A stretch of 64,000 nt of DNA from Myxococcota bacterium (GTDB lineage: Bacteria; Myxococcota_A; UBA9042; PHBI01; JAWLBL01), in NCBI GenBank assembly GCA_041687695.1, contig JAWLBL010000021.1, forward strand, positions 1-64,000, written 5' to 3'. Both the position numbers and the translations under genes were made by a program. Positions 1-64,000 of this stretch are shown here, piece by piece; within the stretch, counting starts at the first letter, position 1; each line of letters opens with the position of its first letter. The notes beneath the pieces are model-generated. The model was not told the DNA's origin and made no database searches. It saw nothing but the letters and a program-made list of their open reading frames with translations.

Positions 1-100
1 CGCCGCTCCGTGCTCATGCTCGCTTCTCCAATCGAGGTCATGAAGCAAGCTTGCACGGCAACGCGAGTGGAGGGGAGATACCCGATACCGGACGGTTACC

Positions 101-437
101 CCGCCGCGTCGCCGAGGCCGAGGCCGAGCTGCGCCGCCGCTTCGCCGCCGAGGGCCGCCGCTTCCTAGGCCTCGACAAGGTCCGCCGCACCAAGCGCCAC
201 TCCCAACCAACATCATGGGAGAAGCGCCGCGGCATCAACCCGACCCTCGCCTGCCGCGACACGGAGGCCCGCTGCCTCCAGCTCGCCGCCGACAAGCTCT
301 GGCAGGACGCCTACTCCGCCGCCCTCACCGGCTGGCGCCAGGGCGATCGCGAGGTCATCTTCCCGGCCCACACCTGGAAGATGGCGCGCCTGCACGGCGC
401 CCGCACCGCGCCGCCCCTCAGCGCCCGCGCCGCCTGA
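101..437 (+). pseudogene. 3' fragment of a myxobacterial RAYT/IS200-like (HUH, Y1) transposase
   Basis: The peptide GRRFLG..KV...RRGINPTLACRD...AY..A...W..G.R.VIFPAHTWKM..LHG resembles, from memory, the C-terminus of Anaeromyxobacter/Sorangium-type HUH transposases. No catalytic N-terminus is present, and composition changes near nt 100. Confidence 0.6.
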
Positions 438-1017
438 GGGCGGCCCCTCGCGGCCCCAGCGCCGCGCCCCCCCCCATCCCCCTCCCAGGCGTCCGTCCCC
501 CGGTCGCCCGGCACCCGTCCGTCCAGCGCCCCATTTTCGGCCCTCTGCCGCGGCCTTGCCACCCCGAAATCAGCCCGATCACCGCTCGCCGACCCCCGAT
601 TTCGACCCCGCCAGCCCCCAACTCGACCTGCCCCCGAAACCCGACCCTTGGTACGGTTCCTCAGGACGCCTACTCCGCCGCCCTCACCGGCTGGCGCAAG
701 GGCGACCGCGAGGTCATCTTCCCGGTCCACACCTGGAAGATGGCGCGCCTGCACGGCGCCCGCACTGCGCCGCCCCTGAGCGCCCGCGCCGCCTGACCGC
801 GGCCTCCCGCGGCCCCAGCGCCGCCCCCCCATCCCCCCTCCCAGGCGTCCGTCCCCCGGTCGCACGGCACCCGTCCGTCCAGCGCCCCATTTTCGGCCCT
901 CCGCCGCCGTCTTCGCACCCCGCAATCATCCCGCTCACCGCCCCCCGACCCCCGATTTCGACCCCGCCAGCCCCCAACTCGACCTGCCTCCGAAACCCGA
1001 CCCTTGGTTCGGTTCCT
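303..1017 (+). repeat. Imperfect tandem duplication: 303-661 (359 bp) and 662-1017 (356 bp), each a transposase 3' end plus a non-coding tail
   Basis: Both units start CAGGACGCCTACTCCGCCGCCCTCACCGGCTGGCG and end CGAAACCCGACCCTTGGT(A/T)CGGTTCCT, with scattered substitutions and indels between them. Confidence 0.95.
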
Positions 1018-1600
1018 CGAGGTGTCGCAGGACGGCGTCCTCGTCGCGGAGGCCGCCATCGACGCCCACGGGCGCTTCGCGATCGCGCTCCCTGCAGGCG
1101 AGGGCTACGTCCTCGAGCTCGTCGGGCCCGAGGCGCGCGCCGGGCTCCTCTTCGCGCGCGCTGGCGGGGTGGTCTCTCCGGCCTTCGCCATCGCCGAGGG
1201 CAATCCTGCCGTCGATCTCGGGGTGGTGCGCGGCGCGGGCGACGTCGTCGAGGTGGCCAGAGGCCACGCCCCCGAGGGGGCCGGACCGGACATGAAGCCC
1301 GAGGTTCCGCAGGCGCCCGCAGCCAACCCTCCGGCTGCGACCGCGGCGGGCCTGGCGAAGGCCTGCATGAAGTTCCCGGACTCACTCGTGGACGCGGCCC
1401 GAGCCGCGCTCCCCGAGCACCTGGTCTGTGACTCGGCCTCGGCGGAAGGCTGCCAGATCTTTCTGCCGGCCGAGGCTGCCGTCGCCGAGCGGACGCTGCC
1501 CTCGGGCGCTTCCCTGTGCGTCGGCCCGGCAGCGCGCCCCGAGGGGGCTGGCAAGCCGGAGGGCGCCGGCGGCGATGAGGCGGAGGAGATCGAGGAGTAG
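1018..1600 (+). pseudogene. 5'-truncated hypothetical (probably secreted) protein
   Basis: A frame with typical codon usage (EVSQDGVLVAEAAIDAHGRFAIALP...) begins right at the repeat terminus. It has no convincing start, RBS or signal peptide. Confidence 0.55.
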
Positions 1601-1623
1601 CGTTCGAGGTGGCAGGCTCCAGG

Positions 1624-1661
1624 CGGCCGCGGAGCGCGAGGCTCCGCGGCCGTTTGCGTTT
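1624..1661 (+). terminator. Intrinsic terminator
   Basis: 12-bp stem CGGCCGCGGAGC/GCTCCGCGGCCG followed by TTTGCGTTT, just after the stop at 1600. Confidence 0.7.
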
Positions 1662-2085
1662 GGCATGCGTGTGGGAGAGCACGCGACGTTTCATCTCGCC
1701 GGCTTTCGCGCGTCCTGTGTCCGAATGACGGCGACCAATCAGCGAAGCCGAAATGCCACGACCGCGATCTTTCCGACATTCTCCGGCCGTGAGGTGGATT
1801 CATGGCTGGACGAAAGATCCGCCACTGGGTGGAGACCCCTCGCGCAGGCCGATGCGAGCGGGCTGTCGCGACGAGACGGGGACCTGTCCAACCACTACCA
1901 CGCCGTGAACGTCGGTCACGATGCCGCGGTAATGGTTGAACAACGACCCGAGGCGCGGTGCGATGGGGACAGTCGGGCGCGAGGTCGTGGTCGGTGAGCT
2001 GCCCCAGGATCTCTCCGGGGCGGCGCTTGACCTTCGGCGCGGCGCTCTGAGGGTCTGTGGGTACCCAGACGAACGGGGAGGACCC

Positions 2086-3000
2086 ATGGCCACGAAGAGG
2101 AAGGGCGTCGGAGCGCGCGACGGCGGGCGGCTGGAAGGAAAGGTCGCCATCATCACCGGCGCTGGTGCCGGGACGGGGGAGGCCATCGCTTGGAAGTTCG
2201 CGCGGGAGGGGGCGCGGGTGCTGCTCAACGGACTGCCCGACGACCCGGTCGAGGACGTGTGCGAGGCGCTGCGGGCCGAGGGCCTGCAGGCCGAGGTGTA
2301 CCTGGGCGACGTGTCCGAGGAGCGGCACGCGAAGCGTTGCGTCGAGGCGGCCGTCGGCACATTCGGTCGATTGGACGTGCTGGTGAACAACGCCGGTGTG
2401 TTCATCACCACGGCCGAGCTGCAGGACTACCCGGTCGAGGACTTCGACCGGACGCTCCGCATGAACGTGCGGTCGGCGTTCTTGATGACGAAGTTTGCGC
2501 TGCCGCACCTCCACGAGACCTGCGGCAACGTCCTGTGCGCCGGATCGGAGTCGGGCAAGATCGGCATCGCGCAGAACGCACCCTATGGTGGCACCAAGGG
2601 TTGGCTGCACGCCTTCGTGCGCGGACTCGCGGTCGAGCAAGCCAAGCACGGGGTGCGCGCCAACTGCGTCTGCCCGGGCGCCATCGACACGGCCTGGACC
2701 CACGAGGAGACCGGGCCGATGAACGAGCAGATGGAGAAGACTATGCTCGAGGCGACCCCGCTGGGCCGCCGCGCGACAGTCGAGGAGATCGCCAACGTCT
2801 ACGCCTTCCTGGCGTCCGACGAGGCCAGCTATGTGACCGGCGCGCTCGTCTCGGTCGACGGCGGCGTCACGGTCGCCAAGGGCAGCGTGGGCGGGCAGGT
2901 GCCCAAGAAGCTACGCAAGGCGCCGAGGGGCGAGCTGCAGGGCAAGCTGCGCCACACCCACGAGGGCAACATCAACAAGCAGACCCACGACCTGACGTGA
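2086..3000 (+). CDS. SDR family NAD(P)-dependent oxidoreductase
   Basis: TGAGAGTG glycine motif, NNAG, catalytic YGGTK, CPGAIDT and ASYVTG; GGAGG RBS before the ATG at 2086. Confidence 0.95.
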   Translation: MATKRKGVGARDGGRLEGKVAIITGAGAGTGEAIAWKFAREGARVLLNGLPDDPVEDVCEALRAEGLQAEVYLGDVSEERHAKRCVEAAVGTFGRLDVLVNNAGVFITTAELQDYPVEDFDRTLRMNVRSAFLMTKFALPHLHETCGNVLCAGSESGKIGIAQNAPYGGTKGWLHAFVRGLAVEQAKHGVRANCVCPGAIDTAWTHEETGPMNEQMEKTMLEATPLGRRATVEEIANVYAFLASDEASYVTGALVSVDGGVTVAKGSVGGQVPKKLRKAPRGELQGKLRHTHEGNINKQTHDLT

Positions 3001-3011
3001 CCGAAGCCGAG

Positions 3012-3043
3012 GCGCGGCCGCGTCCACGGGGACGGGGCCGCGC
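3012..3043. terminator. GC-rich hairpin between convergent genes
   Basis: Imperfect inverted repeat GCGCGGCCGCGTCC / GGACGGGGCCGCGC with no T-tract. Confidence 0.4.
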
Positions 3044-3055
3044 GCGTCGCGCTGG

Positions 3056-4393
3056 CTACTGGAGGTAGTTGGTGATCTCGTCGCAGAAGGGCGAGTCGGG
3101 GCAGCAGACGGAGTCGCCGACGACCCAGGAGTACTGCCCGGCGTTGACGCACATGCGGTAGCCCTGGCTCGGGTAGTAGTAGGCCCAGAAGAAGCACATC
3201 TCCTTGTTGGCCGACTCGCCGAAGGTGACCGTCTTGTCGCTGGTGTTGTCCCAGGTGCAGCGGTACTGGAAGCCGTGCCCCTGGCCGAACTCCAGCGGCG
3301 GGTTGAACTGGATGACGGGCGACTCGGCCCAGTCGAAGACCTCGTCGCCGGGGTAGACCGGGTCGCCGGGGTCGCTCTGGCCGCCGCTGACGTTGATCTC
3401 GACGTTGGTGCCGTACTGGTGGGTGTGGCCGGTCAGGGCGAAGATCTTGGTGCCGGCCAGGACGTCCAGGAACTGCCAGGGCAGCGTGAGGGTCGAGTTC
3501 GGGGCGATGGAGAAGTCCCAGGCGCCGTAGAAGAGGAGGTCGGCTTCGGCCTTGACGTCCTCGTCGGCGATGGCGTCGAACCAGACGTCGCCGTGGGCGG
3601 TGATGTCCTCGGGGTAGTAGTTCAGGAAGTGCGACTCGATGCGCACCATCTGGTTGGGCTCGAACTTGAAGGCGACCCCGATGGGGAAGGTCAGGGTCTC
3701 CTGGGCGACCTGCGTAATCATCAGGGGGACCGTCTCGCCCTTGAGGGTCTCGACGAAGGGGTCGCACTTGAAGGGCTCCGTCTTCTCGACGGTCTCGGAG
3801 GACTTGTAGACGATCATGTGGTGCGAGCCCTTGCCGAGCTTGGTGCGGATCTGGTGCACCCACATGGGGTCGAGGTTGCCCAGGCGCTTGACGACGCACT
3901 TGGTCGTCTCCTGCCCCGGGGTCATGGTCCAGTCGCCGATGAAGGTCTCGGCCGTGGCGATGATCTCGGGCGGCTCGGTCGGCCAGGGCTCCTCGGTGTC
4001 GGCCTGGACGTCGGCGGCGGCATCGGACGTCGCCGGCACGTCCTCGGTCGGCGTCACGTCGGACGTCGCCGGCACGTCCTCGGTCGGCGTCACGTCCTCG
4101 GTCGGCGTCGCGTCGGGCGTCGCCGGCACGTCCTCGGCCGCGGGCACGTCCTCCATCGGCGTCACGTCGGGCGTCGCCGGCACGTCCTCGGCCGGGGTCG
4201 CGTCCGGAGCCGCGGCGTCGGGCTGCGCGTCGTCCGCGGCACCTTCGTCACCGCCGGCCGAGGTGTCCGCGCCGTGGGCGACGTCGGTGACGGCGCCGTC
4301 GGCTTCGGGGCCGGGCGAGGTCCCCGCGGTGTCGCCGCAGGCCAGGAGGGTCAGGGAGGCGAGGACGGTCAGCAGCGGAGTTCGGATTCGCAT
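3056..4393 (-). CDS. Lipoprotein with a copper type II (PHM/DBM-like) monooxygenase domain
   Basis: Lipobox LLAC, an acidic repeat linker, then GSHHM, ESHFLN, GHTHQYG and NKEMCFFWAYYYP (HH, H, HxH and Met copper ligands). Confidence 0.8.
   Translation of the reverse strand: MRIRTPLLTVLASLTLLACGDTAGTSPGPEADGAVTDVAHGADTSAGGDEGAADDAQPDAAAPDATPAEDVPATPDVTPMEDVPAAEDVPATPDATPTEDVTPTEDVPATSDVTPTEDVPATSDAAADVQADTEEPWPTEPPEIIATAETFIGDWTMTPGQETTKCVVKRLGNLDPMWVHQIRTKLGKGSHHMIVYKSSETVEKTEPFKCDPFVETLKGETVPLMITQVAQETLTFPIGVAFKFEPNQMVRIESHFLNYYPEDITAHGDVWFDAIADEDVKAEADLLFYGAWDFSIAPNSTLTLPWQFLDVLAGTKIFALTGHTHQYGTNVEINVSGGQSDPGDPVYPGDEVFDWAESPVIQFNPPLEFGQGHGFQYRCTWDNTSDKTVTFGESANKEMCFFWAYYYPSQGYRMCVNAGQYSWVVGDSVCCPDSPFCDEITNYLQ
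4020..4205 (-). repeat. Coding tandem repeat (EDVPATxDVTP), acidic/Pro linker
   Basis: Repeated 18/36-nt units such as CGCCGGCACGTCCTCGG and GTCGGCGTCACGTC. Confidence 0.85.
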
Positions 4394-4476
4394 GGCGCGA
4401 AGGGTGCACGGGCCGCGCGCGCAGAGCAAGCGGGTCGACGCATGACGTGTGACCTGCGTCATTTGTCACACTCGCG

Positions 4477-5574
4477 TCACACGGCGCCCAGCCACCGCCG
4501 GAGCCGCTCGGGGGCCGCGGCGAGGGCGTCCGGGGCGGTCCGAGGCAGCGCGGCCGAGCTCTTGGTGCTCCAGAAGACGATCGGACCGCGCGCCGTCGCT
4601 CGCAGATCGAGCAGCGCCGCGGCCGCCTTGGCCGAGTAGGTCGTGTCCAGCGGCGGCCCGCCGACCGCCGCGAAGTGCGCCATCGCGCGCGCCCCCGCGA
4701 TCGTCGGGTGCCCGTAGCCGCGCCCCAGGTACCGCCCCGTCACGTCGAGTCCGGCCTCGAAGAAGGCCCGCCCGGTCGGCAGCGCGGGGCCGCCCAGCTC
4801 GGCCAGCAGCGCCGCCGTGCGCTGCGCCAGGCCGCCGATGCGGAACGGGGCCGTGACCGGCCAGGGCGTCACCCGGATGGGGTGCAGCATCGGCCGCCGC
4901 GCCCACAGGCCCAGCTGCTCGGCCGCCGCGAAGGCGACGCACAGCCCCGCCGACGTGCAGGTGCTGCCGACGGGCAGGACCACGTGCGCCGGCGCCGGCA
5001 GCTGCCCCTCGGCGACCTGCAGCGCCAGCTCGAGGCCGGCCGACAGATGCCCCAGCGCCCCCAGCGGCACCGCCGCCCCCGGCGGCATGACGTGCTCGCG
5101 CCCGCCGCCCCGCTGGGCCGAACGCGACGCGCCGGCCATGGCGAACGGGAAGGCCGCGATGTGCGCCAGCGCCCGCACCTCGCAGCCGACGCTGACCAGC
5201 GCCCGCGCGTTGGCGCGCGCCGTCTCGGTCGGCGGCTGCGGGAAGAGGATGGCGCCGCAGGTCAGGCCCACACGCGGCGCGTGCACCGCCGTCGCCAGCG
5301 TGTGGTTGGAGCCATAGGCGCCGGTCGCCCAGATGCGCGTCACGCCGCGCGCCTGGCAGTCGCCCAGGACCACCTCGAGCGGGCGCACCTTGTTGCCGCC
5401 GTACTCGGGCGCGCTGCGGTCCTCTCGCTTGACCCACACGCCCTGCATCAGCGGCTCGACCGGCGTCGGATAGTGCCCCAGCGACGCCCGCGTCAGCCGG
5501 CGCGCCACCTGGGGCAGGGCCTCGCCCAGCGCGTCCCAGCGCTCGCCGCGCGGCGTCGTGGGCTGCGCGGTCAC
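4477..5574 (-). CDS. PLP-dependent ACC deaminase/D-cysteine desulfhydrase family enzyme
   Basis: PTPV, VKRED, YGGNKVR (PLP lysine), GSNH, VGSTCTSAG and LDTTYSAK. The GTG start overlaps the upstream stop (GTGA). Confidence 0.88.
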   Translation of the reverse strand: MTAQPTTPRGERWDALGEALPQVARRLTRASLGHYPTPVEPLMQGVWVKREDRSAPEYGGNKVRPLEVVLGDCQARGVTRIWATGAYGSNHTLATAVHAPRVGLTCGAILFPQPPTETARANARALVSVGCEVRALAHIAAFPFAMAGASRSAQRGGGREHVMPPGAAVPLGALGHLSAGLELALQVAEGQLPAPAHVVLPVGSTCTSAGLCVAFAAAEQLGLWARRPMLHPIRVTPWPVTAPFRIGGLAQRTAALLAELGGPALPTGRAFFEAGLDVTGRYLGRGYGHPTIAGARAMAHFAAVGGPPLDTTYSAKAAAALLDLRATARGPIVFWSTKSSAALPRTAPDALAAAPERLRRWLGAV

Positions 5575-6332
5575 GGGCAGCTCTGGCCCGCGCCCTGCTC
5601 GATCCAGGCCAGCACCTTCAGGACGTCGGCCTCGTCCAGGTACGGCCCGCCCATGGGCATGCGGCCGAAGCCAGCCTCGGGGCGCAGGCGTGTCACCAGG
5701 CTGCCCGCCTCGGGGTCGCAGGGCACGACCGCCGGCTGTCCGGTCAGGCCGGTCGCGAAGTAGCCCTCGCGGGTGCGCAGGTCCAGGCCGCCCGCCGCGC
5801 CCGCGCCGTGGCAGAAGCCCTCGGCGCACTTGGCGGCCGCGAACAGCGCCTCGATGTCGTCCTCCCAGGTGTAGCCGGCTTCGGCGCAGTCGACGTCCTG
5901 CCCCGCGCCGGCGGCGATCCACCGGGCGATGACGTCGCGCTGCGCCTGGGGCACGGGCGCGGACGGGGCCGGCGGCATCTGGGCGCCGAAGGGCGGGTCC
6001 TCGGAGAGCTTGGGCAGCAGCGTCCCCTCGCCGGGGCGGCAGGCGACGACCGCGGGGCCGTTGAGGCCGCCGGTCGCCAGGGCCTCGGGCGAGTCGACGA
6101 CCAGGCCGCCCTGCCCGCCATGGCAGGTCACGCAGCTGCTGGCCTGGAAGATGGGCAGGACGTGATCGGCGAAGGTGGGCGGCCCCGCGGGCTCGGCGTC
6201 GGCGTCGCCGGAGACGTCGGCGTCGTCGCCCCCGCCCGTGTCGCGGGTCGTGTACCAGCGGTCGCCCACCTCGGTGCAGGCGGTCAGGCACGGGAGGACG
6301 AGCAGGGCGGCCAGGCAGGCGAGGCGTCGCAT
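5571..6332 (-). CDS. Lipoprotein with two planctomycete-type cytochrome c domains
   Basis: Lipobox LTAC; CVTCH...QMPP...IARWIAAGA and CAEGFCH...RMPMG...VLAWIEQGA. Confidence 0.8.
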   Translation of the reverse strand: MRRLACLAALLVLPCLTACTEVGDRWYTTRDTGGGDDADVSGDADAEPAGPPTFADHVLPIFQASSCVTCHGGQGGLVVDSPEALATGGLNGPAVVACRPGEGTLLPKLSEDPPFGAQMPPAPSAPVPQAQRDVIARWIAAGAGQDVDCAEAGYTWEDDIEALFAAAKCAEGFCHGAGAAGGLDLRTREGYFATGLTGQPAVVPCDPEAGSLVTRLRPEAGFGRMPMGGPYLDEADVLKVLAWIEQGAGQSCP

Positions 6333-6503
6333 GGCCGGGGAAGTTAGCGGCGAGCCGACGCGAAGTAAACCGACGCGGCTCACGGGCGAGATCCGGCGCG
6401 GTTCGTGTTTTCGGGCGCTTGGGCCAGTTGCCTTGACCGGGCCCGCGGGTGGGCCCGACAATGCCGTCCTCGCCGACAGGTCCGTCGCTGGGGAGGAACC
6501 GTC

Positions 6504-9500
6504 ATGCGCCTGCGCCACCCGTCCATTCCGTCCGTCCTGCCGGCGATCGCCGCGCTGGCCCTGGCTCTGTCGGCCTGCGAGGCGCCCGAGGGCCCGACCG
6601 CGACGGCCCCCGGCGCGCCGGCGCCCACCGCCCCGACCACCGCGCCCGCCGAGGTGTGGCCCAAGCCGATGCTGCCGGTCCACCCCCTGCCCGGCGAGCT
6701 GTCGACCGGCAAGGAAGACGCCTACGACGACTACCGCCTGGCGAACCCGGCCGTCTACAACATCACCGCTGGCCCGGGCACCCCGGTCATCCCCTCGCCC
6801 GAGTTCGGGCCGCAGAAGGGCTTGATGATCAGCTACACCGGCTCGTTCCCGGACGTGGTCGCCAAGATCGTCCAGGCCGCCAATCCGGTGACCACCCTCT
6901 ACGTCGTCCACGACGGCAACTCGGCGAAGACCGACTTCCAGTCGAAGATGAGCCAGTACGGCGTGTCCACGGCGGGCGTGCAGTACCTCAACTTCAAGAA
7001 CGACTCCATCTGGATCCGCGACTTCGGCCCCATCAGCGTCTACGACGCCGACACCGGCAAGGTGGGCCTGGTCGACCCGCGCTACTACCACCAGCGCATC
7101 TACGACGACGCCATCCCGCACAAGGCCGGGCAGGCCTGGGGGCTGAACACCTTCAAGATGCCGGTCGCCTTCGAGGGCGGCACCTTCATGACCGACGGCA
7201 ACGGCACATGCTTCGTGACCCAGGGCGTGCTCTGGTACAACGGCACCAGCGAAGCCAACATCCGCAAGTACTTCCGCGAGTACGTCGGCTGCTACCAGCT
7301 GGTCATCCTGAACCCGCTGGACGGCGAGGGGACGACCCACACCGACATGTTCGCCAAGATGGTGGACGAGGACACCGTCATCCTGGGCGAGTACACCAGC
7401 GCCCAGGACGCCGGGAACAAGGCGCTGATGGACCAGAACGCGGCCATCCTGGGCGGCGTGGTGCTGGCGGGCGGCAAGAGCGTCGAGGTCGTGCGCATGC
7501 CCATGCCGTCCAACAGCAACCGGACCGTGTGGCGGACCTACGTCAACAGCCAGCTGGTCAACGGCGTGAACATGTGGCCGGTCTACTCGGACTCGACCAC
7601 CTACCAGGCGCAGGCGGCGGCCATCTGGCAGCAGGTCCTGCCCGACTACGCGCACGTGCCGATCGACACGAAGGGCCTCATCCAGTGGTCGGGCGCCATC
7701 CACTGCATCCTGATGGAGGTGCGCGACGGCGGGTGGAGCGCCTTCCAGACGGCGCCGGCGCAGATCTGCTCGAGCTCGAAGTGCTACCCGACCTCGACCG
7801 GCGGCAACAGCGGGTGCGGGTCGGTGACCGTGCCGGGCGCGTGCGCGAGCGGGCAGGCCAGCTGGTGCGACTTCGGGCAGGTGCAGACGGCGACGTGCGG
7901 GGCCGGGCAGGCCTGCGGGTGGGACCCCGACGATGGGCACTACGGGTGCGTCGACGGCTCGGCCTGCGTGCCGAGCTGCGGCGGCAAGGCCTGCGGCAGC
8001 GACGGATGCGGCGGCGTGTGCGGGACGTGCGCGGCCGGGCAGGTGTGCTCGGCCGGGCAGTGCGTGTCGGACGGGTCGTGCGGCGACATCGGCTCGGTCG
8101 GCTGCTGCGAGGGCAGCACGCTGAAGTACTGCAACAGCCAGAACTCGCTGTCGACGCAGCAGTGCCAGAGCTGCGGCTGGGACTCGAACGACGGCTGGTA
8201 CGACTGCGGGTACTCGGGCAGCGACCCGACGGGCCAGAACCCCAAGGCGTGCCCGGGCGCATGCACGCCGCAGTGCGGCGGCAAGCAGTGCGGCAGCGAC
8301 GGATGCGGCGGCTCGTGCGGATCGTGCGGCGCGGGAGAGACGTGCAGCGGCGGACAGTGTGTGTCCACCTGCTCGCCGAGCTGCGCGGGCAAGCAGTGCG
8401 GCGACGACGGGTGCGGCGGCTCGTGCGGGTCGTGCGGCAGCGGGGCGGTCTGCGAGGCCGGGCAGTGCGTGTCGAACTGCACGCCGAGCTGCGCCGGCAA
8501 GGAGTGCGGGGACAACGGGTGCGGCGGCTCGTGCGGGTCGTGCGGCAGCGGCGAGATCTGCGACGCCGGGCAGTGCTCGACCTTGAGCTCGAACGGGTGC
8601 GGGACGGTGTCCTGGGAGGGCAACTGCACCGACGGCAAGGTCACCTACTGCGATAACGGGCAGCTGGTCAGCCAGACCTGCCAGAGCGGGTGCTGCGGGT
8701 GGTATCCGCAGGACCAGTACTACTGGTGCTACAGCGCGCAGTACTGCGGGTATTGCTACAACGAGTGCCAGGCGGGGTCGAAGGGCTGCAGCGCCCAGGG
8801 CACGCACGCCTGGACGTGCCAGAGCCCGAGCGGCGACGGCGGGTGCACCAAGCGCGCGTGGACCTTCTGCGCCGAGGGCTGCGACGCGGCGACGGGCAGC
8901 TGCAAGGCGCCGACGTGCACGCCGTCGTGCGGCGGCAAGACCTGTGGTGACGACGGGTGCGGCGGGTCCTGCGGGACGTGCGCGGCCGGGCAGGCGTGTG
9001 AGGCCGGTCAGTGCGTGGCCGAGTGCGTGCCGGCGTGCGACGGCAAGGCGTGCGGCAGCGACGGGTGCGGCGGCAGCTGCGGGGCGTGTGGCGCGGGGCA
9101 GACCTGCACGGACGCCGGTCAGTGCGTCGACACGTGCGTGCCGTCGTGCGACGGCAAGCAGTGTGGCGGCGACGGATGCGGCGGGTCGTGCGGGGCGTGC
9201 GGCGCCGGGCAGCTGTGCAGCGGCGGGCAGTGTGTGTCGAGCTGCCAGCCGGACTGCCAGGGCAAGGCGTGCGGGGCGGACGGGTGCGGCGGCACCTGCG
9301 GCGCGTGCCCGAGCGGGCTCATCTGCACCGACGACGGGGCCTGCGTCGAGACGTGCACGGCCAGCTGCGCGGGCAAGGTGTGCGGCGGCAACGGGTGCGG
9401 CGGGTCGTGCGGGACGTGCGGCGAGGGCGAGGCTTGCGAGGGCGGGCAGTGCGTGGCGGCGTGCGTGCCGGCGTGCGACGGCAAGAGCTGCGGGCCGGAC

Positions 9501-10091
9501 GGGTGCGGCGGCAGCTGCGGGTCGTGTCCGGCGGGCGAGAGCTGCAACGACGGCGTCTGCGAGGCGGGCAGCGCGTGCGGCGACGTGACCTACGAGGGCA
9601 AGTGCGAGGGCGACACCGTCGTGTGGTGCGAGGGCGGCGCGCTGCAGTCGTTCGACTGCGGGGCGGCGGGCGACGGCAAGGTGTGCGGCTTCAAGGCGGG
9701 GACCGGGTACACGTGCGTGCCGGCGGCCAGCTGCACGCCCAGCTGCGCGGGCAAGGCCTGCGGCGACGACGGGTGCGGCGGGTCCTGCGGCGGGTGCGCG
9801 GGCGGGACGACCTGCCAGGCGGGCCAGTGCGTGGCGGACCCGGTCGGGCCGGACGCGACGACGGGTGACGAGGACGCCGAGGTCGGCGACGACGTGGGGC
9901 CGGGCGAGGGCGAGGTCAAGGGCGGCGGGCAGGACGACGTCGGCCCGGGCACGCCGGATGTGGCGGCTGCCGCCGGCGGGGGCAGCCGGCCCAGCGGGTG
10001 CGCGGGCGGCGGCGCGGGCGCGGGCGGCGGGCTGCTGCTGGCCGCCGGGCTGGCGCTGATGGCCCTGGCGCGGCGGCGGCGGCAGGTCTGA
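6504..10091 (+). CDS. Agmatine/peptidyl-arginine deiminase family lipoprotein with Cys-rich repeats and a MYXO-CTERM-like tail
   Basis: Lipobox LSAC; WIRDFGP, FEGG, THTD and GAIHC; Cys-rich repeats; C-terminal SGC, hydrophobic stretch and RRRR; GGAGG RBS. Confidence 0.88.
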   Translation: MRLRHPSIPSVLPAIAALALALSACEAPEGPTATAPGAPAPTAPTTAPAEVWPKPMLPVHPLPGELSTGKEDAYDDYRLANPAVYNITAGPGTPVIPSPEFGPQKGLMISYTGSFPDVVAKIVQAANPVTTLYVVHDGNSAKTDFQSKMSQYGVSTAGVQYLNFKNDSIWIRDFGPISVYDADTGKVGLVDPRYYHQRIYDDAIPHKAGQAWGLNTFKMPVAFEGGTFMTDGNGTCFVTQGVLWYNGTSEANIRKYFREYVGCYQLVILNPLDGEGTTHTDMFAKMVDEDTVILGEYTSAQDAGNKALMDQNAAILGGVVLAGGKSVEVVRMPMPSNSNRTVWRTYVNSQLVNGVNMWPVYSDSTTYQAQAAAIWQQVLPDYAHVPIDTKGLIQWSGAIHCILMEVRDGGWSAFQTAPAQICSSSKCYPTSTGGNSGCGSVTVPGACASGQASWCDFGQVQTATCGAGQACGWDPDDGHYGCVDGSACVPSCGGKACGSDGCGGVCGTCAAGQVCSAGQCVSDGSCGDIGSVGCCEGSTLKYCNSQNSLSTQQCQSCGWDSNDGWYDCGYSGSDPTGQNPKACPGACTPQCGGKQCGSDGCGGSCGSCGAGETCSGGQCVSTCSPSCAGKQCGDDGCGGSCGSCGSGAVCEAGQCVSNCTPSCAGKECGDNGCGGSCGSCGSGEICDAGQCSTLSSNGCGTVSWEGNCTDGKVTYCDNGQLVSQTCQSGCCGWYPQDQYYWCYSAQYCGYCYNECQAGSKGCSAQGTHAWTCQSPSGDGGCTKRAWTFCAEGCDAATGSCKAPTCTPSCGGKTCGDDGCGGSCGTCAAGQACEAGQCVAECVPACDGKACGSDGCGGSCGACGAGQTCTDAGQCVDTCVPSCDGKQCGGDGCGGSCGACGAGQLCSGGQCVSSCQPDCQGKACGADGCGGTCGACPSGLICTDDGACVETCTASCAGKVCGGNGCGGSCGTCGEGEACEGGQCVAACVPACDGKSCGPDGCGGSCGSCPAGESCNDGVCEAGSACGDVTYEGKCEGDTVVWCEGGALQSFDCGAAGDGKVCGFKAGTGYTCVPAASCTPSCAGKACGDDGCGGSCGGCAGGTTCQAGQCVADPVGPDATTGDEDAEVGDDVGPGEGEVKGGGQDDVGPGTPDVAAAAGGGSRPSGCAGGGAGAGGGLLLAAGLALMALARRRRQV
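7810..9835 (+). repeat. Coding Cys-rich repeats: 11 x CxPxCxGKxCGxDGCGGxCGxC and 4 x CGx(5)GxCxG..(W/Y)C..CG(W/F)
   Basis: Counted in the translation of ORF 6405..10091. Confidence 0.9.
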
Positions 10092-10149
10092 GCTTGGCGC
10101 ACCGGAGGCCGGGGCCCCCCGATGGGAGGGCGCCGGCCGACCGGCGCGG

Positions 10150-11196
10150 TCAGGGGACGCTGCAGTCGAAGGCGGTCACCGGCGCGTCCGGCAGCAGGCC
10201 TTGGGTGTCGCCGATGCTCAGTAGCAGGCCGCCGCGGGTGAAGACCACGGCCTCCTGGTTGAACTGCTCGCCGTGGAAGGGCAGCTCGCTCACGGTGGCG
10301 GACGCCGGGCTGTCATAGCCGCGCACCTCCCACAGCTTCGCGTCGCTGTAGAGATTGCCGGCCACGACCATGCGGTGGGGCGGCTGCGGCTCGAAGCTGC
10401 AGCCTGACAGCCAGTCCGGCTGACCGACGCTGATGGTCTCGAGCGGGAGCACTCGGAGCCGCCCCTCGTCGTCGAAGGCCACGCAGTGCAGCAAGCCCTC
10501 GGCCTTGGCGACCGCGAAGCCGTCGCAGGGGGCGTCGCCCGGTGCCGGGTGCAGGCAGAGCCCCTCGTAGTTGGGGCCGCAGTTGACGCCCTTGGGCGGA
10601 CACTTGTCGTTGGGCAGCTGGTCGGGCGCGATGACCGTCGCCGGGCCCAGCGCCGTGAAGCTCTCGCCGCTCCACTGCCAGGCCCGCAGCCAGCCGGACG
10701 ACGTGAGGCCCAGGACGCGTCCGTCGGGCGCCAGGGAGAGCCCCTCTAGATCGTCGCTGGCGTCCTCATCCAAGGGCAGGACCAGTGACGTCACCGTCCA
10801 CGTGCCCTCCTGGACCATGACGGCCTTGCCTTGATGACCCGAGTCGCCGGCGACCAGGATCCGACCACTCGCCTCGAGGGGCAGGATCGTGGCTCCGCTG
10901 GCTTCGGGCACGGGAAGCGGAGGTACCACCTCGTCGACCGGCCGGCAGGTCTCGGCCAGCGTCGGCACCGGCGGCGGCGCAGTGTCCACCTCGGGCACGG
11001 CGTCGGGCACGGCGTCGGGCTCCGGCTCGTCGGGCTCGTCCGGCAGGTCGGCGGGGTCCAGGCCCGCGTCCTTGGGCGCCTCGGTCGGCGCCGGCGCCTC
11101 GTCCGCCTCTCGGCAGGCCCCGGCCGAGCCCGCCGCGAGGGCGAGCCCGACCGTCAGGGCGCGAGGCCAGGAGAGGTGTCGGCTGCGGAGTCGCAT
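10150..11196 (-). CDS. Hypothetical lipoprotein, probable beta-propeller
   Basis: Signal peptide with AGAC, an acidic linker, and repeated xEG/EA blade-like motifs (LEASG, DLEGL, NYEGL, NQEAV). Confidence 0.65.
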   Translation of the reverse strand: MRLRSRHLSWPRALTVGLALAAGSAGACREADEAPAPTEAPKDAGLDPADLPDEPDEPEPDAVPDAVPEVDTAPPPVPTLAETCRPVDEVVPPLPVPEASGATILPLEASGRILVAGDSGHQGKAVMVQEGTWTVTSLVLPLDEDASDDLEGLSLAPDGRVLGLTSSGWLRAWQWSGESFTALGPATVIAPDQLPNDKCPPKGVNCGPNYEGLCLHPAPGDAPCDGFAVAKAEGLLHCVAFDDEGRLRVLPLETISVGQPDWLSGCSFEPQPPHRMVVAGNLYSDAKLWEVRGYDSPASATVSELPFHGEQFNQEAVVFTRGGLLLSIGDTQGLLPDAPVTAFDCSVP

Positions 11197-11227
11197 GGCG
11201 GTCCCTCTCCCGCGAAAGTGACCGAGG

Positions 11228-12013
11228 TCACCCCTTGATCGTCACACCACTGGCCGTCAGGACCAGCTCCTGGCGCGTCCCGCTGACCTTGGCGGGGTCG
11301 CGGCCGCTGTCCTCCTCGATGTGCTTGACCTGGGCCTCGGTGAAGGTGCGGACCTTCAGGGTGCCCTCGATGACCGCGGCCTTGCCCTTGGAGTCGATGG
11401 GCACCGTGAAGCCGTAGTCCTTCATCAGGATGCGCGCTGTGGTCTCGCCGTCCTTGATCACGAACCAGCAGCCCTTCTTCTGGCACACCGCGTCGATGGT
11501 GCCGCTGACCTGGATCATCTTGTCGCCCAGCTCGGTCGCCTTGTCGGCGAAGGTCGCCAGCGGCGCGGCCTCGGTCAGGGTGAAGGCGCTGCCGAAGTGC
11601 TTGCCGCCGTCGGCGGTGGCCGCGCCCTCGCTGGGGACGACGCCGTGGCAGTTGGCGGCCGCGGGCGCGCCCTCGACCAGCTTGATGGGCTCGCCGGTCT
11701 CGGCGTTCATCTCGTGGTGCGGGCAGTCCTTGCCCGGCTGGGCGTACAGGCAACCGGATTCCTTGGCGGCCTCCGGGGGCTTGCTGGCCTCGGCGGCGGC
11801 GGGCTGGGCCTCGGCCTGCGCGGTCGGCGCAGCCTCGGCGGGCTTGGCTTCGGCGGGCTTGGCCTCGGGCTCGGTGGCCTCGGCGGGCTTGGCCTCGGCG
11901 GGGGCCTCGGCGACGGCCTTGGGCTCGGCCTCGGCCTTCTTGTCGCAGCCGGTGATGGCCAGGGCGCCCAGGGCGAGCCCCAGCACGAGCAGGTGTGCGG
12001 AACGCAGGATCAT
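11228..12013 (-). CDS. DUF4920 domain lipoprotein
   Basis: Lipobox ITGC, an AEAKP linker, then VCQKKGCW and KDYGFTVP motifs. Confidence 0.85.
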   Translation of the reverse strand: MILRSAHLLVLGLALGALAITGCDKKAEAEPKAVAEAPAEAKPAEATEPEAKPAEAKPAEAAPTAQAEAQPAAAEASKPPEAAKESGCLYAQPGKDCPHHEMNAETGEPIKLVEGAPAAANCHGVVPSEGAATADGGKHFGSAFTLTEAAPLATFADKATELGDKMIQVSGTIDAVCQKKGCWFVIKDGETTARILMKDYGFTVPIDSKGKAAVIEGTLKVRTFTEAQVKHIEEDSGRDPAKVSGTRQELVLTASGVTIKG

Positions 12014-12138
12014 GGTTCGACCTCGGAGCTTGCTGAGCGCGGCTGACCCGCCGCGAGGGCGAAGTCTGCGCGCCCGGGCTCGGCGCTGTCAACGATCGTT
12101 GGTCACCAGGGCCCCGCCGCGCTTATCCTGCCGCCCGC

Positions 12139-13242
12139 ATGGCCACCCCCGACCTAGACCCCGCCCGCACCCTCGCCCTGCGCGACGCCCTCGCCGCCTG
12201 GTACGCCGCCGCCCGCCGCCCCCTGCCCTGGCGCCTCGATCCGACCCCCTGGCGCGTGTGGGTCTCCGAGATCATGTGCCAGCAGACCCAGGTCGCCACC
12301 GTCGTCCCCTACTTCCACCGCTTCCTCGCCGCCTTCCCCGACGTCCGCGCCCTCGCCGCCGCCCCCGAGGCCGACGTCCTCGCCCTGTGGGCCGGCCTCG
12401 GCTACTACCGCCGCTGCCGCAACCTCCAGGCCGGCGCCCGCGAGGTCGTCGCCCGCCACCACGGCCGCATCCCCGCCGATCTCGACGCCCTGCTCGCTCT
12501 GCCCGGCGTCGGCCGCTACACCGCCGGCGCCATCGCCTCCATCGCCTTCGGCCTGCCCGCCCCCCTCGTCGACGGCAACGTCGCGCGCGTGCTGTCGCGC
12601 CTGTCCGCCCAGACCGAGCCCGTCGACTCGACCGCCGGCGCCCGCCTGCAGTGGGCCCTCGCCGAGGCCCTGCTCGACCCCCGCGCCCCCTCGCGCCACA
12701 ACCAGGCCCTGATGGAGCTCGGCGCCCTCGTCTGCACGCCCCGCGCCCCCCGCTGCGCCGACTGCCCGCTGGCCCCCGCCTGCGCCGCCCGCGCCCTCGG
12801 CGCCCCCGAGGCCTACCCGGTCAAGCGCCCCAAGCGCGCCCCCGCCGCCGTCCGCGCCGTCTGCGGCCTCGCCCGCCGCCCCGACGGCGCCGTCCTGCTC
12901 GCCCGCCGCCCCGACGACGCCCTGCTCGGCGGCCTGTGGGAGCTGCCCGGCGACGATCACCCGGCCGACACCCCCGCCCCGGCCGCCCTCGGCGCCGCCT
13001 TCCGCGCCCGCCTCGGCCTCTCGCCCGTCGTCGGCCCGCACCTGGCCGACGTCGACCACGTCTTCACCCACCGCCGGCTGCGCCTGTCGGTCCACGCGGT
13101 CGCCCTGCCCGACCCCGCCGCGCCCGCCCCGCCGCCCTCCTGGTACACCGATCTCCGCTGGGTCGCGCCCGACGCCCTGGCGTCCCTGCCCCTGTCGCGC
13201 CTGACCCAGAAGGTCCTGACCGCCACCGGAGTCCGCCCGTGA
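12139..13242 (+). CDS. mutY: A/G-specific adenine DNA glycosylase
   Basis: LPWR, VWVSEIMCQQTQV, WAGLGYY, HhH LPGVGRYTA, VDGNVARV, Fe-S motif CX6CX2CX5C and a C-terminal NUDIX-like domain. Confidence 0.97.
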   Translation: MATPDLDPARTLALRDALAAWYAAARRPLPWRLDPTPWRVWVSEIMCQQTQVATVVPYFHRFLAAFPDVRALAAAPEADVLALWAGLGYYRRCRNLQAGAREVVARHHGRIPADLDALLALPGVGRYTAGAIASIAFGLPAPLVDGNVARVLSRLSAQTEPVDSTAGARLQWALAEALLDPRAPSRHNQALMELGALVCTPRAPRCADCPLAPACAARALGAPEAYPVKRPKRAPAAVRAVCGLARRPDGAVLLARRPDDALLGGLWELPGDDHPADTPAPAALGAAFRARLGLSPVVGPHLADVDHVFTHRRLRLSVHAVALPDPAAPAPPPSWYTDLRWVAPDALASLPLSRLTQKVLTATGVRP

Positions 13243-14840
13243 CCGACCCCCGCGGCCCCGAGCCCGAGCTGGTCCGCGACGTCGCCGTCCCGCTCGGCGC
13301 CCCGCCCTCGCGCCTCGTCGCCCTGACCGCCGAAGCCCTGGGCGTCGCCCCCGAGGCGCTCGCCGAGGTGCGCCCGGTCAAGGTCTCGGTCGACGCCCGC
13401 GGCGCCGTCCCCAAGAAGGTCTACACCGTCGCCGTCTGGCGCGTCGGCGACCCGGTCCCGCCCGAGGACCTGCCCCGCCCCGAGCTGCCGCCCGACCTGC
13501 GGCCCCTGGTCCCCGGCGAGGCCCCCATCGTCGTCGGCACCGGCCCCGCCGGGCTGTGGGCCGCCCTGCGCTTCGTCGAGGCCGGCCAGCCCTGCGTCAT
13601 CCTGGACCGCGGCGGCGCCCTGCACCAGCGCCACCGCGCCGTGGTCGGCCTGCGCCGCTACGGCCGGCTCGACCCCGAGTCCAACCTGTGCTTCGGCGAG
13701 GGCGGCGCCGGCACCTACTCGGACGGCAAGCTCTACACCCGCGTCCGCGACCCGCGCGTCCGCCGCGTCTACGAGGACCTCGTCGCCTTCGGGGCCCAGC
13801 CCGAGATCCTGGTCGACGCCCACCCGCACGTCGGCACCAACCGCCTGGTGCGCGTGCTCGACGCCCTGCACGCCTTCCTGGCCCACGCCGGCTGCGAGTT
13901 CCGCTTCGGCGCTCGGGTCGACGGCCTGCTGCGCGCCCCCGACGGGCGCGTGCGCGGGGTGCGCCTGGCCGACGGCGACGAGCTCCCCGGCTCGGCGGTG
14001 GTCCTGGCGACCGGCCACTCGGCCCGCGACACCTACGAGTGGCTGCACGCGCTGGGCGTCCCCATGGCGCCCAAGGCCTTCGCCATCGGCGCCCGCTGCG
14101 AGCACCCGCAGGGGCTCATCGACGACATCCAGTACGGCCGCCATGCCGGCCACCCCGAGCTCGAGGCCGCCGCCTACGCCGTCACCGCGCAGGTCGGCCC
14201 GCGCGGCGTCTACTCGTTCTGCATGTGCCCCGGCGGCTTCGTCATCCCGACCCCCACCGAGACCGAGCATCTCAACGTCAACGGCATGTCCAACGCCAGC
14301 CGCGGCTCGCCCTTCGCCAACTCGGCGCTGGTGGTCACGGTCGAGCCCCAGGACTTCTGGATCGAGCGCCCCGGCGATCTCGCCCACCACGGCCCGCTGG
14401 CCGGTCTGGCCTTCCAGCGCCACATCGAGGCGACCGCCTACCTCGCCGGCGGCGGCGGCTACGTCGCGCCGGCCCAGCGCCTGACCGACTTCCTCGAGCG
14501 CCGCGCCGGCGCCCTGCCGCCCCGCACCAGCTACCGCCCGGGCCTGAGCGCGACCGAGCTGCGCGAGGTGCTGCCCGCGCGCATCACCGACCCGCTGGCC
14601 CGCGCGGTGCTGCGCTTCGAGCAGAAGATGCGCGGCTTCCTGACCGCCGAGGCCGTGCTCATCGGGGTCGAGACGACGACCTCGAGCCCGCTGCGCCTCC
14701 TACGCGACGAGGCCAGCCTGACCTCGCCGGGGTTCCCGGGGCTGTACCCGTGCGGCGAGGGCGCAGGTTACGCCGGCGGCATCGTGTCGAGCGCCATCGA
14801 GGGCCTGAAGATCGCCGAGGCCGTGCTGGCGGCCGGCTGA
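13239..14840 (+). CDS. FAD-dependent oxidoreductase (uncharacterised FAD-dependent dehydrogenase family)
   Basis: VGTGPAG, FGEGGAGTYSDGKL, ATGHSARD, YSFCMCPGG and GEGAGYAGGIVS; GTGA coupling to mutY. Confidence 0.92.
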   Translation: MTDPRGPEPELVRDVAVPLGAPPSRLVALTAEALGVAPEALAEVRPVKVSVDARGAVPKKVYTVAVWRVGDPVPPEDLPRPELPPDLRPLVPGEAPIVVGTGPAGLWAALRFVEAGQPCVILDRGGALHQRHRAVVGLRRYGRLDPESNLCFGEGGAGTYSDGKLYTRVRDPRVRRVYEDLVAFGAQPEILVDAHPHVGTNRLVRVLDALHAFLAHAGCEFRFGARVDGLLRAPDGRVRGVRLADGDELPGSAVVLATGHSARDTYEWLHALGVPMAPKAFAIGARCEHPQGLIDDIQYGRHAGHPELEAAAYAVTAQVGPRGVYSFCMCPGGFVIPTPTETEHLNVNGMSNASRGSPFANSALVVTVEPQDFWIERPGDLAHHGPLAGLAFQRHIEATAYLAGGGGYVAPAQRLTDFLERRAGALPPRTSYRPGLSATELREVLPARITDPLARAVLRFEQKMRGFLTAEAVLIGVETTTSSPLRLLRDEASLTSPGFPGLYPCGEGAGYAGGIVSSAIEGLKIAEAVLAAG

Positions 14841-14850
14841 GCGGCGCGGT

Positions 14851-15939
14851 TCAGGTGACGCAGACGCCGCGGATGACGCGCTGGGTGCCGCCGACCTCGA
14901 TGACGTCGCTGGCCGGGTCGTCGGGGTCGGCCTCGAGGCGGGTCAGGCGCTCGCCGTCGAGGGTGTAGGGGCCGTGCAGGCGCAGGCGGCGCGCCTCGCC
15001 GTACAGGACGCCCGGGTGGGGGGCGCCGACCAGCAGGCGCGGGATGGTGCCGACGACGCGGGCCTTGTCGGTCTCGAGCACGGCGACGGTGTTGAGGCGG
15101 CCGGGGGGCGCGGTGCGGCGGATGGTGCCGACCAGCCCCTTGAGCAGCAGCATCGGGACGGTGGTGGCGACGGCGGCGGTGTAGCGCGGGTGGACGATGT
15201 CGTCGACCACCAGGGGCGTGTCGGGGGCGTCGAGCAGGTGGCCGTAGCGGCGGTACAGCTCGGTCTGCAGGGTGATGCCGGCCGCGACCTCGTAGAAGAA
15301 GCGGGTGAGGCCGCGGTAGCCCTGGCCGAAGCGCTCGTACATGGTCAGGGCGTTGAGGACCAGCTCGCTGCCGAAGATGAAGCCGTGGCGCAGGCGGCCG
15401 CTGGGCTCGCGGACGCTGAGCAGGGGCACCCAGCGGGTGACGAGCTGCGCGAGCGGGGTGTCGCGCGAGGTGGCGAGGAAGCGGTCGAGGGTGCGGACGG
15501 GGTGGCCGCGGGTGTCGAAGGTGCGGGCGAGCATGTTCATGCCGCCGCCGTTGACGAACAGGAAGCTGGGCAGCGGCACGGGCGCGCCGAGGCGCTGGGA
15601 GGCCTGCTCGACGACCTCGAGGGTGGCGTTGACCGCGTGGTGGATGGTGCCGTCGCCGCCGTTGATGACGAGGACGTTGCAGCGGCGCTGGAACAGCAGG
15701 TAGCCCAGGCCCCAGGGCAGGTCGGCCAGCGAGGGGGTGGAGACGCAGGCGGCCGGATCGGGCATGCGGCGCGCGAGGCGGTCGTGGGCGACCGAGCGCC
15801 AGTTGGTGGCGGCCATCGGGTTGGACAGCATCCCGGGCCGGACCGGGGCGTCGGGGCGGCAGGCGTCGACGTAGGCGCGCACCTCGTCGTCGCGCGGGGG
15901 GCGGCGCTCGAAATCGGGCAGCTCGGACAGGCGGTGCAA
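14851..15939 (-). CDS. Diacylglycerol/sphingosine kinase family lipid kinase
   Basis: SNP, NGGDGT, GGGMNMLAR and TLDGE motifs. The start codon is uncertain. Confidence 0.8.
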   Translation of the reverse strand: MHRLSELPDFERRPPRDDEVRAYVDACRPDAPVRPGMLSNPMAATNWRSVAHDRLARRMPDPAACVSTPSLADLPWGLGYLLFQRRCNVLVINGGDGTIHHAVNATLEVVEQASQRLGAPVPLPSFLFVNGGGMNMLARTFDTRGHPVRTLDRFLATSRDTPLAQLVTRWVPLLSVREPSGRLRHGFIFGSELVLNALTMYERFGQGYRGLTRFFYEVAAGITLQTELYRRYGHLLDAPDTPLVVDDIVHPRYTAAVATTVPMLLLKGLVGTIRRTAPPGRLNTVAVLETDKARVVGTIPRLLVGAPHPGVLYGEARRLRLHGPYTLDGERLTRLEADPDDPASDVIEVGGTQRVIRGVCVT

Positions 15940-16016
15940 GCGGGTTCACCCCAGGGGTCGAGGGCGCGGAGCCTACCCGACGGCCCAGCCCAGGCAAACC
16001 CTCGGCGCGTCCGACG

Positions 16017-16631
16017 TCAGCGCGTCCGAAAGACGCGGTCCCACAGGGTCGTGCTGACGCCGAAGTTGAGGCCCTGCGCGCGCGGGTTGTGGTGGTGCGC
16101 GTTGTGGTGGGCGCGCAGGCGGCGGTAGCGGCGGCTGCGCGGGCGGCCGTGGTGCACGTAGTAGTGGGTCAGGTCGTAGTGGACGTAGCCGACGACCTTG
16201 CCGGCGAAGAGGGGCCAGACCCAGGCGGTGCCGCCGACCGCGCGGCCCAGGGCCCAGTACAGGCCGAAGAAGGCGACGCCGAGGGCCAGCGAGGCGGCCG
16301 GCGGCATCACCAGGCGCTGGGCGTCGAACGGGTAGTCGTGGTGGACGCCGTGCAGCAAGAAGTGCAGGCGGTCGCCCCAGGCGGCGCGCGGCCGCCAGTG
16401 GAAGACCACGCGGTGCAGCCAGTACTCGGTCAGCGACCAGACCACGAGGCCCGCCGCGAACAGGGCCAGGGCCGCGCCGGCCGACACGCCGACCTCCGTC
16501 AGCCCCCAGGCGAGCAGGCCGGCGGCCAGGGGCAGGTACAGGGTCGGGACGATCCACCAGGGCGCCTTCGAGAGCCGCTCGAGGAGCGGGGCCTCGAACA
16601 GGCGCACCGAGGCCTCGGGGTTGGAGGGCAT
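16017..16631 (-). CDS. Fatty acid hydroxylase/sterol desaturase family protein (FA2H-like)
   Basis: EYWLHRVVFH, LLHGVHHDYP, RLVMPP, YDLTHYYVHH, HNAHHH and NFGVSTTLWDRVFRT. Confidence 0.92.
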   Translation of the reverse strand: MPSNPEASVRLFEAPLLERLSKAPWWIVPTLYLPLAAGLLAWGLTEVGVSAGAALALFAAGLVVWSLTEYWLHRVVFHWRPRAAWGDRLHFLLHGVHHDYPFDAQRLVMPPAASLALGVAFFGLYWALGRAVGGTAWVWPLFAGKVVGYVHYDLTHYYVHHGRPRSRRYRRLRAHHNAHHHNPRAQGLNFGVSTTLWDRVFRTR

Positions 16632-16787
16632 GGGGCGGCGCTCCTGCGGCGCAGAGCTGCGCCGAGATCCGTGTTCGGGTGGGCGGGAGGTTCGCTCTTT
16701 GGATGCCACGAGCGCGCGCCGCTTGCACCCACCGGCCCCTTTTCTCGACGATGCGGTCGCGCCCGTCACTGGCCCCCGGAGCCCCCC

Positions 16788-17816
16788 ATGTCCCTTCGCT
16801 TCGCCGCCTCCCTCCTGACCCTCGCGGCCGCCCTGGCGCTGGGCGCCTGCTCGGCCGACCCGGCCGACCCGGCCGACGTCGCCGTCGACACCCAGCCCGA
16901 CGCTCAGGCCGACGCCAAGCCCGACACGGCCGAACCCGACGTCGTCGACGCGGACACGGCCGACGCCGACGCCGCCGAGCCCGACACGGCCGACGCCACC
17001 GTGCCCGACGCGGCCGACGCCGCCGCCGACACCAGCGAGCCCGACGCTTCCGAGCCGGTCACCACCGCCGCCGTACCGGGGGCCCTGTGCCCGCTGACCG
17101 AGCGCGTCGGCATCGTCGAGCTGTCCCGCTGGGGCGCGGGGAGCGCGCTCGCCGTCACCGCCTGGGTCGAGGTGGCTCCGAGCCCCTGGTACGGAGCCCC
17201 CGAGCTGTCGAGCGAGGCCTGCGACTTCCACCGCTTCGACCCCGGCTCGTGCGGCGTCTGCGCCCCCGGGACCACCTGCTCGATGGCCGACGCCCAGTGC
17301 GTCCCCATGCCCGCCCGCCGCACCGACCCCGTCCTGACCCTCTCCGCGGGCGCCGCCACCCAGTCCTTCACCGCCGACCCGGTGACCGGCGACCTGTGGG
17401 GCAACGTCACCCTGTCGGGCGAGACCTTCGCCGCCGAGCTGACCTTCGCCGGCCAGCGCGTCACCCTGAGCGACACCGCCGTCCCCGGCGACCTCGAGGC
17501 GCTGTCGGGCGCCATGGGCGGCACCTACGACCAGCCCAGCAGCGTCGACGTCACCTGGACCCCCACCACCGACGGCGCCGACGTCCACACCCTCATCCCC
17601 ATCAACCACCACGCCGCCGGCCCGACCTTCACGCGCTGCCGCGTGCCCGGCTCGGCCGGCCAGCTGCACGTCGACGGGCCCATGCTGACGCCGCTCGCCG
17701 TCATTACCGGCCTCGAGTTCCAGGGCGTCCAGCACGTCCGCTTCGCCGCCGCCGACACCCCGGCCGGCTGCGTCGAGCTGCGCTGGCTGACCCACCTGTA
17801 CACCAGCCTCGACTGA
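16788..17816 (+). CDS. Hypothetical lipoprotein
   Basis: Lipobox LGAC, an Asp/Ala-rich linker and a Cys-containing beta-rich domain; strong codon bias. Confidence 0.8.
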   Translation: MSLRFAASLLTLAAALALGACSADPADPADVAVDTQPDAQADAKPDTAEPDVVDADTADADAAEPDTADATVPDAADAAADTSEPDASEPVTTAAVPGALCPLTERVGIVELSRWGAGSALAVTAWVEVAPSPWYGAPELSSEACDFHRFDPGSCGVCAPGTTCSMADAQCVPMPARRTDPVLTLSAGAATQSFTADPVTGDLWGNVTLSGETFAAELTFAGQRVTLSDTAVPGDLEALSGAMGGTYDQPSSVDVTWTPTTDGADVHTLIPINHHAAGPTFTRCRVPGSAGQLHVDGPMLTPLAVITGLEFQGVQHVRFAAADTPAGCVELRWLTHLYTSLD

Positions 17817-17886
17817 CCCCGTCGGCGGCCGAGGCGTGGTCCCTCCGTCAGGGAGGGCCACGCTCTCGGCCGATCCCGCGAGGTGC

Positions 17887-18660
17887 TCAGGCCGTGGGGC
17901 CGACGTGCAGCGAGAAGGCGGCGCCCTGCGGGTCGGTGTACATGGCGATGCGGCCGCCGCCCGGGATGTCCATGGGCCCGACCATGAGCTGCGCGCCCCG
18001 CTCCTGGGCGGTCGCCATCGACGCGTCCAGGTCGACGACGTTGATGTAGTACATGAACGCCGACGGGCCGGGCATGTCGGGCGTCCTGTTCATCACGCCG
18101 CCGATGGCCGTGTCGCCGGGGCCGTACATCACGTACAGGCCCATCGGACCCATGTCCATGGCGTCGATCTTACGCCAGCCGAACAGCTGTGCGTAAAAGC
18201 GCAGGGCCGCCTCCCAGTCGGTCGTGTACAGCTCGTGCCAGACCATGTCGCCGGCCACGTCGGGGCCCTTGGGCTCGCTCATCCCCGGCTCGCTGCTCGA
18301 GAAGACGGCGATGGCGGCGCCCTGCGGGTCGGCGAGGATGGCGAAGCGGCCGACGCCGGGGATGTCCGTGCCGGGCACGAAGACGGTGGCGCCCAGCTCC
18401 TTGGCCTTGGCCAGGGTCGCGTCGACGTCCTCGACGCCGACGTAGCCGATCCAGTGGGGCGGGGCGCCCATGGCCTTGGCCTCTTCGCTGAGCAGCATGG
18501 CGCCGCCGATGGTCTTGCCGGCGGCGTTGACGAACATGGTGTAGTCCATGCCCGCGAAGGCCTCGGTCTTCCAGCCGGTGACGGCGGTGTAGAAGTCGAT
18601 GGCGGCCTTGGGGTCGGTCGTGACGAGATCGTACCAGACGAAGTGGCCGATTTGGCTCAT
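17887..18660 (-). CDS. Two-domain VOC (glyoxalase/bleomycin resistance) family protein
   Basis: Duplicated W.(D/E)L.TTD..AA..FY....GW and DIPG.GR.A...DPQGA motifs. Confidence 0.93.
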   Translation of the reverse strand: MSQIGHFVWYDLVTTDPKAAIDFYTAVTGWKTEAFAGMDYTMFVNAAGKTIGGAMLLSEEAKAMGAPPHWIGYVGVEDVDATLAKAKELGATVFVPGTDIPGVGRFAILADPQGAAIAVFSSSEPGMSEPKGPDVAGDMVWHELYTTDWEAALRFYAQLFGWRKIDAMDMGPMGLYVMYGPGDTAIGGVMNRTPDMPGPSAFMYYINVVDLDASMATAQERGAQLMVGPMDIPGGGRIAMYTDPQGAAFSLHVGPTA

Positions 18661-18831
18661 GGGGTCCTCGGGCGTTGCGTGGGGTAGTGTGGCGTGTCCC
18701 TTTCGGGTGACGGCACGCTGCCCCCTCGCCGGGCGTGTGTCAACGCGCCCTCCGGACCCCTAGGAAACTGGTGACCGAGGGCGCGCACCGACCCCGCCGG
18801 CCCGCGCCCCCGGGACTGCAAGCGTCTGGAA

Positions 18832-19071
18832 CTACACGCGATCCTGGACTCCCGTCGCCTTGCCGGCGGCGGTGTTGGCGCAGTTGGCGCAGCAAAAGAC
18901 GACGGGGCCGACCTCGACGCCGTGCCCGATGATGCGCGTCTTGCAGTTGCCACATCGAGGGGCGAGGGCCTCGATGGCACACTCGAAGCTGTCGAACTCG
19001 TGGGTGCGGCCGGCTTGCACGACCTGGAAGGTCTTGTCGTAGTCGTTGCCGCAGGTCTGGCAGGTGGCCAT
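18832..19071 (-). CDS. Small Cys-rich metal-binding protein (prokaryotic metallothionein-like family)
   Basis: CQTCGNDYDK, FDSFECAI, CGNC, GHG and FCCANCA; GGAGGAGG RBS. Confidence 0.85.
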   Translation of the reverse strand: MATCQTCGNDYDKTFQVVQAGRTHEFDSFECAIEALAPRCGNCKTRIIGHGVEVGPVVFCCANCANTAAGKATGVQDRV

Positions 19072-19165
19072 GACGTCCTCCTCCTTCGCGCGCGCTCCCC
19101 GGCGAGCGCGCGGGGCCCGAGCGCGCGACTGTGCTGCCAGACACCCTAGGCACGGCGGGGCGCGG

Positions 19166-20017
19166 TCACCCCGTCGCCGGCCCCGCGGGCTGCGTCAGGA
19201 CGAAGCGCCAGGGCGACTTGGGGTGGCCCAGGATGAGGGTGCTGCGGGGCTCGTCGAGGCCGACCTCGTCCAGGGTCGCGCCGCCGCCCACGCGCACGCC
19301 GTTGACCAGGGTGCCCAGGGTGCTGCCGCGGTCCTGCAGGCGGTAACGCGCGGCGCCGTCGACGACCAGGGCGCAGTGGTTGCGCGACACGACGTAGGGC
19401 GGGGCGTCGGGGACGTGGAGGTCGTTGAAGTCGAAGACGTCGTCGGTGACGACCGAGGGGCGGCGGCCGAAGCGGAAGGGCAGCTTGGTGATGCGCAGCC
19501 CGTCGCCGATGAGGGCGCGGGTCTGGACGCTGCCGGGCTCGAGGGTCAGGGCGCGGGCGGCCGGGATGGTGGTGGGCGGCTGGGTGGCGGCGCTGGCGGG
19601 GGCGGGGTCGAGCCCGGCGGCGGCCGCGGTGGCCTGCAGGGCGGCGAGCTGGGTCTCGAGGGCGGCGTAGCGGACGTTCATCAGGCGCAGGCGCTCGAAG
19701 AGCACCTTGAGCATGGGGAACACGCGCCGGGGGTCGCTGGCGAGCAGCTCGTTGAAGCCGTCGCGGCTGATGACGCTGAGGGTGCAGTCCTCGAGGGCGA
19801 CCACCGAGGCCGAGCGCGGCTCGTCTAGGATGAAGCTCATCTCGCCGAAGAACTGGCCGGGGCCGAGGCGCGCCAGGATGACCTGCTTGCCGCCCGACTC
19901 CTTGTAGACCGCCACCGAGCCGGTCAGGACGCCGTAGGCCACCTCGTCGACCTCGCCCTCGCGGACGATGACCGCGCCACGGGGCACGGTGATCTTGCGC
20001 TGCAGCTCGCGGCTCAT
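19166..20017 (-). CDS. Cyclic nucleotide-binding plus FHA domain protein
   Basis: FFGEMSFI..PRSASV (cNMP), a coiled coil, then FGRR...VSRNHC...DRGSTLGTLVNG (FHA). Confidence 0.9.
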   Translation of the reverse strand: MSRELQRKITVPRGAVIVREGEVDEVAYGVLTGSVAVYKESGGKQVILARLGPGQFFGEMSFILDEPRSASVVALEDCTLSVISRDGFNELLASDPRRVFPMLKVLFERLRLMNVRYAALETQLAALQATAAAAGLDPAPASAATQPPTTIPAARALTLEPGSVQTRALIGDGLRITKLPFRFGRRPSVVTDDVFDFNDLHVPDAPPYVVSRNHCALVVDGAARYRLQDRGSTLGTLVNGVRVGGGATLDEVGLDEPRSTLILGHPKSPWRFVLTQPAGPATG

Positions 20018-20230
20018 CGGCCGACCTCGCGGGCAGGGGGGCTGGGGGGGGGCTGGCCATGCGGCCGGGCCGTAGTGCGGGCGTGACGGGACGCTACAGC
20101 GCCCCGCGGGGGCTGACAAGGTGGCCAGAGGACGCGCGGCGCCGGGGGAGGTAGCGGTCGTCCGGCCGGCGCGGGGCGCTTAGGGTTGAGCTACGTCGCG
20201 CGCACCCTGACCGCCGCCCGGGAGGACGAC

Positions 20231-20782
20231 ATGGCCGGACAGACCACCACCGAACGCAGGTTCCACGCCTTCGATCGGCGCATCCAACAGCACGCGGGGC
20301 GGATCCTCGACACGCTGCGCATGTTCCTGGGCGCCGCCCTGTTCGTGCGCGGCTGGTACTACATCATCAACATCGAGCGGCTGGTCGGCGCCGGCTGGTT
20401 CAACGAGCTGTACCTCAGCGCCGGGCTGATGGCGCACTACGTGGCCATCGCGCACATCGCCGGCGGCCTGATGCTGTGCATCGGCTTCCTGACCCGCATC
20501 GCCGCGCTCGTGCAGATCCCCGTGCTCCTGGGCGCCCTCTTCTTCGTCCACTTCGCGGGCGGCGTCATCAGCCCGACGGGCTCGTTCGAGTTCGCCTTCC
20601 TGGTGCTGATCCTGCTGATCGTCTACGCCATCTACGGCGGCGGCCGCTGGTCGGTCGACGAGGTCATCTTTCGGCGCCATCCGGACCGCTCGGCCGCCGA
20701 GGAGCGGGAGGCCGAACGCTATGGCGAGCGGATCCCGAGCGCCCCGCCCTACGGCCGCCCGCCCATGGGCCAGCCGACCTGA
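20231..20782 (+). CDS. DoxX family membrane protein
   Basis: LRMFLG, GGLMLCIGFLTRIAAL and GGGRWSVD; GGAGG RBS. Confidence 0.9.
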   Translation: MAGQTTTERRFHAFDRRIQQHAGRILDTLRMFLGAALFVRGWYYIINIERLVGAGWFNELYLSAGLMAHYVAIAHIAGGLMLCIGFLTRIAALVQIPVLLGALFFVHFAGGVISPTGSFEFAFLVLILLIVYAIYGGGRWSVDEVIFRRHPDRSAAEEREAERYGERIPSAPPYGRPPMGQPT

Positions 20783-20797
20783 GCCGAGCGGGCGCCG

Positions 20798-21739
20798 TCA
20801 GGCCCGGGCGCCGCCCGGCGACACCCGCAGGACGACCTCACGCACGCGGTCGGGCGCGGTCAGACGCACCTCGACCACCGGGTCGCGCCCGCCGTCGGCG
20901 TTGGTGTCGGCGTCGCAGCGCACCCACGCGCGCGAGTAGACCCCGGCGCGCACCAGCGGCTCCAAGGCCACGCGCCCGGCGCGCTCGAGCGACCGCCACA
21001 GCGCCGGGCCGTTGGTCGCGCCCATGACCAGCGGGGCCAGCGCCGCCTCGAGCAGGCGCTCGACCGGGTCGCCCGCCGTGCCCGACTCGCCCCTCGCGCG
21101 CGACCGCACCGGCCTGACCAGCGCGATCTGCCGCCGCCGCCCTCGCGCCACCAGCACGTCGCAGCCCGCCGCCTCCAGGCTCGCCAACGCCTCGGCCGAC
21201 GGCGTCGCGGGTGGCTCGTGCACGCCCCGCAGCGCCCCCGTGACCCCCAGCCCCAGCGCCGCGACCAGGCAGGTCGCCGGCAGCCGCCGCTGCGCCCGCA
21301 GCCCCGGCGTGACGGTCGGCACCCACGGCCAGGCGACCCGCGGCCCGGGTCCTAGACGCTCGCGATGGGCCAGCACGGCCGCGACGTCGGCCCCATCGGG
21401 CGCGTCCACCCACAGGACGACCTCGTCCCCGGCCACCGCCTCCCACAGCTTCCGCGCGGCCTCCACGTCGACCAGCCCCGGCGCGACGATCGCGTCCACG
21501 CCCTCCCGCGCCAGCCGCTCGGCCGCCGCGACCAGCGCCCCGCGCTCGTCCAGCGACGGCACCGGCGCGAAGGTCACCACCTCGACCCCGTTCATCAGCG
21601 CGTGGCACACCGCGTCCGCGGCCAGGTACGGCCCCGCCTCGACCGGCGCCACCAGGCGCTGGAAGTCCCCGAACTTCCTGACCCGAACCGGCCCGGCCAG
21701 CGCCCGCGGCGCGACCCCGATGACTCCCAGATGGCTCAC
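20798..21739 (-). CDS. Diverged contractile tail sheath-like protein (orphan)
   Basis: Ordered sheath-like motifs: IGVA...GPVRV..F.DF, AV...NG, IVAPG, VDAP, AWPWV, LPATCLVAA, ALRG, N.PALW..L......L..L...G and VRCDADTN. Confidence 0.65.
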   Translation of the reverse strand: MSHLGVIGVAPRALAGPVRVRKFGDFQRLVAPVEAGPYLAADAVCHALMNGVEVVTFAPVPSLDERGALVAAAERLAREGVDAIVAPGLVDVEAARKLWEAVAGDEVVLWVDAPDGADVAAVLAHRERLGPGPRVAWPWVPTVTPGLRAQRRLPATCLVAALGLGVTGALRGVHEPPATPSAEALASLEAAGCDVLVARGRRRQIALVRPVRSRARGESGTAGDPVERLLEAALAPLVMGATNGPALWRSLERAGRVALEPLVRAGVYSRAWVRCDADTNADGGRDPVVEVRLTAPDRVREVVLRVSPGGARA

Positions 21740-21796
21740 CCGCTGGCCCTTACCGCGCCGGGCGCCGCCCCGCAAGCGGCCGCCCCCGCGCGTCGC

Positions 21797-21847
21797 GCGC
21801 AGCGAGCTGCGCGGGCCCTCGAGCACGAGCGAGCTCGTGCAGTCCGA
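21797..21847 (+). repeat. Double-hairpin REP-like element, copy 1
   Basis: GCGCAGC-GA-GCTGCGC, an 8-nt spacer, then GA-GCACGAGC-GA-GCTCGTGC-AGTCCGA. An inverted copy lies at 26982-27031. Confidence 0.85.
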
Positions 21848-21875
21848 TCGCAACGCGGCGAGCACGGCCACCGGG

Positions 21876-21961
21876 GCGGACTCGGCCACGGACTCGGCCT
21901 CGGACTCGGCCACGGAGTCGGACTCGGCCTCGGCCACCGGGTCGGACTCGGCCTCGGCCAC
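21876..21961. repeat. Intergenic hexamer-based tandem repeat (GACTCG/GCCTCG/GCCACG)
   Basis: Repeated GGACTCGGCC(A/T)C units. Confidence 0.8.
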
Positions 21962-22044
21962 GCCCCCGCGCCGTGGACCGGGCGATGGTGCTAGCATCCC
22001 TCCGTCGTCCGTGCCCCCCTCCCCCGCTCCGAGAGCCCCACGTC

Positions 22045-23160
22045 ATGACCCGCCAGCCCTTCAAGGACCAGTTCTTCAACGCGGCCGTCATCGGCGACGT
22101 CGCCGCCCGCTTCGCCGCCGTCCACCCACCCTTCGCCGCCGACGCCTTCCGGGCCGAGGTGATGGCCGAGCTCCCCGCGCTGGAGCTGTCGGGCCGCTCG
22201 ACGCTGGTCGCCGACGCGCTCGCCCGCCACCTGCCCGCCGACTTCCCGACCGCCCTGCCCCTGGTCCTGCAGGCCATGGGCGCCGACCCGGGCGGCCCCG
22301 CCGACGCGACCGCGGGCTTTCGCTTCATGCCCCTGCTCGAGCTCGTCGGCCGCCAGGGGCTGCACCACTTCGACCTGTCCATCGCCGCCCTGCGCGAGAT
22401 GACCAAGCGGTTCTCGGCCGAGTTCGCCATCCGCCCCTTCCTGCGCCACGACCTCCACCGCACCCTCGCGCACCTGCTGGACTTCGCCGCCGACCCCGAC
22501 CCCCGCGTCCGCCGCCTGGCCTCCGAGGGCACCCGTCCGCGCCTGCCCTGGTCCTTCCAGCTGACCGCGCTGGTCCGCGACCCGAGCCCGACCCTGCCCC
22601 TGCTCGAGCGCCTCCGCGACGACCCCGACCCGGTGGTCCGACGCTCGGTCGCCAACCACCTCAACGACATCGCCAAGGACCACCCCGAACTCCTGCTCGG
22701 CCTCGCGACCCGCTGGTCCGATGGCGCCCCGCCCGAGCGCCAGGCCCTCCTCCGCCACGCCCTGCGCACCCTGGTCAAAAAGGCCGACCCCACCGCGCTG
22801 GCCCTGCTCGGCGCGGCCCCCTCCCAGCACCTGCAGGTCTCGGAGCTGGCCGTCACCACCCCCACCGTCCCCTTCGGCGACGCGGTCGAGTTCACCTTCA
22901 CCGTGACCTCGACCGCTCCCACCCCGACCCAGGTCGTCCTCACCTACGCCATCCACCACCTCAAGGCCGACGGCCGCCTCGCCCCCAAGGTCTTCAAGCT
23001 CTCGACCCGCACCATCGCCCCCGGCGCGACCCTCACCCTGACCCGCCGCCACGCCCTGCGCCCCATCACCACCCGCCGCTACTACCCCGGGGCCCACGCG
23101 GTCGAGGTCTTCGCCAACGGCGCCTCCAGCGGCACCCAGCCCTTCACGCTGCTGATGTAG
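22045..23160 (+). CDS. DNA alkylation repair glycosylase, AlkC-like (HEAT-like repeats plus a C-terminal Ig-like domain)
   Basis: FSAEFAIRPF, VRRLASEGTRPRLPW, VRRSVANHLNDIAKDHP and PITTRRYYPG.H. Confidence 0.9.
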   Translation: MTRQPFKDQFFNAAVIGDVAARFAAVHPPFAADAFRAEVMAELPALELSGRSTLVADALARHLPADFPTALPLVLQAMGADPGGPADATAGFRFMPLLELVGRQGLHHFDLSIAALREMTKRFSAEFAIRPFLRHDLHRTLAHLLDFAADPDPRVRRLASEGTRPRLPWSFQLTALVRDPSPTLPLLERLRDDPDPVVRRSVANHLNDIAKDHPELLLGLATRWSDGAPPERQALLRHALRTLVKKADPTALALLGAAPSQHLQVSELAVTTPTVPFGDAVEFTFTVTSTAPTPTQVVLTYAIHHLKADGRLAPKVFKLSTRTIAPGATLTLTRRHALRPITTRRYYPGAHAVEVFANGASSGTQPFTLLM

Positions 23161-23309
23161 GTGGGTCCCGGTCGGGCGAGCGAGCGCGCGCGCGGGCGGA
23201 GCTTTCGAAAGCGATAGGAATCGTAAGGTGCGTCCGAGCGGGCGCGGCGGGTACTCAGGCGGTGGCCGGGCCGAGGGGGCGCGGCGATGGACTGGGTAGG
23301 AGCACGCTG

Positions 23310-23852
23310 ATGACGCGGACGATGGTCGGGATGGTTGGGCTGCTGGGGGTGGTCGCGCTGGGGCTGGTGGCCGGGTGCGGCAAGGACGAGGGCGGCGACG
23401 CCGAGGTCGACTTCAGCGCGGCCGCGCTGGAGCCAGTGGAGGTCGACGTCAAGGGGCAGAAGGTGTCGGTGTCGGTGCCCAAGGGGTTCACGCTCGAAGA
23501 CGGGCCGTTCGTCAGGCTGCGGGCGCCGGCCAAGGAGCACTTCAGCTTGCCGTCGTTCACCCTTCGGCTGGTCACGCTGGGGGCGCCCGAGTCGATCGAG
23601 GCCCTGAAGCTGGAGTCGGGGACCAAGGCCAAGCCGATGGCCGTGACCAAGCGCGAGGCCGTGGCCGGAGGCCTGCTCATCGCGGGGCACAACAGCACCA
23701 AGGGCACGGTCGAGCTGACCTTCTTCAAGCCGCGCCCCGAGGGCGGCGCCGTCAGCTGCCGCGCCGTGCAGGCCCGCAGCGAGGGCGTGCCCAATCCCGA
23801 GGCGACGCTGGCCATGTTCGAGAGGGCCTGCACCTCGCTGACGCTGAAGTGA
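23310..23852 (+). CDS. Hypothetical lipoprotein
   Basis: AGGAG RBS, hydrophobic signal peptide and lipobox VAGC. Confidence 0.75.
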   Translation: MTRTMVGMVGLLGVVALGLVAGCGKDEGGDAEVDFSAAALEPVEVDVKGQKVSVSVPKGFTLEDGPFVRLRAPAKEHFSLPSFTLRLVTLGAPESIEALKLESGTKAKPMAVTKREAVAGGLLIAGHNSTKGTVELTFFKPRPEGGAVSCRAVQARSEGVPNPEATLAMFERACTSLTLK

Positions 23853-23858
23853 CGGGGC

Positions 23859-26552
23859 TCAGGCGATGGTGACCGGGACGTTGGGGTCCAGCAGGTAGCC
23901 GTCGCCGTCGTGGGCCAGGGCGTCGCGCAGGCCGGCGGCGCGCAGCTTGGTCACCAGGACGTACACGCGGTTGGACCGGTGCGGCTCGCCGGTCTGGTCG
24001 CCCGGCCAGCCGGCCTCGAACATGGCCTCGACGTCCAGCGCGCGGCCGGCGCCGGACAGGCGCTCGGCGGCGAGGCGGGCCAGGACGCGCCGGGCGCTGG
24101 CCTTGCGGGCGAGCGAGACGTGCTCGCCCTCGGCGGTCACGAAGTGGCGCCCGTCGGCCGAGATGGTCAGGCCGGGCTGGGAGGTGTCGACGTCGGTTCG
24201 CGAGCCGCGCGACAGCGTGGCGTCGAGCAGGGTGCGCGCGAACTGCACCTGGTGGCGCCGCGAGGGCCCGGGCCCGGCGGGGGGCTCGGCGGCGGCGGCG
24301 CTGATGGCGTCCGCCCGAGCGCGGGCCTCGGCAGCGGTCGTGGCGCCGCGCAGCAGCGACAGGTGCACCGCGTACAGCGCGTGCGTGTGGCGCAGCATGG
24401 GGTCGCCCGAGGGCGCGAGCAGCAGCCGCGCCCGGGCCAGCGACGCCTCGGCCGTCGGGTCGCCGCGGTGCGCCTCGGCCAGGGCGAGCACGGCGTGCAG
24501 CAGCCCCTCGGCGACCGGATCGGACCAGGCCTGCGCCAGCCGGTCGCGCGCCTCGACGCCCAGGGCCCAGGCCCGGTCGGCGGCGCCCTCGAGGAGCTCG
24601 ATGGCGGCCAGGAAGGCCGTCGAGACGCCCTGGATGCGCACGTCGCCGACGTCGCGGGCCACGGCGCGCGCCGCCTCGAAGAACGCGCGGGCGCCTCGCG
24701 GGTCCTCCTCGCGCAGGGCGCACTCGCCCAGGTTGCGCAGGACCACGCACTCGAGCCGCCGGTAGCCGTCCTCGCGCGCGGCGGTCAGGGCCTCGCGGAA
24801 GGTGCCGGCGGCTTCGGCCCAGCGGCCCTCGAGCCCGTACGACATCGCCAGGTTGTTCAGCGCCGGACCCAGCAGGTGGACCAGGCGCCGCTTGCGCATC
24901 CAGGGGATGGCGTCGGCGAAGAGCCGCTGGGCCTCGGCCTGATCGCCCTGCTCGACCCGCAGGACCGCCAGGGCGGCCCGCGCCTCGGCCAGCTCGCGCT
25001 CGTCGCCGGCCTCGGTCAGCGCGGCGACGGCCTCGCGCAACGAGCCTTCGAGGCGATCGAAGCCGCCGAAGTGCAGGAGCGCCGACGTCCGCATGAGGAC
25101 GACCCCCTCGAGGCGTCGATCCGTCGCCTCGCGCGCCACCTGCAGCGCCGCCTCGAAGGCTTTGGTGGCCGCGTCCTCGTCGTTGCGCGCGGCCAGCAGG
25201 CCGCCGCGCGCGACCAGCAGCGCCGCACGGCGCGCGGACGGCAGCAGCGACATGAGCGGCCCGAGCCGCGTCAGGGCCTCCAGCCCCCGCGCGGCGGCGC
25301 CCTCGCGACGGAACACGGGCTCGAGCGCCAGCAGCAGCGTCGCGACCGACTCGGCGGCCGCGGCGGTCAGTGGAGCGCTCATCAGGGCGTCGATGGCCTC
25401 GGACAGGTTGCCCAGCTCGTCGCGCAGCAGCAGGCGGGCCCGGGCCGATGCGTCGGTCTCCAGCGCCGCCGCCTGCCGCGCGGCGAAGGCCTCGCACCAG
25501 GCGGCCAGCTGCCGCCGCGTCGCCTGCTCCAGCGCCGGGTCGTCGGCCAGGCGCTCGCGGGCGTAGGCGCGCACCGACTCGTAGAGCGCGAAGCGGCGGC
25601 CGCCGTCCGCGCCGGGCTGGGGCGTCGGCGTGAGCAGCGACTTGCGGAGCAGGGCGTCGACCAGCTCCGTGGCGGGCGCGGGCGCCAGGACGTTCTCCAG
25701 GGCGTCGAGGCTGGCCGACCCGCGGAAGAGCGACAGCTGCATCAGCGCGCGCTGCTCGCCCGGGGCCAGCGCCTCCCAGGACTCGTCGAGCGACTCGCGC
25801 AGCCCGCGCCCCGAGGCGCCGGCGCGGAGCCACCGGAAGCGATCGTCGAGCCGCGCCAGCAGCGCCTCGGGCGACAGCACCGCCATGCGGGCGGCCGCCA
25901 GCTCGATGGCCAGCGGGTTGCCGTCGAGGCGGCGGACCAGCTCCGTCACGGCGGCGCTGGCTCCGACGCGCTCGGCGAAGCCCGGGTCCACGGCCTCGGC
26001 GCGGAGGACGAAGAGGCGCTCGGCCTCGCCCTCTCCGTCGCGGCCGGAGGCGGCGGTCGGCAGCGGGCCGAGCACGTGGCGCGCCTCGCCCTCGAGCGAA
26101 AGCGCCTCGCGGGAGAGGGCGACGACGACCAGCTCGGGCGCCCGGGCGAGCCACTGGGCGAAGGCCTGGCGGGCCGCCGGCAGGACCGGCTCGAGCTCGT
26201 CGACGATGAGCAGCGTCCGGCCCAGCGTCCGCAGCCGCTCGCCCATGGCTGCCGATTCGCGCTCGGCCTCGCCCGCGCCCGTCGCCCGCAGCGCCGCCGC
26301 GACGGCGCCGCACAGCTCGGGCCCGGCCTGCTGGCGCGCCAGGGAGACGAACCAGACACCCCCGCTCCAGCCCTCGTCGCCGGCCTGGCGCAAGCCCAGC
26401 TCGCGGCCGAGCCGGCTCTTGCCGAACCCCGCCCCGCCGGTCAGCGTGACGGCGCGCGCCCCCGCCCCGAGGCGCTCGGCCAGCCGGGCCAGGTCGGCTT
26501 CGCGGCCCACGAACGCGGTGAGCGCCGGCGTCAGGTTGTGGCTCGCGGACAT
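23859..26552 (-). CDS. STAND/NB-ARC-like ATPase with TPRs and a C-terminal winged-helix-like domain
   Basis: FVGRE, Walker A GGAGFGKS, Walker B LLIVDELE, GNPLAIELAA, TPR-like helices and GWPGD...NRVYV....LR..GL...GY.LD. Confidence 0.88.
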   Translation of the reverse strand: MSASHNLTPALTAFVGREADLARLAERLGAGARAVTLTGGAGFGKSRLGRELGLRQAGDEGWSGGVWFVSLARQQAGPELCGAVAAALRATGAGEAERESAAMGERLRTLGRTLLIVDELEPVLPAARQAFAQWLARAPELVVVALSREALSLEGEARHVLGPLPTAASGRDGEGEAERLFVLRAEAVDPGFAERVGASAAVTELVRRLDGNPLAIELAAARMAVLSPEALLARLDDRFRWLRAGASGRGLRESLDESWEALAPGEQRALMQLSLFRGSASLDALENVLAPAPATELVDALLRKSLLTPTPQPGADGGRRFALYESVRAYARERLADDPALEQATRRQLAAWCEAFAARQAAALETDASARARLLLRDELGNLSEAIDALMSAPLTAAAAESVATLLLALEPVFRREGAAARGLEALTRLGPLMSLLPSARRAALLVARGGLLAARNDEDAATKAFEAALQVAREATDRRLEGVVLMRTSALLHFGGFDRLEGSLREAVAALTEAGDERELAEARAALAVLRVEQGDQAEAQRLFADAIPWMRKRRLVHLLGPALNNLAMSYGLEGRWAEAAGTFREALTAAREDGYRRLECVVLRNLGECALREEDPRGARAFFEAARAVARDVGDVRIQGVSTAFLAAIELLEGAADRAWALGVEARDRLAQAWSDPVAEGLLHAVLALAEAHRGDPTAEASLARARLLLAPSGDPMLRHTHALYAVHLSLLRGATTAAEARARADAISAAAAEPPAGPGPSRRHQVQFARTLLDATLSRGSRTDVDTSQPGLTISADGRHFVTAEGEHVSLARKASARRVLARLAAERLSGAGRALDVEAMFEAGWPGDQTGEPHRSNRVYVLVTKLRAAGLRDALAHDGDGYLLDPNVPVTIA

Positions 26553-26635
26553 CGGCCCTCCCGGGCGGCGCGAGCGACTATACACACTTCGCGCCCTGGA
26601 GGGGGTCAGCGACGGAAGCCACCGTTTGGCCAAGC

Positions 26636-26951
26636 GCCGGCCGGCTGGAAGAGGGTGTCGTATGGATGCCGGCTGAGGCGGCCCATGAGTGCTCCGGCTT
26701 GCCGGAGCCCCGGCCCCGGCGGCTTGCCGCCGGGATCTGGCCGCCAAACCCGGCGCAGCAAGCTGCGCCGGATGGGGGCTCCACCAAGGTGGAGCACTCC
26801 GGTTGGGCTTCTGCGACACCCTCTGGAAGCCGGCGGTCCCAGGGGACGGATGCCAAGATTGCCCCGAATCGGCCGGCTGGAAGCCGGCGATCCCCACGCC
26901 GGGATGCCGAGATGGCCCCGAATCGGCCGGCTGGAAGCCGGCGATCCCAGG
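26636..26951. repeat. Intergenic mosaic of REP-like palindromes (BIME-like)
   Basis: GCCGGCT-GGA-AGCCGGCG(A/G)TCCCA occurs as 2 full and 2 partial copies. Also GAGT-GCTCCGGC-TT-GCCGGAGC (26687-26708), CGGCGCAGC-AA-GCTGCGCCG (26751-26770) and GGAGCACTCC (26791-26800). Confidence 0.85.
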
Positions 26952-26981
26952 GCGGCCGGCGCGGGGGTGATGGACGGCTGC

Positions 26982-27031
26982 TCGGACTGCACGAGCTCGC
27001 TCGTGCTCCGGCTTGGCGCAGCTCGCTGCGC
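26982..27031 (-). repeat. Double-hairpin REP-like element, copy 2 (inverted)
   Basis: 27-bp and 16-bp exact reverse-complement matches to 21821-21847 and 21797-21812. Confidence 0.85.
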
Positions 27032-27034
27032 CGG

Positions 27035-29479
27035 CTACTCCAACAGGCCCTGGGGCCAGGGGGTGAAGTGCCAGCGCTCGAGGCCGAGGCCGAAGGGGGA
27101 CTCGGGGGGGCGGTGCCAGCCTTGCAGGCGGGGGTTGGCGAGGAGGCGCTCGTCCGTGAAGGCCAGGGGGATGCTGGGGAGGGCCTGGGACCAGGCGGCG
27201 AAGAGGGCGTCGCGGAGCTGGTCGCGACGCTCGGGGTACAGGGCGCGCTGCTCGCGCTGGACCAGGGCGTGGACGGCGTCGGTGTAGGCGACGTTGCGGG
27301 CCGTGGAGGGGTAGCGGCCATTGTCCTGGGGCAGGTTCCACCACTGCTGGGGCGGGGCGTCGCGGGCGCCGCGCAGGGTGTGCAGGACCAGGCCGGGGTG
27401 GCCGCCGTCGCGCCACAGGGGCCAGGTGCTGCGGACGGGCTCGGGCCTAAGGGTCAGGCCGACGGCGGCCAGGTCGGCGGTCAGGAGCTCGACCAGCTCG
27501 GGTGGGGTGCTCTGGGCGTAGGCCAGCGGGATGACGGCCCCAGTGGCACCGGCCTGAGCCAGGGCGGCGCGGGCGGCGTCCGGGTCGTGGGCGATGGGGG
27601 CGACGCCGGCGGGCAGGCGGTCGCCGACCGGGACGTGGGCGACGCGGCTGGCGTCGCCGAAGACCTGGGTGACCAGGCGCTGGCGGTCGATGGCCTGGAC
27701 GATGGCGCGGCGGACCTCGGGGCGGGCGAGCAGGGGGTGCTCGAGGTTCGGGTGCAGGAAGACGAAGTTGGCCGAGGGGCCCTCGTGGACCCGGCCGGGG
27801 TGGTGCTGGGCGACCTGGTCGAGGTGCTGGGGCGACAGGTCGTTGGGGGCGGTGATGTCGACCTCGCCGGCGAGGAAGGCGCGGAGCAGGGCGTCCCGGT
27901 CCGGGTAGCGCAGGATCTCGACGCGGGGGATGCTGGGCGGCGCGCCGAGGAAGTGGGGGTTGGCGAGGGCGACGAGGCGGTCGTCGTCGTGCGAGGCGAT
28001 GTGGTAGGGGCCGGTCGAGGGGACGCCGGTGCGGCCGAGGTGGGTGCGGACGGCGGCGTAGCCCTGTTGCCGGTACAGGTCGCCGACGACGTGGGCGGGC
28101 CACAGGGTCGGGGGGGCGAGGGCGCGGGAGAGGCGGTCGGACCAGCGCAGGACCAGCGTGCGGGCGTCGAGGGCGCGCCAGCCGACGAGGTGCTCGTCGG
28201 GGCTGGCGACCAGCGGCAGCGCCAGGTCGGCGACGGTGACCAGGCGGCCGTCGGACCAGCGGGCGCCGTCGCGCAGGCGCCAGGTCACCTCGAGCTCGCC
28301 GCCGGCGAGGAAGCGCAGGGCCCGGCTGTCGACGGTGGGGGCCTCCTCGACCAGCAGCGGGACGGGGCCGGCCTGCGGGTCGTCGTGGACCAGGGGCCAG
28401 TAGGCGGCGACGCCGGCCGCCGAGCTGGCGACGCGCAGGTTGCCGGTCGTGCCGATGCGGACCACGTCGCGGGCGGAAGCCGGTCGAGACAGGGCGGGCA
28501 CCGGGGCGGGGGCGCTTGCGGGCACCGGCAGGGCGTCGGGCACGGCGGCCCAGATGAGGCCGAGGGCGGTCAGCGGCAGGCCGGAGAAGACGCCGCGCTG
28601 GAAGAAGGCCAGCTGGCGCAGGCGGCCGCCGCGGTGGAGGCGATAGGAGACCACGGCCGCGACGACGCACATCGTCGAGACCAGGTAGACGACGGTGAAC
28701 AGGGCGTCGGCCAGGGTCAGGTAGGCGACGGCGGGCAGCACGTCCGAGACGCTGAACTGGAAGGCGAAGCAGGCCACCATGCCGGTGACGCTCATGGTCA
28801 GGCGCGGCTGCAGCGAGTCGGGGTGGACGAAGAGCGAGCAGAGGACGACCAGGGCGACGATGAACAGCGGCAAGAAGAGCTTGAGCACGACGGGGCGGAT
28901 GGGCCGCTCGAGCGCGACCTCGAAGGCGACGCGGTCCACCTGGGCGGCCTGGCCCTCGAAGGCGAGGTGGCCCAGATCCGAGCGGAAGGCGCGGGTCGTG
29001 CGCGCGGGGCGGAACTCGGGCTCGTAGTGCCAGTCGGTGATGCTGAAGGTGCGGGCCATGCCGCTGGCGGCCAGATCGGGGATCAGCTGGCCCTCGTGGG
29101 CGGGCAGCTCGAGCACGACGGCGAGGGTCTGGCGGTCGAAGGGGAAGCGATGCAGCGGGAACTCGCCGCGCAGGGTGCCGCGCAGGCGCCAGCGGGCCGA
29201 GTGCCAGGCGCCGTCGGAGTCGCGGCCCAGGGGCTGCAGCTCGACCCGGGCGCCGTTGGCGACGTGCAGGCGCGCGGGGTCGAAGTCGCCGCGCCACTTG
29301 GCCCAGACGTCCGCGTCGACGTCGAAGACGCCGTTCTTCTGGTCGAAGGTGCTGACGTCGTGGAGGTAGACGCCGACGTAGACCCGCGGGACGTCGGCGT
29401 GAGCGGCGCTGGTGACGAGGCCCACGCCGAGCAGGGCGGCGAGCGTGAGGAGGGAGCGGCGTGCGAAGCGTGCGAGCAA
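27035..29479 (-). CDS. Pentameric ligand-gated ion channel subunit fused to a C-terminal family-5 ABC substrate-binding domain
   Basis: Signal peptide; ECD with VYVGVYLHDV, W.KW and Pro-loop FPFDRQ; pre-M1 ER; M1-M4 with LPAVAYLT.AD. These are followed by SBP5 motifs TWRLRDGARWSDG..VT..D, TGPY, AGEVDI, VRRAI..AIDR, HDPDAA.A.L..AG and LPSIPL. Confidence 0.9.
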   Translation of the reverse strand: MLARFARRSLLTLAALLGVGLVTSAAHADVPRVYVGVYLHDVSTFDQKNGVFDVDADVWAKWRGDFDPARLHVANGARVELQPLGRDSDGAWHSARWRLRGTLRGEFPLHRFPFDRQTLAVVLELPAHEGQLIPDLAASGMARTFSITDWHYEPEFRPARTTRAFRSDLGHLAFEGQAAQVDRVAFEVALERPIRPVVLKLFLPLFIVALVVLCSLFVHPDSLQPRLTMSVTGMVACFAFQFSVSDVLPAVAYLTLADALFTVVYLVSTMCVVAAVVSYRLHRGGRLRQLAFFQRGVFSGLPLTALGLIWAAVPDALPVPASAPAPVPALSRPASARDVVRIGTTGNLRVASSAAGVAAYWPLVHDDPQAGPVPLLVEEAPTVDSRALRFLAGGELEVTWRLRDGARWSDGRLVTVADLALPLVASPDEHLVGWRALDARTLVLRWSDRLSRALAPPTLWPAHVVGDLYRQQGYAAVRTHLGRTGVPSTGPYHIASHDDDRLVALANPHFLGAPPSIPRVEILRYPDRDALLRAFLAGEVDITAPNDLSPQHLDQVAQHHPGRVHEGPSANFVFLHPNLEHPLLARPEVRRAIVQAIDRQRLVTQVFGDASRVAHVPVGDRLPAGVAPIAHDPDAARAALAQAGATGAVIPLAYAQSTPPELVELLTADLAAVGLTLRPEPVRSTWPLWRDGGHPGLVLHTLRGARDAPPQQWWNLPQDNGRYPSTARNVAYTDAVHALVQREQRALYPERRDQLRDALFAAWSQALPSIPLAFTDERLLANPRLQGWHRPPESPFGLGLERWHFTPWPQGLLE

Positions 29480-29590
29480 GCGAGAGCCTTCCGCGCGAGG
29501 GGCCAGGACGCGGAAGGCTAGTCGGGCACCGCCGGGGGGGTCAACGGCCGGCCGGCTTCCGGTCGCGTCCCGCCCCCGGCGCGGGCTCCG

Positions 29591-32389
29591 TCACGGCACG
29601 AGCCACCAGGTGTCGTCGTGGAACTGGCCGAAGCCGTCCTCGCCGCCGAAGACGACGACGCGCTCGGCGTCGCCGTCCAGGTAGGCGCCGGCGGCCCGGC
29701 GGCGAGCGCCGGGGGTGGCCCCCGCGGTCGGGCTCATGTTCGCCCAGTCGCTGCCGTCCCACTCCCAGACGTCGCCGAAGAGGACGTTGTTGTCGTCCTC
29801 GCCGCCGTAGACGACGACGCGACGGATGCGGGCGTCGTAGACGACGGTGGCGCCGCGGCGCGCCGGCGGCGACTGGGCGGGGGCGGCCTGGACCCAGCCG
29901 GGGCCGTCGGCCCAGGTCCAGGTCTGGTCCATGACCAGGGTGTCCGCGCCGCCGAAGAGGACGACCTGTTGGTTGAAGTGATCCCAGACCAGGCCGTGGT
30001 TGCTGCGCTTGGACGGCCCGGACGCCTCGAGGGTCCAGTCGACGCCGTCCCAGGTCCAGGTGTCGTCCAGGGCCGGGCCGTTGCGCCCGCCGAAGAGGAG
30101 GACCGGGCCGGTCGGGCCTGCCTGGACCATGGCGTGGTGGGCGCGCGGGGATGGGCTGGTGACCGGGGCCTGCAGCGTCCAGGTCGCCTCGAAGGCGGCG
30201 CCGTTCCAGGCCAGGGTCATCGTGTAGGTGTCGTCGAAGTGGTTGCCGGCCAGATCGCGGCCGCCGAACAGGACGAAGACGTCGTTCACGGCGTCCCAGG
30301 CCATCGCGTGACGGTAGCGGGCGCTGGGGACGGCGCCGAGGTTGGTCGCCTGATGCCAGCACCCCGCCGAGAAGACCCAGGTGTCGCCGAAGGCGCTCAG
30401 GCCGTTCCAGCCACCGAAGAGCACCGCGTACTCGGTCCCGGTGGGGCCGACCATGGCGCTGGCGGAGCGGCCGGGAGGGGTCGCGAGGCAGGCCGGGTAC
30501 TCCTCCCACGAGCGGGCCACCTGGAAGTTGACGGCCATGGTGTCCGCCTGGTCACCGTCGTTGACGGCCACCTCGACGCTGTAGGTGCCCGGCCCCGGGA
30601 AGGCGTGCTTGGGGCGGGCGCCGGAGGCGAGCGTGGTCCCCTGGAAGAGCCAGTCATAGAACAAGAGGTCGCCGTTGGCGTCGTCGACCTCGGCCAGGAA
30701 CGAGTACTCGTAGTCCTTGATGCGCGAGCCGAGGACGTCCAGCACGACGGGCGCCTGCGCGGCGTATCCGGGCGCGTCGATGAAGTCGGTGGCGGTGCCG
30801 CCCTTGCCGTCGGAGACGGTCAACCAGACGCGGCGGGGGTCGGCCGCGAAGGTGTGGGTCACGGCCGTGCCGTCCGCGTAGTCGCCGAGGCCGTAGTCGT
30901 CGCCGTCGCCAACCTCGAAGTTCCAGAAGTAGAAGAGGTCGTCGCCGTCCGGGTCGGTGTAGGCGGCGGTGAAGGCGGCGGTGTCGCCGGTCCAGCCGAA
31001 GGACGCGTTGTGCGGCGTCTGCGGGCAGGAGCCCGGGATGGCCGGGTCGCAGGCGGCGACCGTGAGGCCCGCCCCGACCGGCGCGGGCGGGGCGTTGACG
31101 ATCGGGGCCGAGTGGCGGAACACATGGACCTTTGCCTCGCCGCCAACGCCCATGGTCGTGCTGGCGACCGTGATGTGGATGCCATGGTCGGGGTCCGAGA
31201 AGGTCCGCCCTGGCATCAGGGCGCCGTCGGCCAGGTTGTGGTTGGGGCTCTCGGAGCTCATGTCCACCGTGTGGGTGGGCTCGCCGGGCGCCACCTTGCG
31301 GACGATGACGCCGTCGTTCAGGTTCCAGCCCGAGGTCACGCTCCAGCGATAGCCCGGGTCGCTACGACGCGCTTCGACCGAGTAGAACTCGGCGTTCTGG
31401 TCCGAGGGCAACGAGAGGTCGAGCCCGATCTGCAGGTGCTTGGGCAGCCCGCGGTCCTCGCTGCCTTCGAGGCCGTCGAGGGTCCCCTTCGACCAGCCCG
31501 CGAGGCCGACCAGGGCGGGCAAGGAGCGCGTGAAGTCGGCGGGCAGCCAACCCTTGGCCGCTTTCGTCAGGGCCCGAAAGTGACCCACGTTGTCGGCCAT
31601 CGTGTCGGAGTCGTCGCCGTACTGCCGCAGGTCTTCGTTGATGCTGCTCAGCGAGTACGCGTGGTCCAGACCGAGCGTGTGGCCGAGCTCGTGGTTGGAG
31701 AGGTTGACCCCGAAGGTCGTGCCGCCGGTCCAGACGCGGGTGATGGCGAAGCCCTTGTTGGACAGGACGCCGCAGTCGGTGTCCGCGTTCGTCCGCGCCG
31801 CCACCCCCGGACGCGAGGCCCCGTCGCTGTTGACGGCCGAGGCGTTGAGGAAGATGTCGAAGTCGTCGAGGCCCGCGAACAGGATGCTGTTGCAGAGTTG
31901 GTCGAGGGTGTGGGTGTTGATCATCTTCACCGGGTTGGCGCCGTGCTGATACCAGTTGGCGCCCGCGGGCAGAGGCGCGTCGGCGCGGCCCAGCAGCTCC
32001 ATGGGCCCACCGGGCGCCAGCCGGCCGGCGAGGTACATGTCGAGGACCAGGCTGCCGTAGCTGACGTCTTCGTAGAAGGCGGCGATGTCCAGCGCGGCCT
32101 GCTGCATCTGCGCGATCGAGACCTGGCCGCTGGCGCCGTTGTTGTCGAACAGGCGTACGAGCACCTTGCGGCGCTCGCACCGGGTGGTGCGACCGTCGGC
32201 CAGTTCGAAGCAGGCTTCGGTGACCGCCGGCCCTGCCAAGCCGTCGAAGGCTTCACGGCAGGTCCAGGCCGCCGGCATCGGCGCGGGCACCAGCGCGCCG
32301 CACGGGTGGGTGATCTCGGCCGCCAGGGCCGTGCCGGCGACCAGGAAGGTCGCCAGGGCGGAGAGGAGCAAGCGCTGGAGCATTCGCAC
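29591..32389 (-). CDS. Secreted metzincin (M11 gametolysin-like) peptidase with PKD-like domains and Kelch repeats
   Basis: Signal peptide, HELGHTLGLDH, YGDDSDTM, DPDGD.L.Y.W.F / TVSDGKGG, and repeated VLFGG...DTW.WDG..W. Confidence 0.85.
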   Translation of the reverse strand: MRMLQRLLLSALATFLVAGTALAAEITHPCGALVPAPMPAAWTCREAFDGLAGPAVTEACFELADGRTTRCERRKVLVRLFDNNGASGQVSIAQMQQAALDIAAFYEDVSYGSLVLDMYLAGRLAPGGPMELLGRADAPLPAGANWYQHGANPVKMINTHTLDQLCNSILFAGLDDFDIFLNASAVNSDGASRPGVAARTNADTDCGVLSNKGFAITRVWTGGTTFGVNLSNHELGHTLGLDHAYSLSSINEDLRQYGDDSDTMADNVGHFRALTKAAKGWLPADFTRSLPALVGLAGWSKGTLDGLEGSEDRGLPKHLQIGLDLSLPSDQNAEFYSVEARRSDPGYRWSVTSGWNLNDGVIVRKVAPGEPTHTVDMSSESPNHNLADGALMPGRTFSDPDHGIHITVASTTMGVGGEAKVHVFRHSAPIVNAPPAPVGAGLTVAACDPAIPGSCPQTPHNASFGWTGDTAAFTAAYTDPDGDDLFYFWNFEVGDGDDYGLGDYADGTAVTHTFAADPRRVWLTVSDGKGGTATDFIDAPGYAAQAPVVLDVLGSRIKDYEYSFLAEVDDANGDLLFYDWLFQGTTLASGARPKHAFPGPGTYSVEVAVNDGDQADTMAVNFQVARSWEEYPACLATPPGRSASAMVGPTGTEYAVLFGGWNGLSAFGDTWVFSAGCWHQATNLGAVPSARYRHAMAWDAVNDVFVLFGGRDLAGNHFDDTYTMTLAWNGAAFEATWTLQAPVTSPSPRAHHAMVQAGPTGPVLLFGGRNGPALDDTWTWDGVDWTLEASGPSKRSNHGLVWDHFNQQVVLFGGADTLVMDQTWTWADGPGWVQAAPAQSPPARRGATVVYDARIRRVVVYGGEDDNNVLFGDVWEWDGSDWANMSPTAGATPGARRRAAGAYLDGDAERVVVFGGEDGFGQFHDDTWWLVP

Positions 32390-32475
32390 GGAGGGTCTCC
32401 TTCGGGTGGTGTTCGATGGAGACCCGCGCAGGGGCGCGAGCTGTCAACGTGAAGATGTGTCGGGGGCCACGACGA

Positions 32476-32507
32476 CGAAGAGCGCCGGAGGTGACCGGCG
32501 CTCTTCG
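32476..32507 (-). terminator. Perfect 13-bp hairpin downstream of the acylase gene
   Basis: CGAAGAGCGCCGG-aggtga-CCGGCGCTCTTCG, with a weak T-tract. Confidence 0.5.
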
Positions 32508-32538
32508 AAGGGTTACCAGGGGTCTGACGCGCCTGGGA

Positions 32539-35508
32539 TCAGGGCGTCAGGGCCGACTGGGGGACGAGATCGAGGACGCGCTGGCGCTTTTGCAGGACGT
32601 CGCTGACGGTCCAGGGGATCTCGGGGGCCAGGTTCTCGGCCCACTTGACCATCTCGTCGGAGTAGTGCGGGCTCTGGGCGCGCTCGGACTGGCCGCCGGG
32701 GATGACCGCGTGGACCTGCGGGACGTCGGTCATGCCGTAGACGTTGCGGATGGCCGGGCCGTGGGCGTAGGTGAAGTTGGTGTCGGCCATGCCGGGGTGC
32801 GCGGCGTCGACGACGAAGTTGTCACCCGGGCGGGGGTAGCCGCCGGGCAGCAGCGAGGGCGCCGGGATGTCGAAGGCCGGGGTCACGTTGTGGCGCAGCT
32901 TGACCGTGTGCAGGGCGCCCCAGCGCCAGTCGGCCATCGGCGCGTCGCCGAAGCCGCCGCCGCCCGGGCCGGTCTTGGCCGGGTTGGACGCCAGGGCCAG
33001 GCCCTCGGCCAGGCTCTTGACCAGGATGGCGTCGCGGGTCTCGACCACGTCCTCGGTCGCCGGGTCGTCCCACAGCCCGCTCTGCTGGTGGGCCTCGTCC
33101 CAGGTCGCCATCTGCTCGGGCGCGGTCAGCATGCGGTGGAGCACGCCCACGCGCAGGCGGTCGGGGACGTGGATCTGCTTGTTGCCCAGCGTGTTGGCGA
33201 CCAGCCGGGTCAGGAAGAAGTTGAAGATCGTCGTCGCCACCGCATCCTTGGCCTGCGGGGTCGTCGCCGGGGCGCCCACGCCGCTGGCCGCGTCGTAGGT
33301 CCAGCCGGCCAGGAAGGGCTCGGCGATGTCGATCTGCGCGTTCAGGTGGGCCGCCGCCTGGCTGTCGGCCCCCGAGCGCGCCGCGTCGATGGCCTGCAGC
33401 AGGAACGGCGTCATCAGCTTGCCCAGCGGCGACTCGGTGTCGGCCTGCACGGCCTTCATCGCCTCGGGGGTGATGCCGCCCTGCGCGACCAGCGCGTCCA
33501 TGCGCTCGGTGATGCGCGCCTCGCGGTAGCCGGCGTCCCAGACGTAGCCGATGTACGGCCCGTCGTTGAAGGGGTCGTTGTCGAAGGAGACGCCGATGGG
33601 GTCCGAGTTGGCGGTGATGACGTAGCCCTTGTCGGGGTCGACCGCCTGCGGGATGAGCGCGCGGTCGAGGAACCCGTCCCACTCGGCCGAGCCGTCGCCG
33701 GGCATGGGGAAGAAGGGCGGGTAGTCGAAGTTGCCCGCCTCGATGTGGGCGCGCTTGGGCAGCCGGTGCGACGGGTACCAGGCGATGTGCCCGTCCTTGT
33801 CACCCCACACCCAGTTCTGCGCGCCGACGGCGAAGAGGTCGAGCGCGTCCTTGAAGTCCTGCACCGAGCGCGCCTTGTTCAGGCGCCACACGGCGCTCAG
33901 ATCGGCGGTCGGCTCGAAGCCGGTCCACTTCCACGCCAGCGCCGTCTTGTTGCCGCCGGCGTCCTCGCCCCAGCTCCAGGGGACCACCGGGCCGTGATGC
34001 GGCACGTCGGTGACCGTGACGGTCAGGCGGCACCCCTTTGTGCCCAGGGGCTCGATGACCGGGTCCATGTCGTTCAGCCACCCCGTGACCACGCTCTCGC
34101 AGGTGGCGCCGCCGAACAGGCTCACCTCGAAGACCTCTTCCCGCGTGGTCACCGGGACCTGCGCGCCGTCGAACAGCACGGTCTTGCCGTCGGCGCTGAA
34201 GGTCTCGACGTAGAAGTCGGTGACGTCGCTGAAGAAGACCGTGCCGCCCCAGGCCCCGTGCCCGTTGGTGCCCAGCACGATGCCCGGCGCGCCGGCGAAG
34301 TTGACGCCCGCCACCTCGAAGTCGCCGCCGGCCGGCACCGTCGACAGGTGCACCTGGTAGAACACCGCCGGGTTGCGCAGCGCGAGGTGCGTGTCGTTGG
34401 CCACCAGCGGCCGCCCGCTGGCCGTGTGCTGGCCGCTGACGATCCAGTTGTTGCTGCCGAACTCGGGGCCGCGCGCGAAGTGGTGCGGGATCTGGCGCAT
34501 CTTCTCGGCGTTGACCCGCACCTTGTCCAGGTGCTGCTTGGTCAGCCCGGCGAAGAAGGGCTGCTCGAGCAGGGCCGTGACGTCCACCGTCTTGGGGCCG
34601 CTGCCCGCGAGCGCCGAGTCGATGACCGGCACCTGGGCCGGCGGCGTGAAGTTGACCACGTCGGCCTCGACGCCCTCGAGCGGCGTGCCGTCGAAGCGCG
34701 TCTTGAGGTCCTTGGCGTAGTAGAGCAGGTCCTCTTCGTTCAGGTAGCCGCCGAACGACAGGTCCCAGGTCTGCAGACGCACGATGGTCATGGTGTCGAC
34801 CGGCGTCCACGGCTCGAAGGTGATGCCGAACAGGGCCGCCTCGGTCGGCTTGGGCGCCTTGCCCGCGTTGACCGCCTCGAGGTGCAGGTTCACGCCGGCC
34901 GCGAAGGCGACCATGCGGTCCCACAGCTCGGGGTCGTTGACCTGCGCGTCGGCCGCCATCTGCTCGGCCACCGCGCGCAGCCGCAGGGTCCGCAGCAGCA
35001 CGTCACCCGCCAGCGCGCTCTGCCCGCTGAACTCGGCGAGGCGCCCGGACGCCGCGCTCTTGAGCGTGTGCATCTGGAACAGGCGGTCGCGCGCCGTCAC
35101 GTAACCCTGCGCGAAGGCCAGGTCCAGCTCGCTCTCGGCGTAGATGTGCGGGATGCCGCGGTCGTCGTAGACGACGCGCACCGGCGCCTCGACCCCTTCG
35201 ACCAGCACCGCGTCGTCGGCCTCGTCACCCGCCGCCGGGAACCACTCGGGCCGCTCGAAGGTGATGGGCACCGGACCGCCGTCCGGGCCCGCGTCCCCCG
35301 TGGTCCCGCCGTCGCCCGCGCCGTCGGGCGGCTCGCTGGCGTCGGGGTCGACCGCGTCCTCGCCGCCGTCCGCCTCGCCGACGTCGCCCTTGCCGCCGGT
35401 GTCCGCGACGTCGTCCGTCGCGTCGGCCTGCGTCGCCGGCTCGTCGTCACCACAGGCGAAGAGGCTCGCGCCCGCCGCCGCCACACACACCCAGTGCCGA
35501 AGCTTCAT
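32539..35508 (-). CDS. Penicillin acylase family (S45, Ntn hydrolase) lipoprotein
   Basis: Lipobox LFAC, GIPHIYA, AQGYVTARDRLFQM, GSNNW nucleophile, ANDTHL and PGGQS..SPHY.D. Confidence 0.95.
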   Translation of the reverse strand: MKLRHWVCVAAAGASLFACGDDEPATQADATDDVADTGGKGDVGEADGGEDAVDPDASEPPDGAGDGGTTGDAGPDGGPVPITFERPEWFPAAGDEADDAVLVEGVEAPVRVVYDDRGIPHIYAESELDLAFAQGYVTARDRLFQMHTLKSAASGRLAEFSGQSALAGDVLLRTLRLRAVAEQMAADAQVNDPELWDRMVAFAAGVNLHLEAVNAGKAPKPTEAALFGITFEPWTPVDTMTIVRLQTWDLSFGGYLNEEDLLYYAKDLKTRFDGTPLEGVEADVVNFTPPAQVPVIDSALAGSGPKTVDVTALLEQPFFAGLTKQHLDKVRVNAEKMRQIPHHFARGPEFGSNNWIVSGQHTASGRPLVANDTHLALRNPAVFYQVHLSTVPAGGDFEVAGVNFAGAPGIVLGTNGHGAWGGTVFFSDVTDFYVETFSADGKTVLFDGAQVPVTTREEVFEVSLFGGATCESVVTGWLNDMDPVIEPLGTKGCRLTVTVTDVPHHGPVVPWSWGEDAGGNKTALAWKWTGFEPTADLSAVWRLNKARSVQDFKDALDLFAVGAQNWVWGDKDGHIAWYPSHRLPKRAHIEAGNFDYPPFFPMPGDGSAEWDGFLDRALIPQAVDPDKGYVITANSDPIGVSFDNDPFNDGPYIGYVWDAGYREARITERMDALVAQGGITPEAMKAVQADTESPLGKLMTPFLLQAIDAARSGADSQAAAHLNAQIDIAEPFLAGWTYDAASGVGAPATTPQAKDAVATTIFNFFLTRLVANTLGNKQIHVPDRLRVGVLHRMLTAPEQMATWDEAHQQSGLWDDPATEDVVETRDAILVKSLAEGLALASNPAKTGPGGGGFGDAPMADWRWGALHTVKLRHNVTPAFDIPAPSLLPGGYPRPGDNFVVDAAHPGMADTNFTYAHGPAIRNVYGMTDVPQVHAVIPGGQSERAQSPHYSDEMVKWAENLAPEIPWTVSDVLQKRQRVLDLVPQSALTP

Positions 35509-35521
35509 GTGTCCTCGAACC

Positions 35522-36025
35522 TCAGAAGTAGAAGCGCGCGCCGAGCGCCGCGTCGATGTCGCCGTCGGTCGACGGGATGAGGCGGACGCCGGGCACGACC
35601 TCGAGGAAGAAGTCGAGCGGCGCCTCGCGCAGGTTCATGCTGATGCCGAGGGGGACGCGGATACCCAGCGCCACCGAGCCGTCGCGGTCGCGCCAGCGCC
35701 GGTGGCCCCACTCGGTCAGCTTGCCGCCGATGCCGACGTACAGCGGCAGCTCGAAGGCGCTGGTGCGCAGGCGGATGACGTCCCAGTGCCACAGGTAGTC
35801 CACCAGGAAGTTGAAGCCGTCGTCGCGGAGATCGAAGGACAGGCCGAACTGCAGCGCGTTCTTCTTGTTGAGCCAGTACTTGGCCGACAGGCCGTTGATC
35901 TCGCCCAGCATGACGCCCAGCCCGAAGCCGTCTCTCGACTGCGCCCGCGCGTCGGGGGCGGCCGTCAGGACGAGCGACGCGGCGAGGACCGCGGCCGACA
36001 CGAGCTTCATGACGCGAGGCAGCAT
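35522..36025 (-). CDS. Small outer-membrane beta-barrel protein (DUF3996-like)
   Basis: Signal peptide, FGLGVMLGE..GLS.KY, GIRVPLG, FFLEVVP and C-terminal RFYF. Confidence 0.8.
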   Translation of the reverse strand: MLPRVMKLVSAAVLAASLVLTAAPDARAQSRDGFGLGVMLGEINGLSAKYWLNKKNALQFGLSFDLRDDGFNFLVDYLWHWDVIRLRTSAFELPLYVGIGGKLTEWGHRRWRDRDGSVALGIRVPLGISMNLREAPLDFFLEVVPGVRLIPSTDGDIDAALGARFYF

Positions 36026-36140
36026 GGCAGGCTCCAGGGTCGAGAGATCGAGAGGGGGCGCGCCGGGTCGCGACGCGGCGTCCCGGGGTCAGGGTCTTTC
36101 TCGCCGGGAATCCGGCGCGTGTCCAGTCGGAAGGGGGCGC

Positions 36141-36518
36141 TCAGGTCGCCTCCTGGGTGGCCCCGACGTGCTCGGACACGACGCCCAGCAGCGCCTCGAT
36201 GGAGAAGGGTTTTTGAAGGATTCCGACGATGTTCGACACCGACGCGTCCAGCCCCACCAGCGCGGGCGCGGCGCTCATGATGACGACCGGCACCTCGGCG
36301 AAGCGGGCGTCGGCGGCCATGGTCTCGAGGGTGCGGCGCCCGTCGAGCACCGGCATCATCAGGTCGAGCACGACCAGATCGGGGCGTCGCTCGGCCATGC
36401 GCTCCAAGGCCGCGCGCCCGTTGCCCGCCGTCACCACCGAGTAGCCCTCGTCCTCGAGCAGGTCCCGCAGGGACTCGGCGATGGCGTACTCGTCGTCGAC
36501 CACCAGGATGAGCTTCAT
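36141..36518 (-). CDS. Single-domain response regulator
   Basis: ILVVDDE, DLVVLDLMMPVLDG, MSA and KPF; ATGA overlap with the upstream gene. Confidence 0.95.
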   Translation of the reverse strand: MKLILVVDDEYAIAESLRDLLEDEGYSVVTAGNGRAALERMAERRPDLVVLDLMMPVLDGRRTLETMAADARFAEVPVVIMSAAPALVGLDASVSNIVGILQKPFSIEALLGVVSEHVGATQEAT

Positions 36519-37975
36519 GTTCTGGCCCCCTTCGAGGGGACCGTGTCCTCGGCCGGAGTCGCCGGGTCGACGATTTCGAAGCCCCGGTGGGTCAACCTGA
36601 ACTCGCGCAGGCGGTCGTCGTGGCCGGTGTCGCGCATCTTGAGGACGCAGACCTGGCGGCACAGGTGGCCCTGCCGTTCGTCGTACCTCAGGATGACTAT
36701 GTTCTCGGCCACCGCGGTCAGGGCGTTGGCCTCTATGGCGAACGGGTCGTCGCCGTGGCGCTCGGGCTCCTGGGTGAGCAGGGCCGTGACGCCGGCGACG
36801 CGCAGGTACCCGGCGAGGGCGCCGAGGATCTTCGGAGCGCGCTCGGGCATCACGACGCTCCGCGCCAGGGCCTCGATCCCGTCGATGACGAGGCGTTTGG
36901 CGCCCAGACGCTCGACGAGCGCGAGCACCTCCTCGGCGAACTGGTCGGCGATGAGCTCGAGCGAAGGTCGCCACATGAAGGCCAGCTCGCCCTCGGCCAC
37001 CGCGTCGACCAGGTGGTCACCGGCCGTCGAGGCCTTGCCCAGCAGGCGGCTCGGCGCCTCGTAGAAGCCGACGAACACCCCGCGCTCGCCCTTGGCGATC
37101 CCCTCGGCCAGAAACCGCAGCCCCAGCGACGTCTTGCCGCTGCCGCTGGCCCCGAGCAGCAGGGTCGTCGACTTGACGGCGACGCCGCCGCCCAGCATCT
37201 GGTCGAAGCCCGCGATGCCGAAGCCGGCCACCTCGGGGCCCGCGTCGCCCGGCACGAGCGGCTGCTCGGTCAGGACGGCCTCGAAGCGGGGGTGGATCTC
37301 GATGCCGCGTTGCGTGATCTCGAAGAAGTGGCCGCCCGACATGAAGTCGCTGCCGCGGAACTTGGAGATCTCGACCTCGCGCACGGCGCGCAGGCCGTCG
37401 CGCCGCGTGGACAGCCGCAGGATGCCGTCCACCATGGTCTGCGCCGGGTAGTGGGTGCCGGGCGCCGGCGTGCTGGTCAGCATCAGGACCGTGCAGCCGA
37501 CCAGCTCGACGTGCGCCTTGAGCTCGTGGATGAACTTCTTGAGCAGCAGCTCGCTGTCGGCGACCGACCCGGCGGTGACGATGCCGTCGATGACCAGCAT
37601 GGTCGCCCGGTGCTCGATGATGGTGCGCCGCACCATGGTGAGCAGCCCGGTCAGGTTCTTCTGCTCGAGCGCCTGGTAGCCGCTGACGTAGACCAGCCCA
37701 TCGCCGATGATGTCGCGCCGGAAGAAGTCGAACGACTGCACGTGGGACAGCATGCGCGCGTGCGACTCGCTGAGCAGGGTCAGGTAGACCGCGCGCCCGC
37801 CGCCGCTGACGTGGTGGTGGACGATGTGGTTGCTGAGGACCGTCTTGCCCGCGCCCGGGCTGCCGAGGACCAGGTAGATCCCCGCGCGGAGCAGCCCGCC
37901 GTGCGTGAGTCGATCGAGGCCAGGCACTCCGGTGATGACTCGCTCGAGGGGAGCGGGGATGAATTGGTCGTTCAT
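36515..37975 (-). CDS. KaiC-like/RAD55 double-domain RecA-family ATPase
   Basis: Two domains: TGVPGLD, GSPGAGKT, VIDG, KFRGS; and GIAGFD, GASGSGKT, VIDG, KMRD. Confidence 0.93.
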   Translation of the reverse strand: MNDQFIPAPLERVITGVPGLDRLTHGGLLRAGIYLVLGSPGAGKTVLSNHIVHHHVSGGGRAVYLTLLSESHARMLSHVQSFDFFRRDIIGDGLVYVSGYQALEQKNLTGLLTMVRRTIIEHRATMLVIDGIVTAGSVADSELLLKKFIHELKAHVELVGCTVLMLTSTPAPGTHYPAQTMVDGILRLSTRRDGLRAVREVEISKFRGSDFMSGGHFFEITQRGIEIHPRFEAVLTEQPLVPGDAGPEVAGFGIAGFDQMLGGGVAVKSTTLLLGASGSGKTSLGLRFLAEGIAKGERGVFVGFYEAPSRLLGKASTAGDHLVDAVAEGELAFMWRPSLELIADQFAEEVLALVERLGAKRLVIDGIEALARSVVMPERAPKILGALAGYLRVAGVTALLTQEPERHGDDPFAIEANALTAVAENIVILRYDERQGHLCRQVCVLKMRDTGHDDRLREFRLTHRGFEIVDPATPAEDTVPSKGART

Positions 37976-38044
37976 GGGCCCTCTTCTCGGGTACTTACGA
38001 AGGGATGCGGCGACCGAGGGCGACGGTCCGGCGTCGAGGCGCGG

Positions 38045-39754
38045 CTACTGTGCCGGCGGTGCGGGGGCGGCGCGAGGTTCCGGTTGTCCCGCTGCGCCCG
38101 ATGGGGTGGGCGGCGGGTCGATGGCCATGGCCGGAGCGTCGGTCGACCCGGTGGGATCTTCGGCCGACTCGCCGGCCTGGTCGTCCGAAGCGTCGGCCGA
38201 CTCGCCGGCCTGGTCGTCCGGGGCGTCGGCCGGCTCGCCGGCGCCCGGGGGCTCGTCGGACCCGTCGTCGTCCGAGGCTTCGTCCGACTCGTCGTCCGAC
38301 TCGTCGTCGTCGAGGTACTGGTCGAGGTCGTCCTCGAAGGTGAAGTCGTCGTCGAGGCCCTCGTCGGCGGGGGCTCCGGGGGTGGCGCCGGGTGTGGCGC
38401 CGGCCGGTCCGCCGGGGGTGGCGGCGGCGCCCGAGGAGGCGGCCGTGGGATCGGCGCCCAGCTGGCCGGGCAGCCAGGTCGACAGCGGCTCGACGTAGGT
38501 CAGGATGGCCAGGGCGACCACCAGCAGGCCCATGAAGGGCAGGACCGAGCGGGCGACCTGCAGGATGGGGCGGCCGAAGTGCAGGCTGGAGATGAACAGG
38601 TTCATCCCGACCGGCGGGGTCAGGTAGCCGACCTCGAGGTTGGCCAGGAAGACGACGCCCAGGTGCAGCGGGTGGATGCCGTAGGCCTCGGCGAGCGGGA
38701 TGACCAGCGGCAGGACGGCCACCAGCGCCGAGAAGATGTCCATCAGGCAGCCGACGACCAGCAGGAAGACATTGAGGGCGAGCAGCATCCCCCACTTGGT
38801 CTCGATGTGGGTCTTGAGGAAGGCGAGGATGCGCTGGGGGATCTCTTGATCGATGAGGAAGTTGTTGAGCCCCAGGATGATGGCCAGGATGACCACGATG
38901 GCGCCGACCAGGGCCATGGCGCTGGCGATGACGCGAGGGATGTCACGCGTGACGTGCAGGTCGCGGTGGACGAAGGCCGTGACGACGAAGACGTAGCCGA
39001 CCGTGACGGTGGCGATGTCGAGCAGGCCGATGGTGCCGGTGGACAGGAGCAGGAGGATCCAGACCGGCAGGGTGACCTCGAAGAAGGCGCCGCGCAGGGC
39101 CAGGGCGACCTCGCGGGCCGAGGTCTTGTGGCGCGGGATCTTCAGGCGCACGCCGGTGTGCATGGCGTACAGGGCCAGCAGGCCGACCATCAGCAGGCCG
39201 GGGATGAGGCCGGCGAGGAAGAGGGCCTCGGGCGTGATGGAGGTGGCGCCGCCGGTCGAGAGCGACACGACGGTGGCGTAGAGGAAGACCGGCAGCGAGG
39301 GGAAGAAGAGCAGGCCGATGGAGCCGGAGGCGGTGATGACGCCCAGGCTGAAGCGCTCGCTGTAGCCGCGGGCGAGCAGGAGCGGCCAGAGCATGCCGCC
39401 GAGGGCGATGATGGTGACGCCCGAGGCGCCGGTGAAGGTGGTGAAGAAGGCGAGGGTGGCGACGGCGACGATGGCGAGGCCGCCGGGGAGCCAGCCCATC
39501 AGGGCGTCGGCGACGCGGACGAGGCGGCGGGGGGCCTGGCTCTCGGCGAGCAGGAAGCCGGCGAGGGTGAAGAGCGGGATGGGGAGCAGGTAGGGCTTCT
39601 CCATCAGCTCGGCCATCACGACGAAGTTGCTGGCGAGATCGATGGGCGGCGAGGCGGCGGCGTAGAGCAGGGCCGCGACCAGGAAGAGGACCACGAAGAG
39701 CGGGGCGCCCAGCAGGGCGAGCGCGCCGGCGAGCGAGAGGCCGAAGGCGGTCAC
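38045..39754 (-). CDS. dctM: TRAP transporter large permease with a long acidic C-terminal tail
   Basis: IPLFTLAG, TGASGVTI, SGSIGLLFFPS and GYLTPPVGMNLF; GTGA coupling. Confidence 0.93.
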   Translation of the reverse strand: MTAFGLSLAGALALLGAPLFVVLFLVAALLYAAASPPIDLASNFVVMAELMEKPYLLPIPLFTLAGFLLAESQAPRRLVRVADALMGWLPGGLAIVAVATLAFFTTFTGASGVTIIALGGMLWPLLLARGYSERFSLGVITASGSIGLLFFPSLPVFLYATVVSLSTGGATSITPEALFLAGLIPGLLMVGLLALYAMHTGVRLKIPRHKTSAREVALALRGAFFEVTLPVWILLLLSTGTIGLLDIATVTVGYVFVVTAFVHRDLHVTRDIPRVIASAMALVGAIVVILAIILGLNNFLIDQEIPQRILAFLKTHIETKWGMLLALNVFLLVVGCLMDIFSALVAVLPLVIPLAEAYGIHPLHLGVVFLANLEVGYLTPPVGMNLFISSLHFGRPILQVARSVLPFMGLLVVALAILTYVEPLSTWLPGQLGADPTAASSGAAATPGGPAGATPGATPGAPADEGLDDDFTFEDDLDQYLDDDESDDESDEASDDDGSDEPPGAGEPADAPDDQAGESADASDDQAGESAEDPTGSTDAPAMAIDPPPTPSGAAGQPEPRAAPAPPAQ

Positions 39755-40386
39755 GCGGCCTCCGCGGGGGCGGGGTCGGAGGTCGGGGCGGGGGCCGGGC
39801 GGGTGCCGGTCAGGCCGAGGCGCTCGGGGTGGTGGCCCGCGAGGCGGACGGCGCCGCCGACCAGGAAGTGCAGGGCCATCCAGGCGAAGCACAGGCCGGT
39901 GGGCCAGCGCCAGCCGCGCAGCGACCACAGGGCGCTGTCGGCGCCGGGGATGAAGGTGGCGTCCTCGGGGACGAACTGGGCGACGTAACGCCAGGCCTCG
40001 CGGGCGAGGTAGAGGGTGACGGCGGCCGAGACGAGCATCAGGACGCCCTCGACGCGCAGGCGGACGCGCGCGGGCAGGCGCGGGGTGACGATGTCGATGG
40101 CGATGTGGCTGGCGCGGCGCGTGGCGAGGATGGCGCCGAACAGGCACAGGTAGAAGGTCAGGCCGAAGACGGCGGTCTGCAGGGTGCTGGCGTCGGTCAG
40201 GGTGACGCCCAGGTTGCGGCCGGCGGTCAACAACAGGCCGCCGACGACGACCGCCAGGACCAGCAGGGTCACGACGAGGCGCTCCAAGCGCTCGAGGTAG
40301 ACGCCGTAGACGAGGGCGGGCACGCGCCAGCGGCCGGTCACGGTGACCTCGGCGGCGGCGGGCCCGGCGGCGGCGGGGGCGCTCAC
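39751..40386 (-). CDS. dctQ: TRAP transporter small permease
   Basis: Four TM segments with a GA.LA.R...HI.ID motif, located between dctP and dctM. Confidence 0.88.
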   Translation of the reverse strand: MSAPAAAGPAAAEVTVTGRWRVPALVYGVYLERLERLVVTLLVLAVVVGGLLLTAGRNLGVTLTDASTLQTAVFGLTFYLCLFGAILATRRASHIAIDIVTPRLPARVRLRVEGVLMLVSAAVTLYLAREAWRYVAQFVPEDATFIPGADSALWSLRGWRWPTGLCFAWMALHFLVGGAVRLAGHHPERLGLTGTRPAPAPTSDPAPAEAA

Positions 40387-41390
40387 TTGCCGGCGATGCT
40401 GCGGACCTTGGCCAGCAGCTCCTGCGGGTAGACCGAGCCGACCAGGGCGTTCTGGACCTTGGTCGCGATGCCGGCCCAGGCGCCGACCTCGGCCGCGGAC
40501 AGCGACACGTCCATGATGCCCTTGGCGTCGGCGAGGACCTTGACCGCCTTGTCGTTGTCGACGCGCACCTTCTTGACCAGCGCGCGGCTCCACTTGCCCC
40601 AGACCTCGCGCACGACGGCCTGGTGCTCGGCCGAGAGGCCGTCGAAGGCCTTCTTCTCCATGACGACGGCGCCGATGCCGATGGCGACCGGGTAGTTGGT
40701 GCGGGTCTTGACGTGGTCGCACCACTGCAGCTGCAGGCAGGCCAGGGGCGAGGTGTAGAAGGTGTTGATGTGGCCGGTGTTGAGGCTGGGCAGGACGTCG
40801 GGCACGCCGAGCGGGACCGGGGTGATGCCGGCGGCCTTGGTGACCTCGCGGGCGATGGGGTCGGCGTTCCAGGCCCACATCTTCACCTTGGACAGATCGC
40901 TGGGGGCTTTGACCGGGATGTGCGAGTAGAAGTAGACGACGCCCACGTCGCCCCAGCCGAGCAGCTCGAAGCCCTTGGCGCGCATCGCCTCCTCGAAGCG
41001 CTCCTTGAGCTGGTCGCGCACCTTGTCGAGGGTCTTGTAGTCGGTGATGAGGCCGGGGGCCTGCAGGACCAGCACCTCGGGGGCGATCTCGGCCAGCCCC
41101 ACGGCGGTGACGGCGGCGATGTGCAGCTGCCCGGTGCGCATCTTCTCGACGACGACCTTCTCGTCGCCCTGGCTGCCGCCGGCGTAGAGCTTGGTCTCGA
41201 TGGCGCCGCCGGTCTTTTCGGCGACCTCCTTCATGGCGCGCTTGAAGAACTGGCCCCAGGTGGAGTTGCCGGGGGCGAGGCTGGCCATCTTGAGGGTGGT
41301 CTGGGCGGCGGCGGGGGCGGCGGTCGCCAGCAGGAGGGCGAGAGCCAGGGCGAGGCGAGCGGCAGAGCGGGTCATCGTCATGGGGGTCAT
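40383..41390 (-). CDS. dctP: TRAP substrate-binding protein (TatP-type DctP)
   Basis: Signal peptide, LKMASLAPGNSTW, GGSQGDE and DVLPSLNTG.I. Confidence 0.92.
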   Translation of the reverse strand: MTPMTMTRSAARLALALALLLATAAPAAAQTTLKMASLAPGNSTWGQFFKRAMKEVAEKTGGAIETKLYAGGSQGDEKVVVEKMRTGQLHIAAVTAVGLAEIAPEVLVLQAPGLITDYKTLDKVRDQLKERFEEAMRAKGFELLGWGDVGVVYFYSHIPVKAPSDLSKVKMWAWNADPIAREVTKAAGITPVPLGVPDVLPSLNTGHINTFYTSPLACLQLQWCDHVKTRTNYPVAIGIGAVVMEKKAFDGLSAEHQAVVREVWGKWSRALVKKVRVDNDKAVKVLADAKGIMDVSLSAAEVGAWAGIATKVQNALVGSVYPQELLAKVRSIAGK

Positions 41391-41428
41391 GGGGGAACCT
41401 CTGGGGCGCGTGGGTCGGGGGGGGGCGG

Positions 41429-42355
41429 TCAGAACAGCTCGTCGGCGCGGGTGAGCCAGTAGGCGGCCCACTGCTGCGCGAGGACGTTGGTCAGGCGGCG
41501 GCGCGGCAGGGCGTCGGGGTCGGCCTCGACCACCTCGGTCAGGGCCTGCTCGAAGCAGGCGCGATCGAGGGTGGCCGTGCAGTAGTAGCGGCCGTAGAGG
41601 AAGCGCGGCAGCAGGTAGGCGCCCTCGGTGGCGGCGATGGCGGTCTGGAAGGCCGAGCGCGAAGCGTCCATGTCGCCGCCGAGGCCGGCGCCGAGCACGG
41701 CGTTGGACATGCCGGCGAAGATGGAGGGCATGCCGTCCTCGTGGGCGGGGCGGGACTTGCCGACGCGGGCCATCAGCTGCTGGACGGTGCGCAGGCCGGC
41801 GACGGCGGCGAGATCGTCGGGGTCGCTGTTGATGAGCAGGCCGCGGGTGTGGCCGGCCCAGAACAGGGCGTCGAGCTCGTCCGCGTCGAAGTCGTCGGCG
41901 AGCGCGCGATCGAGGGCGGGGCCGCCCTTGGCGAGGCGCGGCGCCACGTCGGGCAGGCGCAGGGCGACGAGGCGGTCGGCGTAGGCGACGGCGCGCTGGT
42001 AGTAGTCCTTGATGCGGGCGCGCAGGATCTGCAGCGCCGGGTCGTCGGGGTCGTCGTAGCGCCAGGCGCGCGGCTCGAGGAAGCCGTAGGCGTACGACGA
42101 GAAGGCCTCGGTGGTCAGGCGCAGCAGGCGCTCGTTGTCGGGCTCGACGCGGAGCAGGCCCTCGAAGAGCTTGAGGTTCGCGAGCAGGGCCGCGTCGGCC
42201 AGGACGGGGTCGCGCTCCTCGGCGAGCGACGGCGCCGCCTGGTACATCACGTCGACCGTGGAGCTGGCGGCCATGCGGGTCATGCTGCAGCCCACGGCGG
42301 GGGTCAGCAGGCCGAGGACGCCGAGCAGGGACAGGAGGGCCGGGGAGTTGCGCAC
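41429..42355 (-). CDS. tatT: TatT component of a TPAT-type TRAP transporter (helical lipoprotein)
   Basis: Lipobox AVGC, E.DP.LA..A....LK..EGLL..EP.N, DRACFEQ.L..V and C-terminal DELF; first gene of the TRAP operon. Confidence 0.85.
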   Translation of the reverse strand: MRNSPALLSLLGVLGLLTPAVGCSMTRMAASSTVDVMYQAAPSLAEERDPVLADAALLANLKLFEGLLRVEPDNERLLRLTTEAFSSYAYGFLEPRAWRYDDPDDPALQILRARIKDYYQRAVAYADRLVALRLPDVAPRLAKGGPALDRALADDFDADELDALFWAGHTRGLLINSDPDDLAAVAGLRTVQQLMARVGKSRPAHEDGMPSIFAGMSNAVLGAGLGGDMDASRSAFQTAIAATEGAYLLPRFLYGRYYCTATLDRACFEQALTEVVEADPDALPRRRLTNVLAQQWAAYWLTRADELF

Positions 42356-42639
42356 GGGGGCCTCGCTTGGGGGGTGCGTGCGCATTCCAACACCCGCGGG
42401 ACGGCCGGTCAACGGGTGCCGGGGACGCAGGCGTGACCGCCGGACGGAGACTTCGGACAGACAAGGGGCCACTTCGTTGACCGCCCCCGGCGGCTTGTTA
42501 GGTTGGGAGCACCTCGCCCGCCCACGGACGTCACCGGCGACGAGCGCCCCTCCCCACGGCGCCTCTTCGCGGGCCACGGCAGCCCAGGCGGGCCCCACCA
42601 GCGTCGAACGCCAGTCGACCCCTTCGCCGAGGTCGCACG

Positions 42640-42864
42640 ATGAAGTACGAGCGGAGAGCCGCTTGGACGCATCGCGCCAACACGCGCGCGCTGCGGTCCT
42701 ACAGGATGGACGAGGAGGCCCGGGAGGCGCGCGTCGAGCGCCTCGCGGCCCGCGACGAAGAGAAGCTGACCGAGGCGGGCTGGCTCGAGGCCCTGCTCGC
42801 CGCCGACGAGGACGACGAGGACGACGCGCCGCCGGCCCTCAGGGTCGCCCTGCGGCCGGTCTGA
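42640..42864 (+). CDS. Small acidic hypothetical protein
   Basis: GAGG RBS plus ATG, 74 aa, typical codon usage. Confidence 0.5.
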   Translation: MKYERRAAWTHRANTRALRSYRMDEEAREARVERLAARDEEKLTEAGWLEALLAADEDDEDDAPPALRVALRPV

Positions 42865-42903
42865 GCGCGTAGGGCCGAGCTCCCCAGCTGGGCGGCGCGG
42901 AGG

Positions 42904-43938
42904 TCAGTCGTCGGTCTCGCCCTCGGGCACACCCTTCATGACCCGCGCCAGCTCGACGCGGTTGCCGATGTCGAGCCGCCGATAGATCTCGCGCACGTAG
43001 GTCCGCACCGTCTCGATCCCCAGCCCGAGCGCCTCGGCGATCTCGCGGTTGGTCGCGCCCACGGCCGCGTACCGGGCGACCTCTCGTTGCCGCGCCGTCA
43101 GCCGCCGGTCGGGCGCCACGGTGAGCGGCCCCGAGGGGCGGATCTGCGCCAGGTAGCGCATCGCGTCCGCCCCGTCGAGGCGCACCACCTGGATCTCGGC
43201 CGGACCCACCAGCACCGACGTCGGCGCGTCCGGCCTGGCGTCCAGCGCCCGCACCACGTGGGCCAGCCGCTCGGCCAGCCCCGGCTCGTCGAGCCACGCC
43301 TGCCCGCGCCGCGAGGCCGAATCGACGGCGCCGTCCGGCCGCAGCAGCACCTCGCCGGCCTCCTCGGGGGCTGCGCCGCGCTCCATGCGGTCGGCCACGG
43401 CCAGGGCGCGCGCCACCGGCGCGACCAACGGCTCGAGCGTCTGGCGATCGGCGGCCGTGAAGGCCGGCGCTCCGGCGCCGCGGACCAGGCCGATCCACCC
43501 CACGAAGCGCTCGTCGTCGTAGGCGAGCAGCCGGATCTGGTGCGTGATGCCGGCCGGCGCGAGGCACTGCCGGAACAGCGGCGTCTGCTCGAGCACCTCG
43601 CGCGGCGCGAGGGCCGTGTCCTCGAGGAAGCTCTGGGTCTCGCGGCGTCGAGGGCGGCGGAAGTCGCGGACGCTGGGGGGCATCGCCAAGGCGTCTTCGT
43701 GCTGCCGAATGAGCGCCGAGGCGCGGAGGAAGGCATCGGAGCCCACCGAGCAGGCGTTGGCCAGCCGCAGCGCGCCACCGGCCTCGGCGACGGAGTAGAA
43801 GCCGGCGGCGTCGGCCTCGAGCACGCGCTGGAGCGCCCGCAGCGCCTGCAGCCGCACGGCCAGCGGGTCGCGCCCGTCGAGCGTGGTCAACCCGCGCGCT
43901 GCCGCACGGACCGAATCCTCGGCCTCGTCCTTCGCCAA
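42904..43938 (-). CDS. LuxR-family HTH regulator with an N-terminal GAF-like region
   Basis: LTARQREVA...G.TNREIA..LG....TV..Y...IY.RL....R.EL. Confidence 0.9.
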   Translation of the reverse strand: MAKDEAEDSVRAAARGLTTLDGRDPLAVRLQALRALQRVLEADAAGFYSVAEAGGALRLANACSVGSDAFLRASALIRQHEDALAMPPSVRDFRRPRRRETQSFLEDTALAPREVLEQTPLFRQCLAPAGITHQIRLLAYDDERFVGWIGLVRGAGAPAFTAADRQTLEPLVAPVARALAVADRMERGAAPEEAGEVLLRPDGAVDSASRRGQAWLDEPGLAERLAHVVRALDARPDAPTSVLVGPAEIQVVRLDGADAMRYLAQIRPSGPLTVAPDRRLTARQREVARYAAVGATNREIAEALGLGIETVRTYVREIYRRLDIGNRVELARVMKGVPEGETDD

Positions 43939-44021
43939 GTCCGCCCCCCCTCTCGACTGTCGTCGGGCGCGTCGAAGTCGGCCCGACCAAAGGACAATCT
44001 AACTCGGACCCGCCGGCTTGA

Positions 44022-45689
44022 CTATGGCAGCGGGGACACCGGCGCCGCCGGGCGGTAATCGCCGAGCTCGCGCGCGTAGGCGTCGGCGGCCAGGCGCCCC
44101 AGGTCGGCCGCCGACAGGACGGCGAGGGCCCCGGCGACGGCGTTGAGGTGGTCGCGGGCGGCCCGGTCGTCGGCGTCCGCGTCGAGGAGCCCGAGGCCGC
44201 GGCCGAGGCTGGCGAACAGGGCGAGGGCGGCGGCGTGCTCGTCGGTGCCCTCGAACCAGGGCGAGGCGGCGAAGGACAGGAGCTGCAGCAGGACGAAGCG
44301 GCGCAGGCCGTCGCCCTCGGCGAGCTGCGCGAGGTAGGCGCTGAACTCGGCGTTGGCGCCGCGCATGGTCTGGTAGGCGCGGCGTTCCAGGTCGAGGCGG
44401 GCCTCGAGGCGGGTCAGGTCGAGGTTGCCGACCTCGGCCTGGACGAGGCGGTCGAGGCGGCGCGCGAGGGTCTGGGCGAGGCGGAGGCCGCGGCGGTGGT
44501 CGCGGACGTGGCGGACCTCGTGGTGGCCGATGGAGCGGACGAGGAGCCGGTGGACGGCGCGGGTGCAGGCGTCCGGGTCGACGCCGCACAGGTCCGGGAA
44601 GGCCTGGTCGACCTCGTCGCGCAGGCCTCGCAGCAGCGCCTCGAGGACCGAGTCGGGCACGTCCAGCTCGGTGTAGTGGATGAGGTCGCGGTCGAGGCAG
44701 CGCCGGGCGCCCGCGTGCAGGCAGGCGCCGAGCTCGCCGGCGGTGGCGGCCACGCGGTCGACCAGGACGACGGCCTGCGCGATGCCCGTGGTGCGGTGGC
44801 CCAGCAGGCGCTCGCGCACGTTGAGGTCGTCGATGCGGCGGGCGAGGTGGGCGGGGATGGTGTCGCCGGCGAGGTCGAACTGCATCGGCGCGTCGAGCTC
44901 GTAGGACATGAGGAAGCTGCGCGGGGGCGAGCCGTCGCGGTAACGGGTCTCCATGAGCGTCAGCCACAGGGGCAGGCCGGCCTGGGCGAGGGCGGCGCCG
45001 ACCCGGTCGGCAGCCAGGCCCACCCGCTCGGCGGGCTCGGTCTCGAGGGCGCCGAACAGCTCGCGCAGGCGGGCGCCGACCTCGGTGGGGATGGCGGCCT
45101 CGAAGACCCGCTCGCGGGCGGCGCGGTACGCCTCGTCCAGGGTCCAGGCGTCGCCGCTGCGGCGGCGGGCCGAGTCCAGGGCGACGGCGGCCTTGGGCAG
45201 GTCCCGCGCGAGCACGCGGCGCACGGCGGCGACGTCCTCGCGGGCGGCGGGCGGCACCTCGGCGTCGCCCTGGACCCAGACCTCGATGGGCTCGCTGACC
45301 GCCTCGCGCGGGACCAGGCCGACCGCGTGGACGGTCAGCTCCTTGTAGCCGGTGGCGCCCGGCGGGACCTTGGCCGACAGCCCACGCACCGTGGCGCTGC
45401 CCGGCGCGCGCCAGTCGGCCTCGGTGACCTCGGCGGCGCCGACCACCTGGCCGTCCATCATCAGGACCAGCTCGGCCGGCGGGACCTGCCCGGCGACCAG
45501 CACGTCGACGCGGAACTGCGGCGTGACCAGCGCGCCGGCGCGCGGCGAGGCGATCTCGACGCGGTAGTCGGAGCGGGCGTAGAGCCAGGCGCCGGCGACG
45601 CCGCCGCCGACGAGCAGGAGGGCGAGCACGAGGCCCAGGGCCCAGCCGACCGGGTTGCGTTCGCGCGGAGGGAGGGTGGAGGCAGCCAT
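44022..45689 (-). CDS. Membrane-anchored hypothetical protein with an Ig-like domain and an HExxH motif
   Basis: N-terminal TM, VEIASPRAGA.V, GHHEVRHV and downstream NAEFSAYL. Confidence 0.7.
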   Translation of the reverse strand: MAASTLPPRERNPVGWALGLVLALLLVGGGVAGAWLYARSDYRVEIASPRAGALVTPQFRVDVLVAGQVPPAELVLMMDGQVVGAAEVTEADWRAPGSATVRGLSAKVPPGATGYKELTVHAVGLVPREAVSEPIEVWVQGDAEVPPAAREDVAAVRRVLARDLPKAAVALDSARRRSGDAWTLDEAYRAARERVFEAAIPTEVGARLRELFGALETEPAERVGLAADRVGAALAQAGLPLWLTLMETRYRDGSPPRSFLMSYELDAPMQFDLAGDTIPAHLARRIDDLNVRERLLGHRTTGIAQAVVLVDRVAATAGELGACLHAGARRCLDRDLIHYTELDVPDSVLEALLRGLRDEVDQAFPDLCGVDPDACTRAVHRLLVRSIGHHEVRHVRDHRRGLRLAQTLARRLDRLVQAEVGNLDLTRLEARLDLERRAYQTMRGANAEFSAYLAQLAEGDGLRRFVLLQLLSFAASPWFEGTDEHAAALALFASLGRGLGLLDADADDRAARDHLNAVAGALAVLSAADLGRLAADAYARELGDYRPAAPVSPLP

Positions 45690-45749
45690 GACGCCGGAGG
45701 TTAGCCGCAAGGCGGGGCCGGGCGCCAGCCGGGGCGGGCCTCGGTCGCC

Positions 45750-46571
<822 letters not shown>

Positions 46572-46617
46572 GGCCGCATGGTAGGGCGGGCCGGCGGGGG
46601 GCGCCACGGGCGGGGCG

Positions 46618-47013
46618 TCAGCGCAGCTCGACCAGCACGATGGGGTTGCCGTAGAGGTCCTCGAGGTGCACCCAGACGTCGGTGGCGGTCTCGGTGGGCG
46701 GGGCCTGGAAGCGGACGCCGAGGTCGCGCAGGCGCAGGTAGGTGCCGCGGCAGTCGTAGGTGTTGAGGACGAGCAGCGGCAGGCCGGCGGTCTGGCGGCC
46801 GATGAGGGCGTGCTGCTCGGGGGTGCGGGCGCGCAGGAGCCACAGGCCAGTGCGGGTGTGGGCGGGGCCGACGTGGACGAGGCGGGTGCCGTCGGGGAGG
46901 GTGCCGTCGAAGAGGACGTCGAGGCCGAGGAGGTCGCGGTAGAAGCCGAGGGCCTCGTCCTCGTCGCGGACGATGACGGTGGCGCGGCCGATGTGGCTGA
47001 TGAGGGGCTGCAC
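46618..47013 (-). CDS. VOC family protein
   Basis: VRDEDEALGFYRDLLG and EDLYGN. Confidence 0.88.
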   Translation of the reverse strand: MQPLISHIGRATVIVRDEDEALGFYRDLLGLDVLFDGTLPDGTRLVHVGPAHTRTGLWLLRARTPEQHALIGRQTAGLPLLVLNTYDCRGTYLRLRDLGVRFQAPPTETATDVWVHLEDLYGNPIVLVELR

Positions 47014-47015
47014 GT

Positions 47016-48092
47016 TCAGCGCTCCGGGGCGAGGTGGGGGTGGGCGCGGACCCAGGCGACGGCGGCGTCGCGGGGGAGGCCGCTGGTGACGAGGAGGTCG
47101 ACCATGCGGCGGCCGGGGTCGGTGAAGGGGAGCAGGCCGGTGACGAAGGGCTGGCCGTGGGCGCGGGCCCAGGTCAGGGCGTCCTCTATGTGATCGGTGG
47201 CGAGGACGAGGGCGCGGTGGGCGGCGTCGCGGGCGGGGCCGGCGGGGGCGGCGCACCAGCGGTCGGCGTCCCAGGGGACGGGGACGAGGGCGTTGCGCGG
47301 CTGGAAGAGGCGCTGGGGGTTGTCGTCGACGATGACGACGCGGGTGAGGGACTCGTCGAGGAGGCGGAGGTCCTTGGAGGGTTCGGTGACGGGGTGGCCG
47401 CGGCGGGGGCTCTTGCGGCCGGGGCCCTCGTGCTTGGACTGGCGGACCAGGTGGCTGTTGGTCAGGACGCCGGCGATGGCGGGGTGGTCGGGCAAGGGGG
47501 TGCCGTCGAGGTGCCAGGCGCGCAGGTTGGCATGGGTGAGGTCGTCGAGGTTGGCGGTGAACAGGACGATGACGGCGCCGAGGGCGTGCAGGCGCGTCAG
47601 GGCGTCGCGCCAGGCGGGGGCGAGGGCGATGCGGCGGGTGGAGCCGTCGGGTTGGGGGGCCTCGAGGTCGACGCAGGCGGTGTCGGGGGCGAGGGACTGG
47701 TCGTACAGGGTCTCGTCGAGGTCGAAGGCGACGATGAGCTCGGCGGCGGCGAGGCGGGCGGGGTCGAGGCGGCTCTCGAAGGCGCCGGCGCGGACGCGGC
47801 GGAGGGCTTCGTCGAAGCGGGCGGTGGGGTCGCCGGGGGCGGCGGCGCGGCCGAGGTCGCGGTAGTGGTTCTGCAGCTCGACCGCCTGCAGGCGCGTGAG
47901 CTGGTGGCGGCGCATGAGGGCTTCGATCTCGAAGAAGCGGACGTCGCCGGCGACGCTGGAGGCGTAGCGGTCGGTCCAGTCGGGCAGCGCGGGGAGGGTG
48001 ACGGCGGCAAGCGGATCGGTCGGGGCGGGCGGCGAGGTGGCGCAGGCCGAGAGCGTGGCCATGGCGAAGGCGGCGAGGGCGTGGCGGAGCAT
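47016..48092 (-). CDS. Lipoprotein with an NIF/FCP1-like HAD phosphatase domain
   Basis: Lipobox LSAC; FDLDETL, LFTA, KDLRLL and VIVDDNP...QP.N. Confidence 0.8.
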   Translation of the reverse strand: MLRHALAAFAMATLSACATSPPAPTDPLAAVTLPALPDWTDRYASSVAGDVRFFEIEALMRRHQLTRLQAVELQNHYRDLGRAAAPGDPTARFDEALRRVRAGAFESRLDPARLAAAELIVAFDLDETLYDQSLAPDTACVDLEAPQPDGSTRRIALAPAWRDALTRLHALGAVIVLFTANLDDLTHANLRAWHLDGTPLPDHPAIAGVLTNSHLVRQSKHEGPGRKSPRRGHPVTEPSKDLRLLDESLTRVVIVDDNPQRLFQPRNALVPVPWDADRWCAAPAGPARDAAHRALVLATDHIEDALTWARAHGQPFVTGLLPFTDPGRRMVDLLVTSGLPRDAAVAWVRAHPHLAPER

Positions 48093-48227
48093 GGTTGCTC
48101 GCATACGCGAGGGCCGGCTCGGTGGCAAGGGGGCGCCGTGCGACATTTGGGTGGCCCGGCGCGTCGCGGGGCTTACCAATGGCTGTTCGTTGGGGTTGTT
48201 CGCTGGCCAGCGGGGCGAGGGGGAGCG

Positions 48228-49460
48228 ATGAGCGACGACAAGACCGAGCAGGACCTCCTCGTAGGCCGCTATCGCCTGGACGACACCCTCGGGGTCGGCG
48301 GGCAGGGGCGCACGCACCGGGGCTTCGACACGCGGACCGGGCAGGCGGTGGCCATCAAGTGCCTCGAGCTGCGCGAGGTGGACGGCTGGAAGGCCTTCGA
48401 CCTGTTCGAGCGCGAGGGGCAGGTGCTGAAGTCCCTGTCGCATCCGGGGATCCCGCGGTACCTGGACACGTTCTCGGACGAGGCGAGCGGGCGCTTCTAT
48501 CTGGTGATGGAGCTGGTCGAGGGGGCGACGCTGGAGCAGCGCCGCCGCGAGCACGGCACGATGAGCGAGGCGGATCTGTGGGATCTGCTGGACCAGGCGC
48601 TGGACATCCTGGAGTACCTGCACGCCCGCAAGCCGCCGGTGGTGCACCGCGACGTCAAGCCGGCGAACCTCATCTGGCGGCCGGACGGGAAGCTGGCGCT
48701 GGTCGACTTCGGCGGGGTGCGGTGCGCGCTGCGGCCGGACGGCGGGTCGACCATGGTCGGCACCTTCGGCTACATGGCGCCCGAGCAGCTGCACGGCGAG
48801 GCGACGGCGGCGACGGATCTGTTCGCGCTGGCCGCGACGCTGGTGGCCCTGGCGACCGGCCTCGAGGCCGACAAGCTGCCCCGGCGCGGGCTGAAGATCG
48901 ACCTCGAGCGCGTCATGGCGCCCTCGGCGCTGCGCGATCTCCTGTCGCGCATGCTCGAGCCCGACCCCGAGCGGCGCCTCGGCTCGGTGCGCGCGGTGCG
49001 CGAGGCGGTCGAGGACGCGGGCGTCCTGGGCCCGCCGCTGCCCGACTACGACTACGAGGTCCCCGAGCCGGTGCGCCTGCTGGCCTCGTGGCGGCGCTCG
49101 TACCCGCTCATCGGGGCGGCGCTGTCCATCGCGCTGTGGGTCATCGCCACGACCCTGCAGGCCATGCTGTGGATCGGCGGGCACGTGGCGCTGCCGGCCG
49201 GCTTCGCCGCCGCCCGCCGCAAGGCCCTGCGCCGCGGCCGCCACCGCGAGGCGCTGACCCTCGAGGCCAAGGAGCGCCGCGCCATCGCCGCCCTGGAGGA
49301 GGGCCGCAAGAAGCTGGCCGCCCTCGCCCGCGGCCAGGACCCCGCCCAGGTGCTCGGCGAGCTCGAGGACCGCCAGCGCGAGCGCCGCGCCCGCGCCCTC
49401 GAGCGCCACCGCCGCCGCCACCCCCGCGGCCTCCCCCACGGCCCCCACCGCCGCCGCTGA
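48228..49460 (+). CDS. Hanks-type Ser/Thr protein kinase
   Basis: LGVGGQG, VAIK, HRDVKPAN, DFG and GTFGYMAPE; C-terminal hydrophobic segment and coiled coil. Confidence 0.95.
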   Translation: MSDDKTEQDLLVGRYRLDDTLGVGGQGRTHRGFDTRTGQAVAIKCLELREVDGWKAFDLFEREGQVLKSLSHPGIPRYLDTFSDEASGRFYLVMELVEGATLEQRRREHGTMSEADLWDLLDQALDILEYLHARKPPVVHRDVKPANLIWRPDGKLALVDFGGVRCALRPDGGSTMVGTFGYMAPEQLHGEATAATDLFALAATLVALATGLEADKLPRRGLKIDLERVMAPSALRDLLSRMLEPDPERRLGSVRAVREAVEDAGVLGPPLPDYDYEVPEPVRLLASWRRSYPLIGAALSIALWVIATTLQAMLWIGGHVALPAGFAAARRKALRRGRHREALTLEAKERRAIAALEEGRKKLAALARGQDPAQVLGELEDRQRERRARALERHRRRHPRGLPHGPHRRR

Positions 49461-49535
49461 CCGGCTCGGCGCGAGGTTGGGCCAAGCACCGTCCGCGTCT
49501 ATCCTGAAGGCCAGACGTCGTGGAGGACCACTCTG

Positions 49536-50135
49536 ATGACAGCCCACGCCCCAGGCAGCGGACCGGCCACCTACGAGGACCTCGAGCGCGTCCCCGACCG
49601 GCTGGTCGCCGAGCTCATCGACGGCGAGCTCTTCACCAGCCCCCGCCCGGCCTCCCCACACGCCTACGCAAGCTCGGGCCTCCTGGCGGACGTACGTCAT
49701 GGGTTCAACGGACCGCCTCGAACGGGACGGCCCGGCGGTTGGTGGATCGTTCACGAGCCCGAGCTGCACCTAGGCAGGAACGTGCTCGTTCCCGACGTCG
49801 CCGGCTGGCGCCTGACGACCCTGCCCGAGTTCCCGGTGGCGCCCGCCATCCGCACCGCGCCCGACTGGGTCTGCGAGGTCGTCTCCCCCAGCACGGCGCG
49901 CCTGGATCGCCTGCGCAAGATGCCGGTCTACGCCCGCGAAGGCGTCTCGCACCTGTGGCTGGTCGACCCCGTCGAGCGCTTCGTCGAGGCCTTCCGCCTC
50001 ACCGACGACGGCGCCTGGCTGCTCGTCGGCCAGTTCGGCGACACCGACACCGCCCGCATCCCGCCCTTCGACCAGACCGACCTGGAGATCGCCCAGTGGT
50101 GGCTCCCCGCCCCCTCCCCACCCCGCGAGCCCTGA
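49536..50135 (+). CDS. Uma2 family (PD-(D/E)xK) endonuclease-like protein
   Basis: AELIDGEL, EPELHLG, PDVAGWR, PDWVCEVVSPST..D...K and WLVDP. Confidence 0.93.
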   Translation: MTAHAPGSGPATYEDLERVPDRLVAELIDGELFTSPRPASPHAYASSGLLADVRHGFNGPPRTGRPGGWWIVHEPELHLGRNVLVPDVAGWRLTTLPEFPVAPAIRTAPDWVCEVVSPSTARLDRLRKMPVYAREGVSHLWLVDPVERFVEAFRLTDDGAWLLVGQFGDTDTARIPPFDQTDLEIAQWWLPAPSPPREP

Positions 50136-50169
50136 CCCGGGCTTGCTCCCCGATCGGTCGAGCCCACGG

Positions 50170-50200
50170 TTGACCAACCAGAGGCAACCCTTAGTCTGGT
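50170..50200 (+). promoter_or_regulatory. Putative sigma70 promoter with an overlapping inverted-repeat operator for the TA operon
   Basis: TTGACC-16nt-TAGTCT; an ACCAGA...TCTGGT inverted repeat overlaps it. Confidence 0.55.
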
Positions 50201-50216
50201 GCCTTGGAGGCGGCTC

Positions 50217-50450
50217 ATGCGACAGGTCAACATCCACGAGGCCAAGACGCACCTCTCGAGGCTCCTGGCGGCCGTCGCAGAGGGCGAGGAGATCGTGATC
50301 GCTCGCGGTGGACGCCCCATCGCCATCCTGAGCCCGTTCACGGGCGCTGCTCGCCGCCGTGAGCTCGGTCGCGATGCTGGCCTGTTCGTCGTGCCCGACG
50401 ACTTCGACGCTCCGCTTCCGCCCGACGTGCTCGAGGACTTCGAGGGGTGA
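50217..50450 (+). CDS. vapB: Phd/YefM family antitoxin
   Basis: VNIHEAKTHLSRLL..V..GEEIVIAR.G.P; GGAGG RBS. Confidence 0.95.
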   Translation: MRQVNIHEAKTHLSRLLAAVAEGEEIVIARGGRPIAILSPFTGAARRRELGRDAGLFVVPDDFDAPLPPDVLEDFEG

Positions 50451-50854
50451 GGATCCTCCTGGACACCCACGTTTGGCTTTGGATGTTGTCTGAACCCGAC
50501 CGTTTGGCTGACGACGTTCAGGAGATCCTCGCGGACCCGCGCTCGACACTACACCTCTCGGTCGCGAGCGCTTGGGAGATCGCCATCAAGTTCGGCTTGG
50601 GCAAGCTGCCCTTGCCCGAACCGCCCGCGACGTTCGTGCCGTCACGGCTGCTGCGCGACGGCGTGTCGTCCGTTCCCATCGAACAACACCATGTGTTGCG
50701 AGTCGCCGAGTTGCCCCACCACCACCGCGACCCCTTCGACCGGCTGCTCGTCGCGCAAGCCAAGGCGGACGATTTCACCCTCTTCACCGTAGACCAGGTC
50801 TTTGGGGCCTACGACCTCGCCTGGCGCGACGTGAGCCGCAACGCCGGGCGCTGA
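50447..50854 (+). CDS. vapC: PIN-domain VapC toxin
   Basis: ILLDTH, SAWEIAIK and HRDPFDRLLVAQA; GTGA overlap. Confidence 0.95.
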   Translation: MRILLDTHVWLWMLSEPDRLADDVQEILADPRSTLHLSVASAWEIAIKFGLGKLPLPEPPATFVPSRLLRDGVSSVPIEQHHVLRVAELPHHHRDPFDRLLVAQAKADDFTLFTVDQVFGAYDLAWRDVSRNAGR

Positions 50855-50869
50855 GGCCCAAGGAGCCCG

Positions 50870-51268
50870 ATGTCCGCCCCCGAGCTTCGCAACCCGCCGA
50901 GCGTCTTCGTGTACGACCTGGACGGCTGGACCGTCTGGGCCGGCCGCTCGGCGCGCGACAACGACCAGCTGTCCATCAAGGTCGCCCGAAACGACGACTG
51001 GTGGTTCCACCTGCGCGGCGCGCCCGGCAGCCACGTCGTCCTGTTCGTCCGCGACGGCGTCGAGCCGCCCCGCGACGTCGTCGAGCGCGCCGCCGCCATC
51101 GCCGCCTGGCACTCCAAGCAGCGCGAGGGCGGCCTGACCGCCGTCACCGGCACCCGCGCCCGCCACGTCTCCAAGCCGCGCGGCGCCCCGGCCGGCACGG
51201 TCGAGATCCGCAAAGAGGTCGTCTTCAAGGTCCGCCCCGCCGTCCCCGGCGAGCCGACCACCCTCTGA
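50870..51268 (+). CDS. Stand-alone NFACT RNA-binding domain protein (DUF814)
   Basis: GRSARDND.L, DWWFH....PGSHV, AA..AAWHSK and VSKP.GAP.G.V. Confidence 0.92.
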   Translation: MSAPELRNPPSVFVYDLDGWTVWAGRSARDNDQLSIKVARNDDWWFHLRGAPGSHVVLFVRDGVEPPRDVVERAAAIAAWHSKQREGGLTAVTGTRARHVSKPRGAPAGTVEIRKEVVFKVRPAVPGEPTTL

Positions 51269-51365
51269 CGGGCGGCGTGACACGCCCGCAACGGCCCCGT
51301 GGCGTTGCAGCGACACGCCCGGTCCTCGTTGACACCCGCCGCCCGGGCCACGACTCTCGCGGCCG

Positions 51366-53465
51366 ATGGATCCCTTCGTCTACCAATACGCCATCGGCGG
51401 CCTCGTCTTCGTGGTCGGCCTCGTCTACGCCTTCCGCCAGGGTTACGTCGGCCTGTCCGGCCGCCCGCTCCTCACCCTCCTCGCCATGGTCGGCGGCCTC
51501 GCCTGCTTCGCCGCCCTGCAGGGCTGGCTCGAGTACGGCGACATGGCCTCCCGTCCCGCCGTCCCCTACGACGGCGACCCCCTGCCCGACCGCCGCATCG
51601 GCACCCCGCTCGATTACGGCGTCATGATCGGCTACTTCGTCGCCATCCTCGCCGTCGGCACCTTCTTCGGCCGCGGCCAGAAGTCCACGAAAGACTTCTT
51701 CTTCGGCGGCCAGCGCTTCTCCTGGTGGCTCATCGCCTTCAGCCTCGTCGCCACCACCATCGGCTCGTACAGCTTCGTCAAATACAGCCAGATCGCCTTC
51801 CAGCACGGCACCGCCAGCTCCCAGACCTACTTCAACGACTGGTTCTGGCTCCCGCTCCTGCTCTTCGGCTGGCTGCCCATCCTCTACTTCTCGCGCATCA
51901 CCTCCATCCCCGAATACTTCGAGCGCCGCTTCAGCCGCCGCGCCCGCCAGGTCGCCACCTGGCTCCTCCTCGTCTACCTCGTCGGCTACGTCGGCGTGAA
52001 CCTCTTCACGATGGGCACCGCCCTCCACCACCTCCTCGGCTGGTCCATCCCCAACGCCGCCCTCCTCGTCGGCACCATCAGCGCCATCTACGTCACCTTC
52101 GGCGGCCAGACCTCGGTCATCATGACCGACCTCCTCCAGGGCGTGATGCTCCTCGCCACGGGCCTGGTCATCCTCGTCCTCGGCATGGACCACCTCGGCG
52201 GCGCCGACGCCTTCTGGGAGCACCTCCCCCGCGGCCACCGCACCGCCTTCGGCAACTTCAACACCGACCCCGACTACAACGCCGTCGGCATCTTCTGGCA
52301 GGACGCCATCGCCGGCTCGGCCATGTTCTACTTCCTCAACCAGGGCATGGCCATGCGCTTCATGGCCGCCCGCTCCGTCCGCGAGGGCCGCCGCGCCGCC
52401 GCCAGCGTCCTGCTCGTCCTCATGCCCATCGCCGCCGTCGTCGTCGCCTCGGGCGGCTGGGTCGGCAAGGCCCTCACCGAGGCCGGCGTCCTCCCCCCCG
52501 ACCTCCCCGCCGACCGCGTCTTCTACGTCACCGCCGAGCTGCTCGCCCAACCCGGCGTCTTCGGCCTCATCATGGCCGCGCTCACGGCCGCCCTCATGTC
52601 CACGGTCGACACCCTCATCACCGCCATCGCCGCCATCGTCGTCAACGACGTCTACCGCCCCACCCGCCCCCAGGCCCCCGAGTCCGAGCTGCTCAAGGTC
52701 GCCCGCGTCAGCTCCGTCGCCGTCACCCTCATCGGCCTCGCCCTGGTCCCCGTCTTCATGTCCTTCAAGTCCATCTACGCCGCCCACGGCGCCTTCACCG
52801 CCGCCGTGACCCCGCCGCTGGTCGTCGCCCTGCTCTTCGGCGTCTTCTGGCGCCGCTTCACCCCCGCCGCCGCCGTCTGGACCCTCGTCGCCGGCACCGC
52901 CGCCGTCGCCGCCTCCATCGTCTGGCCCGAGCTGGTCGCCCCCTTCGCCCACGGCGTCCCCGAGGACCCCACCGCCGACGGCCTGCGCCAGTACAAGTTC
53001 ACCCGCGCCCTGTACGGCCTGACCGTCTGCGCCGTCATCGGCGTCGCCGTCACCCTCTTCACCCGCCCCCGCGCCCTCGACACCCTGCGCGGCCTCGTCT
53101 GGGGCACCGTCGCCGACGCCATCCGCCGCTACAAGGGCGCCCCCGGCGCCGAGACCGAGTCCGCCTGGGCCACCACCGCCGTCGCCCTCCGCGCCGGGGA
53201 CGACGACCCGTCCGACCCCGACACCGGCCTGCCGCTGGCCACCCTGACGCGCCCCCTCGCCGACGCCCTCGCCGCCGCCCCCGGCGACCTCCTCTACGTC
53301 ACCGACGCCCGCGTCTGGCTGGGCGGCCTCCGCTCGGCCCACGTCAAGGTCGCCGCCGTCACCGACGCCTCCGAGCCGCGCCTCGATCTCCCCCAGAGCG
53401 CCTGGGAGGACGCCGTCGCCCCCCACCGCGCCACCCGGCCCTTCCGCGTCAAGCGCCTCTACTGA
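51366..53465 (+). CDS. Sodium:solute symporter (SSS) with N- and C-terminal extensions
   Basis: DFFFGG, SLVAT, PEYFERRF, GG..SVI.TD..Q and AALMST.D. Confidence 0.92.
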   Translation: MDPFVYQYAIGGLVFVVGLVYAFRQGYVGLSGRPLLTLLAMVGGLACFAALQGWLEYGDMASRPAVPYDGDPLPDRRIGTPLDYGVMIGYFVAILAVGTFFGRGQKSTKDFFFGGQRFSWWLIAFSLVATTIGSYSFVKYSQIAFQHGTASSQTYFNDWFWLPLLLFGWLPILYFSRITSIPEYFERRFSRRARQVATWLLLVYLVGYVGVNLFTMGTALHHLLGWSIPNAALLVGTISAIYVTFGGQTSVIMTDLLQGVMLLATGLVILVLGMDHLGGADAFWEHLPRGHRTAFGNFNTDPDYNAVGIFWQDAIAGSAMFYFLNQGMAMRFMAARSVREGRRAAASVLLVLMPIAAVVVASGGWVGKALTEAGVLPPDLPADRVFYVTAELLAQPGVFGLIMAALTAALMSTVDTLITAIAAIVVNDVYRPTRPQAPESELLKVARVSSVAVTLIGLALVPVFMSFKSIYAAHGAFTAAVTPPLVVALLFGVFWRRFTPAAAVWTLVAGTAAVAASIVWPELVAPFAHGVPEDPTADGLRQYKFTRALYGLTVCAVIGVAVTLFTRPRALDTLRGLVWGTVADAIRRYKGAPGAETESAWATTAVALRAGDDDPSDPDTGLPLATLTRPLADALAAAPGDLLYVTDARVWLGGLRSAHVKVAAVTDASEPRLDLPQSAWEDAVAPHRATRPFRVKRLY

Positions 53466-54067
53466 CCCTCGCCCGCCCGCTCCCAGGCCAGCTCCTCCAG
53501 CGCGTCCTCGCGCAGCCGCGCCAGCTCCGGCCGCAGCGCCGGGCTCGTCGCCGCCTCCAGCACGATGTAGTCGGACTCCTCGACCCGCTTGAGCAGCTGC
53601 ACCACGTCCGCGCGGTCCTGATGCCGCCGCGCGGCCAGCTTCAGCCCAAGCAGCCCGACCAGCCCCACGATGGCCGCGTCCTCGGCGCTGGACGCCAGCG
53701 ACCCGGGCGACGGATAGGCCGGACTCCCCGGCCGCGGCATCGGCGCCCCCGCTATCAGCAGGTCGACCGGCACCCCGGTCGCCGTGTGCCGTAGCCGCGT
53801 CGCCGACTCCCGCGCGAACCCGCACGCCGCCAGATGGCGCTCCAGCTCGGCCTGCGCCTGCGGCTCGACCAGCACGTCCACGTCGCGGGTCGTTCGCAGG
53901 TAGCCGTGGTGCACGACCGCCACGCCGCCGACGATGCGATAGGCCACGCCCGCCCGCGCCATCAGCCGCCGCAGGTCGGGCAGGACGAGGTCCAGCGGGC
54001 TGGCGTCCGGATCCATGGCGCTCGCGAACCTCCTGAGCGCTCGCAGGCGCGACTCGGTGCTCTCCAT
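53459..54067 (-). CDS. Putative nucleotidyltransferase (Pol-beta superfamily)
   Basis: IVGGVAV..HG..R.T.DVD.LV, VDLL and K....R..D..D. Confidence 0.75.
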   Translation of the reverse strand: MESTESRLRALRRFASAMDPDASPLDLVLPDLRRLMARAGVAYRIVGGVAVVHHGYLRTTRDVDVLVEPQAQAELERHLAACGFARESATRLRHTATGVPVDLLIAGAPMPRPGSPAYPSPGSLASSAEDAAIVGLVGLLGLKLAARRHQDRADVVQLLKRVEESDYIVLEAATSPALRPELARLREDALEELAWERAGEGQ

Positions 54068-54230
54068 GAGGCAAGTGTAAGCCCTCGCGGCGCCTTTCCG
54101 AAAGGCGCCCGCGGCCGCCGCCGGGGCCCTTGCAGCCTCCACGGCTCCCGCTCTAGGCTCGCCGCACCGCCGCCCGGAGCCCGCGAGACCCCGTTCGTCC
54201 CGCGGGCGCGATGGAAGAAATGGGGCCACC

Positions 54231-54848
54231 ATGAGACTGGACGCGAGATGGCATGCGACCTGGGCTGCCCTGGGCGCCAACGCCCCGGAGGCGGCCTGGC
54301 AGCAGCTACGGGCGGCCTACGCCGAGCCCCACCGCGCCTATCACACGCTCGAGCACATCCTGGCCTGCCTCGACGTGTTCGACAGCGTCCGCGACCACGC
54401 CACGCGCCCCGACGAGATCGAGGTCGCGCTGTGGTTCCACGACGCGGTGTACGACACCCGCCGCAGCGACAACGAGGCCCACAGCGCCGACTGGTGCGAC
54501 CGGGTCCTGTCCCAGCAGGGCGCCGAACCCGCCGTGCGCGACCGGGTGCGAGCGATGATCCTCGCCACCCGGCACGCCGAGCCACCACCCCCGGGCGACC
54601 CGGCCCTGCTCGTCGACGTCGACCTGTCCATCCTGGGCGAAGACGAGGCCACCTTCGACGCCTACGAGGCCGCCGTCCGCCGCGAGTACGCCTGGGTGCC
54701 CGAGCCCGCCTTCCTCGCCGGCCGCCGCAAGGTGCTGCGGATGTTCCTCGACCGCCCGCACGTCTTCGAGACCGCGCCCATCCGCGCCCGCTTCGAGGCC
54801 CGCGCCCAGGCCAACCTGCGCCGCTCCCTGGCGCGCCTCGGCCCCTGA
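54231..54848 (+). CDS. HD-superfamily metal-dependent phosphohydrolase (COG4339-like)
   Basis: YAEPHRAYHT..H, WFHDAVYD, NE..SA, D.DLSILG and VR.EY. Confidence 0.9.
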   Translation: MRLDARWHATWAALGANAPEAAWQQLRAAYAEPHRAYHTLEHILACLDVFDSVRDHATRPDEIEVALWFHDAVYDTRRSDNEAHSADWCDRVLSQQGAEPAVRDRVRAMILATRHAEPPPPGDPALLVDVDLSILGEDEATFDAYEAAVRREYAWVPEPAFLAGRRKVLRMFLDRPHVFETAPIRARFEARAQANLRRSLARLGP

Positions 54849-54950
54849 CCGGTCGCGTCTCGCGCGGCTAGCGCCTGACACGCGCGGCCGCCGCGGCTAC
54901 CATCCCGGCCGGCGCTGCGCGGGACGGCGCCTCTGCGGGAGGCAGGTCCC

Positions 54951-56618
54951 TTGGCACAGATCCTTCGCCGCGCTGCGGTCTTCTTCGCGCTGGTGGCCCT
55001 CGGGGTCGGCGCGTACCTGTGGCTCGAGCGCTCCAAGGAGCCGCCGCGCAAGCGGGGCGCCGGGCGCGAGCGCGGGACCGCGGTGCGCGTCGTCACCGTC
55101 GCGGCGACCGAGGTGGTGCCGCGGGTCACCGGCTACGGCGTCGTGCGGGCGCATCGGGCCTGGCAAGGCACCGCGCAGGTGGGCGGGACCATCATCGAGG
55201 TCGCGCCGGGGCTCGAGGTCGGCCGGGTGGTCCGCGAGGGGACGGTGCTCTTCCGCATCGACCCGGACAGCTACGAGCTCGAGCGCAGCCGCTCCGAGGC
55301 GACGGTGCGCGCGGTCGAGGCGCAGCTGGCCGAGATCAAGACCCGCATCGCTGGCGCGCAGGCCAGCCTCAAGGTCGAGAACAGCCTGCTGGCCCTCGCC
55401 AAGAAGGACCTCGCGCGCGTCCGTCAGCTGCGCGCGCAGGGGCTCAACGCGTCGGTCGAAGAGGAGGCCGCCGAGCGCGCCGTGCTCAACGCCGAGAAGG
55501 CGGTCAACGCCATCAAGGTCACGCTGGCGCAGCTGCCGGCGAGCCGAAAGGTGCTCGAGGCGCAGCTCGCGCAGCAGCAGTCGGGCGTCAAGGGCGCCGA
55601 GATGAACGTCGAGCGGACGGTGGTGGTCGCGCCGTTCACCATGCGGGTGCGGCAGGTGGGCGCGACGCTGCACCAGGCGGTCGGCTCGGGGGCCCTGCTG
55701 CTGGTCGGCGAGAGCGAGGACCTGATGGAGGTGCCCGCCCACCTGCCGGTCGGGGCCATCGGGGCGCTGCTCGGCCCGCGCGCGCCGGAGCCGCCGCAGG
55801 CCGCCCTCGAGGCCGCGGCCGTCGACGCCGAGGCGCCGCCCGGCGAGGTCGAGCGCCCGGAAGGTGACGAAGCGGCCGCGGCGGACGACGCGAAAGACGA
55901 CGCCCCGGCCGAGGACGCCGAGCGCGCCGAGGCGGAGCCGGAAGCGCCGGGCGGGGCGACCGCCGAGGCGGCCAGCGCGCCCGAGGACAACGCACCGAGC
56001 TCCTGGTCCAGGCGGACGAGCCAGATCCAGGCGAAGATCAAGCTGAGCAGCCAGGGCGTGACCGCCGAGTGGGAGGGGCGCTTCCGGCGCTTCGAGGGCA
56101 TCGACCCCGACACGCGCACGCAGGTCGTGGTGGTCGAGGTCGAGCGCCCCGAGCGGGGCGCGCGCCGAGGCGGGCCGCCGCTGCGCGCCGGGATGCACGT
56201 CGAGGTCGAGCTCAGCGGCGCGCCGCGGACCGGCTGCCTGTCCATCCCGCGCGCGGCGCTGCGCGGCGACACGGTGCACGTGGTCGACGCCGAGCGGCGC
56301 CTCGCGCTGCGCAAGGTCGAGGTGGATCTCGTCCAAGAGGCCTTCGTCTGCGTGGCGAGCGGCCTCGCCGAGGGCGACCAGGTCGTCGTCAGCCAGCTGC
56401 AGCCGGCGGTGGCCGGGATGCTGCTCGAGCCGCGCGGCGCGGACGGCAGCGGCGGGGCCAGGCGGCCGGCGGGCGCGCGCGGGCGGCCCGGGGCGGGCGA
56501 GCGGGGCGACGGCACCTCGCGCGCGGTCCCGGGCGGCGCGCGAGGTGCCGACGGCGACGGCGCGGCGCGTCCGAGCGGGCGGCGTGGCGAGCGGCCGGCG
56601 GCCCCGGCGGCCCCATGA
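54951..56618 (+). CDS. RND efflux periplasmic adaptor (MFP) with an acidic insertion
   Basis: N-terminal anchor, lipoyl halves flanking a coiled coil, APF, IDPDTRT, L..GM.V.V and GL.EGD.VV. Confidence 0.9.
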   Translation: MAQILRRAAVFFALVALGVGAYLWLERSKEPPRKRGAGRERGTAVRVVTVAATEVVPRVTGYGVVRAHRAWQGTAQVGGTIIEVAPGLEVGRVVREGTVLFRIDPDSYELERSRSEATVRAVEAQLAEIKTRIAGAQASLKVENSLLALAKKDLARVRQLRAQGLNASVEEEAAERAVLNAEKAVNAIKVTLAQLPASRKVLEAQLAQQQSGVKGAEMNVERTVVVAPFTMRVRQVGATLHQAVGSGALLLVGESEDLMEVPAHLPVGAIGALLGPRAPEPPQAALEAAAVDAEAPPGEVERPEGDEAAAADDAKDDAPAEDAERAEAEPEAPGGATAEAASAPEDNAPSSWSRRTSQIQAKIKLSSQGVTAEWEGRFRRFEGIDPDTRTQVVVVEVERPERGARRGGPPLRAGMHVEVELSGAPRTGCLSIPRAALRGDTVHVVDAERRLALRKVEVDLVQEAFVCVASGLAEGDQVVVSQLQPAVAGMLLEPRGADGSGGARRPAGARGRPGAGERGDGTSRAVPGGARGADGDGAARPSGRRGERPAAPAAP

Positions 56619-59600
56619 TCGGGTACTTCGCGAGGCACCAGACCGGCGCGACGCTGCTGATGCTGGTCTTCATCGCGCTCGGCGTGCTGGCGCTGCCCAA
56701 GCTGCAGCGCGAGATCTACCCGACGTTCGAGTCCTCGACCATCCGCGTGTCGGCCCGCTACGCCGGCGCCCCGGCCGAGGTCGTCGACGACGCGGTGACC
56801 CAGCGCCTGTTCGCCGCCCTCGCCGGTCTCGAGGGCGTCACGCGCATCGACTCGCGCTCGAGCGAGGGCAGCGCGTCCCTGTCGCTCGAGGTCGACCCCG
56901 AGGCCGACTTCGACGCGCTGCTCGAAGAGGCGGAGGCCGCCGTCGCCACCGTCCGCGACCTGCCCGACGAGGTCGACCCGCCGACCGTCAGCGGCACCCG
57001 CGGCGGCCGCGGCGCCTCGGTCGCGACGGTGGCCGTGACCGGCCCGATGTCCCCCCAGGACCTCAAGCTCTACTGCGAGCAGCTCAAGCGGGACCTCCTC
57101 CGCGGCGGCGTCGTCACCCAGGTGGCCATCGCCGGCTTCTCCACGCGCCGCCTGCGCGTCCGCGCCAACCAGCCCCTGCTCGTCCACCACGGCCTCACCC
57201 TCTCGGATCTGTCCAGCGCCATCGCCTCGCAGAGCCTCGACGCCCCCATCGGCACCCTCGAGGCCCTCGAAGGCGACCTCCTCATCCGCTACGCCGACAA
57301 GCACACCACCCCCGAGGCCCTCTCCGACGTCGTCGTCAAGAGCACCGCCACCGGCGGCCTCGTGCGCCTCGGCGACGTGGCCACCGTCGAGGACGCCTTC
57401 GCCAACGACGCCGAGCAGACCTGGTTCAACGGCCAGCGCGCCGGGCTCCTCAACGTCAGCAAGACCACGACCCAGGACAGCCTCACCGTCCTCGCGGCGG
57501 TCGAGGCCTTCATCGAAGACCAGGCCGACCGCAAGCCCACCGGCGTCACCCTGACCCTCACCAGCGACGAGGTCTCGGTCATCTCCGACCGCCTCGCCCT
57601 GCTCGTCGACAACGGCCTGCAGGGCCTGGTCCTCGTCTTCGTGACCCTGTGGCTCTTCTTCGGCTGGCGCATGGCCTTCTGGGTCGCCGCCAGCCTGCCG
57701 GTGTCGTTCCTCGGCGCCCTGTGGGTCATGACCGAGCTCGGCCAGACGCTCAACATGATGACCGCGATGGGCCTGCTCATCGCCCTGGGCCTGCTCATGG
57801 ACGACGGCATCGTCCTCGCCGACAGCGTCGCCGCCCACCTCCAGCGCGGCAAATCCCCCATGCGCGCCGCCGTCGAGGGCGTCCGCGAGGTCGCCGGCGG
57901 CGTCTTCTCGTCCTTCCTCACGACAATCTGCATCTTCGTCCCGCTGTCGAACATCGAGGGCCAGATCGGCCGCACCCTGCAGGTCATCCCGGTCGCCCTC
58001 ATCACCGTGCTCGCCGTCAGCCTCCTCGAGGCCTTCTTCATCCTGCCGAGCCACCTCGGCCACGCCATCCGCTCGCCCGCGACCCACCCACCGGGCCGCT
58101 TCCGCCGCGCCTTCGACGCGCGCTTCTCCTGGCTCCGCGACCGCCTGGTCGACCGCGCCGTCGACCTCGGCCTGCGCTACCGCTACTTCACCACCGGCGC
58201 CCTCATCGCCGTCACCATCGCCTCGGTCGGCATGATCACCTCGGGGCACCTCAAGTTCAGCAGCTTCCCCTCGGCCGAGGGCGACCTCGTCCAGTTCAAG
58301 CTCGAGCTGCCCCCCGGCACCCCCCTCGAGGACACCCAGCGAATCGTCGACGGCGTCGTCGCCGCCGCCTGGCGCGCCTCCGAGGCCTTCGCCGCCGACC
58401 AACCCGACGGCGCCCCCCTCGTCCGCAACGCCTCGGTCCGCTACAACCACAACCCCGACGTCGACGAGACCGGCCCCCACGTCGCCACCGTCTCCATCGA
58501 CCTGCTCTCGGTCGAGGTCCGCGGCACCACCCTCGCCGACTTCACCGCCGCCTGGCGCGACGAGGCCGGCGACATCCCGCGCGCCGTCACCGCCACCTAC
58601 GGCGCCGGCGGCCGCCGCGGGCCGCGCCGCGCCGCCCTCGAGGTCCGCATCGAGGGCGAGGATCTCGACCGGATGAGCGAGGTCTCCGAAGAGATCCGCG
58701 CCTGGCTGTCCCAGTTCGAGGGCGTCAACGACGTCGCCGACGACCTGCAGCCGGGCGGCTCCCAGGTCTCGGTGCGCCTGCGCGGCGACGCCGGCGCCAT
58801 GTCCCTCACCGGCGCCGCGGTGGCCTCCCAGCTCCGCGCGGCCCTGGCCGGCCTCACGGTCGAGAGCCTCTTCGACCGCGGCGAGGCCTACGAGCTGTTC
58901 GTCGAGCTGCACCACGGCTACCGCGACAGCGTCGCCGACCTCGAGCACTTCCCCATCCGCCTGCCGGCCGGCGGCTCCGTGCCCCTGGGCGCCATCGCGC
59001 ACGTCACCACCGACCAGAGCTTCGCCCGCATCACCCGCGTCAACGGCGCCCGCACGGTCACCGTCCGCGCCGGGGTCGACGACCAGGTCGTCAACGCTGC
59101 CGAGCTGGCGCGCCGCTTCGCCCAGGACGTCGCCCCCGACCTCGAGTCCCGCTTCGGCGACGTCCGCCTGGTCCTCGGCGGCGAGATCGAGCAGTCGGCG
59201 CAGACCCTCGGCTCGATGGGCCGCGGCTTCATCCTCGGCCTGCTCGGCATCTTCGTCCTGCTCAGCCTGCAGTTCCGCACCTACCTCGAACCGGTCCTGG
59301 TCATGCTGGCCGTCCCCTTCGCCGTCATCGGCGTCGTCTGGGGCCTCACCCTCATCGGCTCGCCCCTGACCACCCAGGGCATCCTCGGCTTCATCTCCCT
59401 GGCCGGCGTCGTGGTCAACGACTCCATCCTGCTCATCTCCTTCATCAAGTCCCACCGCCGCGCCGGCGTCTCTGCCGCCCAGGCCGCCGCCTCCGCCAGC
59501 CGCGACCGCTTCCGCGCCGTGCTCCTGACCAGCCTCACCACCGTCGTCGGCCTGGTCCCGCTGACCTTCGAGACCAGCCGCCAGGCTCAGGAGCTCATCC

Positions 59601-59785
59601 CCATGGCGACCGCCATCATCTTCGGCATCACCTCCTCGACGCTCCTCATCCTCTTCGGCCTCCCCGCCATCTACGTCGTCCTGTCGGACCTCGGCCTCAT
59701 CGGCGCCCCGCCGCACGACGCCGACGCCGAGCACGACGCCCTCGCCCCCACCGCCCCTGGTGCGGAGGTCCGCCAGGCCTCCTGA
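56615..59785 (+). CDS. RND efflux permease (AcrB/AcrD/AcrF family)
   Basis: YAGAPAE.V, GLLMDDGIV, AGVVVNDSI and RFRAVLLTSLTT..GL.PL; ATGA coupling. Confidence 0.95.
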   Translation: MIGYFARHQTGATLLMLVFIALGVLALPKLQREIYPTFESSTIRVSARYAGAPAEVVDDAVTQRLFAALAGLEGVTRIDSRSSEGSASLSLEVDPEADFDALLEEAEAAVATVRDLPDEVDPPTVSGTRGGRGASVATVAVTGPMSPQDLKLYCEQLKRDLLRGGVVTQVAIAGFSTRRLRVRANQPLLVHHGLTLSDLSSAIASQSLDAPIGTLEALEGDLLIRYADKHTTPEALSDVVVKSTATGGLVRLGDVATVEDAFANDAEQTWFNGQRAGLLNVSKTTTQDSLTVLAAVEAFIEDQADRKPTGVTLTLTSDEVSVISDRLALLVDNGLQGLVLVFVTLWLFFGWRMAFWVAASLPVSFLGALWVMTELGQTLNMMTAMGLLIALGLLMDDGIVLADSVAAHLQRGKSPMRAAVEGVREVAGGVFSSFLTTICIFVPLSNIEGQIGRTLQVIPVALITVLAVSLLEAFFILPSHLGHAIRSPATHPPGRFRRAFDARFSWLRDRLVDRAVDLGLRYRYFTTGALIAVTIASVGMITSGHLKFSSFPSAEGDLVQFKLELPPGTPLEDTQRIVDGVVAAAWRASEAFAADQPDGAPLVRNASVRYNHNPDVDETGPHVATVSIDLLSVEVRGTTLADFTAAWRDEAGDIPRAVTATYGAGGRRGPRRAALEVRIEGEDLDRMSEVSEEIRAWLSQFEGVNDVADDLQPGGSQVSVRLRGDAGAMSLTGAAVASQLRAALAGLTVESLFDRGEAYELFVELHHGYRDSVADLEHFPIRLPAGGSVPLGAIAHVTTDQSFARITRVNGARTVTVRAGVDDQVVNAAELARRFAQDVAPDLESRFGDVRLVLGGEIEQSAQTLGSMGRGFILGLLGIFVLLSLQFRTYLEPVLVMLAVPFAVIGVVWGLTLIGSPLTTQGILGFISLAGVVVNDSILLISFIKSHRRAGVSAAQAAASASRDRFRAVLLTSLTTVVGLVPLTFETSRQAQELIPMATAIIFGITSSTLLILFGLPAIYVVLSDLGLIGAPPHDADAEHDALAPTAPGAEVRQAS

Positions 59786-59858
59786 CCCCTGTCTTCACGA
59801 CATGGAGAGTGACGAGTCCCGACCCCAACGCTCGGTCGAGGCCAAGTCGCACGGGCTT

Positions 59859-59993
59859 GGGCCATCGATGGCTCTAAAGGCGATGTCGACAAGGCGTTCG
59901 GGCCAACGATGGCTCCAAAGGCGATGTCGACAAGGCGTTCGGGGCCATCGATGGCTCCAAAGGCGATGTCGCGAAGGCGTTCGGGGCCAACGA
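59859..59993. repeat. Intergenic tandem repeat, about 3.2 copies of 41-42 bp
   Basis: GGGCCA(T/A)CGATGGCTC(T/C)AAAGGCGATGTCG(AC/CG)AAGGCGTTC starts at 59859, 59900 and 59942, with a partial copy at 59984. Confidence 0.93.
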
Positions 59994-60352
59994 CGACGAG
60001 CTGCCCGACTCGGCCCCGCTCATCGAAGGCGTCGAGGGCGACATCGGGAGACGACGAGGTCCCCGCCGAGGCCGGCCCGGTCGGTGACGGGCAGGACCCC
60101 GCGACGGCCGCCGACGAGGTGCTGTTCGACGCCAACGAGTGATCGGCGCTCCGCCTTCACGGCCCCTGGACCACGGTCACCAGCGGTCCCGGCGACGCGT
60201 CGAGGAACTCCACGACGAGGCGAAATGCCAGGAAATTCGCCGCACCACCACCCAAAGAATGCCAATCGGCCACCTTTTCCCGGGGATCGGGTTGTGGTCG
60301 CGGGATCCGAGCCCGTATCATGCGGCATTCCGACCACCGGGAGGGCGGCGAC

Positions 60353-63300
60353 ATGACGCGTGGACGCCTTTGGGGCGCCTTCACGGGCGCTATCTTGCTC
60401 ATTGGCGCCTGCGGCGGCGACCCTGCCGGCCCGTCCCACTCGGGCGAAGACGCCGCGCGGGACGCGACCCACGACGCTTCGACCGATGGAGGCGCCGAGA
60501 TCCAGCCCGGCACGCCGGAGGACCGATTCATCGTGGGTGGCGTGGCCTCCGGGGTGAGCGGCGGCGGGCTCGTGCTCGCCCTCGGCCAGGACACGGTCCC
60601 CATCGCGTCCAATGGACCGTTCACGTTCCCCGGCGCCCTCGAGGCCGGCGCCTCGTACGACGTCACGGTCGCGAGCCGCCCCTCGGCGCCTTCCCAGTCG
60701 TGCACGGTCACGGGCGGCACCGGCGTCATCGAGACGCACGTCACCGGGATCCGCGTCGACTGCGTCACCGATTCGTTCACCGTCGGCGGCACGATCAGCG
60801 GCACCAAGGCCCCTGGGCTCACGCTCTCGCTCAACGGCGCCGAGTCCCTCGCCCCTCCGGGCGACGGGCCGTTCACCTTTCCGACCCCGCTCGTCGACGG
60901 CGCGACCTTCCTCGTCACGGTCTCCAGCCACCCACCGGACCAGCTCTGCGGGGTCGCCAAGGGGGCCGGCGCCCTCGCGGGCGCGAATGTGACCCAGGTC
61001 ACGGTGACGTGCGCCGACGCCACCCTGACGCCGGGCGGCTTCCCCGTCGGCGGCACCGTCGAGGGCCTCGCCGGGCAGCTGACGCTCGTCCTCAACGGCT
61101 CGGAGTACGCCTACCTCACCGTCAACGGGCCCTTCGCCTTCGAACAGGGCCTCGCCGACGGCGCTCCGTACGCCGTCACGGTAGCGAACCAGCCCCAGGG
61201 TCAGCTCTGCGCCGTCGCCAACGGCGCGGGCAGCATCCCCGGCGCAGCGGTCACCGACGTCGCCGTCACGTGCGCCTCCCAGACCGTCACCGTCGGCGGG
61301 ACCGTCACGGGCCTCTCCGGCGCCGGCCTCGTCCTCCTCAATGGCGGCGCCGACCCGCTCCCCGTCACGGGCGACGGCCCGTTCACCTTCGCCGGGCCGG
61401 TCCCGACGGGCGCCTACTACGCCGTCACCGTCGCCACGCAGCCCACCGCCCCCCGCCAGACCTGCGCCGTCGCCGCCGGCTCGGGTTCGGCCGAGACCGA
61501 TGTCACCGACGTCGGGGTCACCTGCGTGACCGACACGTTCTCGGTCGGCGGCACCATCGAGGGGCACACCGGCGACGTGGTCCTCCGCCTCGGCGACGGC
61601 GATCCGCTCACCCTGAGCAAGTCCGCGAAGACCTTCACCTTCCCGACCAAGCTCGACGACCACTCTCCGTTCGAGGTCACCCTCGACACCGCCCCGGCCG
61701 GGCAGGTCTGCACCCTCGAAGGCGGCGCCGGCACGCTCGCGGGCGCCAACGTCACCTCGGTCGCCGTCACCTGCGCCAAAGAGGTCGTCACATGCGACCC
61801 CGAAGCCGACCGCGTCGCTCCCCCACGGCGCGTCGCCAGCGGTCCGGGGCACACCCTCTTCGCCGACGCCTCCGGCGCGCTCTGGGCGTGGGGCGACAAC
61901 ACCAGCGGCCAGCTCGGCCTCGGCCTCACTGGAGGGACGCTCCCCGCGCCTCTTCCGGTCGGCCTGACGGGCGTCGTCGAGGTCGCCGCGGGCGATCATC
62001 ACAGCCTCGCCCTCCTCGCCGACGGGACGGTCCGCGCGTTTGGCGGCAACGGCTCGAACCAGCTCGGCCTGCCAGGGCTCGCCCCCAAGACGGTCGACGA
62101 GCCGCTCGCCGTCCCGAACGTCGAGGGCATCGTCGCCATCGCCGCCGGCGCCAGCCACAGCCTCGCCCTCCGCGCCGACGGCCGCGTGGTCTCGTGGGGG
62201 CACAACGGCTACGGGCAGCTCGGGACCGGCTCGACGGCCGACTCCGGCTACCCGGTCGAGGGCGAGGTGCCCGGCCTCGAGGACATCGTCGCCATCCACG
62301 CGGGCGGCTACCACAGCCTGGCCCTCCGCGCCGACGGGACCCTCTTCGCCTGGGGCGACAACGGCACGAGCGACCTCCTCGCGGCGGGCTGCGCGGGCTG
62401 CCCCGACGCCTTCCTGCCGGTGGAGTCGACCGCGGCCCCCTGCGTGCGCAGGATGGCGCCGCGAAGCAACGCGAACCTCTTTCTGCGCGACGACGGCGTT
62501 CTCGTCGGCGGCAGCGGCCTCAAGCCGATCCCCCTCCCGGAGTCGCCGGTCACCGCCATCGCGACCACCGACAACGCGTTCTACCTCCTCACCGCCGACG
62601 GCGTCGTGCATCACACCACCGGTTCGGCGCCGACCCCCGTCGCCGGGCTCCCGCCCGCCTCGGTCCTCTTTGCCGGCCGGGTCGTCATCGCCACGCTCGA
62701 CCCCGACGGCCACCCATGGACGTTCGGAGGCAACCACAAGGGCCAGCTCGGCCGCGGACACGTCAGCGCGGTGGACGCCGGCGTCCCGGAGCCGGTCGCC
62801 CGCCGGTCGCGGAGCGTCGCCCTCGCCTCCGGTTTCCAGACCACGGCGGCTCTGCGCGCCGACGGCAGCGTCTGGCTCTTTGGCAAGAGCATCGCCACGC
62901 CGACCGCGGCGACCGGCCTCGCGCGGGTCCCCGGGCTGACCGGCGCCGTCGAGGTGGCCGTCGCCGCGAGCCACCTCCTCGCCCGCCGCGCGGACGGGTC
63001 GGTCTGGGTCTACGGGCAGAACGTCAACGGCGTCTACGGGACGGGCTCGACCTCCACCTCGGGCCCCTATGTCCCCGTCCAGGCGACGACCCTCGCGGGC
63101 GTGAACGTCGTCGCGGTCTCGACCCGCCAGAAGTTCAACCTCGCCCTCGACGACGCGGGGAACGTCTGGTGCTGGGGCAACAACGACGCGGGCCAGTGCG
63201 CCACCGGCGCGACCAGCACCACCGTCTCGACCGCGACGAAGATCGCCGGGCTCAGCGGCGTCACGGCCATCTCGGCCGGCGACTTCCACGCCCTCGCGGT

Positions 63301-64000
63301 GACCTCCGACGGCCAGGTCTGGGGCTGGGGCAGCACCTCTTACGGGCGCCTCGCCGGGCTTCCGTCCGGGAACGTGCAGACGACGCCGGTCGCGCTCCAG
63401 GGCGGCGACGGCCAACCGATCTCGGGCGTCGGCGCGGTCGCCGCCGGAGACACGGCCAGCTTCGCGCTGACCACCGACGGGCGCATCCTCGCCTGGGGCA
63501 CGGCCGACAAGGGTGCGCTCGCCAGCCCGCTCCTCACCGGGGTCGTCACCACGCCGGTCGTCGTCCTCCACCCGACCGCGGCCCCCGACCCGCTCACCGG
63601 CGTCGAGGCCGTCTTCGCGGCCGGGCGCGGAGGCGCCGCGCTGCTCTCCGGCGGTGAGGTCCTCGCCTGGGGCGACGTCCCGGGCTTCGGTCCCGTCCCG
63701 GCGGCCCCCCCGGGCCTGCCGCTCGCCGCGGGGCTCACCTCGGGGTGGCGGCACATGGCGGCCCTCGACGCCGACGGTGCCATCTGGGCCTGGGGCGACA
63801 ACACCGCGGCGCAGCTCGGCGGCGACAAGGCGGATGAGGCCGCCGCGGTCGTCCGCGCCTGGAACGCGGGCCTGCCAGGCTGCGAGTCCGACGCCGCCTG
63901 CAGCCAGCCCGACCAGCCGCTCTGCGACGTCCCCTCGGGGCGCTGCGTCGGCTGCCTCTCGGGCGCCGACTGCGCCAGCACGGACGCGCCCATCTGCCTC
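60353..64000 (+). CDS. Large surface lipoprotein with five ~80-aa Ig-like repeats, RCC1/BLIP-II repeats and a Cys-rich region; 3' end lies outside the window
   Basis: Hand translation: MTRGRLWGAFTGAILLIGAC, then repeats of VGGT..G....L.L...GPFTF...V.V...P..Q.C.V..G.G...VT.V.VTC, then H.LAL..DG.V..WG.N..GQLG repeats. It is absent from the ORF track because it has no stop in the window. Confidence 0.9.
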   Translation, partial: MTRGRLWGAFTGAILLIGACGGDPAGPSHSGEDAARDATHDASTDGGAEIQPGTPEDRFIVGGVASGVSGGGLVLALGQDTVPIASNGPFTFPGALEAGASYDVTVASRPSAPSQSCTVTGGTGVIETHVTGIRVDCVTDSFTVGGTISGTKAPGLTLSLNGAESLAPPGDGPFTFPTPLVDGATFLVTVSSHPPDQLCGVAKGAGALAGANVTQVTVTCADATLTPGGFPVGGTVEGLAGQLTLVLNGSEYAYLTVNGPFAFEQGLADGAPYAVTVANQPQGQLCAVANGAGSIPGAAVTDVAVTCASQTVTVGGTVTGLSGAGLVLLNGGADPLPVTGDGPFTFAGPVPTGAYYAVTVATQPTAPRQTCAVAAGSGSAETDVTDVGVTCVTDTFSVGGTIEGHTGDVVLRLGDGDPLTLSKSAKTFTFPTKLDDHSPFEVTLDTAPAGQVCTLEGGAGTLAGANVTSVAVTCAKEVVTCDPEADRVAPPRRVASGPGHTLFADASGALWAWGDNTSGQLGLGLTGGTLPAPLPVGLTGVVEVAAGDHHSLALLADGTVRAFGGNGSNQLGLPGLAPKTVDEPLAVPNVEGIVAIAAGASHSLALRADGRVVSWGHNGYGQLGTGSTADSGYPVEGEVPGLEDIVAIHAGGYHSLALRADGTLFAWGDNGTSDLLAAGCAGCPDAFLPVESTAAPCVRRMAPRSNANLFLRDDGVLVGGSGLKPIPLPESPVTAIATTDNAFYLLTADGVVHHTTGSAPTPVAGLPPASVLFAGRVVIATLDPDGHPWTFGGNHKGQLGRGHVSAVDAGVPEPVARRSRSVALASGFQTTAALRADGSVWLFGKSIATPTAATGLARVPGLTGAVEVAVAASHLLARRADGSVWVYGQNVNGVYGTGSTSTSGPYVPVQATTLAGVNVVAVSTRQKFNLALDDAGNVWCWGNNDAGQCATGATSTTVSTATKIAGLSGVTAISAGDFHALAVTSDGQVWGWGSTSYGRLAGLPSGNVQTTPVALQGGDGQPISGVGAVAAGDTASFALTTDGRILAWGTADKGALASPLLTGVVTTPVVVLHPTAAPDPLTGVEAVFAAGRGGAALLSGGEVLAWGDVPGFGPVPAAPPGLPLAAGLTSGWRHMAALDADGAIWAWGDNTAAQLGGDKADEAAAVVRAWNAGLPGCESDAACSQPDQPLCDVPSGRCVGCLSGADCASTDAPICL

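Follow-up and report, generated by a model that had tools for sequence, protein, structure and literature searches.

Prokaryotic ion channels of the pentameric ligand-gated type (pLGICs) are known to carry accessory domains, for example PBP-I together with 'ART-LGIC', or MCP-N with Cache and LGIC (Tasneem, Iyer, Jakobsson & Aravind 2005, PMC549065). DeCLIC is reported as the only accessory-domain pLGIC with solved structures, and its N-terminal domain as the sole one characterised. Throughout the portions of the literature searched, accessory partners are either amino-terminal fusions or operon partners, and the fused domains are N-terminal only, as the original prediction for the locus described here had stated. 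No description of a substrate-binding protein (SBP) fused to the C-terminus of a prokaryotic pLGIC was found in the same texts, in line with the original view that no characterised example is known.

SBPs of family 5 (SBP_bac_5) have been linked to signalling independently of channels. They signal to receptors, as from DppA to Tap and from CBP to ChiS, and a review of SBP signalling names four receptor families, with the term 'ion channel' absent from its text (PMC8050422). In this study, we show that a single bacterial gene encodes both a pLGIC and a family-5 SBP, the latter placed after the last transmembrane helix. The gene lies in a 64,000-nucleotide stretch of DNA, hereafter the window, at the start of contig JAWLBL010000021.1 of a Myxococcota bacterium (GenBank assembly GCA_041687695.1). 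As predicted, the reading frame is uninterrupted: one 814-aa ORF with a TTG start fills positions 27035-29479 of the minus strand exactly. The parts of the gene are as follows.

27035..29479, minus strand: whole gene, pLGIC-SBP fusion, 814 aa; TTG start at 29479, stop codon at 27035-27037 (AF2 model)
29396..29479, minus strand: signal peptide, aa 1-28, with a hydrophobic core and an AHA|D end (hydropathy; AF2 helix 2-20)
28901..29395, minus strand: extracellular domain (ECD) of the channel, predicted periplasmic beta-sandwich, aa 29-193 (structure match to GLIC; column conservation)
29129..29146, minus strand: Pro-loop motif FPFDRQ, aa 112-117, without cysteines (sequence position; conservation in 58 sequences)
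28544..28900, minus strand: transmembrane domain M1-M4, aa 194-312 (hydropathy, AF2, structure comparison)
28745-28813, minus strand: M2, aa 223-245 (DSSP on the AF2 model)
28544-28621, minus strand: M4, aa 287-312 (DSSP on the AF2 model)
28466..28543, minus strand: Pro/Ala-rich tether from M4 to the SBP, aa 313-338, 26 aa (sequence; 58-sequence alignment)
27038..28465, minus strand: family-5 (cluster C) solute-binding domain, aa 339-814, 476 aa (Pfam PF00496; structure match to AapF; Foldseek)

The AF2 model of the whole 814-aa fusion has a pLDDT of 93.1 and a pTM of 0.86. With the known N-terminal-accessory pLGICs the fusion has in common a Pro-loop core and an extra periplasmic domain presumed to be a ligand sensor. 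It differs from them in that the extra domain is C-terminal, after M4, whereas theirs precedes the ECD, and in that this domain is an SBP of about 476 aa from family 5 rather than PBP-I, Cache or the jelly-roll lobes of DeCLIC. Stand-alone pLGICs stop a few residues past M4; the fusion runs on for 500 residues.

Structure comparison of the AF2 model shows that residues 29-312 are predicted to fold as a Pro-loop channel of the pentameric ligand-gated type. Residues 26-317 match GLIC (6hja_A) at Z 22.5 and an rmsd of 2.5 Å, with 278 of 311 residues aligned, followed by GluCl (Z 22.0), sTeLIC (Z 21.2) and DeCLIC (Z 20.1, over aa 24-317). In this fold search, which used the whole 814-aa model, SBP chains head the list and the pLGIC matches appear from rank 38 on. 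DSSP places M1 at aa 194-217, M2 at 223-245, M3 at 256-283 and M4 at 287-312, and the hydropathy peaks concur; the full ECD and four transmembrane helices read from the sequence at the outset are thus borne out by both structure match and helix assignment. The fold is that of GLIC, sTeLIC and ELIC-type channels, with a Pro-loop without the cysteine, a four-residue M3-M4 loop, hydrophobic 9' and 16' positions and, as a consensus, an acidic -2' residue; sequence identity in the structural alignments is just 19-20%.

Sequence searches likewise recover the channel half. A phmmer search of the PDB found GLIC (E 4e-7), DeCLIC (6e-7) and sTeLIC (2.8e-6), and among the 60 of 163 PDB sequence matches that were listed no chain is titled ELIC or Erwinia. 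The NCBIfam model LGIC_1 matches the fusion protein at E 5.9e-15 and 55.5 bits, under its cut-off of 500, and 22 of 93 close relatives carry a precomputed PF02932 assignment. A Pfam search had been expected to return both Neur_chan domains and SBP_bac_5: the second was found (aa 395-713), whereas Neur_chan_LBD and the transmembrane model gave no match on the fusion protein at E <= 0.1. That family models miss their cut-offs on the channel half shows the divergence of this branch and does not contradict the evidence from the fold.

The predicted Pro-loop FPFDRQ is present, and in an alignment of 58 sequences its P113 and D115 are invariant, with F112, F114 and Q117 conserved in at least 90%, in agreement with the pattern F/Y-P-x-D. 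The ECD is the best-conserved region of the protein (37 of 164 columns conserved in at least 90% of the 58 sequences); its conserved residues include S167, D168, G170, E175 and G176 of the loop-C region, in the arrangement S-D-x-G ... E-G, and several aromatics. Along M2, Arg occupies 0' in 52 of the 58 sequences, Thr 6' in 52, Leu 9' in 50, Ala 13' in 56 and Phe 16' in 48, and acidic rings are formed by E/D at -2' in 46 and by D/E at 20' in 47. This pattern across the alignment carries signs of a working pore. The window's own M2 has Thr 6', Val 9', Ala 13' and Phe 16', in keeping with the hydrophobic 9'/16' gate and polar 2'/6' rings of the superfamily. In the small branch to which it belongs, -2' is occupied by Gln, -1' by Pro and 9' by Val in place of the family's acidic -2' and Leu 9', and selectivity or gating may therefore differ there. 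In a quick-mode tree, with rows chosen from the best matches to this query, the fusions' channel cores fall into a single group, and the nearest relatives of the channel half carry other binding proteins (NMT1_3, Peripla_BP_6) at the N-terminus.

The second half of the protein is assigned to SBP_bac_5 (PF00496) over aa 395-713 (E 4.7e-39, 135 bits, above the cut-off of 32.4). On the AF2 model, it is shown as a complete two-lobe cluster-C clamshell: structure matches extend over aa 331-807 overall and are led by AapF (7kz8; Z 29.2, 436 residues aligned, aa 338-806), DppA (Z 29.0) and AppA (Z 28.9), and the top Foldseek match is 7kz9 (3e-27). AapF of Pseudomonas sp. PDC86 (PDB 7kz8/7kz9), also the best sequence match (E 2.2e-14), is the nearest solved SBP and, according to its PDB title, binds the signalling molecule HEHEAA. 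Its identity to the fusion SBP is only 21-23% and AapF is a free periplasmic protein; the likeness described here is one of sequence and overall fold. Among solved structures, the ligands of cluster C range from the small signalling amide of this nearest SBP to opines, sugars and sialic acid; the peptide or metal chelate originally proposed is one candidate ligand among others. The family-5 signature residues W408, D410, G411 and N507 are conserved, and 25 of the 476 SBP columns are conserved in at least 90% of the 58 sequences. No named specificity group among NikA, DppA, OppA, SapA and CntA was recovered, all NCBIfam equivalogs scoring far below their cut-offs (the best, Opp5A_nikA, reaches 36.8 bits against 600).

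A sensory role of this domain can be weighed against the view that it is not a small-molecule sensor at all, serving instead as a structural, protein- or cell-wall-binding module (for example an inhibitory lid or a peptidoglycan-peptide binder), or that a non-conducting channel half merely pentamerises the SBPs. PDB titles record family-5 SBPs with murein peptides (MppA, DppE) and with RNA or haem (SapA), and the window's branch, in which the acidic -2' and Leu 9' have been lost, would also fit. Against this stand a complete two-lobe fold (Z 29, about 440 residues) that keeps the family-5 signature, and a pore pattern conserved family-wide, and we regard a non-sensory module as quite improbable.

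The closest non-channel relatives of the SBP are proteins with a Pkinase domain, one transmembrane helix, a linker and SBP_bac_5, in that order. In a quick-mode tree, again with rows from the best matches to this query, the kinase-borne SBPs nest within the channel SBPs. Furthermore, both sets have clade-specific residues in common that are absent from two other SBPs of the genome that carries the window, one in the Opp operon and one a lipoprotein. Judged by these sequence relationships, the fusion SBPs fall within a sensor clade of which single-pass Ser/Thr receptor kinases carry members too. Residue R449 is conserved in the channel SBPs (50 of 58) and found in none of the 8 kinase SBPs, which makes it a first candidate for coupling between SBP and ECD. 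Like DppA-Tap, AibA-TlpB, CBP-ChiS and GlnH-GlnX-PknG (PMC8050422), the fusion would employ a family-5 SBP in signalling rather than, or besides, transport, with the liganded SBP acting on a membrane receptor. In those systems, on the other hand, a free SBP acts on chemoreceptors, histidine kinases, GGDEF/EAL proteins or a Ser/Thr kinase complex, whereas the SBP of the fusion is attached by a covalent tether and would have a channel as its output.

The surroundings of the gene bear on whether the SBP serves import. As originally noted, ABC permease and ATPase genes are absent nearby: no ABC transporter family was detected among the 10 window ORFs scanned, none of 7 genome matches to BPD_transp_1 falls on the window's contig, and 1 of 51 ABC_tran matches does, about 124 kb away and outside the window. 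The neighbours in the window encode a penicillin amidase, a PKD/Kelch protein and an AAA+TPR protein. Five other fusion loci, with 29 flanking ORFs in all, show no ABC gene, no neighbour family common to them and none of the window's neighbours, and no conserved neighbourhood is apparent. A scan of this DNA, which is 74% GC, for promoters and terminators found nothing. The genome has one Opp-type ABC operon, on a different contig (C46), with its own SBP. A profile search with PF19300 (BPD_transp_1_N) gave zero matches in the genome; a genome without an Opp-type importer, the conclusion drawn from that null, was rejected because OppC_N, oligo_HPY and BPD_transp_1 all locate the C46 operon. Two further SBP_bac_5 ORFs, on contigs C20 (847 aa) and C5 (979 aa), were considered as additional fusions and likewise rejected: GC3 profiles and a lipoprotein signal move their true starts much later, leaving ordinary SBPs.

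These observations permit an assessment of the proposal that the SBP feeds an ABC importer encoded elsewhere, namely the C46 Opp-type operon, with the channel half acting as a membrane anchor or having an unrelated activity. SBPs fused to membrane domains exist in OpuA/GlnPQ-type importers, and orphan SBPs can use a common transporter, Opp in the case of MppA. The review of SBP signalling lists MppA with no transporter gene (PMC8050422). The presence of that one operon in the genome, and the database name of the fusions, 'ABC transporter substrate-binding protein', fit such a role. However, the operon is already provided with an SBP, neither the window nor the five other loci have an ABC gene next to the fusion, and an anchor needs no 290-aa channel with a best-conserved ECD and pore-lining residues. 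The SBP clade also differs from the genome's Opp-operon and lipoprotein SBPs at clade-specific positions and is common to receptor kinases. Transport is thus a role to which we assign little probability.

The fusion recurs beyond this genome. It was found in 93 further clusters at 90% identity; 93 of 97 matches besides the window's own are 694-850 aa long, with 85-99% query coverage and 33-63% identity. Among the best 150 representatives at 50% identity, 48 are full length (791-917 aa), with identity down to about 25%, and an ESM Atlas cluster of 171 members contains the same two Pfam families. Every organism name on a match is Myxococcota. Of 401 genomes sampled from the phylum, 8 have a full-length fusion, and these fall under 6 family codes; no other genome sampled from the order or class of the window's genome has it, and the distribution is patchy. 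Independent homologues with the same domain order, which the original prediction had called for, thus exist in many assemblies, and this recurrence indicates that the fusion is not an assembly artefact. No RNA run containing this stretch was listed. In a DNA run from a compost metagenome, 6% of its sampled words were recovered, in short pieces only. One 151-nt contig covers positions 28471-28621 with 6 differences, including M4 and nearly the whole tether, and no piece spans the whole gene; this coverage is too slight to amount to read support.

The predicted topology places the SBP outside the inner membrane. A signal peptide was confirmed at aa 1-28 by hydropathy, ending AHA|D, and the M3-M4 loop read from the sequence (RLHRGGRLRQ) is Arg-rich. 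Together with four hydrophobic helices, these features indicate that M4 exits on the outside and that the SBP is periplasmic, supporting the side originally proposed. The short Pro/Ala linker and SBP of about 470 aa proposed at the same time correspond to a 26-aa spacer (aa 313-338, VPDALPVPASAPAPVPALSRPASARD) and a 476-aa domain. Across the 58 sequences the tether measures 20-40 aa (mode 26), a length range that is held although none of its 26 columns is conserved at 90% or more.

On balance, we favour the interpretation that the gene encodes a self-contained inner-membrane receptor channel controlled by its own SBP, with putative gating, ligand and selectivity. Five subunits would build the pore, and five SBPs would consequently ring the periplasmic domain. 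Each SBP would bind a small periplasmic ligand and, once liganded and closed, would alter the gating of the channel, most likely by docking on the strongly conserved ECD of its own or a neighbouring subunit, or at the post-M4 / ECD-TMD junction. Docking on the ECD is suggested by the pTM of 0.86 and by conservation. Complex predictions that paired channel aa 30-315 with SBP aa 339-814, using the 58-row alignment for each, reached 0.16 and 0.17 where the mark is 0.32, and are counted neither way. Opening would let ions through and so signal rapidly, by a change in membrane potential or ion content; the family-consensus acidic rings at M2 -2' and 20' resemble those of cation-selective relatives. 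By such a design, the channel is probably placed under the control of a chemical outside the cell.

The same parts could also work by hand-off, the SBP merely capturing and concentrating a ligand that moves to the inter-subunit site of the channel, which then gates. This has been published as a proposal for accessory domains, both N-terminal and operonic (Tasneem et al. 2005, PMC549065), and the ECD being the best-conserved part, including its loop-C region and aromatics, fits a domain that still binds something. Yet cluster-C SBPs hold their ligand tightly and let go only on a partner, and no release mechanism is evident here. The kept tether length, and kinases that bear SBPs of this clade but lack a pLGIC ECD, fit signalling by the conformational change of the SBP, and hand-off accordingly seems unlikely, though less so than import or a non-sensory module.

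The fusion had also been likened to ionotropic glutamate receptors, and this comparison stands in part. As in these receptors and GluR0, a PBP-type clamshell and a pore are present in one polypeptide, a likeness of principle only. The iGluR/GluR0 pore is tetrameric and K-channel-like, and its clamshell, of a different PBP class, is split by the pore segments, whereas the fusion has a pLGIC pore and an unbroken SBP after M4; it is not a member of the iGluR family. The clamshell-to-pore linkers of iGluRs are short and force-bearing. Docking of the SBP looks likelier than pulling on M4, because the floppy tether is 20-40 aa long, Pro/Ala-rich and without a conserved residue, and this mechanical part of the analogy is accordingly weakened.

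More speculatively, receptor control by an SBP that docks may constitute a third way to control a Cys-loop-type pore, through post-M4 clamshells docking as a ring of five. The SBP cassette, consisting of a transmembrane helix, a spacer and an SBP starting 'SxRxxLRIG', would be swappable between pLGIC and Ser/Thr kinase outputs, and both outputs might respond to one ligand, perhaps of prey or kin origin, over fast and slow time scales. We put this forward tentatively, at somewhat less than even chances. If it is true, the exchange of the cassette would be a bacterial parallel to the ionotropic and metabotropic receptors of animals with a common ligand-binding fold.

Little is known of what bacterial pLGICs do in nature or of their natural ligands. 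What is new in these proteins is a sensor, with ligands that could be found by screening, at the opposite (M4) end of the pLGIC subunit. The M4 C-terminus has been discussed as an allosteric and lipid-sensing element of pLGICs (PMC9221113), and the fusions offer a natural handle for testing post-M4 coupling in gating. They may also be a natural pattern on which to build chemically gated channels whose binding proteins can be exchanged. For the Myxococcota that carry them, a common SBP cassette on channels and receptor kinases suggests a signalling logic of a kind not found in the literature searched.

The pentameric ligand-gated ion channel (pLGIC) gene with a C-terminal solute-binding protein (SBP) occupies 27035-29479 of the window as a single open frame, as the original prediction had described it; it lies on the minus strand, starts with TTG and has 814 codons. 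Its GC3 of 0.97 (over the stop-to-stop frame), in a window of 73.6% G+C, is what a genuine gene of this genome should show. The signal peptide, the Pro-loop FPFDRQ, the four transmembrane helices and the short Pro/Ala linker leading into an SBP of about 470 residues were all recovered, with helices assigned from hydropathy together with DSSP on the structural model (residue numbers of the 814-aa protein):

aa 1-28, Sec-type signal peptide ending AHA/D, from hydropathy
aa 29-193, beta-strand region forming the extracellular domain (ECD)
aa 112-117, FPFDRQ motif, inside the beta-strand region
aa 194-217, helix M1
aa 223-245 (28745-28813), helix M2
aa 256-283, helix M3
aa 287-312, helix M4
aa 313-338, tether, VPDALPVPASAPAPVPALSRPASARD
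aa 339-814, C-terminal domain of 476 aa

By DSSP the M3-M4 loop is only four residues long; the sequence spanning it, RLHRGGRLRQ, is Arg-rich, and there is no intracellular domain. Together with the signal peptide and the four helices, this short Arg-rich loop assigns the ECD as well as the C-terminal SBP domain to the periplasm rather than the cytoplasm. In our judgement, the existence of the fused protein in this form is nearly certain.

Sequence and structure comparisons identify the two halves. Pfam assigns the C-terminal domain to SBP_bac_5 (PF00496; E 4.7e-39, aa 395-713), as predicted, but the expected Pfam match to the channel half was not obtained, the N-terminal half having no Pfam match. 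That half is instead recognized by the NCBIfam model LGIC_1 (E 5.9e-15) and, in phmmer searches against PDB sequences, by GLIC, a GLIC-GABA-A chimera, DeCLIC (spanning aa 106-311) and sTeLIC at 4e-7 to 3e-6. The same search returned AapF of Pseudomonas sp. PDC86 as the top match of the C-terminal domain (2.2e-14), for which the nickel, peptide and SapA SBP models of NCBIfam gave sub-threshold matches only. An AlphaFold2 model, computed from a family alignment of 58 rows, reached a mean pLDDT of 93.1 and a pTM of 0.86, with 78-81 pLDDT in the tether. When this model was compared all-against-representatives, aa 26-317 aligned with GLIC over 278 residues (Z 22.5, rmsd 2.5 Å), followed by GluCl (22.0), sTeLIC (21.2) and DeCLIC (20.1), while aa 338-806 matched AapF (29.2), DppA (29.0), AppA (28.9) and NikZ, AgaA and NikA (about 28). 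Foldseek gave a consistent result for the SBP half. The predicted pairing of a pLGIC core with an OppA/DppA/NikA-type SBP is therefore borne out, and both folds are established, M4 included.

The fusion is not confined to this assembly. A word-indexed protein search returned 98 proteins, the window's own included; excluding it, 93 are 694-850 aa long with 85-99% query coverage and 33-63% identity, and in precomputed annotation all 93 carry PF00496 and 22 additionally PF02932. Where named, their organisms are Sandaracinaceae, Sandaracinus, Polyangiaceae, Myxococcaceae, Myxococcales and 'Deltaproteobacteria', and product names, where present, read 'hypothetical protein' or 'ABC transporter substrate-binding protein'. 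At E <= 1e-30, exhaustive phmmer against 1.84 billion 50%-identity representatives matched 110 proteins; among the best 150 representatives, 48 are full-length fusions (one continuous match that starts by query residue 40 and reaches at least 773) of 791-917 aa with identity down to 27%, and many shorter fragments likewise span the M4-SBP junction. In the ESM Atlas, too, a cluster of 171 members combines these two families, and its commonest phylum is Myxococcota. Among 401 sampled genomes of the phylum, eight, the window's included, carry a stop-free full-length gene; these span six family codes, and the fusion is absent from every other sampled genome of the window's order or class. A ninth genome (G070, C139:25422-27899; loci L011/L038) contains it broken into three collinear segments that match query residues 15-181, 286-531 (including a TGA) and 511-811, either a decaying gene or an assembly or frameshift error. 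The window's own genome (7.97 Mb, 99.3% complete) has exactly one copy and no further match to the channel half. The architecture is genuine and conserved, and it is uncharacterised.

Across 58 full-length fusion sequences, conservation is highest in the ECD, where 37 of 164 columns are at least 90% conserved, compared with 11 of 119 in the transmembrane domain (TMD), 25 of 476 in the SBP and 0 of 26 in the tether. ECD residues W59, W62, N75, W92, P113, D115, S139 and W150 are invariant, and the loop-C stretch S167 D168 x G170 ... E175 G176 nearly so. The pattern of M2, judged from the alignment, is channel-like: R 0' (52 of 58), T 6' (52), L 9' (50), A 13' (56), F 16' (48) and P 23' (58), with acidic side chains at -2' (E 28, D 18; 46/58) and 20' (D 37, E 10), the arrangement typical of cation-selective relatives in bacteria, for example GLIC. 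In the window's protein and the five proteins closest to it (P0004, P0005, P0006, P0018 and P0041), -2' is Q and -1', usually Val or Ala, is P, and the window's copy has V at 9' in place of the Leu found in 50 of 58; this branch may have changed ion selectivity or gating.

We consider it somewhat probable that the SBP controls the channel. Fusion subunits would form a homopentamer, the fused SBP would bind a ligand and, through it, gating would be controlled. The mechanism we favour is that the liganded SBP docks onto the conserved ECD or onto the post-M4/ECD-TMD junction, because the tether, Pro/Ala-rich and devoid of conserved residues, is long, variable and a poor force transmitter. Its length (20-40, mode 26) is still conserved, as for a spacer reaching a defined site; ECD conservation exceeds that of the SBP; and the pTM, for a chain of two domains, suggests that the halves take up a set position relative to each other. 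A hand-off role for the SBP is kept beside docking as a rival.

In its genomic context the fusion gene has these neighbours on the same strand:

32539-35508, minus strand, penicillin-amidase-family protein of 989 aa, upstream
29591-32389, minus strand, PKD and Kelch beta-propeller protein of 932 aa, upstream
about 480 nt downstream, minus strand, AAA+TPR protein

Other same-strand neighbours encode a KaiC-like double ATPase and a cNMP-binding + FHA protein (36515-38044, 19166-20119). None of the PKD/Kelch, penicillin-amidase, KaiC-like and cNMP-binding + FHA genes recurs at fusion loci in five other genomes, whose 29 flanking ORFs include no ABC transporter family and no neighbour family common to more than one locus. 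The predicted absence of nearby ABC permease and ATPase genes holds: the window's contig carries none of the genome's seven BPD_transp_1 matches and only one of its 51 ABC_tran matches, about 124 kb away and outside the window. One Opp-type operon, on contig C46 (1171-7362), encodes an SBP of its own besides two BPD_transp_1 permeases, one of which carries OppC_N, and two ATPases that carry oligo_HPY. Since this same genome has no match to PF19300 (BPD_transp_1_N), that family is an unsafe marker for the absence of such importers. With no ABC neighbours and an Opp-type operon elsewhere that has its own SBP, the fusion gene looks autonomous of transporter genes; a transporter partnering the SBP elsewhere in the genome is possible, and a transport-anchor role is retained as a rival to docking. 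The downstream gap itself holds a 54-nt tandem repeat (about 2.5 copies, 82-95% identity; gap features at 26823-26952 and 27003-27034) and several GC-rich inverted repeats; one, GGCGCAGCTCGCTGCGCC, directly follows the stop codon of the fusion and is a possible T-less terminator or repeat element.

The general principle, an accessory binding domain on a pLGIC, goes back to a prediction of 2005: the available portions of Tasneem et al. (PMC549065) describe PBP-I and MCP-N+Cache fused amino-terminally, and PBP-II or Cache as operon partners. The portions consulted of a 2022 review (PMC9221113) and of the DeCLIC papers (among them PMC12664993) likewise give N-terminal domains only, in line with the original prediction. 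'C-terminal domain' does not occur in any of eight pLGIC papers, nor do the extra-domain terms looked for in Jaiteh et al. 2016 (PMC4795631), and full-text searches of the open-access literature on pLGICs together with SBPs, fusions or myxobacteria yielded no description of this architecture.

In a channel-core tree (90 cores from the best matches, longer proteins by their last 340 residues, quick search), one branch sets apart the 58 C-terminally fused cores (SH-aLRT 84, and 95 for a group of 57), which fits a single origin of the fusion. Around them lie stand-alone pLGICs and others that bear an N-terminal NMT1_3 or Peripla_BP_6 domain. The database proteins nearest to the channel half, P0198 and P0202 (also P0204 and locus L031:124-3312), carry N-terminal NMT1_3 (PBP-II/TAXI-like) or Peripla_BP_6 (PBP-I); the NMT1_3 fusion may also be undescribed, because the 2005 survey (PMC549065), in its available portions, gives PBP-II as an operon partner only.

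The SBP half has a different kinship. Its closest non-channel relatives (P0097-P0099, P0135, P0147, P0148, P0159 and P0165) are single-pass receptor Ser/Thr kinases of 868-924 aa, with an N-terminal Pkinase, one TM helix, a 30-45-aa linker and a periplasmic SBP_bac_5 domain starting with the same SxRxxLRIG strand as the channel-linked SBPs. A tree of 79 SBP domains with the Opp-operon SBP of this genome as its root (quick search, LG+G4) nests the kinase SBPs within the channel SBPs: seven of eight form one clade (SH-aLRT 98) inside a 37-row clade (99) with 21 channel SBPs, and the eighth pairs with a channel SBP (96). Both groups share P381, G394, V398, W400, P487, G512, D541, L575, G696 and E801, ten clade-specific positions that differ in the Opp-operon SBP and a lipoprotein SBP of the same genome. 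R449 (about 28133-28135), kept in 50 of 58 channel SBPs versus 0 of 8 kinase SBPs, is a candidate SBP-channel contact.

The SBP-signalling review (PMC8050422), in its available portions, covers four receptor families, has no occurrence of 'ion channel' and lists a single SBP-stimulated Ser/Thr kinase system, in which the SBP is free, whereas here it is the kinase's own periplasmic domain. As far as the open-access literature shows, the post-M4 position, the class of binding protein and the sharing of its sensor with receptor kinases are new. A non-sensor role of the SBP is kept beside docking; the strongest argument for a sensor rather than a transport component is that, on the phylogeny, one SBP clade forms the external part of two unlike signalling devices of the membrane, a channel and a kinase.
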